Source of the DNA: Xanthomonas campestris pv. campestris str. ATCC 33913
Lineage (GTDB): Bacteria; Pseudomonadota; Gammaproteobacteria; Xanthomonadales; Xanthomonadaceae
Assembly: GCF_000007145.1 (NCBI RefSeq)
Contig: NC_003902.1
Coordinates: 2,396,497-2,428,496 of the forward strand
Reading direction: 5' to 3'
DNA length: 32,000 nucleotides
The notes under the pieces are model-generated. The model did not search any database. It was not told the origin of the DNA and saw only the letters and a program-made list of their open reading frames with translations. Within the stretch, counting starts at the first letter, position 1, and the number at the start of each line of letters is the position of its first letter. The translations under genes were made by a program, and so were the position numbers. This document shows, one piece after another, positions 1-32,000 of this stretch.

Positions 1-798
1 GACTTCCTGCACCACCTCCAGCAGTCGACGCTCCAGCGCATCTTCCACCCGCAAGGTGACCGGAATGCCGCCACCCAGGCGGCCGCGCGCGAAGTCGAGC
101 ACGTCATCCACCAGCCCGCCGATGCGGGTGAGGCTGGTGCGGATATGCCCAAGCAGCGACGCACCACGTGGCGATTGCGGCTCCAGCTGCAGCATTTCGG
201 TGGCCATGCTGATCGACTGCAGCGGGCTGCGCAGATCGTGGCCCAGCACGGCGATGAACTGGTCGCGTAGCTCGCCTGCATCGTTGGCCGCAGACAGCGC
301 CGTTGCCGCCTGCTGCAGCTTTTCTTCGGTTTCCAGCGAGTTGCCGATGAGCAGGGCGAAGAACTCCAGCGACTTCAGGATATGTGCTTCGTCGAAGTTG
401 GCCGGTGCGGAATCGATCGCGCACAGCGTGCCGAAAAAGCCGCCATCGCGCCGGAAGATCGGCACCGACACATAGCTCTCCAGCCCGTACAACTTGGGCG
501 TGTGGTGGTGCGCGTAGACAGGATGCTGGCTGGCATGGCTGAAGATGACCGGCTTGGGCGACAGCCGGATCTCGTGGCAGATGGTCGATTCCACTTCCAG
601 CTGGCCGCCGGGCTTCAGGCCAAACCCCAGCGTGTCGTAGGTGGCGCAGGCCACCCAGCTGGTGTCAGTGACGCGGGCCACGGCGGTGAACCGCGAGCCG
701 GTGATGTGGGCAACGGTTTCCAGGATCTGCGGCACGGCGGAGATTCTTTCGATCTCGGCGATGGCATTCAGCGCGGATGGAGCGGAGGAAGGGCGCAT
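1..798 (-). CDS. GAF-domain sensor histidine kinase, N-terminal 266 codons (3' end lies beyond the left edge)
   Basis: My own minus-strand translation from the ATG at 798 gives MRPSSAPSALNAIAEIERISAVPQILETVAHITGSRFTAVARVTDTSWVACATYD..., a GAF-like region. It is followed by a coiled linker and the HisKA H-box FIAVLGHDLRSPLQSI. The frame stays open to position 1. It is missing from the ORF track because it has no stop in the window. Confidence 0.85.
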   Translation of the reverse strand, partial: MRPSSAPSALNAIAEIERISAVPQILETVAHITGSRFTAVARVTDTSWVACATYDTLGFGLKPGGQLEVESTICHEIRLSPKPVIFSHASQHPVYAHHHTPKLYGLESYVSVPIFRRDGGFFGTLCAIDSAPANFDEAHILKSLEFFALLIGNSLETEEKLQQAATALSAANDAGELRDQFIAVLGHDLRSPLQSISMATEMLQLEPQSPRGASLLGHIRTSLTRIGGLVDDVLDFARGRLGGGIPVTLRVEDALERRLLEVVQEV

Positions 799-1068
799 GG
801 TGCGTCTCGCGGGCCGGAAGGGCGCAGAAGCGGGCTGATCAGTCCGCGCGGCGCAAAGTGGCGCCAGTCTAGTGCCAATTGCCTGCAAGCTGAGCAGTGG
901 CAGGCAAACGAACAGAGCTGCCAGATGGACGGAGCAGGCGGCGGGGCCTGCGGCCGGGGCGTTGTGATGGCCTGGACTGCATTGCTTGCATCAAGAGGAC
1001 AGAGCGATCCAGACAGTGGGTGCTGGATCACGATGCCCGGCATCGGCGGACCGCATTCGTCGCTGAGA

Positions 1069-1110
1069 TGGGGAATCGGGAATCGAGAGTGGGGAATGGG
1101 TAGGGGCAGG
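1069..1110. repeat. Degenerate G-rich tandem motif (GGGGAATC/GGGAATGG units)
   Basis: Read directly: tggggaatcgggaatcgagagtggggaatgggtaggggcagg. It has five G3-4 runs and sits inside the 660-bp intergenic region between divergent genes. Confidence 0.5.
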
Positions 1111-1460
1111 AGCACAGCAGGCGACTTCGATCAGCAAGTCGGTTCGGCAGCCCAGTCTGTTCAACAACGCATGGTGGTTGCGTGCGCTTGGTGCTTTCAG
1201 ATGATGCCGATGCCGATGACGAACATGTCGAGCGCCGTCTTGTGCATCGGTGGCGTCGTTGTTCCTGTGGGCATGCACCAAGGACTATTGCCTGGCGCGT
1301 CGCGTGCGCGCACCGGCAACGCGCGTACACACATGACCAACCGCCTGACGCGTGCGATCACGCGACGACGCGCGCCGCTGCATCCGCAAACATCACAAGC
1401 CTTAGCACACCGCAGTGGCAGCATCGGCGCATTCCAAACACCGTTATAGAGGAGCCCGCC

Positions 1461-1877
1461 ATGCAGTCGATTGCTGTCCCGCCACGAACATGGGCCATCC
1501 ACCCGTTTCATGCAGCCGTGCTGGGGGGCGTGTTGCCGCTGTTCCTGGGCGCGTTGCTGAGCGACTACGCGTACTGGAGCAGCTACCAGATTCAGTGGAG
1601 CAACTTCGCCTCCTGGCTGCTGGTCGGCGCGATGGTATTCACCAGCATCGCCTTGCTCTGCGGCATCGTCGGGCTCGTGCGCGGTAGCCGGCATGTGCTG
1701 TATGTCGTTGCGTTGGTGGCCACCTGGGTGATCGGTTTCTGGAACGCGTTGCATCATGCGCGCGACGCCTGGGCGATCATGCCGATGGCACTGGTGTTGT
1801 CGGTCATCGTCACGCTGTTGGCGCTGCTGGCCACCTGGGCGGGCTTCGCCAGTCTGCGCACCGGAGGTGCACGATGA
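1461..1877 (+). CDS. DUF2231-like four-helix integral membrane protein
   Basis: Internal ATG at 1461 of track ORF 1182..1877, preceded by GAGGAG at 1449-1454. Product MQSIAVPPRTWAIHPFHAAVLGGVLPLFLGALLSDYAYW... has about four hydrophobic helices. Its stop overlaps the next start (ATGA at 1874-1877). Confidence 0.75.
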   Translation: MQSIAVPPRTWAIHPFHAAVLGGVLPLFLGALLSDYAYWSSYQIQWSNFASWLLVGAMVFTSIALLCGIVGLVRGSRHVLYVVALVATWVIGFWNALHHARDAWAIMPMALVLSVIVTLLALLATWAGFASLRTGGAR

Positions 1878-3184
1878 GCCGCCGTCCATTCGCTGTGTTG
1901 GCGGTGTCCGCATTGGCCACTGCACTGGCCGCCTGCGGCCAGGCACCGGATGCCAAGCAGCACGGCGCTGCGCCGGAGTTGCCGTCACCGTACCGTGGCT
2001 TGATGCCCGACATGTTGATTGCCAAACCCGCCGCATGGAACGACCGCCGTCCCACCGTGCCGGCTGGCTACAGCGTGTCTGCAATTGCGACCGGCCTGGG
2101 CATTCCGCGCCAGACCCTGGTGCTGCCCAATGGCGACATCCTGGTGGCCGAAGGACGCGGCGGCGGTGCGCCCAATCTCAAGCCCAAGGACGTGATCGCC
2201 GGCAAGATCAAGGCCAAAGGCACCAGTTCGGTAAAGAGCGGCAACCGGCTGACGTTGTTGCGCGACGCCGACGGCGACGGCACCTACGAACTCAAGACCG
2301 TGTTTGCCGACAAGCTCAATGCGCCCTACGGGTTGGCGCTGATCGGCAACGCCTTGTACGTAGCCAACCAGGACGCGCTGGTGCGCTTCGATTACAGCGA
2401 AGGCCAGACCAAGGCCAGCGGCGCGCCAACGGTGGTGACCGAGCTGCCGTCTGCCATCAACCATCACTGGACCAAGGCGCTCACCGCCAGCGCCGACGGG
2501 CGCTATCTGTATGTCGCCATCGGCTCCAACAGCAACATCACCGAACGCGGCATGCCCGCCGAAGTCGATCGCGCACGCATCTGGCGGGTGGATGCCGCCA
2601 CCGGCGCACATAAGGCCTATGCCACCGGCCTGCGCAACCCCACCGCGCTGGCGATCCAGCCGGGGAGCGGCGCGCTGTGGGCCGTGGTCAACGAGCGCGA
2701 CGAGATCGGTCCGAATCTGGTGCCCGATTATCTGACCTCCGTGCGCGAAGGTGGCTTCTATGGCTGGCCTTACAGCTATTGGGGCAAGAATGTGGATACG
2801 CGCGTGATGCCGCAGGATCCGCAAAAAGTGGCCTCCGCCATTGCACCGGATTACGCATTGGGCTCGCATGTGGCTGCACTCGGCGTTGCGTTCTCGTCGG
2901 CGGCCATGGGCGAAAAATTCGCAGACGGTGTCTTCGTTGGCGAGCACGGCAGCTGGAACCGCGATCCGCCGGCGGGCTACAAGGTGGTGTTCGTGCCGTT
3001 CCGCGACGGCCGCCCGGCAGGCGACCCGATCGACTTCGTCTCCGGTTTCCACGGCGACGACGGGCTGACCCGTGGCCGCCCGGTCGGCGTCACCGTGGAT
3101 CCGCGTGGCGCGCTGATCGTGGCCGACGATCTGGCCAACACCATCTGGCGTGTGACTCCGGCTGCGAAGCCGGCCGCTCCCTGA
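1874..3184 (+). CDS. PQQ-dependent sugar dehydrogenase / sorbosone dehydrogenase family lipoprotein
   Basis: 436-aa ORF with a lipobox signal (LATALAACGQ). Beta-propeller-type repeats typical of soluble glucose/sorbosone dehydrogenases (GLGIPRQTLVLPNGDILVAE, YVANQDALVRF, LYVAIGSNSNI, ALWAVVNERDEIG, GFYGWPY, ALIVADDLANTIWRV). Confidence 0.85.
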   Translation: MSRRPFAVLAVSALATALAACGQAPDAKQHGAAPELPSPYRGLMPDMLIAKPAAWNDRRPTVPAGYSVSAIATGLGIPRQTLVLPNGDILVAEGRGGGAPNLKPKDVIAGKIKAKGTSSVKSGNRLTLLRDADGDGTYELKTVFADKLNAPYGLALIGNALYVANQDALVRFDYSEGQTKASGAPTVVTELPSAINHHWTKALTASADGRYLYVAIGSNSNITERGMPAEVDRARIWRVDAATGAHKAYATGLRNPTALAIQPGSGALWAVVNERDEIGPNLVPDYLTSVREGGFYGWPYSYWGKNVDTRVMPQDPQKVASAIAPDYALGSHVAALGVAFSSAAMGEKFADGVFVGEHGSWNRDPPAGYKVVFVPFRDGRPAGDPIDFVSGFHGDDGLTRGRPVGVTVDPRGALIVADDLANTIWRVTPAAKPAAP

Positions 3185-3208
3185 TCGGCATTCAACGGCG
3201 TTGAATCG

Positions 3209-3238
3209 GTGTGCCCGCTTCGAAGGAGGCGGGCACAC
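3209..3238 (+). terminator. Perfect 10-bp stem hairpin downstream of the dehydrogenase gene (terminator-like, no U-tract)
   Basis: gtgtgcccgc-ttcgaaggag-gcgggcacac lies 25 nt after the stop at 3184. A smaller hairpin attcaac-ggc-gttgaat (3190-3206) precedes it. The terminator function is inferred. Confidence 0.4.
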
Positions 3239-3399
3239 GGCCGATGCGCGTTGGCATGGTCGGTGTGTGGAGTAGGCGTGCTGTTCGAAAAACGCGCTGG
3301 CATGGCATGAGGTGTCGTGGCCAACGTTCGAACGAGGCACACGCACGATGATGGAACGGCGCTTTGTTACCATCGCGCCAGTCATAGAAAGGGCCATGC

Positions 3400-4437
3400 A
3401 TGCCATCGCTGACATTTCCCGAACCCGCGCTATTTGTTGCCAACCAGGGCGAGCCATCGCTGCGCTGGGGCATTCTGGGCCCCGGCGTCATCGCCACAGC
3501 TTTCGTCAAGGCCATGCGCGGCCATACCCGGCAACAGCCGTTCGCGGTGGCCTCGCGCTCGCGGGCACGTGCGGAGGCGTTTGCACAGGCCTGGTCCATC
3601 CCGCGAGCGTACGACAGTTACCAGGCACTGGTGGACGCCCCCCAGGTCGACATCGTCTACATCGCCACGCCGCACAGCGAACATCTGGCGCAGGGCTTGC
3701 TCGCATTGCGCGCTGGCAAGCATGTGCTGATCGAAAAACCCATCACCACCTGCGCGGCGGACGCACGTGTGCTGGTGCAGGAAGCCCGCGCACGTGGGTT
3801 GTTTCTGATGGAGGCGATGTGGAGCCGTTACCTGCCGCATGCGCTGGTGCTCAGGGCCCTGTCCGAGAGCGGCGCGCTTGGCAGCGTGCGCCACGTCTTT
3901 GCGGACCTGAGTCAGTTGGGGCCCAGCGATCCTGCGCATCGGCAGCGCAATCCGGCGCTGGGTGGCGGCGCCTTGCTCGACCTGGGTGTGTACACCGTGC
4001 AGCTGTCGTCGATGCTGCTCGGCACACCGACGGCCATCACCGCAACCGGCGCACTCACTGACACCGGCGTGGATGCATTTTCCACATTGGTGCTCTCGCA
4101 CCGCCAACACGCGCAGTCCACCTTGATCAGCTCGATCGTTGGCCGCAGTACGTCCACGGCTTACGTGAGCGGCACCGAGGCGCGCGTCGACCTGGGCGCC
4201 TCGTTCCACAATCCCACCACGCTGCAGCTGGCAGGCAACAGCGATGCCACTGCCGCAGCGCTGTGGCAGGACCCGACCGGCATCCGCGGCTATGACGGGC
4301 TCTGCTGGCAAGCGACCGCTGCCGCGCGTTTCATCGGCGAAGGTCGCACCGAATCGCCGCTGCATCCACTCGACGAAGTGGTGCAGATCATGACCACACT
4401 GGACACCGCACGCGCGCAGCTGGGCATGCGCAGTTAG
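3400..4437 (+). CDS. Gfo/Idh/MocA family NAD(P)-dependent oxidoreductase
   Basis: 345-aa ORF with an N-terminal Rossmann segment LRWGILGPGVIATAFVKAM, then IVYIATPHSEHLAQGLLALRAGKHVLIEKP (EKP motif). The exact start is uncertain; the conserved part begins about 20 codons in. Confidence 0.85.
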   Translation: MPSLTFPEPALFVANQGEPSLRWGILGPGVIATAFVKAMRGHTRQQPFAVASRSRARAEAFAQAWSIPRAYDSYQALVDAPQVDIVYIATPHSEHLAQGLLALRAGKHVLIEKPITTCAADARVLVQEARARGLFLMEAMWSRYLPHALVLRALSESGALGSVRHVFADLSQLGPSDPAHRQRNPALGGGALLDLGVYTVQLSSMLLGTPTAITATGALTDTGVDAFSTLVLSHRQHAQSTLISSIVGRSTSTAYVSGTEARVDLGASFHNPTTLQLAGNSDATAAALWQDPTGIRGYDGLCWQATAAARFIGEGRTESPLHPLDEVVQIMTTLDTARAQLGMRS

Positions 4438-4496
4438 GGGCGCAGCAGCAACGTGCGTGCACAGTGCCCATATCGCCGCCGGGTTGGGCGCACCAT

Positions 4497-4637
4497 TTAG
4501 AGCGGCTAACAAAACGTAGCGAGCAGTCGTCAGGTGGGTGCGGATGGCGCGGAGGAACCGGAATGTACGTGGGTACATGCCGATTCCGAGCACCGGCCGC
4601 GCCCGCCTGGCGGCTGCGCAGTCGTTTTGATAGCTGC
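4497..4637. repeat. 141-bp palindromic MITE/REP-like element, copy A
   Basis: Its reverse complement matches 13121-13261 with only about 4 mismatches. The element is itself an imperfect palindrome centred on atgtac-gtgg-gtacat. Confidence 0.85.
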
Positions 4638-4815
4638 TCTTAACACCGCACTGCCAATCCCTGCCGGTAACCGCTAAAGTGCCTGCCCCAAGGCAGGGCA
4701 GACGGTGGTGTCTGCCCTGGTGTCGAGCCCGATGGATTGCTCGACGTCACACGCAACCGCAACGTTGCACCAAGGCCAGCGCGCACGGATGTCCTGCGCT
4801 GCCTGATGTAGAAGG

Positions 4816-5511
4816 ATGTTGTTGTTGATGTGGTTCAGAGCTTGGTTGTGCGTTATTGGTGTGCTCACCGTTTCACCCGCCTTGGCGGCAGACCTGATCG
4901 GTCGCGCCACCGTCACCGATGGCGATACCCTCACCGTGGCGCAGCAGCGCATTCGTCTGTGGGGGATCGACGCGCCGGAGAGCGCGCAGCAATGCACCGC
5001 CCGCAATGGCCAGGCATGGCCGTGCGGCCGGCGCGCCGCAGCTGCACTGGACGCATACGTGCAGGACAAGACGGTACGCTGCCAGCCCAAGGATACAGAT
5101 CGCTACGGGCGCATCGTGGCCGAGTGCTTCGTGCAAGGCCAGTCGATCAACGCGTGGATGGTGCGTTCGGGCTGGGCCGTGGCGTATCGGCAATATGCCA
5201 CGGCATTTGTCGCTGACGAAGCCATTGCCCGCCAGCAGGCGAGCCAGCTGTGGAGCGGCAGCTTCCAGACCCCATCGGAGTACCGGCGCGCCAAACGCAG
5301 TGCGTCTGCCAAGCCTGCGGCAGGCACGTCCGCACCGAGCAATGCCCGCTGCACCATCAAGGGCAATGTCTCGGCGAAGGGCGCCAAGATCTTCCATTTG
5401 CCCGGACAGCGCGACTACGCAAAGACACGCATCGCCCCGGCCCATGGCGAGCGGATGTTCTGCAGCGTCAGGGAAGCACTGGATGCGGGCTGGCGCCCGG
5501 CGCAGCGTTGA
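4816..5511 (+). CDS. Secreted thermonuclease (SNase-like) with C-terminal sunset domain
   Basis: Signal-like N-terminus (WLCVIGVLTVSPALAADL). SNase motifs VTDGDTLTV, IRLWGIDAPE, DRYGRIVAEC, INAWMVRSGWAVAY. C-terminal CTIKGNVSAKGAKIFHLPGQRDYAKTRIAPAHGERMFCSVREALDAGWR matches the sunset-domain pattern. The ATG at 4828 is an alternative start. Confidence 0.8.
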   Translation: MLLLMWFRAWLCVIGVLTVSPALAADLIGRATVTDGDTLTVAQQRIRLWGIDAPESAQQCTARNGQAWPCGRRAAAALDAYVQDKTVRCQPKDTDRYGRIVAECFVQGQSINAWMVRSGWAVAYRQYATAFVADEAIARQQASQLWSGSFQTPSEYRRAKRSASAKPAAGTSAPSNARCTIKGNVSAKGAKIFHLPGQRDYAKTRIAPAHGERMFCSVREALDAGWRPAQR

Positions 5512-5618
5512 TCTGCAGCGCATTCGCCGATCAAAACCCGTAGGCGCGTATAGCGCTGCACGGGCCCGCCAATGCAGCGAACCCGTGTCTGCGTCCTCCC
5601 GCAGGCGCAGGTATGGTC

Positions 5619-7709
5619 TTACCAGATCACGACGCGGTCCTGTTCCGATCGGACCATCGCGTCGCCCGGCTTGCATCCAAACGCGGTGGCGAACTGCGGC
5701 ATATTCGACGGCGATGCATTCGTGCGGACCGCGTAGGGCGCATGACCATCCGAGCTGAGCAAGCTGAGCTGCTTCTCCTCGCGCATGGTGCCGCGCCACA
5801 GTCTTGCCCAGCCGAGGAAGAACCGCTGTTGCGGCGTAAATCCATCGATATCCGCACCACGCTTTGGATGCCGCTGTAGATTGGCCTGCAACGCATCGAA
5901 CGCAATATTGATGCCACCGAGGTCGGCAATGTTCTCTCCCAGCGTCAGTTCGCCGTTGACGTGCACGTCCGGCTTGTTCGGCAGCGGGGTGTAGGCGTTG
6001 AACTGGGTGACCAGCTTGCTGGCGCGCGCAGTGAAGGCGGCCCGATCGGCCGGTGCCCACCAGTTGACGTTGGTGCCAACCGCATTGAACTTGCTGCCTT
6101 GATCGTCGAAGCCGTGGGTCGCCTCGTGTCCCATCACGGCACCAATGGCGCCGTAATTCAGCGCGTCGTCCGCGGTCACATCAAAGAAGGGAGGACGCAA
6201 GACCGCCGCCGGGAAATTGATGCTGTTGTCCAGCGAAAAATAGAACGCGTTGACGGTTTGCGGCGTGGTGAACCACGCGGTCCGGTCCGCTGGCTTGCCG
6301 ACCTTGGCAAGCTCATAGCGATAGTTGAACGCCGCGGCTGTTTCCACATTGCGTAAATAGGCGTCGCGCTCGAAGTGCAGGCCCGACCAGCTGCGCCAGT
6401 GATCCGGGTAGCCAACCTTGACGACGAATCCTGCCCATTTCTTCAATGCAGCGGACTTGGTCTCCGCTGTCATCCAGTCTGCCTGCTGGATCCGCAGCTT
6501 GAGTGCCTGGCGGATGTTTTCGATCAGCTCTGTTGCGCGCTGCTTGGCTTCGGGGGTGAACATCTTTGCCACATACAGCTGGCCAAGACCCTCGCCGATG
6601 GCTTCATTGGTCGCAAACAGCACGCGCTTCCAGCGCGGCCGCTGCGCCTGCTGCCCGTCCATGGTCTTGTAGCGGAACGCGAAGCGGTTATCGACAAACG
6701 GCTTGCTCAGGGCGAACGCCGCATCGTCAATCGCACGAAAGCGTAAATAGGCCTGCCATTGCGAGACGGGCAAGGTCTTCAACAAGTGATCGAAGCCTGC
6801 AAAGAAGCGCGGCTGCGAGAGGGAGAAACGCTGATCCGTGCTCAACCCCTGCGCGGCCAGATACGCCTTCCACGAGAAATGCGGCGTCACTGCGTCGGCC
6901 TGTGCAACGCTGACCAGATGGTATTGGGTCTTTGGGTCGCGCGCTTCGACCGGACTCAGCGATGCCGCTGCGAGCGCCGTTTCAACCTGCAAGACCTGCT
7001 TGGCCTGCACTGTTGCAGCCTCGGGCGTCGCGCCGGCCAGGACGAAGGACTGGGTGATGTAATCCAGATACGCTTTGCGAATGTCGGCATAGCGCGAGTC
7101 GGTGTAATACGCCTTCGATGGCAGCGTCATGCCGTTCTCTTCGGCATAAGCGATCACCTTCGACGCATCCTGGAAATCCGGGTAGGCGCCGAACTTGAAG
7201 ACCAGCCCGGCACCTTGGGTATTGCGTGCAGCAATGAAATTGGCAACGTCCTGCGGCGTTTTCAGCGCTTCAATCTGCGCGAGCCGCGGGCGAATGGGTG
7301 CATCGCCCAGGCGCTGGATCGTGGCTTCGTCCATACCGGACGCGTAGAACGTGCCCACCAGTTGCTCAACGGAACCCTCCACAGGTTTCGATCGGCCCAG
7401 CGCCTCCACGATCTCGCGCTGGGCAGCATCGCTTTCGTCCTGCAGCGTTGGGTAGCTGCCGACTTCCGTTTCGTCGGGAGGAATGGTTGTCTTGGCAAGC
7501 CACTTGGAATTGACGAAGCCGTTGAGGTCCTGGCAGGCGCTGATGGTGGGCTGCAGTTCCTGCGGGTCAAACGCTGCGCGCTGTGGAGCGTGTTGCGGTG
7601 CGGCTGCCGGTGTTGCGGTTGGGCCTGGCGCTGTGGCCGGATCGCGCTTGCAGGCGCTCAGCGCCATCACGGTGGCAACGGCGAGCAATGTGCTCCTGGA
7701 AAGAGTCAT
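5619..7709 (-). CDS. M13 family zinc metallopeptidase (PepO / endothelin-converting-enzyme-like) lipoprotein
   Basis: Track ORF 5619..7946 trimmed to the internal ATG at 7709, which gives the lipoprotein signal MTLSRSTLLAVATVMALSACK. Contains the HExxH motif (VMGHEATHGFDD) and the M13 motif GENIADLGG. Confidence 0.9.
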   Translation of the reverse strand: MTLSRSTLLAVATVMALSACKRDPATAPGPTATPAAAPQHAPQRAAFDPQELQPTISACQDLNGFVNSKWLAKTTIPPDETEVGSYPTLQDESDAAQREIVEALGRSKPVEGSVEQLVGTFYASGMDEATIQRLGDAPIRPRLAQIEALKTPQDVANFIAARNTQGAGLVFKFGAYPDFQDASKVIAYAEENGMTLPSKAYYTDSRYADIRKAYLDYITQSFVLAGATPEAATVQAKQVLQVETALAAASLSPVEARDPKTQYHLVSVAQADAVTPHFSWKAYLAAQGLSTDQRFSLSQPRFFAGFDHLLKTLPVSQWQAYLRFRAIDDAAFALSKPFVDNRFAFRYKTMDGQQAQRPRWKRVLFATNEAIGEGLGQLYVAKMFTPEAKQRATELIENIRQALKLRIQQADWMTAETKSAALKKWAGFVVKVGYPDHWRSWSGLHFERDAYLRNVETAAAFNYRYELAKVGKPADRTAWFTTPQTVNAFYFSLDNSINFPAAVLRPPFFDVTADDALNYGAIGAVMGHEATHGFDDQGSKFNAVGTNVNWWAPADRAAFTARASKLVTQFNAYTPLPNKPDVHVNGELTLGENIADLGGINIAFDALQANLQRHPKRGADIDGFTPQQRFFLGWARLWRGTMREEKQLSLLSSDGHAPYAVRTNASPSNMPQFATAFGCKPGDAMVRSEQDRVVIW

Positions 7710-7911
7710 GGCGCCATCGCAGGGGAGGAGGGAGCCGCAATGTACAGGCTTGCCTTGCACCCCGGGGGCTTGAGTGAAGAATGTTGAGCATTGCGTAGGT
7801 TTCGGATTCACGTCCGCTGGGTCACTACGAGCCCGTGATGGGCTACGCGGCATGTTGCCAACTGCGGTAACACAGCCACGTACGGGCGCTGCGTCCGCAT
7901 GCAGGCCGTTG

Positions 7912-8787
7912 TCAGCTGGGTGTTGCAGCCGATGCCGAAACGTCACGCAACCACTGCGCCACCGAGCGCGGGCTCAGCCCAAGCAAGTGCTGGGCACTGC
8001 TGGCCGGATCGATGGTGTTTGCCGAAGCCTGCCAGAGCGCCTGATAGAAACCGGCGATCCCCGCGGCAGCCGGCCCCAGCATCGGCTCGAGAAGTTTGCC
8101 GAAGTCAGCCGGTAATACAGCGCGGAAAGCCACGCTGCGCTGCAGCTGCTTCGCCATGCCGGCCGCGAGATCGCTCCCGAGCAGGCCGGGGAGGTGACCC
8201 ACGCCAACCACACCGCGTAAATCCGGCATCTCGAACAACCGCACAACTACCTCGGCAACATCCAGATGCGAACTCCAGGAGACCGCGAAATCCTCACGAA
8301 TCGGGTAGCCGAGAACGCCCTCGGCACGCGCGCCGCCAATCACCATGGGCAGCAGCAGGTTCTCCAGGAACAGCCGCGGCGCCACTATCGCGGTGGAGAC
8401 GCCAGTGGCCTGCACACCTTCGATCAGCAGGGTGATTGCCGCACTTGCCGGCGCCTGCAGCGCGTTGCCGGGGGCATCAACGATGCTGCCGCTGGTGGAG
8501 ATCACCACCCGTGCCGGCCTGGCCGCAGCGATCGCTGCGACGATGGCATTCGCCTGTGCAAGGCGCGCCTCTTCCGGGGCGACCGGCAAATGGATAAAGA
8601 CACCCTTCGCGCCGCGATACGCCTCGGTGAGCGACTGCACGGAGGTGTTGTCGACCCGGATGGCGGCCGTGCCTGCATGCGCATCGGGGGCGCGCACTGC
8701 TGCAACGGCATGCTTTCCGGCAGCCAGCAGCTGTGTGAGGACCGGGGCGCCCTGAGCGCCGGTGGCACCGTGGATGATGTAGGTCAT
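7912..8787 (-). CDS. NmrA-like / atypical SDR NAD(P)-binding protein
   Basis: Internal ATG at 8787 with GGAG upstream (reverse complement cacaggagcatgca). The N-terminus MTYIIHGATGAQGAPVLTQLLAAGKHAVAAVR carries the GxxGxxG Rossmann motif. Confidence 0.8.
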   Translation of the reverse strand: MTYIIHGATGAQGAPVLTQLLAAGKHAVAAVRAPDAHAGTAAIRVDNTSVQSLTEAYRGAKGVFIHLPVAPEEARLAQANAIVAAIAAARPARVVISTSGSIVDAPGNALQAPASAAITLLIEGVQATGVSTAIVAPRLFLENLLLPMVIGGARAEGVLGYPIREDFAVSWSSHLDVAEVVVRLFEMPDLRGVVGVGHLPGLLGSDLAAGMAKQLQRSVAFRAVLPADFGKLLEPMLGPAAAGIAGFYQALWQASANTIDPASSAQHLLGLSPRSVAQWLRDVSASAATPS

Positions 8788-9064
8788 TGCATGCTCCTGT
8801 GTGAGCGGTTGGAGGGATGGCGCCGGAGCATGGGAGGCGTCCATCGGTTACTTCAACTGCACTAATGGAAACTGGCTGAATGCTTCGCGCATCGTGCAGA
8901 GGCGCTGCATGTCGAAGCGATGCAGGCGGCTGTGCTGCCATCTGTCAACGCAGCACTGGTCCACGGCGCCCCCTCATTACCCTGCAACGCGCCGACACTG
9001 AGCTGGGCTGGCGCTGCGACAATGCGTCGCAGCCCGGCCGCTGTTTTTTCATTACACTTCGCCG

Positions 9065-9529
9065 GTGTCCACGCCACTTCCCCCTTTGCGCCGATTGATG
9101 CAGCACCTGGCCTGCCTGGCCGTGGTGTTGTTGGTGTGCGCGCCGTTGGTGAGCCGAACACTCAATGGCGCACAGCGTTTTCTGGATGCGCCGCTGTGCC
9201 AGAGCCAACCCGATCAGGCTGGCAATGCCACGCGCTCGGTGCTGTTGCTTGCCAAGATCGCTGGCGGTGAAAGTCCGGCGAGCATCAACAGTGCAGCACC
9301 GGATGCCTGGCCGGGCAGCATGCACCACGAAGATCATGGAGCAGCGCATGGAGCATTGGCCTGCGATTACTGCGTGCTCTCGGCAAGGCTATTGCCGTGG
9401 TTGTTGGTCGTCTTGCTGGTGTTCCCGTTACTGCGCGCGGCCGTTCCCGGCGAAGGAACCGTAGCGCCTGGGTCCTTGAAGGCGCGATGGCGCGCGCATA
9501 CGCCACGTGGGCCACCGCTGCAGGCCTGA
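9065..9529 (+). CDS. DUF2946-like small Cys/His-rich envelope protein (copper-associated family)
   Basis: GTG at 9065, or ATG at 9098 (MQHLACLAVVLLVCAPLVSR). Hydrophobic N-terminus, His-rich stretch SMHHEDHGAAHGALACDYC, then a second hydrophobic segment. Sits upstream of the SCO and PCuAC genes. Confidence 0.6.
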   Translation: MSTPLPPLRRLMQHLACLAVVLLVCAPLVSRTLNGAQRFLDAPLCQSQPDQAGNATRSVLLLAKIAGGESPASINSAAPDAWPGSMHHEDHGAAHGALACDYCVLSARLLPWLLVVLLVFPLLRAAVPGEGTVAPGSLKARWRAHTPRGPPLQA

Positions 9530-9917
9530 ATACGCTGAGTGAGTGTGTCAGCGCTGGGCGTTGCCCACGGCTGGCTGCGTTTTACGTGCTTTGGAGCGTT
9601 TCGTATGTCGTATTTTTCTCTGCCGCCACCTGCGGCGGCAACGCCCTGCGTTGTCTTGGTGACCTTGCTCCCAACCTTGGCGCTGGTCACCGAGGCAGAT
9701 ATCAGGCGTGTGTCCCAGCGCAGCGCCAACCCGCGCCAGTCACCGAGCGCGCGCGCCAACCAACCGCGGTGCCCAGGCAAAGCATGCGAATCCGACAACG
9801 CGATCGAACCGGATGCCGCCTAGGGCGTCGCATTCGGCAACCTATCCACGCGCTCACCCTCAGGGTCAGCGTACGCAGGGCGGCGATGCCGTCTGCAGAC
9901 AACGAAAGGAGTTACAC

Positions 9918-10529
9918 ATGCGGGGTGTTGTAAGCCAGCTGAAACGGCTGGGAATACGGGGCATCGTGCTGGGCATGGCGTGTGCCATCGCTGGGTGCGG
10001 ACAATGGGCGAGCTCGTTCTCACCCACCGGCACGGACCTCAGCAGCATGGGGCGGGGCGTGGACTTCTATCTGAAAGATACCGAAGGCACTCCACGGCCA
10101 TTGCGCAGCTTTCGCGGCAAGGTGTTGGTGCTGTTCTTCGGCTTCACCAATTGCCCGGATGTCTGCCCGACTACCCTGGCGCGTGCCGCGCAAGTGAAAC
10201 GCGCGTTGGGCGCAGATGCGGCGCAGGTGCAATTCGCCTTTGCCACGCTGGATCCGCAACGCGATGTTCCCAACGTGCTGCGCACCTACGTCAAAGCCTT
10301 CGATCCTGACTTCATCGGCCTCACCGGCAGCGAAGGGGAGATTCGGGTGGCGGCAGATAATCTGAAAGTGGTGTATGCCAAGGTGCCGATGGGCAAGACC
10401 TATACCATCGACCATTCCACCCGCAGTTTTGTGTTCGATCGCGAAGGCAAATTATGCGTTGGCCTCACCCATGAGCAGACGGTTGAAACCGTTGCCGCCG
10501 ATATTCGCCAGGTGCTGGCACTGCAGTAA
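9918..10529 (+). CDS. SCO1/SenC family copper-binding thioredoxin-like lipoprotein
   Basis: ATG at 9918 preceded by AAGGAG (9906-9911). Lipobox CAIAGCG, CxxxC copper motif FGFTNCPDVCPTT, and the conserved His in TIDHSTRSFVFD. Confidence 0.9.
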   Translation: MRGVVSQLKRLGIRGIVLGMACAIAGCGQWASSFSPTGTDLSSMGRGVDFYLKDTEGTPRPLRSFRGKVLVLFFGFTNCPDVCPTTLARAAQVKRALGADAAQVQFAFATLDPQRDVPNVLRTYVKAFDPDFIGLTGSEGEIRVAADNLKVVYAKVPMGKTYTIDHSTRSFVFDREGKLCVGLTHEQTVETVAADIRQVLALQ

Positions 10530-10619
10530 GTGGCGCCATCGTGCGACACCGCTCCATCCCATCCCGTGCCGGCACACACGCCGCCACGCATCGCCACACG
10601 ACGTAGACGGAGAACACCG

Positions 10620-11198
10620 ATGAGCACACGTTTATTACTGCTGGTTGCGATCAGTGCATTGACGCTGGCCGCCTGCAAGGGCACGCAAGCACCGGATGCT
10701 GCACAGTCGCCGGCAACCCCAGCTGCCACCGCCGATGCGCCGGCACCTGCGTCAGCCCCGGCAACGGCCCCCACCTCCGCCGCTGCATCGGTGGTGGCAG
10801 AAAACGCCTGGTCGCGCGCAACGCCGCCTGGCGCGCCGGTGGCTGGCGGCTACGTCACCTTGCGCAATCAATCCAGCACGCCGGACCGGCTGGTCGCGGT
10901 GGAGTCGCCGGCCAGCGCGCAAGTGGAGTTGCATGACATGCGCATGGACGGTGGCGTCATGAAGATGCGGCGCCTCGATGACGGGCTGGCGCTGCCACCG
11001 GGCGAAACGGTCGTGCTCGGGCCAGGTGGCACCCACCTGATGTTCATCGGGCCGCATGCGCCGTTCGAAGTCGGCAAGCCGGTCATGGCGACCCTCGTCT
11101 TTGAACATGCGCCACGGGTGGAACTGCAGTTCGATGTGCGTGCAATGGGCGCTGCGGCGCCGGACGACGATCACCACCATGCCGGACACATGCAGTGA
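10620..11198 (+). CDS. PCu(A)C periplasmic copper chaperone lipoprotein
   Basis: Internal ATG at 10620 gives MSTRLLLLVAISALTLAACKG, followed by an Ala/Pro-rich linker. PCuAC motif VELHDMRMDGGVMKMR ... GGTHLMFIG. His-rich C-terminal tail DDDHHHAGHMQ. Confidence 0.85.
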   Translation: MSTRLLLLVAISALTLAACKGTQAPDAAQSPATPAATADAPAPASAPATAPTSAAASVVAENAWSRATPPGAPVAGGYVTLRNQSSTPDRLVAVESPASAQVELHDMRMDGGVMKMRRLDDGLALPPGETVVLGPGGTHLMFIGPHAPFEVGKPVMATLVFEHAPRVELQFDVRAMGAAAPDDDHHHAGHMQ

Positions 11199-11250
11199 TG
11201 CCGGGCTGCTGCGTGTGCCGCGGCGCGATCGGCAGCACCGGCCGGCAGTG

Positions 11251-12459
11251 CTAGCCGGAGCCCGCGCGGGCTGTGCGCCACAGCGGCCACAGCCCGACCA
11301 GGCCCAGCAATGGGCCTGGCAGCAGCACCCAGGCAATCCGCAGGCCAAGCGTCTCCACCAGCTGAGTGGTAAGCCCGATGGCGACCACGGTGATCGCAAA
11401 GCCGATCGCGTTCTGCATGGAGAGGGCGCTGCCCACCAGCCCCGGCGGGCAGGCGCGCGCGGCCAGTGCGGAGAACTGCGGCGAATCGGCCACAACGCTG
11501 GCGCCCCAGAGCAGCATCAATGCGACAGTGGCTGGAGCGGACCATGCGCCAACCAACGGAAATGCCGCACAGCACAGCGCCGAGAGCAGCAACGCAACCG
11601 CGGCAACACGCGCACTGCCGAGCCGGCTGCTGAGCTGCCCGCCCGCCACGCAGCCGACTGCACCGGCGGCAATGACGCAGAACGCCAGTGCCGCCGGGTG
11701 CATCCCGAGCGCCTGTGCCAGCCCCGCCTGCGCGATCAGCAACGGCGTCAGCGTCCACATCGCATACAGCTCCCACATGTGGCCGAAGTACCCCAGCGTG
11801 GCCGCGCGGAAATCCTTGACCGCAAACGCCTGCCAGACCGCACCCACCGCCAGCCTGGTTGGCGCACCGACTGCGCGCTGCGCGCCGGGCCCCAGCCGCA
11901 GGATCATGCATGCGGCAATGCAGGCCAGGCCGGAGGCGACCAGGATCGGCATCTGCCAGGGCAGCGCGGCGCCCAGTGCCTTGATGCCTTGCGGCAGCGC
12001 GGTGCCCAGGGTCAGCATGCCGACCAGCCATGCCAGTGCCTTGCCAGCGTGCTGGGGCGCCCAGCGCACCACCAGCTTCATGCCGATGGGGTAGATGCCT
12101 GCAAGGCTGAGCCCCACCAGGAAGCGCCACACCAGGCCACTCGCCACCCCATCGGCGAACACGGCAAAGCCCAGGTTGCAGGCCGCGCCGGCGATCGCGC
12201 AGCTGGCAAAGATCCGGTGGGCCGCAAAGCGGTCGGCCAGCCCGCTCAACGCAAAGCTCAAGGTGCCGATAATGAAACCGAGCTGCGTGGCGATGGTGAG
12301 CACACCGATGCTGGCCGGGCCACTGGCCCATTGCCGCATCAGATCCTCGGCCGCGCTATTGACCGAAAACCACAGCGAGGTGCCCAGCAATTGCGCCAGG
12401 ATGATCACCACCAGTGCGTGCTTCGATCCTGCGGGATGGTCCTGGGTTGCGCGAATCAT
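11251..12459 (-). CDS. MFS transporter
   Basis: Track ORF 11251..12588 trimmed to the ATG at 12459 (MIRATQDHPAGSKHALVVIILAQLLGTSLWFS). About 12 hydrophobic segments. Divergent from an HxlR regulator. Confidence 0.85.
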   Translation of the reverse strand: MIRATQDHPAGSKHALVVIILAQLLGTSLWFSVNSAAEDLMRQWASGPASIGVLTIATQLGFIIGTLSFALSGLADRFAAHRIFASCAIAGAACNLGFAVFADGVASGLVWRFLVGLSLAGIYPIGMKLVVRWAPQHAGKALAWLVGMLTLGTALPQGIKALGAALPWQMPILVASGLACIAACMILRLGPGAQRAVGAPTRLAVGAVWQAFAVKDFRAATLGYFGHMWELYAMWTLTPLLIAQAGLAQALGMHPAALAFCVIAAGAVGCVAGGQLSSRLGSARVAAVALLLSALCCAAFPLVGAWSAPATVALMLLWGASVVADSPQFSALAARACPPGLVGSALSMQNAIGFAITVVAIGLTTQLVETLGLRIAWVLLPGPLLGLVGLWPLWRTARAGSG

Positions 12460-12701
12460 GCAAGGCCTCGTGCGTGGGCGCGTGCTGCAGGCTGTCAGTG
12501 CGGCCGGCGCGCTGCGCGTGGATGTCCGGAACAACACCACACCGCCAGCCGTGCAGGCACGCGGTGCAGCAACATCTACACCGTGCACCTGCTGCAGCCT
12601 GCGCGCAACGCAGGTGCTGCGAGCGGGCAGGGCACACCTGCTGCCGCTGCACGATGGGCGAGCGCCCTTGGTCCAGTCAACTGCACCGATGGACGGCGCA
12701 C

Positions 12702-13118
12702 ATGAGCACTGCGAAAGAACCCTGCTGCGGGGTTGCGCGGTTCCTGCTGTTGCTGGAGGGGCCGTGGGCGTCGTTGATCGTGCGCGAACTGCTCGCCGGG
12801 CCGCGCAGGTTCACTGAACTCAGGAGTGCCCTGCTCGGCATCAGCGCACACACGCTGACCCATCGCTTACGGCAATTCGAAACGGCCGGCCTGGTGGTCC
12901 GCACCGCTTACGCGGAGACGCCACCGCGCGTGGTCTACGCACTGACGCCGCGGGGCGAGGAGCTGCGTGCGGTGTTCGACGCCATGCGCGTCTGGGGCGA
13001 ATCGCTGCCACCGCCCGAGACTCTGGTAGAACCAACGCAGGCCGGCGTTGCGCTTACTCTGCGCGAGATCGCCGGCGGTTGCCCGCTGAGCAAAGGCTCC
13101 GACCCGGAGCAGGACTAA
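12702..13118 (+). CDS. HxlR-family winged-helix transcriptional regulator
   Basis: Internal ATG at 12702. MSTAKEPCCGVARFLLLLEGPWASLIVRELLAGPRRFTELRSALLGISAHTLTHRLRQFETAGLVVRTAYAETPPRVVYALTPRGEEL is the canonical HxlR pattern. Confidence 0.85.
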   Translation: MSTAKEPCCGVARFLLLLEGPWASLIVRELLAGPRRFTELRSALLGISAHTLTHRLRQFETAGLVVRTAYAETPPRVVYALTPRGEELRAVFDAMRVWGESLPPPETLVEPTQAGVALTLREIAGGCPLSKGSDPEQD

Positions 13119-13120
13119 GC

Positions 13121-13261
13121 GCAGCTATCAAAACGACTGCGCAGCCGCCAGGCGGGCGCGGCCGGTGCTCGGAATCGGCATGTACCCACGTACACTCCGG
13201 TTCCTCCGCGCCGTCCGCACCCGCCTGACGACTGCTCGCTACGTTTTGTTAGCCGCTCTAA
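13121..13261. repeat. 141-bp palindromic MITE/REP-like element, copy B (inverted relative to copy A)
   Basis: gcagctatcaaaacgactgcgcagccgccaggcgggcgcggccggtgctcggaatcggcatgtacccacgtacactccgg... is the reverse complement of 4497-4637 with about 4 mismatches. It starts 2 nt after the HxlR stop. Confidence 0.85.
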
Positions 13262-13363
13262 GCGCCGTGTGCGTGCCGCGCCCAGTCCCGGCCGACCGCA
13301 CGGCGCCATAACGCATTCAAGCTCGGGCGCAGGCCGATGCATTCGGCATTCCAAGTCAAGGCG

Positions 13364-13618
13364 TTATTGCGACGTATCGCGCCGCACACGCGTGCGATAC
13401 GCCGCCACATTGTCGCCATCGATCTGCTTGCGCTGTGTTCCGGTGATGGTGTCGATCCTGGTGTCCGAACACGTCACCGGTTCGGCATCAACCAGCGTCT
13501 CGCGCTCGAAGGCATGTGATTGCCCGGTGTTGCGGTAGTACTGATACAAGACCCAGTACAGCGTGCTTGCACCGATCGGCCCGGCCAGCAACACCAGCAG
13601 CCCTACATTGTCGCTCAT
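13364..13618 (-). CDS. 84-aa single-pass membrane protein, third gene of the SPFH operon
   Basis: The ATG at 13618 overlaps the upstream stop (ATGA across 13615-13618). MSDNVGLLVLLAGPIGASTLYWVLYQYY is one TM helix, followed by a polar ~55-aa tail. Confidence 0.6.
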   Translation of the reverse strand: MSDNVGLLVLLAGPIGASTLYWVLYQYYRNTGQSHAFERETLVDAEPVTCSDTRIDTITGTQRKQIDGDNVAAYRTRVRRDTSQ

Positions 13619-14952
13619 GCGATCACCGCCAAAAACCACAGTGCGGCCGCTTCGATCACGGTACCGGTGACCAGCGCGGCAAGCAGCAATTTCCATTGCT
13701 GCACCGGCACGCTGCCCATGGTTTCACCGGTGCGGCCATTCACTGCGATGTAGTGCAGCAGACCGCCGTTGCGGCCAGGCTGATGATAGGAATACAGCCA
13801 GACCGGCAGATACATCGACACCCAGCGTGTACCGTGCACTTCGAGCTGTTCCCGCTCCCAGCGCACACCGCGGTCGTAGCGGCTGACCGAGCGTTCCACC
13901 TGTGCGCGCGCGATCGACAGCAACTGGTCTTCCAGCCGTGGCCGTAGCTGCTCGATATTGCTGTCGCGCCGCTCCGAACTGAAGCCTGACAGATACGACG
14001 CGTTCCACTGCACCGCATTCTTGGTGTCGAACGGCAGGATGGTGTTGATGATGTTGTTGGTCGTGACCCGGCTATCGAGATTGCCACGCTCGGAAGACGA
14101 TTCCAGTGGCAGATCGTCCACGGTGAATTGCACCTGCCGTTTCACCGCATAGATGTCGGCGTCGTAATAGGTCTTCTTGTTCTTCTCGGTGCCCTGGGTG
14201 TACGTGCGCGTGGTGATTTCGCCCACGCCGGTCACGCTGGCGCTCACGTTGCCATCGACGATCATGTAAGGCAGATAGACGCCCACCACGTTCTCCGGGG
14301 TGAACTGCTGCTTGAAAGCCTTCAGCGCAAACAGGCGGCGCTTGCCGACGAACTGGCGGATACGCGCCACCGCGTCCTGCTTGTCGATATGAAAGGGCAG
14401 CACGGCATCGGGCACCGCGCCATTGGCCACCTGTTCGTTGACGCCGAACACGTGTCGGCACCAGTGGCATCGCGCGGTCATCGCGCTATCGGTATTGATG
14501 GTGACTTCCGCGCCGCAGCCGCTGCATTTGAAGCTCATCAGGCTATTGGCATCGGCCTGGATGTTGCGCGCACCCGAGGCGATGACCGTCCCGCGCAACT
14601 CGGCCAGGCCGGCGCCGAATCCATACGCTTCCTCGACCCGCGCGCCATCCCAGGTGTGGCGGCAGTACTGGCACACCAGCAGGTCAGTGCCGAGCTTGGG
14701 GCGGATATCGGTGGCGCCACATTTGGGACACCGGTTGAGGCCATCTTTTAATTCGGCCGCGGCGGTGTCGATGGCGAGCGGGTCGGGCATCTGCAGTTCG
14801 GCGCGGATCGGCGCGGGCAGGGTGGCCGGGTCGATGGCCATCTGTCCCGGTAACGGCGGCACGCCCTGCGGCGACCCTGGGCCGTGCGCTGCAGGCGGTA
14901 GCGGCGGTGGCTGCAACGGTGGCAGCGGCGGCGGAATGCTGGAGCTGGACAT
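13615..14952 (-). CDS. Pro-rich, double zinc-ribbon protein with C-terminal TM anchor (YdjG-like partner of SPFH protein)
   Basis: 445-aa ORF with an ATG start. N-terminus SSSSIPPPLPPLQPPPLPP. Ribbon 1 is CPKCGATD..(14)..CQYCRHTW and ribbon 2 is CSGCGAEV..(13)..CHWCRHVF. The C-terminus WKLLLAALVTGTVIEAAALWFLAVIA is a TM helix. Confidence 0.8.
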   Translation of the reverse strand: MSSSSIPPPLPPLQPPPLPPAAHGPGSPQGVPPLPGQMAIDPATLPAPIRAELQMPDPLAIDTAAAELKDGLNRCPKCGATDIRPKLGTDLLVCQYCRHTWDGARVEEAYGFGAGLAELRGTVIASGARNIQADANSLMSFKCSGCGAEVTINTDSAMTARCHWCRHVFGVNEQVANGAVPDAVLPFHIDKQDAVARIRQFVGKRRLFALKAFKQQFTPENVVGVYLPYMIVDGNVSASVTGVGEITTRTYTQGTEKNKKTYYDADIYAVKRQVQFTVDDLPLESSSERGNLDSRVTTNNIINTILPFDTKNAVQWNASYLSGFSSERRDSNIEQLRPRLEDQLLSIARAQVERSVSRYDRGVRWEREQLEVHGTRWVSMYLPVWLYSYHQPGRNGGLLHYIAVNGRTGETMGSVPVQQWKLLLAALVTGTVIEAAALWFLAVIA

Positions 14953-14967
14953 GGGCGGGCCTGCGAC

Positions 14968-16110
14968 TTACAAGCCCAGCGCCTTGGCCTTGGCGGCGTC
15001 GTAATCACTCTGTGTAATCAGCCCGAGGTCCAGCATTTCCTTGGCCTTCTTCAACGTCGCCACCGGGTCTTGCGCTGCGGGTGCGGCGGGCTGCTGCAGA
15101 TTGCCCAAACCGCCCAGCATGCCGGTCGCCATGCCAACGCCAACCAGTCCGGCCGCGCCGCCGTGTTCGCCGGCCGATTGCAGGCCCTGCGCGGCACTCG
15201 CCTGCAGATTGGCATTGCCGCGCGCGCCGCTCAACGCATCGGCACGCTGCACGGTCTTGAGCAGTTCGCGCGTGTTGGCGTCGTATTCGATCGACACAAT
15301 CGCCGTCTTGACGATGGCCAGGCCGCGATCGGACTGCCATTGATACGCCTCTTCCACCGCAGCGGAGAGGCTCTTGGCAAAGCCGAGTGCATCCTGCTGC
15401 AGCCGGGTGATGCGATTGCCCTTGGCGGTGTCGTTGGTGTACAGGCTGAAGGCCGGCGCAAGCGCGCTCACCACTTCGTTGAACAACTGGCCGGCGGCCG
15501 CATTGTCCAGGTCGGTGAAGTCGAACACCTGTCCGGGCTGCAAATAGCTGGCCGGCACGAAGTTCTTCACGAACAGGATCGGGTCGACGATCTTCAGCGT
15601 GTATGAGCCGCGCGTCACCGCGCCGACCTGCGTGCCCAGGAAGCCGTCGTCCCAGTAGATTTCCGATTGCGTGCCGAAGCGGTTGTCGGGCAGCTCCTTC
15701 AGCGCCACAAAGAAGGCGGCCTGCTGCGTCCCAGGCTGGCCACCGAACTTGAAGCGCTCCCAGCTCTGCCGGATCAACGGCGACACCAGGCCGTCGCCGG
15801 CAAACAGCGATTGCGCGTTGACATCGTCCGAGCGCCACTCGTAACCGCCGGCTTCGGCGACAAACGCGGTGACGGCGCCGTCTTGCATCAGCAGCAGCCC
15901 ATAGCCCTCCGGGACCACGATCCTGGAGCCATTGCTGATGACGTTGGAAGATGCGCCGGTATTGGCGCCGCGTCCGGCATTACTGCCGCGCGGCACCGCG
16001 GCAAACACGGCAGCCGTTGCAGGCAGGCCCGCCGGCACGGTGTAGAAATCTTTCCACTGGTCGGCAAGAACGCCACCCACTGCACCTGCAACCGCCTGCA
16101 CAAGACCCAT
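14968..16110 (-). CDS. SPFH/Band-7 (YdjI / 'virion core protein' type) protein with C-terminal SHOCT-like domain
   Basis: 380-aa ORF with an ATG at 16110 and AGGGAG 5 nt upstream. N-terminus MGLVQAVAGAVGGVLADQWKDFYTVP is typical of the Band_7_1 family. Gly/Ala-rich linker, then ATLKKAKEMLDLGLITQSDYDAAKAKALGL (SHOCT pattern). No TM helix. Confidence 0.85.
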   Translation of the reverse strand: MGLVQAVAGAVGGVLADQWKDFYTVPAGLPATAAVFAAVPRGSNAGRGANTGASSNVISNGSRIVVPEGYGLLLMQDGAVTAFVAEAGGYEWRSDDVNAQSLFAGDGLVSPLIRQSWERFKFGGQPGTQQAAFFVALKELPDNRFGTQSEIYWDDGFLGTQVGAVTRGSYTLKIVDPILFVKNFVPASYLQPGQVFDFTDLDNAAAGQLFNEVVSALAPAFSLYTNDTAKGNRITRLQQDALGFAKSLSAAVEEAYQWQSDRGLAIVKTAIVSIEYDANTRELLKTVQRADALSGARGNANLQASAAQGLQSAGEHGGAAGLVGVGMATGMLGGLGNLQQPAAPAAQDPVATLKKAKEMLDLGLITQSDYDAAKAKALGL

Positions 16111-16238
16111 GACAACTCCCTGTAATGCGCGGCAGGCACGGCGCCCCGCGTGATCGCGGCACTATATCAGCAGCGGGCCGGGCGCCCGGCCGATCAGGCG
16201 GCGATGCAGCGGTCGTGACATTGCGCGAGCGCCAAACG

Positions 16239-16260
16239 AAAAAACCCCGCCGTAGCGGGG
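16239..16260 (-). terminator. Rho-independent terminator of the small secreted-protein gene
   Basis: The minus strand reads ccccgc-tacg-gcgggg followed by TTTTTT (plus-strand A6 at 16239-16244). It lies 49 nt after the stop at 16309 and insulates the SPFH operon from upstream transcription. Confidence 0.75.
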
Positions 16261-16308
16261 CTTTCATTGGCAGTGCCTGGCTTGCGCCGGCAGGTCAGCG
16301 CAACATGC

Positions 16309-16584
16309 TCAGGGCACGTCGCATTTGAGTTTTCCATCCACGTAATACGGCTTTGGAACGTCAGGGTTGGTGCTGGTCTTTTCGAAGACCACCTCGAACG
16401 ACGCCATGTCTGGCGTGCCTTTGCGTCCCTTGCATGCGTCCTGCAGTTTTTGCTTTACCGCACTAATACCGGCGTCGCGATTGGCGCCGTCAGCGCTGTT
16501 GGTCAGGTTCACAACCTCGGCCGATGCGTGCGCGCTCAGGCCCAGCATTGCCCCAGCCAATACCAGCATGTGCAGCTTGTTCAT
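16309..16584 (-). CDS. 91-aa secreted protein with two cysteines (unknown function)
   Basis: Internal ATG at 16584 with GGAG upstream (reverse complement gcatcaggagacgtc). Signal peptide MNKLHMLVLAGAMLGLSAHASA. The mature part has Cys51 and Cys88. A strong terminator follows. Confidence 0.65.
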   Translation of the reverse strand: MNKLHMLVLAGAMLGLSAHASAEVVNLTNSADGANRDAGISAVKQKLQDACKGRKGTPDMASFEVVFEKTSTNPDVPKPYYVDGKLKCDVP

Positions 16585-16715
16585 GACGTCTCCTGATGCA
16601 GTGTCCGTGAATGCGTTGCACTGCTTGTCCAACGCCGCGCCAGCATAAGGCGGCAGGGTGAAGGCGTTGTGCGGATGGGCCGGCTCGGCGGTTACGCGCG
16701 CACAGGCAATACGCG

Positions 16716-17141
16716 TCAGCGTGAGAGCCCCACCGTGGCCCAGGCCAACACTGCATAGCGCGTGGTCTTGGCCACAGTGACCAGCATCAGGAACACACCC
16801 AGGCGTTCGCGCATGACACCGGCGGCAAGCGTCAGCGGGTCGCCGATGATCGGCATCCAGCTCAATAGCAGCGACCACTTGCCGTACCTGCCGTACCAGG
16901 CTTGCGCACGCAGCAAGGCAGACGGCTTGATGGGAAACCAGCGCCGGCCCTGAAAGCGCGTGACCTCGCGCCCGATCCACCAGTTGATCAGCGAGCCGAG
17001 CACGTTGCCCGCGCTTGCAGCGGCGACCAGGCCCCACACCGAACCGCCATCCAGCAGCAACGCCACCAACGCCGCCTCGGACTGCGCCGGCAGCAAGGTG
17101 GCTGCAATCAGCGCCAGTGCAAAGAGCGAGAGATAGGTCAT
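16716..17141 (-). CDS. YqaA-family (DedA/SNARE-associated-like) membrane protein
   Basis: 141-aa ORF: MTYLSLFALALIAATLLPAQSEAALVALLL...GNVLGSLINWWIGR...YGKWSLLLSWMPIIGDPLTLAAGVMR matches the YqaA pattern. Confidence 0.8.
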   Translation of the reverse strand: MTYLSLFALALIAATLLPAQSEAALVALLLDGGSVWGLVAAASAGNVLGSLINWWIGREVTRFQGRRWFPIKPSALLRAQAWYGRYGKWSLLLSWMPIIGDPLTLAAGVMRERLGVFLMLVTVAKTTRYAVLAWATVGLSR

Positions 17142-17381
17142 GACGCGTGGGGAAGGGCGGGTGACGGAGGTGGTGCTGGGGTGTGGATGCTAGCAAGCCG
17201 TGCAGGGGAGGCCGGTGCACACGGCAAGGCGTAGCACCTACGCACGCGTAGGCGGCTGATCCGGATTCTGCTGATGCAGGGCGATACGCGAGTGGCAACG
17301 CGCCCGAGTGCGAGTACGCGGCGCACTTCGGTCATGCGCGGCGCTGCAGGTGTCCAGCGCGCCTAGGCGCTAATCCAATTA

Positions 17382-17396
17382 CGTTATAATATATCG
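17382..17396 (+). promoter_or_regulatory. Fur-family (Zur-like) box candidate overlapping a consensus TATAAT -10 hexamer
   Basis: cgttataatatatcg is a 12/15 imperfect palindrome. It matches 11/14 positions of my recalled gammaproteobacterial Zur core TGTTATAnTATAACA. TATAAT sits at 17385-17390, 44 nt upstream of the TonB-dependent receptor start. It is the only AT-rich patch in this intergenic region. Confidence 0.35.
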
Positions 17397-17433
17397 ATAC
17401 AGCAACAGTCCGCAGATCGAAGGTCGAACGTAG

Positions 17434-19482
17434 ATGAGAATCAAGGTGTTGGTGCCCGCCATGCTGGCGGCGGCGTTTGCAAACGATGCGCGCGCCGAGT
17501 CAGGCGACTCGGCGGTCACGATGGGCAGTGTGGATGTGCGGCAGGGCGGGCGCGGCCAGCTCGCCGCCAATCGGGTCCTGACCTCGGTGGATGTGCTGGG
17601 CGGCGACCAGGTCGAAAACAAGAACGTCATGAACAGCTGGGAGCTGCTCGGGCAAATGCCGGGCATCCAGCTGACCGAAACGCGCCAGGGCACCGAATCC
17701 GGCAAGGCCACGTTCCGCGCCTTCAACGGCGAGGGCTACATCAACGGCATCAAGATCCTGATCGACGGCGTGCCCAGCAACGTCAACAGCGGCAATCAAC
17801 GCTTCATCGACATGGTGTTCCCGCTGGAGATCGACTACATCGAAGTGGTGCGCGGCACCAACGATCCGCGTTACGGGCTGCACAACATTGGCGGCAACAT
17901 CAATTTCGGCACCCGCCAGGGTGGCAACTACACCGACGGCCGGCTGACCTATGGCAGCTTCGACACCCGCGAGGCGCAGCTGGCCGTCGGCCGTGAGGCA
18001 GACGGGTTTGCACAGAATTACTTCGTCGGCGTGCAGGACTCCAATGGCTACCGCGACCACGACACCTCGCAGAAGTATTCGCTGGGCGGCAAATGGTTTG
18101 TCGGCAGCGACGCGGATACCGCAAAGCTCGGCCTGGTCGCGCGCGTCTATCACCATGAAGCCGACGAACCCGGGTTCATGACCGCCGAAGAACTGGCCAC
18201 CGATCGCACCGCCTCGGCAGCCAAGAACGCCAACGATGGTGCGGACCGCGACATGCGCCATCTCGGCGTGCATCTGGACCTGCGGCTCAGCGACACCCTG
18301 CACTTCAACAACAAGCTGTACTACAACAGCTACGAAGAAACCCGGCGCGTGACGTTCACCAGTTTCCCCACCGGCAATGCCCCGCGGCAACAACGCGAAT
18401 GGGACGAAAAGCAGACCGGCATGCTGAGCACCATCACCTGGCGGCAGAGCGAGCTGCTGACCCTGGAGGGTGGGGCGAATGTCGAGCACCAAGACAATGG
18501 CTACCGCCGCCTGCGCTTCGCCTATAGCGTGCCGACCGACTTCAACGCCCCACCGGCACGCGCGCAGAACGACGACCGCTACACGCTGGAGAACGTCGGC
18601 GCCTACGTGCAGGCCGTGCTGACGCCCACCGCGGCGCTGAAGATCGTGCCGGCATTTCGGGTGGACCGCTTCAGCGGCGACACGCGCCTTCCCGGTGGCG
18701 TGACCGCACCGTTGCAGCACACCGGATGGATCGAGCAACCCAAGCTCAGCGTGGTGTATTCGTTTAACCCGGGCCTGCATGTCTATGCCAACTGGGGCAA
18801 GACCTTCCAGGTGCTCACCGGCTCGACCGCGCCTGCGTATCTCACCGCCGGCCAGGAGACGTTTCGCCCATCGATCAACACCGGGCAGGAAGTGGGCATC
18901 AAGTTCACCCCCGCCGCCGGCACCGAGGCGCGGCTGGCCGTCTGGCAACAGGATGCGACCGACGAAGTGGCCAACATGCCGGCCACAGGCACCACGGTGG
19001 GCTTGGGCGAAACCCGCCGGCGGGGCGTCGACCTGCAGGTGTCCTCGCACCTGGGCGAGCACTGGGTGCTGTGGGCATCGCATGCGTATCAAGAGGCCAA
19101 GGTCATCAGCGCCTTCACCACTGCCGGCGATGCGCTGGCCGGCAATGAAGTCATCGCCACGCCGCGTTACATCAGCAACATCGGCGCGGACTACCGCCCG
19201 AACGCGCAGTGGACCTTCGGCGTGCAAGGCCGGATGCAGGGCGATTACTACATCGAAGAGCGCAACACACAAGGCAAGTTCGGCGGCTTTGCGTTGGTGG
19301 ACATGAGCGCACGCTACCAGCTGTCCGAACGGATCAGCCTCGATCTGCAGGTGAGGAACCTGTTCGGCCGGGAATATGCCTACACCTGGTACGACAACTT
19401 TTTCTGGGGCGGCAACGATCAACCGATGTTCTCGCCGGCACCGGGACGCACCGCGTTCCTGTCGTTCAACGTCAAGCTGTGA
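17434..19482 (+). CDS. TonB-dependent outer-membrane receptor
   Basis: 682-aa ORF with signal peptide MRIKVLVPAMLAAAFANDARA. Plug-domain motifs (GIQLTETRQG, IKILIDGVPSN, IDYIEVVRGTNDPRYG) and a long beta-barrel region with alternating aromatic residues. Confidence 0.9.
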   Translation: MRIKVLVPAMLAAAFANDARAESGDSAVTMGSVDVRQGGRGQLAANRVLTSVDVLGGDQVENKNVMNSWELLGQMPGIQLTETRQGTESGKATFRAFNGEGYINGIKILIDGVPSNVNSGNQRFIDMVFPLEIDYIEVVRGTNDPRYGLHNIGGNINFGTRQGGNYTDGRLTYGSFDTREAQLAVGREADGFAQNYFVGVQDSNGYRDHDTSQKYSLGGKWFVGSDADTAKLGLVARVYHHEADEPGFMTAEELATDRTASAAKNANDGADRDMRHLGVHLDLRLSDTLHFNNKLYYNSYEETRRVTFTSFPTGNAPRQQREWDEKQTGMLSTITWRQSELLTLEGGANVEHQDNGYRRLRFAYSVPTDFNAPPARAQNDDRYTLENVGAYVQAVLTPTAALKIVPAFRVDRFSGDTRLPGGVTAPLQHTGWIEQPKLSVVYSFNPGLHVYANWGKTFQVLTGSTAPAYLTAGQETFRPSINTGQEVGIKFTPAAGTEARLAVWQQDATDEVANMPATGTTVGLGETRRRGVDLQVSSHLGEHWVLWASHAYQEAKVISAFTTAGDALAGNEVIATPRYISNIGADYRPNAQWTFGVQGRMQGDYYIEERNTQGKFGGFALVDMSARYQLSERISLDLQVRNLFGREYAYTWYDNFFWGGNDQPMFSPAPGRTAFLSFNVKL

Positions 19483-19734
19483 TCGGCGCGTTTGACGGTG
19501 CCCGAGCACCGTCACGCCAAGGCGATCGGTGTAGCTGCGGCGCACAGACTGCTCGTGCAGCTGTGCGGTTCGGCGCGGGGGTCACTCTCTCCACTTCTTC
19601 GGCTGATGCGGTAATCATCAGGCGCCTTTGCCACGCGCACAATGTCACCGGACGCGCTGCGATCTGACTGTCTAATACGCCGTGCTGGCGCCGCCCACCG
19701 CTGAGACAGACGGTGGCAACCAGCGCATGTGGCC

Positions 19735-21843
19735 TCAGTGCAGCGCGGCAACCTTGAACACGTCAACCGCCTGCACCAGCTGCGCGGACTGCTGCTCCAG
19801 CGAACGCGCGGCGGCGTTGGCGGCTTCCACCAGGGCGACGTTCTGTTGCGTGGTCTCGTCCATCTGGGTGATGGTCTGGTTCACTTGCTCGATGCCGCTG
19901 GCCTGTTCCTGCGACGCTGCGGCGATCTGGCCCATGATGTCGGTGACATGCTGCACGCTATCCACGATGCCGCCCATCGTGGCGCCTGCCTTGTGCACCA
20001 GCACCGCACCGTCCGCCACTTGCTGGACCGAATGCGCGATCAGGATCTTGATTTCCTTCGCTGCATCCGACGACCGGTGCGAGAGCGTGCGCACCTCCGA
20101 TGCCACCACCGCGAAACCACGGCCTTGCTCGCCGGCGCGTGCGGCTTCCACGGCGGCATTCAAGGCCAGGATGTTGGTCTGGAACGCAATCCCATCGATG
20201 ACAGACACGATGTCTGCGATCCGCCTGGATGAGACTTCAATACCCGACATCGTCTCCACCACCTGGCTGACCACATCGCGGCCTTCCGACGCCACGGTGG
20301 CCGCGCCCAGCGCAAGCGCATTGGCACGGCGGGCATTGTCGGCGTTCTGCTTGACGGTGGAGGTCAGCTCTTCCATCGATGCTGCGGTCTCTTCGAGGTT
20401 GGCGGCCTGCTGCGCGCTGCGGCTGGCCAGCGCCTGATTGCCGGCGGTGATGTCCTCGGCGGCGAAACCGATGTTGTTGGAACTCTCCTGGATGCCGGCA
20501 ACGATTTCGGTGAGCCGCGCCACGGTGCTGTTGGCATCGTCGCGCATCAGGGCGAACACGCCCTGGAAGTTGCCATGCATGCGAACCGTCAGGTCACCCT
20601 GGGCAATGGCGCGCAGCAGTGACGAGAACCTGGACAGGGTGGTGTCGGAGGTCGACATCATGGTGTTGAGGTTGTCCACCATGCGCGCAAATGCATGCTC
20701 GAATCGGTCGGCCTGACCGCGGCGGCTGAAGTTGCCCGCGCAAGCGGCCTCGGTGAGTTCCTGGATCTGCGCATTGATTGCGTGCAGGTTCTGCTTGGCC
20801 TGCGACATCGTGGCGGTAATGGCAGCCTTCTCGCCGGGATACTGCTCGATGTCTTGCGCAAGATCACCAACCGCGTAGCGCCCCATGACCTCGGTCATGC
20901 GCAGCTGCGTGCGCACATGCGCATCGACCAGCGCATTGGTGTCCTGCACCATGTGCCCGTAGTCGCCGGGAAACCGCTCCGCATCGGTGCGATAACTGAT
21001 CGCGCCCGCGTCGTGGCGCGCGGCCATTTCGCGCTGGGCGGAAATCACGGCCTGCAGGCGCGCCTGCATCTGTTGCATCGCACGCAGCAACTGGCCGGAT
21101 TCGTCCGCGCCTGCCGCCACATCGCGGCTGCTCAGATCGCCCGCGCTGATGCGCTCGGCGAGCCCAAGCGCCTGACGTAATGGCAGCACCACGCTGCGCG
21201 TCAGCAGCAAGGCAATGGCCGCGCCCAGCAGCAGGGCAACGATGGTGGACACCACCATGAGCATGGCGAAGCCGCGCGCAGTGGCGACGGCTTCTTCGGC
21301 CGCCTCACGGTTCTTGGCCTCCTGCAGGTCGATGAAGGCATTGATGCTGGCAAGCCAGTCGATGAAGGCCGGGCGCGCCTGCTTCAACAGGTCTTCTTCC
21401 GCATGCAGGCGGTCGCCCGCATCGCGCAGCGAGCGTACCTGCGCGATCAGCGGCATGGAGCGCTGCTCGATCGCCTTGATCGACTGCAGGATGTCCTTCT
21501 CTTTCTGGTCCGACGAGGTGGCCAGCAATGCATCCAGCGGCTGCGCCGAGCGGGCGTAGTCGGCGGCGAGCTTGTCGATGGCATGCTCGGCAGCCTGGCG
21601 GTCTGCGGTGGTGTTCATCAGCACCACGTCGCGCAGGGCGATGGCACGGTCGTGCACACTGCCGCGGAAGTTGATCGCGTAGCGTTGCTTGACGCTGTTG
21701 ACGTCATTGATTTGCGTCAGCCGTTGGTCAATCGCGCGTACGCGCTGGATGCCCACCACCGTGAGCATCACCATCAGGACGATCAACGCCAGAAAGCCGA
21801 GCGCGAGGCGCTGGCCGATCCGCAGGTTTGAGAAGAAGGACAT
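19735..21843 (-). CDS. Methyl-accepting chemotaxis protein (4HB sensor, HAMP region, MA signalling domain)
   Basis: Track ORF trimmed to the ATG at 21843 ([35 protein letters not shown]). Second [25 protein letters not shown], then HAMP. Highly conserved MA core [37 protein letters not shown]. Confidence 0.9.
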
Positions 21844-22196
21844 AGGTTCGATCGAATGCGGGGGAGGGCCCATGCCATGCACGGGAGGCGGAACACGATC
21901 GCTGTCCGCCCGACGCGGCGCACCGGGTTAGCGAACTCGACCAGTCCGTTAGCGGCGATGGGGGCCTTGGCTGAACCCGTCGCCCAATCGCGTTTAGTTC
22001 TCGTTTGCTTTGGCAGCGGCCGGGCGCGCCTGCTGCGACAGACTCCCGGCTGTCGGCGGCGGTGCGATACGCACCAGCCAGCAGCGTCACTGCGCTGAAG
22101 CGCGCGTCGTAGCTCAGCGCCAGGCCACCGGGCGGGCCTCAGTGGCCCGGAGCGTGGCTCACGGCGCCGCGACGCAGCAATTGTGATGATGGCGGG

Positions 22197-22505
22197 ATGA
22201 ACAGTGGGAACCAGATCACAGCACGCACCGTCAGCATCGGCCCGATGGGCTCTGCCGACGCAGGCCAGAAAGTCACCGTCCACCTCTCGGCAGCGCCGGG
22301 CCCACGTTGGCAAGCCTGCTTCAATTTTCTCTTGCGGGGGCGCGATGTACCGCTGCTGCGCGATCACGTGATGTTTGAAGGCGCTTCTTTCAGCAGCTGG
22401 GCGCTGCCGGGCAGGGCGGAAGCGTTTCGCGAGGAATTGCCGCGGTTGCTGGCGTCCACCGGTGCGCTTGCGCACGCGCAAGGACTTAAAGACGCGGCGC
22501 GTTGA
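22197..22505 (+). CDS. Hypothetical 102-aa protein (weak call)
   Basis: ATG-initiated ORF with moderately GC-rich third positions and a stop 112..110 nt upstream in the same frame. I recognise no motif. Weak RBS. Confidence 0.3.
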   Translation: MNSGNQITARTVSIGPMGSADAGQKVTVHLSAAPGPRWQACFNFLLRGRDVPLLRDHVMFEGASFSSWALPGRAEAFREELPRLLASTGALAHAQGLKDAAR

Positions 22506-22563
22506 TCGCAAACCGCATGTGACTGGAGCGCCACGCAGCGCCTCGTTCGCCTAATACCAGCCT

Positions 22564-23415
22564 AAGAACCTGTTCACGATCTTCTGAGTAATAGTGCCAA
22601 GAAGGCCAAATGGATGAACTGCAGGCTGGTGTTGAGTTTGCGCTCGCAGTTCTTCCATAGCCTTCGGTTCTTCTCCAGCCAAGCAAAACTACGCTCGACG
22701 ATCCATCGCTTGGGCATGACCTTGAAGGTGTGCAGTTCGCTGCGCTTGGCAATCTGCACCGTGAGCTGCTCGCCTAAAATCTCTCGCACGCCGTCGGCAA
22801 ACCGTACGCCGGTGTAACCGCTGTCGCACAGTAAGGTTTGTACATGCGTCAAGTTTGACTGGCAGCGCTCCAACGCCTGCAGCGCACCTTTGCGGTCGGT
22901 CACCTCCGCCGTCGTCACCGCGATTGCATGGGGCAATCCCTGAGTATCAACAGCGATATGCCGCTTGATGCCCGACACCTTCTTGCCCGCGTCATATCCC
23001 TTTTGCCCTGCTGTGTCGGTGTTCTTTACGCTCTGCGCGTCCACGATCAAGAACCTGCTGCAGGCGTTGCGCTCCTGTCTGGCGCGGGCCACGCCAACCT
23101 GATTTTTTAAGTGCCTGCTCCAGCAGGCTCACTCCCTCATCGTCGCACTCGCTCCACTTGGCAAAGTACGAGTGCACGGTCCGCCACTTCGGAAAGTCGC
23201 TGGGGAGCGCTTGCCATTGGCAACCGGTTCGCAGCACGTACAACACTGCGCACCACACCTCATACATATCCACACGGCGTGGCTTGGTGCGCTTACGCGC
23301 TTGTTCCAGGATCGGCAGCACGTGTTCGAACTGCTCCCGGCTCATGTCACTTGGATAGGTCTTTTGGCGCATCCGCATAGTCTGCACTGATCAGGAAAGA
23401 TCGTGAACAGGTTCT
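22564..23415 (-). mobile_element. Intact IS5-family insertion sequence (IS427/IS711-like group), 852 bp
   Basis: Perfect 19-bp terminal inverted repeats agaacctgttcacgatctt (22564-22582 and reverse complement of 23397-23415). Flanking TA/TA direct repeat (22562-63, 23416-17). Removing the IS plus one TA restores a CTAG site. Boundaries are ambiguous by up to 3 bp because CTAAG/CTTAG is also shared. Confidence 0.9.
22574..23387 (-). CDS. IS5-family DDE transposase encoded in two overlapping frames (OrfA 23387->~23100, OrfB ~23108->22574)
   Basis: OrfA: MRQKTYPSDMSREQFEHVLPILEQARKRTKPRRVDMYEVWCAVLYVLRTGCQWQALPSDFPKWRTVHSYFAKW (DUF4096-type HTH). OrfB: RFLIVDAQSVKNTDTAGQKGYDAGKKVSGIKRHIAVDTQGLP...CDSGYTG...RWIVERSFAWLEKNRRL (DDE_Tnp_1). 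The frames switch at an A6 run (cttaaaaaatc, 23099-23109). Confidence 0.85.
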
Positions 23416-23602
23416 TAGTGTTTCTCGGTGTCACTGGGTGGGCGCAGCGGAACCGCAGCCAGGCCACCCAATCGAGCAAAAAGCAGCGCTTCTTAGCACT
23501 ATTAGTCGGCTTAGTGCAGACAGTATTTGCACACTTAACAACACCGAGACACCGGAACGGGCATGCGCAGGCCTAGCCGAGACCCCGGCGATGCAAACAG
23601 CG

Positions 23603-24994
23603 CTACCACATGAACTTCATTTCGCAGCCAATGTAGTTGCTGTCGCGGCCACCGGCGGCATGCACGGTCTCGCCGGCCTGGTAGTGGACCGCTTCGATGG
23701 CGGTCTGCAGGTGCGTGCTCAGCTTCCAATCACCACGCAACTGCAGGTAACGGCCTGTCCAGTGCGTGCCGGTGCCTGCTGTGCCGGCCAGTGGAATGTC
23801 CGGCTGCACGTATACCGCATCGGCGATGCTCTGGCGCCATTGCAAACCCAGTGCAGCGGTGAGGCTGAGCTGGGCGGTGGGCTTGATGGTGAGCATCGGT
23901 TTGATCACCAGCAGGTTGGTGTAGCCGGTGTAGCCGGCCAGGGTGATGTACGAGCCATTCGGGAACAGCGGGTTGAAGGTTTCGAGCTGGCCGTCGTCGG
24001 GACGTCGGTCGCCGGAGGCGGTATCGAGTTGCAGCCCAAAACGTGGCGTCAGCGTGATGTCTTGTAGCGTGTAACCGGCCTTGACGCCCAGCGCCCAAGC
24101 GCGCGCACGGCTGCTGCCAACCTTGCCGCGTTGGCCCATTGCCTCCAGGTCCCAGTCCAGTGCGTGCTGCACGCCTGCAAAGCGCACATCGAGGATATCG
24201 CGTCGCTCATCGCCGACGGCATCGAGAAAGCTGGCGTCATCCTGCTGGTAGCGCGCGTAATACAGCGACAGTTCGTCGGTGCCCAGGACGTGGCGCTCCA
24301 CACGCACGGTGTCCAGGCGCAGATGCTGGTTGGAGACATCGTCGAAACTGCGCGCATCAGCGTATTGCACAGGCTGGCTGACAAAGGCAATCCAGCGCCA
24401 CGGGCCGGTCTCGTAGTTCATCCATACCGCGTCGAAGGACTGGCGCACATTGGGGCCATCACGCAGCGACACAAACCGCTGCAGGTCGAATGCAAACTCC
24501 TGCCGGCCCACGCGTACTTTCATGTCACCCCCACCCAGTGGCGTGATGTAAGCGACGAAGGCCATGCGCAGATCGGCGCGGTTGGCGTCGGCCGGGCCGA
24601 TGCGGCGTTTGTCCACGGCGCGTACATCTTCCAGCTGGGTAAACACCTGCCAATGCGCACCAATGCGCAGGTCTGCATGCACTTGCAGGCGATGCAACAG
24701 ATAGCTGTCACTCTCGCGGCCGATGCCCAGCGCAGGGGTGTGGTTGCTTTCGAAGCGCTCGCGCAGGTTGATGCCGAACGACGCATACGCTGCGTCACCA
24801 AGCGGCACATATTTCAGCCGATCGAACGGCTGCGTACGCAGAGCGGGATCGGCAAGTGGCGACCAGTCCTCCTGCCAGCGGTTCGACTTGATGGCCGGGC
24901 GCGCCGGCATTGCGGCAGTCGCATCAATGGATGACTGTGCCCACGCATCGGTGCAGGGGCACAGCAGTAACAGCAACTTCAGGCGGAACGACAT
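23603..24994 (-). CDS. Alginate-export-family outer-membrane beta-barrel porin
   Basis: 463-aa ORF with a signal-like N-terminus (MSFRLKLLLLLCPCTDAWAQ). RLKYVPLGDAAYASFGINLRERFESN...YLLHRLQVHADLRIGAHWQVFTQL matches the pattern I recall for this family. C-terminus ends in aromatic residues (EMKFMW). Confidence 0.75.
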   Translation of the reverse strand: MSFRLKLLLLLCPCTDAWAQSSIDATAAMPARPAIKSNRWQEDWSPLADPALRTQPFDRLKYVPLGDAAYASFGINLRERFESNHTPALGIGRESDSYLLHRLQVHADLRIGAHWQVFTQLEDVRAVDKRRIGPADANRADLRMAFVAYITPLGGGDMKVRVGRQEFAFDLQRFVSLRDGPNVRQSFDAVWMNYETGPWRWIAFVSQPVQYADARSFDDVSNQHLRLDTVRVERHVLGTDELSLYYARYQQDDASFLDAVGDERRDILDVRFAGVQHALDWDLEAMGQRGKVGSSRARAWALGVKAGYTLQDITLTPRFGLQLDTASGDRRPDDGQLETFNPLFPNGSYITLAGYTGYTNLLVIKPMLTIKPTAQLSLTAALGLQWRQSIADAVYVQPDIPLAGTAGTGTHWTGRYLQLRGDWKLSTHLQTAIEAVHYQAGETVHAAGGRDSNYIGCEMKFMW

Positions 24995-25000
24995 ATGCGA

Positions 25001-25891
25001 TCAGGAGTGCGCATCGGCATGCAGCTCGGCGACATAGCCACCGGGAAATTCCACCATCGCCGAATGCCGGCCCGACCCCGCCACGGCAGGCACCAGCACC
25101 TTGGCACCAGAGGCGGTGGCGCGCGCAAGCGTTGCTTCCAGATCGTCCACTGCGTAGCCGGTGAGCTCGTGCCCGTACGGATAGGGCAGGTGGCCGTCGG
25201 TCACCAGTACCTGCAGTGCGCCGAAGCCGGAGCTGATTGCGATGCTGCGGTAGGTGTCGCCTGGCCGGCCAATCAGTGCTGCATCCGCGTGGCGGTCATC
25301 GCGCAGCACCTTGCCATGCGAGAACTGCAGCCACGCTTTCAAAAAAGCATCGGCGCGATCCGGTGAGACATACACGCGGTTCTCCGGGATGCTGGCCAGC
25401 GGCGCGTAGTGCGGCGCGGTGTCGTGCCAGTACAGTTGCATGGCGACGCCACCCGGCCAGGCGATCACTGCATCCATGCCAATGGGATCCTTGAACGGCG
25501 CCACCAGCACTTCCGCACCGGCCGCCCGCGCAGCGCTCACTGCTTGCTGTATGTCGGTGACCAGGTAGCCGGTGCGTTCGTTGCCGAACGGATGCGGCAC
25601 CGGCGTACGGAACCCGAACAACGACACCGTGCCTGCCGGCGTCTGTACCAATTGCGAGCTGGTGCTACTCGGGGTTGGCGTCACAGTCGCGATCACCTGA
25701 CGCGTGCTTTGCCCGCCGAAGGTGGCGGTGAAGCTGCGCACGAATGCGTCCACATCGTTAGGTGCAACGTAGACGTGCGTGGTGTCGTACTGCGGGCCGA
25801 CCGACACCGGCGCGGCGGCACCAGCAAGCATCGGAGAGAGCGCGCTCAATAGCAGCGCGGCGGACAGGCTCAGGGTGAGAATCGGACGCAT
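25001..25891 (-). CDS. Secreted protein with two tandem glyoxalase/VOC-like halves
   Basis: Track ORF trimmed to the ATG at 25891 (AAGGAA upstream). Signal peptide MRPILTLSLSAALLLSALSPMLAGAAAP. Internal duplication: HVYVAPNDVDAFVRSF...GYLVTDIQQAVSAARAAGAEVLV...WPGGVAMQLYWH versus RVYVSPDRADAFLKAW...GYAVDDLEATLARATASGAKVLV...FPGGYVAELHA. The stop is 6 nt before the porin start. The fold assignment is motif-level only. Confidence 0.65.
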   Translation of the reverse strand: MRPILTLSLSAALLLSALSPMLAGAAAPVSVGPQYDTTHVYVAPNDVDAFVRSFTATFGGQSTRQVIATVTPTPSSTSSQLVQTPAGTVSLFGFRTPVPHPFGNERTGYLVTDIQQAVSAARAAGAEVLVAPFKDPIGMDAVIAWPGGVAMQLYWHDTAPHYAPLASIPENRVYVSPDRADAFLKAWLQFSHGKVLRDDRHADAALIGRPGDTYRSIAISSGFGALQVLVTDGHLPYPYGHELTGYAVDDLEATLARATASGAKVLVPAVAGSGRHSAMVEFPGGYVAELHADAHS

Positions 25892-26189
25892 GGGAATTCC
25901 TTTGGGGTGAGGACGCTGCGGCTTGCCGGGGTGTGCAATCGAAGCGGTTGCGGCGAGTGGTGACGTATTGAAAACGCGTTCTTGCGCTGTCTGCGGGTCG
26001 GCACGCTGTTCATCGCAGGAGCGCGTGTGCCGGATGGGCTTGAACGGGGGGCAGTAGCCTTCTGGCGTGCTGCGTGGATCTGCAACGACTCGGCGGGTTA
26101 ACCGATGCGCTTGCGCGTTCGAAGAACGCGGCGGCCGTGGCCAAACGCAGGCGGCACGGTGTGGATCAGATCGAACTGCGGCGGCCAAT

Positions 26190-26498
26190 TTATGTGTCGT
26201 GCCCGTTGTCACGCGTGGGTGGCGCCAATGGCGGCGCAGAAGGCATATCCGCCGGTGCACGTTCGCCCTTGGGCAGGTGGCCGAACATATGCGGCTTGAC
26301 CTGATGGCCGATCCACGAGGTCTCGCTGTGGCTGCGCGTCGTCAGCTGACGCACAAGTGGGGGCAACTGCTCGCCGACCAGGATGCCGAGCAACCCGATC
26401 AACGCAATGACCGGCGGCGCTGGCGAGCGCACGTTGAGCAGGCTATAGATCACACCGACCAGCAGGCCGGCGCCAAGTGAAAGCAGATAAGGCTTCAT
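26190..26498 (-). CDS. XapX-domain (DUF1427) small membrane protein with extended polar tail
   Basis: Internal ATG at 26498 with GGGAG upstream. MKPYLLSLGAGLLVGVIYSLLNVRSPAPPVIALIGLLGILVGEQ is the XapX signature, followed by about 55 polar or Pro-rich residues. Confidence 0.7.
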   Translation of the reverse strand: MKPYLLSLGAGLLVGVIYSLLNVRSPAPPVIALIGLLGILVGEQLPPLVRQLTTRSHSETSWIGHQVKPHMFGHLPKGERAPADMPSAPPLAPPTRDNGHDT

Positions 26499-27163
26499 CA
26501 CGCATCTCCCTGCTTCAGCGCCCGCTGCACACTGGCCGTGACACCTGCAACAGCGCACAGTCGCTGGCGATCGCTACCGCGCCCGCACCCGCGCGCGACA
26601 CGCGCTACGTACCTCTGTGCTGCAGTGCTAGTACTAACGAAGAAAAACGCATCTGCCGTGCCGAAGGGCAGGGGCAGGGGCAGGGTGCGGCCAACGAGCG
26701 CGTGGCCCTGGCGCGAAAAATCGGACAACGTCATCGACGTGATCTCTCTGGATGGGGGACCACCAGGTCATGACATCTCACGACACCAGCGGTGTCGTCC
26801 ATGCTGGGCGCTGCGCGACGAATCCAGAACACCGCGTCGGGGCAGTGCCCAATGCCCCGATCGGGGGATGCGGCCATACGTTACGCAGCGCTTAGCCGGA
26901 GCGCCTTGGAACCAAGCAGGGCCCATACTTGTCAGACAAACGCATCGTGCAACGACCGCGCAATGTTTCGCTAAAGGTTTCGGATTCGGCGTCCACTCTT
27001 CATCGGTGACGTCGCTTTCGGTGCAGCTAAGCGTAGCGCTCGGTCAAGCACACGATCCACGCCAAGTGAGGAGCGCGGGTGGGAACACCAGTAACTCCAG
27101 GCAATGCATCGCTGCAGAGATTCATTGCACAGCATTTGCAAACAACGAAGCGCGCGCTCGCTA

Positions 27164-27532
27164 TCAGTGACTGACAAACGCCTCGATGTTCTGCACGAGA
27201 TTGCGGCAGGTGTAGGGTTTGCTCAGGAAGGCCGTGCGCGGCGGCAAACCCTTGGGTGAGGATCCCAGGCCCGAGGTCAATATAGCCGGCAGGTTATTGC
27301 CGTCGGCCCGTAGGTAGGCAATGAGCCCATACCCATCCAGGAGACCCGGCATCTGAAGGTCGGTGAACAGGAGCTCGATTGCGGGGTGCGCATCGATCAG
27401 CTCGAGTGCTTCTTGCGCATCAGCAGCGGCGACAACGCCGTAGCCCTTGTCTACCAACAGCAGCATGGCGATCTCGCGCAAGCCGGCATCATCGTCGACC
27501 ACAAGCATCAACCGTTCGATTGGAGCGGGCAT
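27164..27532 (-). CDS. Stand-alone response-regulator receiver (CheY-like) protein
   Basis: ATG at 27532. Canonical receiver residues are present: LMLVVDDD, phospho-acceptor LLFTDLQMPG, ILTSG, and LSKPY. No output domain. Confidence 0.85.
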   Translation of the reverse strand: MPAPIERLMLVVDDDAGLREIAMLLLVDKGYGVVAAADAQEALELIDAHPAIELLFTDLQMPGLLDGYGLIAYLRADGNNLPAILTSGLGSSPKGLPPRTAFLSKPYTCRNLVQNIEAFVSH

Positions 27533-27606
27533 GAGGCAGGACTTCTTCAGATCGACTCGTAACAATACGTCGCGCAAATGAAGGCTGCGTGATCTACTGG
27601 TAAGCT

Positions 27607-28932
27607 ATGAACGCAATGCAAGACTTTCCTGACCATCGTTATCGGCAAATGGTCGAGCTATCGCTGGATTCCATCAAGGAAATTTCGCTCGATGGCCGCG
27701 TGGTATTCGTCAACTCGCACGGCTTGGCCAGGGTCGCGGCGCGCAATGCGGACGCCGTCATCGGCAAACAGTGGGCATCGCTGTGGCCGGAAGAATTCAG
27801 GCCCAGGATCGAAGAGGCGCTCGCTGCGGCGGCGCGTGGCGAATCGCAGCGGTTTGAAGCCGAATGCACTACCGACGATGGCCACCGGCACTTCTGGCTG
27901 GTGTCGACAAACCCGCTGCGTGCTGCCGACGGCCATGTCGAGGCGGTGCTGGCGGTCAATCGCGATATCACCGAACGGCGCCAATCGCAGCAGGCGCTGC
28001 GCACGCTCAATGACAGCTTGCGCACCCAGCCCGAGCTGCTGGGCCCGCAAAGCGAGCTTGCAGACGCGATTGACCAGGAGCTGCAAAGCTATAGAAATGC
28101 CTCGGCGCCGGAGATCGAAGGCGAGCTCGATATCGCACGCGCTGCGCAGCGTCTGGCCGAAGCGGTCGCCGAGCGTGCGCAGGAAGGAGAGGCCGTCGGC
28201 CAGCTCCTGGCCGGCGTCGTGCACGACCTGAACAACGTGCTGCAAACGGCCGGCGCGGCCATCGAGATGGTGCAGACGCGCGCCTCGGTCATCGGCCAGG
28301 ACAAACAGCTTCTGGGGATGGCACAGAGCGCACTGCAGAAAGGCTCGATCATGGCGCAGCGCTTGTTGGGGTTTGCGCGCCACCATCCTTATGCCCCCGA
28401 GTGCATAGACCTGGGCGACCTGGCGGAGCGCCTGATGCCGCTACTGCAACAGGCGGCGGGAAGTACCGTTGCGGTCGAATTACATCAAGAAGCGTCACTG
28501 CGGTTCGTCCTGGCCGATGCGCACTCGTTGGAGCGCGCGCTCTTGAACCTGGTGATCAACGCACGCGATGCCTGCGCGGAAAGCGGCCACATTCGCATCA
28601 CCTTGGGCAACCAGACGACGAGCGATGCCACCGATGCCGACGATCGTGCGGCAGGTGAATACGTCACGCTTGCCGTGCAGGACAATGGCAAAGGCATTGC
28701 ACCTGACGTGCGTGACCGGCTGTTCGATGCGTACTTCACCACCAAGCCGGTAGGCAAGGGCACCGGCCTGGGGTTGGCCCAGGTTGACGGTGCGGTTCGG
28801 CAAGCCGGTGGATTCATCGATGTCGAATCCGAGCCGGGCCATGGCGCCTGTTTCATCCTGGGCTTTCCCGCGGCGGATACGCAGTGCCGCCCTGGCGATA
28901 CTGCCAGCGCGCCGGGCCAACAAACCGACTAG
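27607..28932 (+). CDS. Soluble PAS-domain sensor histidine kinase
   Basis: 441-aa ORF with no TM segment. PAS region (YRQMVELSLDSIKEISLDGRVVFVNSHGL...AVLAVNRDITERRQ). H-box LLAGVVHDLNNVLQT, N-box LLNLVINARDA, G1 VQDNGKGI, G2 GTGLGLAQV. Confidence 0.9.
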   Translation: MNAMQDFPDHRYRQMVELSLDSIKEISLDGRVVFVNSHGLARVAARNADAVIGKQWASLWPEEFRPRIEEALAAAARGESQRFEAECTTDDGHRHFWLVSTNPLRAADGHVEAVLAVNRDITERRQSQQALRTLNDSLRTQPELLGPQSELADAIDQELQSYRNASAPEIEGELDIARAAQRLAEAVAERAQEGEAVGQLLAGVVHDLNNVLQTAGAAIEMVQTRASVIGQDKQLLGMAQSALQKGSIMAQRLLGFARHHPYAPECIDLGDLAERLMPLLQQAAGSTVAVELHQEASLRFVLADAHSLERALLNLVINARDACAESGHIRITLGNQTTSDATDADDRAAGEYVTLAVQDNGKGIAPDVRDRLFDAYFTTKPVGKGTGLGLAQVDGAVRQAGGFIDVESEPGHGACFILGFPAADTQCRPGDTASAPGQQTD

Positions 28933-29262
28933 GTGTTTGATGCCAGGTTTTGATGGTGCAGTATTTTCCCTCGATGGAAGGAAGCACTACGGGCCAGGTT
29001 CTGCACGGGAGCGCCACCACCACAGAGTCGATCCGTTGAGCGATACAACGATGCACGAAGGTTCGAAAGGGGACATCGCTTACCAAGATCGCACAGCTCT
29101 CCCGCACTCCGGCTGATCTGCCCCGCGCAACGGCACTGCAAGCGAATGCCTCTGGCGCCTGACCCAATGTCAGCCACTGTCCTGAAGCCTTCACATGTCA
29201 CCTGGCGCTAGCGCGCATGATCCTGGCTCTAGCGGCGCTCACGCCGCACAGGTCCTGTCTCC

Positions 29263-32000
29263 ATGCTTCCACCACGGAAGGCTTCTGCGTTTTCTCTCTG
29301 GTGGCAGTCGATTATCCAACCAGCAGCACTACCAACACAGTCGGCGCGTAATGCTGGAATTCCCAGCGCAGCCCTGCTCGGCGATGAACAAATGGAGGGC
29401 CTGGCACGTGCGCTGGCAACCTCGCATGTGCTCTACACAGGGCCGGCACGGGAGTTGCTGCTATCGGGGCTCAGACGCAATCAACGGGCGCTTGGCAGTG
29501 CAGCAGCGCAGCTGAGCCAGATGGTTGCTGAGGGGGTGCGCATGCATCCTGCCGGGGAGTGGTTGCTGGACAACTATTATCTGGTTGAAGAGCACATGCG
29601 CCTGGCGCGACTGCATCTTCCGCCAGGCTACAGCCGACAACTGCCGCGTCTGCAGACGACAACCGCGACTGGCCTGCCGCGTGTCTACGAGCTGGGGCTG
29701 CAGGTTGTTGCGCATGGCGATGGCCGTGTGGACGCAATCACGCTGAGTCGCTTCATCGCCGCTTATCAACAGGTCGCGCCGCTCAAACTTGGCGAGCTAT
29801 GGGCGGTTCCAATCGTGCTCCGGCTGGCCTTGATCGACAACGTGCGCCGCATCGCCGACGACATCATGCACGATGGACGCGACACACATCTCGCCGCGCA
29901 GTGGGCGGCGTTGCTCAATGCCACCGCTGCAGCGCAGCCCAAGGATGTCGTGGCCGTCGTGGCCGACATTGCACGCTCGCAGCCGCCCGCCACCGGGGCA
30001 TTCGTGGCTGAGCTCACGCGCGGTATCCAAGGCCGTGGCCCCGTGTTGTCGATGGCCAGTGCATGGGTAGAGCAATGGTTGGCCAGCGAAGGCCACAGCG
30101 TGGAGGGCTTGGTGCATGCCGAGAGCCAGCGCCAAGCCGCCGAGCAGGTGTCGATCAGCAACAGCATCGGAAGCCTGCGTTTTCTGGATCAGATGGATTG
30201 GCGCGAATTCGTCGAGAGCATGAGTTTGGTCGAGCAGACCCTGCGCAAGGATCCCGCCGACGTCTATGCGCGCATGGATTTCCAGACCCGGGATGCCTAC
30301 CGCCACGTAGTGGAATCGCTGGCGCAGCACATCCGCGGCGACGAGACAGAAGTGGCACAGGTCGCGTTGCAGCTGGCGATGCGGGCCGACGACCGGAGCT
30401 CGGTCGCCGCACATGTGGGCTATTTCTTGGTGGATGCGGGGCTACCCACGCTGCGTGCAGCACTGCGCGCGCCACATACGCCTGCGCAAGCGTTGCCGAT
30501 CTCGCACCGGCCGCATGCACGCAGGGTGCCGCTGCCAATCTATCTGGTGCCGATTGCACTGATCTCGCTGCTATGGGCCGGCCTCCTGATGCGATGGCTG
30601 CCGGCCTTGCCGCCGGCTGTGTGGTGGTCTGTCGCTGGCCTTGCAATGCTGGCCGCCAGCGAGCTGGGGATCGCGTTGGTCAACTGGGTGGCAACGCTGT
30701 GGGTGCGTCCGCATCCATTGCCTCGCATGGAGTTGCGCCTGGGCATTCCGCCCGACTGCCGCACGCTGGTGGTGATGCCCAGCATGCTGGCAAACGCAGC
30801 GGCGATCGATGAGCTGGCTGCCGCGCTTGAGGTGCACGCGCTGGCCAATCGCGATGCACAGCTCTACTTCGCCCTGCTCACCGATTTCCTGGATGCGCCA
30901 GAGGCATCGCAGCCGGCCGACGCATCGTTGCTAGCGCGCGCAGCGCAGCACATCGAGCGGCTCAACGAACGCTATGCCGATGCGCACGGCGACCGATTCT
31001 TCCTCTTGCACCGGGCACGCCAGTGGAGCGCCGGCGAGCGCTGCTGGATGGGTGCAGAACGAAAGCGCGGCAAGCTGGAAGCCCTCAACCGGCTGCTATG
31101 TGCCGAGGACGTGGCTCTGCAAGCTGCGACCGAGTTCCTGCAGGTGCAGGGCGATGTCACCGCATTGGTGCATGTGCGCTATGTGATCACCCTGGACAGT
31201 GACACTCAGTTGCCCAGGGATGCTGCCCGTGCGCTGGTGGGTGCCATGTCGCATCCACTGAACGTGCCGCGCCTGGACGCGACCGGCCAACGCGTTGAAG
31301 CCGGCTACGGCATTTTGCAGCCTGGCCTTGGCACCGGTATGAGCGAAGGGGGCGAGTCGCGGTTTGCACGCATGTTCGGCATCGAACCAGGCATCGATCC
31401 CTACACACGTGTGGTGTCCGATGTGTATCAGGACCTGTTTGGCGAAGGCTCGTTCATCGGCAAGGGGATTTACGCGGTGGCGACCTTTGAACAGGTCTTG
31501 GCCGGTCGCTTCCCCGACAACTGCGTGCTGAGCCACGACCTGCTGGAAGGCTGTTACGTGCGTGCCGGGCTGCTCAGCGATGTGCGCCTGTACGAGCGCC
31601 ACCCACAGCGCTACGCCACGGATGCCAAGCGCCGTGCGCGCTGGGTGCGCGGCGACTGGCAATTACTGCCGTGGCTGCTGCCGTGGGTGCCTGACCGCGA
31701 CGGCCGATATGCGCCTAATCCGCTGTCGTGGCTATCGCGTGGCAAGTTGCTGGACAACCTGCGCCGCAGTCTGGTGGCACCGGCCGCCTTCGCCTTGTTG
31801 TTGACCGGTTGGTTGGCATCGCCGACACCCGTGCGCTGGACGCTCTGGTTGCTGCTGCTATGGCTCTTGCCAGGGCTGTGTTCGGCAGCGTATGCGCTGG
31901 CCCATCCTCCTGAGGGATTGGCATGGCACCATCATGCGCGCCAGGTGGCGGTGGGGCTGCGTCAATCGATGCTGCGCATTGGCGTGGTGCTTGCCTGCCT
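29263..32000 (+). CDS. ndvB: Cyclic beta-1,2-glucan synthase (NdvB/ChvB/Cgs type), N-terminal ~910 codons (continues beyond right edge)
   Basis: My own translation, same frame as the ATG at 29263 with an upstream stop at 29230: ...AALLGDEQMEGLARALATSH...MHPAGEWLLDNYYLVEEHMRLARLHLPPGYSRQLPRL...LGELWAVPIVLRLALIDNVRRIADD. Then TM segments and the glycosyltransferase core YVITLDSDTQLPRDAARALVGAMSHPLN...FGEGSFIGKGIY...LSHDLLEGCY. The start is uncertain: the first ~35 codons have weak codon bias, and 29392 is an alternative ATG. Confidence 0.85.
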   Translation, partial: MLPPRKASAFSLWWQSIIQPAALPTQSARNAGIPSAALLGDEQMEGLARALATSHVLYTGPARELLLSGLRRNQRALGSAAAQLSQMVAEGVRMHPAGEWLLDNYYLVEEHMRLARLHLPPGYSRQLPRLQTTTATGLPRVYELGLQVVAHGDGRVDAITLSRFIAAYQQVAPLKLGELWAVPIVLRLALIDNVRRIADDIMHDGRDTHLAAQWAALLNATAAAQPKDVVAVVADIARSQPPATGAFVAELTRGIQGRGPVLSMASAWVEQWLASEGHSVEGLVHAESQRQAAEQVSISNSIGSLRFLDQMDWREFVESMSLVEQTLRKDPADVYARMDFQTRDAYRHVVESLAQHIRGDETEVAQVALQLAMRADDRSSVAAHVGYFLVDAGLPTLRAALRAPHTPAQALPISHRPHARRVPLPIYLVPIALISLLWAGLLMRWLPALPPAVWWSVAGLAMLAASELGIALVNWVATLWVRPHPLPRMELRLGIPPDCRTLVVMPSMLANAAAIDELAAALEVHALANRDAQLYFALLTDFLDAPEASQPADASLLARAAQHIERLNERYADAHGDRFFLLHRARQWSAGERCWMGAERKRGKLEALNRLLCAEDVALQAATEFLQVQGDVTALVHVRYVITLDSDTQLPRDAARALVGAMSHPLNVPRLDATGQRVEAGYGILQPGLGTGMSEGGESRFARMFGIEPGIDPYTRVVSDVYQDLFGEGSFIGKGIYAVATFEQVLAGRFPDNCVLSHDLLEGCYVRAGLLSDVRLYERHPQRYATDAKRRARWVRGDWQLLPWLLPWVPDRDGRYAPNPLSWLSRGKLLDNLRRSLVAPAAFALLLTGWLASPTPVRWTLWLLLLWLLPGLCSAAYALAHPPEGLAWHHHARQVAVGLRQSMLRIGVVLAC

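Follow-up and report, generated by a model that had tools for sequence, protein, structure and literature searches.

The locus described here seems to encode a two-component membrane-associated SPFH module of the YdjG/YdjI (SamG/SamI) type, with no linked pspA or YdjH gene, in which a split anchor would, by analogy with Bacillus subtilis, recruit a soluble SPFH protein. A probability of about 60% is given to this reading. The locus consists of three closely packed genes, g1, g2, and g3, on the minus strand of the window, that is, the whole 32-kb stretch of Xanthomonas campestris DNA that was analysed. It is a new variant of a partly characterised system. SPFH proteins occur throughout life, and their functions in bacteria are still poorly defined. 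To our knowledge, the sole studied member of the soluble Band_7_1 branch is B. subtilis YdjI/SamI, which has been read mainly through its link with PspA.

Layout and boundaries of the locus

The three-gene unit of the original prediction agrees with both the ORF list and the sequence (Table 1): g1 and g2 are separated by 15 nt, and the end of g2 and the start of g3 share a 4-nt ATGA. The ribosome-binding site and the upstream terminator, which had also been predicted, are both present in the sequence. A GGAG-type motif is kept at the position of the former in the aligned upstream regions, and the hairpin of the latter, followed by six T residues, terminates the gene upstream of g1. On the other side, a palindromic element had been noted about 100 nt downstream of the unit. 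It lies approximately 105 nt past the g3 stop and was identified by Rfam as the Xanthomonas sRNA sX9 (RF02228; 13180-13254, plus strand; 95 bits with a gathering threshold of 44, E = 2.7e-17), accompanied by a weak inverted copy (13123-13195, minus strand; 28 bits). The scan found no canonical intrinsic terminator between the g3 stop and this element.

Table 1. Features of the locus, with nucleotide positions in the window and residue numbers in each protein
Feature	Position	Strand	Basis
Intrinsic terminator, upstream boundary of the unit	16239-16260	-	CCCCGC-tacg-GCGGGG + TTTTTT; same stem-loop from scan
Putative extended -10 element TGaTATAGT (TATAGT 16166-16161)	16161-16169	-	Read from sequence
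Conserved GC-rich stem-loop, presumed 5' leader of the operon	16128-16150	-	RNAalifold, covariation
Ribosome-binding site AGGGAG of g1	16116-16121	-	Read from sequence; ends 5 nt before g1 ATG
g1, soluble SPFH (Band_7_1) protein, 380 aa, TAA stop	14968-16110	-	Pfam, BLASTP, hhalign, hydropathy
g1 SPFH core	~residues 55-295 (nt 15226-15948)	-	
g1 Gly/Ala/Met-rich linker	~residues 296-345	-	
g1 SHOCT	~residues 351-378 (nt 14977-15060)	-	
g2, membrane-anchored YdjG/SamG-like protein with two zinc ribbons, 445 aa	13615-14952	-	BLASTP, hhalign, AF2
g2 disordered Pro-rich N-terminus	residues 1-57	-	
g2 zinc ribbon 1	C75-C97 (nt 14662-14730)	-	
g2 zinc ribbon 2	C143-C165 (nt 14458-14526)	-	
g2 α/β domain with very long strands	residues 178-415 (nt 13708-14421)	-	
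g2 TM1	residues 419-444 (nt 13621-13698)	-	AF2 model
g3, detached C-terminal module of YdjG-like protein, 84 aa	13364-13618	-	phmmer, alignment, HMM
g3 TM2	residues 5-27 (nt 13538-13606)	-	
g3 conserved cytoplasmic tail, motif YRNtgqSHaFERET	residues 28-84	-	
Palindromic element with sRNA sX9, downstream boundary	13123-13254		Rfam

Of the 58 distinct aligned upstream regions, nearly all have a TATAGT-like hexamer some 45-55 nt ahead of the g1 start codon. In the alignment of this putative -10 element, T7 and T9 never vary, and conservation of A10 and T12 is at least 90%. A strict σ70 scan gave no site, because the -35 hexamer is absent. The leader stem-loop has a 5-bp stem in the RNAalifold prediction, with compensatory changes in four of the five pairs. 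In an 8-pair version, 87.7% of the cells were paired, compared with 29-50% when the partners were slid; the covariation score was 0.225 against at most 0.089, and none of 500 shuffles reached the observed value. The X. campestris leader itself folds at this place, with an energy that is unremarkable by itself (z = 0.86), and the stem-loop had no Rfam match. The operon is probably expressed from a promoter that has the extended -10 element together with the conserved leader hairpin.

The SPFH protein and its membrane partner

As predicted, g1 is a YdjI-type Band_7_1 SPFH protein without a TM segment, in which a flexible Gly/Ala-rich linker leads to a SHOCT tail. Its match to Band_7_1 (E = 7e-5, 22.9 bits) is just under the 24-bit Pfam cut-off, and that to SHOCT (E = 1e-4, 22.3 bits) does not reach the cut-off of 27. 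In the precomputed annotation, orthologues with approximately 89% identity carry PF13421 and PF09851, the latter of which is also annotated in partner proteins; g1 orthologues are named either "SPFH domain-containing" or "virion core protein". BLASTP matched g1 with B. subtilis YdjI at E = 1e-7, and the g1 family profile aligned with YdjI in hhalign (99.9%, E = 2.6e-32); YdjI itself scores 146.9 bits against PF13421. These alignments indicate that g1 is homologous to YdjI/SamI. No TM segment was found in g1: the maximum 19-residue Kyte-Doolittle hydropathy was 1.32, and no stretch exceeded 1.5. YdjI likewise has a Band_7_1 SPFH domain and a low-complexity linker and lacks a TM segment, whereas its C-terminal adaptor is a zinc ribbon in place of SHOCT.

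The Pro-rich N-terminus, the two CxxC..CxxC ribbons, and the C-terminal TM helix expected for g2 are all present. BLASTP aligned its residues 74-433 with residues 6-328 of B. subtilis YdjG (E = 5e-23), and hhalign extended over 313 columns (99.7%, E = 5.8e-26). Cys75, 78, 94, 97, 143, 146, 162, and 165, which make up the four CxxC motifs, do not vary among 47 diverse sequences, one of them YdjG. A published description of YdjG gives it a pair of zinc ribbons, a TM segment, and a domain that had not been characterised (PMC11237479); the ribbons, the central domain, and the C-terminal TM helix are shared with g2. On this sequence evidence, g2 is a full-length homologue of YdjG, not a mere analogue. 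The family is large, with 3651 representatives at 50% clustering. The AF2 monomer model of g2 has a pLDDT of 87 and a pTM of 0.79. The two zinc ribbons and the large β-rich domain are on the cytoplasmic side, and one TM helix is in the inner membrane. The start of g2 varies among RefSeq records (445, 408, or 391 aa). The 445-aa start is supported, since a g1-g2 gap of 14-24 nt is conserved in most loci and tblastn matches start at residue 1 in several genera.

The small third gene belongs to the same protein. phmmer with g3 gave 69 matches, every one of them in the C-terminal part of a longer homologue of g2. Joined g2 and g3 are colinear with 12 unsplit homologues, the junction falling in the TM1-TM2 loop, and an HMM of g3 orthologues recognised 116 of the 119 unsplit relatives, with no match among the reversed controls. 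In the model of one unsplit homologue (P0444), TM1 and TM2 are followed by a g3-equivalent tail, which forms a 20-residue β strand with pLDDT above 93. Beyond TM1, the g2 family carries another TM helix with a conserved tail. YdjG has neither, and in Xanthomonadales that part is encoded separately as g3. Given its homology to the C-terminal end of single-chain relatives, with which it is colinear, g3 is part of the g2 protein, namely the second TM helix and conserved tail (YRN..H..E.ET) of an ancestral YdjG-like protein separated by gene fission; for the same reason, the unit is a two-component SPFH and YdjG-like pair. Split homologues were also found outside Xanthomonadales (BLASTP 1e-14 and 1e-8). 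The ATGA overlap is kept in 73 of the 81 Xanthomonadales-type loci, and g3 is translationally coupled to g2 through it. The original description of g3 as a single-pass membrane peptide agrees with TM2, whereas its status as a separate third component does not agree with the colinearity. g3 was also considered as the counterpart of YdjH, and this was rejected: there is no similarity between the two (E = 6.2), and YdjH is a TPM-domain protein. No Pfam match was obtained for g3.

Conservation of the pair and comparison with Psp systems

All of g1, g2, and g3 are present in unchanged order in each of the 81 Xanthomonadales-type loci, with identities of 79-89%, 74-86%, and 47-83%, respectively. Because of this protein-level conservation and constant order, the three are real genes and not chance ORFs. 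Co-occurrence and synteny, proposed earlier as a check, extend to the SPFH and YdjG-like genes in 13 other contexts: the SPFH gene is upstream in all 13 and directly adjacent in 11, namely in Enterococcus, Comamonas, Vibrio, Tsukamurella, Paracoccus, and six metagenomic or MAG contexts. One ORF, of 56 aa in L101 and 501 aa in L096, stands between them in the others. Six phage-labelled records likewise have the two genes side by side. Across phyla, the pair is kept as gene neighbours.

Closer relatives among these include pairs from uncultured Gram-positive-type genomes (for example P0407, P0402, P0462, and P0477, the last from a Coriobacteriia MAG). They belong to the same SPFH-SHOCT and YdjG-like subfamily, so that the variant is not a specifically proteobacterial one as had been supposed. 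Their g2 counterparts are 40-49% identical and their g1 counterparts 57-65% identical with the same SHOCT architecture; in other words, the partners co-vary. These pairs share with that of Xanthomonas the SPFH-linker-SHOCT order and, on the YdjG-like side, the zinc ribbons along with the core domain and a YRN..H..E.ET tail. Their anchor is a single chain of 470-510 aa with two TM helices, whereas the Xanthomonas anchor is split in the loop between them. The pairs in Enterococcus, Tsukamurella, Paracoccus, Comamonas, and Vibrio are more distant. Among the loci inspected, a TPM gene follows the pair in Enterococcus only.

In B. subtilis, ydjG and ydjI are in one operon (pspA-ydjGHI, or pspA-samGHI), as g1 and g2 are in Xanthomonas. 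The Xanthomonas unit differs in the absence of pspA and of the TPM-domain YdjH, and in having the SPFH gene first, the reversed order that had been noted originally. The absence of pspA was likewise borne out: in the window, no tblastn match to B. subtilis PspA had an E value below 2, and in the other loci with the pair (4-8 kb each side) none reached E ≤ 1e-3. The B. subtilis homologues belong to a Psp-type response, whereas PspA, PspB, PspC, and PspF are all absent from the window and the related loci. The neighbouring genes are housekeeping or transport genes, which vary among genera, and their Pfam families are unrelated to Psp. Throughout Xanthomonadales and in several other phyla, the SPFH and YdjG-like pair is kept with no pspA close by, which suggests that the functional core is this pair, not PspA.

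Proposed role and alternative explanations

In B. subtilis, the soluble YdjI depends on YdjG and YdjH for its localisation at the membrane, and PspA forms foci only when YdjI is present; in two-hybrid experiments, direct contact with YdjI and PspA was made by YdjH, not by YdjG (PMC8581546). SamGH is a proposed membrane stress sensor complex, and SamI is needed to regulate its signal perception. By analogy, g2 and g3 would reassemble as a TM hairpin, and secondary structure and model confidence values suggest that the g3 tail might add a long β strand to the g2 domain. The g2/g3 complex would then recruit g1 to the inner face of the inner membrane, as SamG and SamH do with SamI. Because YdjH is absent in Xanthomonas, the anchoring route may differ from that in B. 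subtilis. The recruited SPFH domain might form an oligomeric scaffold by which membrane perturbation is sensed or buffered. The PspA coupling of Bacillus would then have been added, in that lineage, to an SPFH and YdjG-like core of older origin. The role of the module is likely, on the same analogy, to be membrane-stress sensing or organisation. It should be mentioned that g1 and g2 are approximately 21-22% identical to the Bacillus proteins, and transfer of function to them rests on this level of identity.

Alternatively, the module might not be PspA-independent: its partner would be a PspA/IM30-family protein whose gene lies at another place in the Xanthomonas chromosome, and which the module would recruit to the membrane as in B. 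subtilis. The requirement of YdjI for PspA foci, together with SPFH-ESCRT-III links that recur in comparative genomics (PMC11237479; PMC10936438), is in line with such a partner, which nevertheless seems rather unlikely: PspA is missing from the window and from the flanks of the other pair loci, and it is dispensable for a SamI-dependent developmental phenotype in B. subtilis. Less probable still is the arrangement originally put forward, a truly three-component, PspA-independent, envelope- or phage-triggered module analogous to ydjGHI, with an SPFH scaffold, a zinc-ribbon sensor, and g3 as an independent third subunit. The trio is always together in Xanthomonadales, its layout is like that of ydjGHI, and ydjGHI products have homologues in two of its three proteins; the colinearity of g3 with the C-terminus of single-chain relatives, its lack of similarity to YdjH, and the fact that most relatives are two-gene pairs without a third gene argue against it. 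No evidence was found for the zinc-ribbon sensor; g2 is cytoplasmic except for its TM helix. A similarly low probability is assigned to g2 as a membrane-tethered nucleic-acid-binding or signalling protein acting through TFIIB-type ribbons, which would pass a membrane signal on to gene expression, with g1 as its regulator and not as a recruited scaffold. The RefSeq name of the g2 protein ("TFIIB-type zinc ribbon-containing") and the first ribbon of YdjG, which passes Pfam Zn_Ribbon_TF with 44 bits, point in this direction, as does the constitutive stress signalling via SamGH and global transcriptional change upon SamI loss. However, no DNA-binding or output domain was detected in g2 (Pfam, NCBIfam), the signalling evidence comes from B. 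subtilis only, which has YdjH too, and zinc ribbons commonly mediate protein-protein contacts.

Anti-phage defence or abortive infection, in which the SPFH protein restrains a membrane-active effector formed by the β-rich g2 domain, is highly improbable. The B. subtilis operon is in the σW regulon, and σW is activated by membrane stress including phage infection. When the models were searched against the PDB, the β-rich domain had no solved structural counterpart; the best matches of both models, all non-significant, were pore forms of hemolysins, MACPF proteins, and gasdermin. These pore forms appear because of the very long β-hairpins, and with E values of at least 0.065 and TM-scores of about 0.05-0.1 they carry no weight. 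PADLOC-DB gave no match for g1 or g3 and only zinc-ribbon-level matches for g2 (E at least 0.03). Unlike patchy defence islands, the genes show 74-89% identity in every locus examined across the order; the locus has a GC content and composition like those of the host, its neighbours are the housekeeping or transport genes described above, and the gene occurs in only 1 of 2.9 million viral contigs. The locus is core-like and lies outside defence islands, and the idea of a phage-triggered response found no evidence. The earlier statement that no function is assigned still applies: the searches place the module in no characterised pathway and no PADLOC system.

Xanthomonas and Stenotrophomonas offer genetically tractable Gram-negative models for the role of the core, and the natural g2/g3 split in the TM1-TM2 loop provides a ready-made experiment on anchor construction. 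There is also room for more informative annotation of the "TFIIB-type zinc ribbon-containing protein" and of the 84-aa ORF, which has none.

Classical SPFH-NfeD operons are stomatin/NfeD, QmcA-YbbJ, YqiK-YqiJ, and FloT-YuaF, to which HflK/C can be added. The functional analogy with them is that an SPFH scaffold gene lies beside that of a dedicated membrane-anchored partner (PMC11237479). In contrast to the SPFH-NfeD proteins, g1 lacks a TM anchor and is a member of Band_7_1 rather than Band_7, and the partner is an unrelated zinc-ribbon β-rich protein; no NfeD domain was found in g2 or g3 (Pfam, NCBIfam). It is conceivable, with the balance tilting against it, that the Band_7_1 SPFH and YdjG-like pair is an ancient, phylum-spanning, PspA-free membrane-surveillance machine, whose anchor of unsolved fold caps or assembles with the SPFH oligomer. 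If so, the anchor would be a new class of SPFH partner in the place of NfeD, and SamGHI would be a derived special case. The anchor fold in such a machine would comprise four β strands, each 20-30 residues long; in Xanthomonadales, g3 would provide one of them in trans.

Layout of the operon and its flanking regions

The locus is an SPFH module of the YdjG/YdjI type. It has neither PspA nor YdjH, possesses a SHOCT tail, and its membrane anchor is split. Proteins 100% identical to those of the window occur in X. campestris records, several of which belong to pv. campestris. The ORF list and the sequence gave three packed minus-strand ORFs at exactly the coordinates of the original prediction: g1, encoding a soluble SPFH protein, is followed by g2, encoding a zinc-ribbon membrane protein, and by the small g3. 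This gene order recurs, with none of the three genes missing, in 81 related loci from Xanthomonas, Stenotrophomonas, Pseudoxanthomonas, Lysobacter, Luteimonas, Thermomonas, Dokdonella, Panacagrimonas, Ahniellaceae, and Rhodanobacteraceae. The identities over these loci were 79-89% for g1, 74-86% for g2, and 47-83% for g3, and the overlap of g2 and g3 is retained in 73 of the 81. All three are real genes.

Features of the operon and its surroundings (positions on the window)
Feature	Position	Strand	Remark
g1	16110->14968	minus	380 aa; ORF list and sequence
g1-g2 gap	15 nt	minus	
g2	14952->13615	minus	445 aa
g3	13618->13364	minus	84 aa; 4-nt ATGA overlap with g2
RBS of g1, AGGGAG	16121-16116	minus	
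Putative extended -10 element, TGaTATAGT	16169-16161	minus	proposed from conservation
TATAGT element and leader stem-loop region	16128-16169	minus	conserved upstream of g1
Terminator of the upstream gene	16260-16239	minus	hairpin and T6
sRNA sX9	13180-13254	plus	Rfam RF02228, full-length, 95 bits (gathering score 44)
Weaker inverted sX9 copy	13123-13195	opposite to sX9	28 bits

In the upstream regions of the homologous loci L001-L083, the TATAGT hexamer on the 5' side of g1 is kept across Xanthomonadales genera. A strict sigma-70 scan found no promoter upstream of g1. Downstream of the hexamer comes a GC-rich stem-loop showing compensatory substitutions: 87.7% of its cells were paired, compared with 29-50% in slid controls, and none of 500 shuffles attained the observed value. 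This stem-loop, which may be either an RNA element or a DNA operator, had no match in Rfam. On the other side of the operon, the palindromic element (13123-13254), approximately 105 nt downstream of g3, was found with Rfam to consist of sX9 and its inverted copy. Lying between g3 and the convergent HxlR gene, it could serve as a bidirectional terminator or stabiliser.

The flanking genes in the window (a VTT/DedA-like gene, a TonB-dependent receptor, the HxlR regulator, and an MFS transporter) are unrelated to the module, and those of the Dokdonella copy differ from them. The VTT/DedA membrane gene (PF09335, E 3.5e-11; 16716-17141, minus) lies two genes upstream on the same strand as the operon, and was not found adjoining the Dokdonella copy. 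DedA proteins are tied to membrane homeostasis.

Relationship of g1 and g2 to YdjI and YdjG

The g1 product matched the Band_7_1 (E 7e-5) and SHOCT (E 1e-4) profiles, each marginally under the curated Pfam cut-off. PF13421 and PF09851 are annotated on its orthologues at approximately 89% identity, which are named "SPFH domain-containing protein" or "virion core protein (lumpy skin disease virus)". No TM segment was found in g1. For comparison with Bacillus subtilis, the sequence of the ydjGHI operon was taken from a metagenome contig, located via the published ydjG primer pattern. The SPFH domain of g1 aligned with that of YdjI (SamI) in BLASTP (E 1e-7), and hhalign of the g1 family profile with YdjI gave 99.9% (E 2.6e-32). 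The assignment of g1 to the YdjI type of SPFH protein is supported.

Likewise, the likening of g2 to the zinc-ribbon protein YdjG (SamG) holds end to end: residues 74-433 of g2 aligned with residues 6-328 of YdjG (BLASTP E 5e-23), and hhalign of the family profile gave 99.7% (E 5.8e-26). The architecture is also the same as that published for YdjG, namely two zinc ribbons, an uncharacterised domain, and a TM segment (PMC11237479). In Pfam, NCBIfam, PHROGs, and PADLOC, g2 gave only generic zinc-ribbon noise, and its database name is "TFIIB-type zinc ribbon-containing protein". An exhaustive search gave a family of 3651 representatives (50% clustering, E <= 1e-3), 222 of them at E <= 1e-30. The eight cysteines of the ribbons are invariant among 47 diverse members. 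PF27618.1 is precomputed on the distant homologues P0399, P0403, P0404, and P0405; part of the g2-type protein may already be covered by this recent Pfam family.

In the AF2 model of g2 (pLDDT 87, pTM 0.79), the Pro-rich N-terminus is disordered; the rest comprises the two ribbons, a pair of long helices, β strands of unusual length (223-253, 260-284, and 363-391), and a TM helix at the C-terminus. The Pro-rich region, the first ~57 residues, is predicted to be disordered, with pLDDT below 50 at residues 1-32. The start of g2 varies among public annotations (445, 408, or 391 aa), and its N-terminus is conserved enough for tblastn alignments in several genera to begin at residue 1.

A sequence search of the PDB gave no match for g1 or g2, and Foldseek against the PDB found nothing significant for the models of g2 and of P0444, a relative in which the anchor is unsplit. 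Foldseek listed only pore-form toxins from the PDB (E >= 0.065, TM-score ~0.05-0.1), which were treated as artefacts of the long hairpins. For the core domain of g2, significant structural neighbours were confined to two giant-virus proteins in BFVD (E ~3e-9, TM-score 0.33-0.41, 245-283 columns). These are Yasminevirus A0A5K0UBJ7 and Edafosvirus A0A3G4ZSZ8, both annotated as "DnaJ-like subfamily C member 3".

g3 and the C-terminal region of the anchor

No usable match was found for g3 in Pfam, NCBIfam, PHROGs, or PADLOC. Its counterpart lies in the relatives of g2, many of which, at 450-530 aa, contain two TM helices and are extended at the C-terminus. All 69 phmmer matches of g3 fell within the C-terminal region or extension of such relatives. 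When g2 and g3 were joined in silico, the product was colinear with 12 relatives of the unsplit form, and its junction (AVIA|MSDN) fell within the short acidic loop that connects TM1 with TM2. In g3, the motif YYRNtgqSHaFERET aligned with the near-invariant family motif YRN..RH..E..T. Of 119 unsplit relatives, 116 were matched by an HMM of the g3 orthologues, which matched no reversed control. The split form was also found in two more distant lineages (49% and 40% identity in g2), each with a g3-like ORF downstream (BLASTP 1e-14 and 1e-8).

Because of the C-terminal matches, the colinearity, the HMM matches, and the distant split forms, g3 is a product of gene fission and no new component. The model of P0444 (pLDDT 89.6, pTM 0.86) has two elements more than that of g2: TM2 and, in the stretch that corresponds to the g3 tail, a confidently modelled strand of 20 residues (437-456); the confidence values suggest that g3 completes the sheet of g2. 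A counterpart of YdjH was also considered and ruled out: the comparison of g3 with YdjH gave E 6.2, and YdjH is a TPM-domain protein. The earlier interpretation is partly supported: it stands for the homology of g1 with YdjI and of g2 with YdjG, and falls for g3, which was seen there as a separate third component and is the detached C-terminus of a g2-type protein.

The conserved pair and its possible role

Since the genome scan reached only close, Xanthomonadales-type loci, distant synteny was taken from plasmid records and look-ups of exact proteins. An SPFH gene lies directly upstream of a YdjG-like gene in Enterococcus, where a TPM gene comes after the pair, and in Comamonas, Vibrio, Tsukamurella, and Paracoccus. 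The same arrangement is seen in six metagenomic or MAG contexts, in which the SPFH protein bears SHOCT. Two more contexts have one ORF between the partners (56 aa in locus L101 and 501 aa in L096). The partners co-vary: relatives of g2 at 40-49% identity go with g1 at 57-65%, in an identical architecture, and more distant pairs have different C-terminal adaptors on the SPFH protein, such as a zinc ribbon or HTH. In the literature searched, no paper was found on such a pair outside Bacillus. This phylum-spanning conserved pair and the anchor fold without a solved counterpart are the strongest points of the analysis.

In the metagenomic locus L096 (2474-3979, 3994-6195), Band_7_1 is followed by the 501-aa protein, which has no Pfam match, and by a 733-aa YdjG-like protein; the anchor may be duplicated or expanded. 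The Enterococcus gallinarum "plasmid" pK205-4a-A (NZ_CP116511.1, 484 kb; locus L084) has dnaX, recR, tmk, and rplJ/L/A around the SPFH-YdjG-TPM genes, and looks like chromosomal sequence.

As noted originally, there is no PspA homologue in the window, and none was found in any of the related loci examined. In B. subtilis, two-hybrid contacts with YdjI and PspA were seen for YdjH (PMC8581546), which is absent from the Xanthomonas campestris locus. The homologies, architecture, fission, and conserved pairing are shown by the analysis. From the work on B. subtilis (PMC8581546; bioRxiv 10.64898/2026.02.06.704340), we infer that the g2/g3 anchor would bring the soluble g1 protein to the membrane's inner face, where g1 might oligomerise and form a scaffold for sensing or buffering membrane stress. 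PspA, by analogy with B. subtilis, would be a non-obligatory partner.

Origins outside the host lineage were weighed on composition and occurrence. A horizontally acquired island was rejected on the GC content of 0.61-0.67, which resembles that of the flanks and of the host. PADLOC gave no match for the module, and viral collections essentially lack it: the gene is borne by one of 2.9 million contigs in IMG/VR, and 8-9 matches were found among 50,697 phage records, most of them faecal "Bacteriophage sp." fragments that carry no annotation. A phage origin was rejected on this rarity. The SPFH and YdjG-like genes lie side by side in a few unannotated "phage" records (MT835641, OR846590, OR846934, and others), including faecal "Bacteriophage sp." contigs and records of an Enterococcus phage and of Listeria phages; these may be true phage genes or host DNA. 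The proteins of MT835641 are 67% (g1) and 51% (g2) identical to those of X. campestris.
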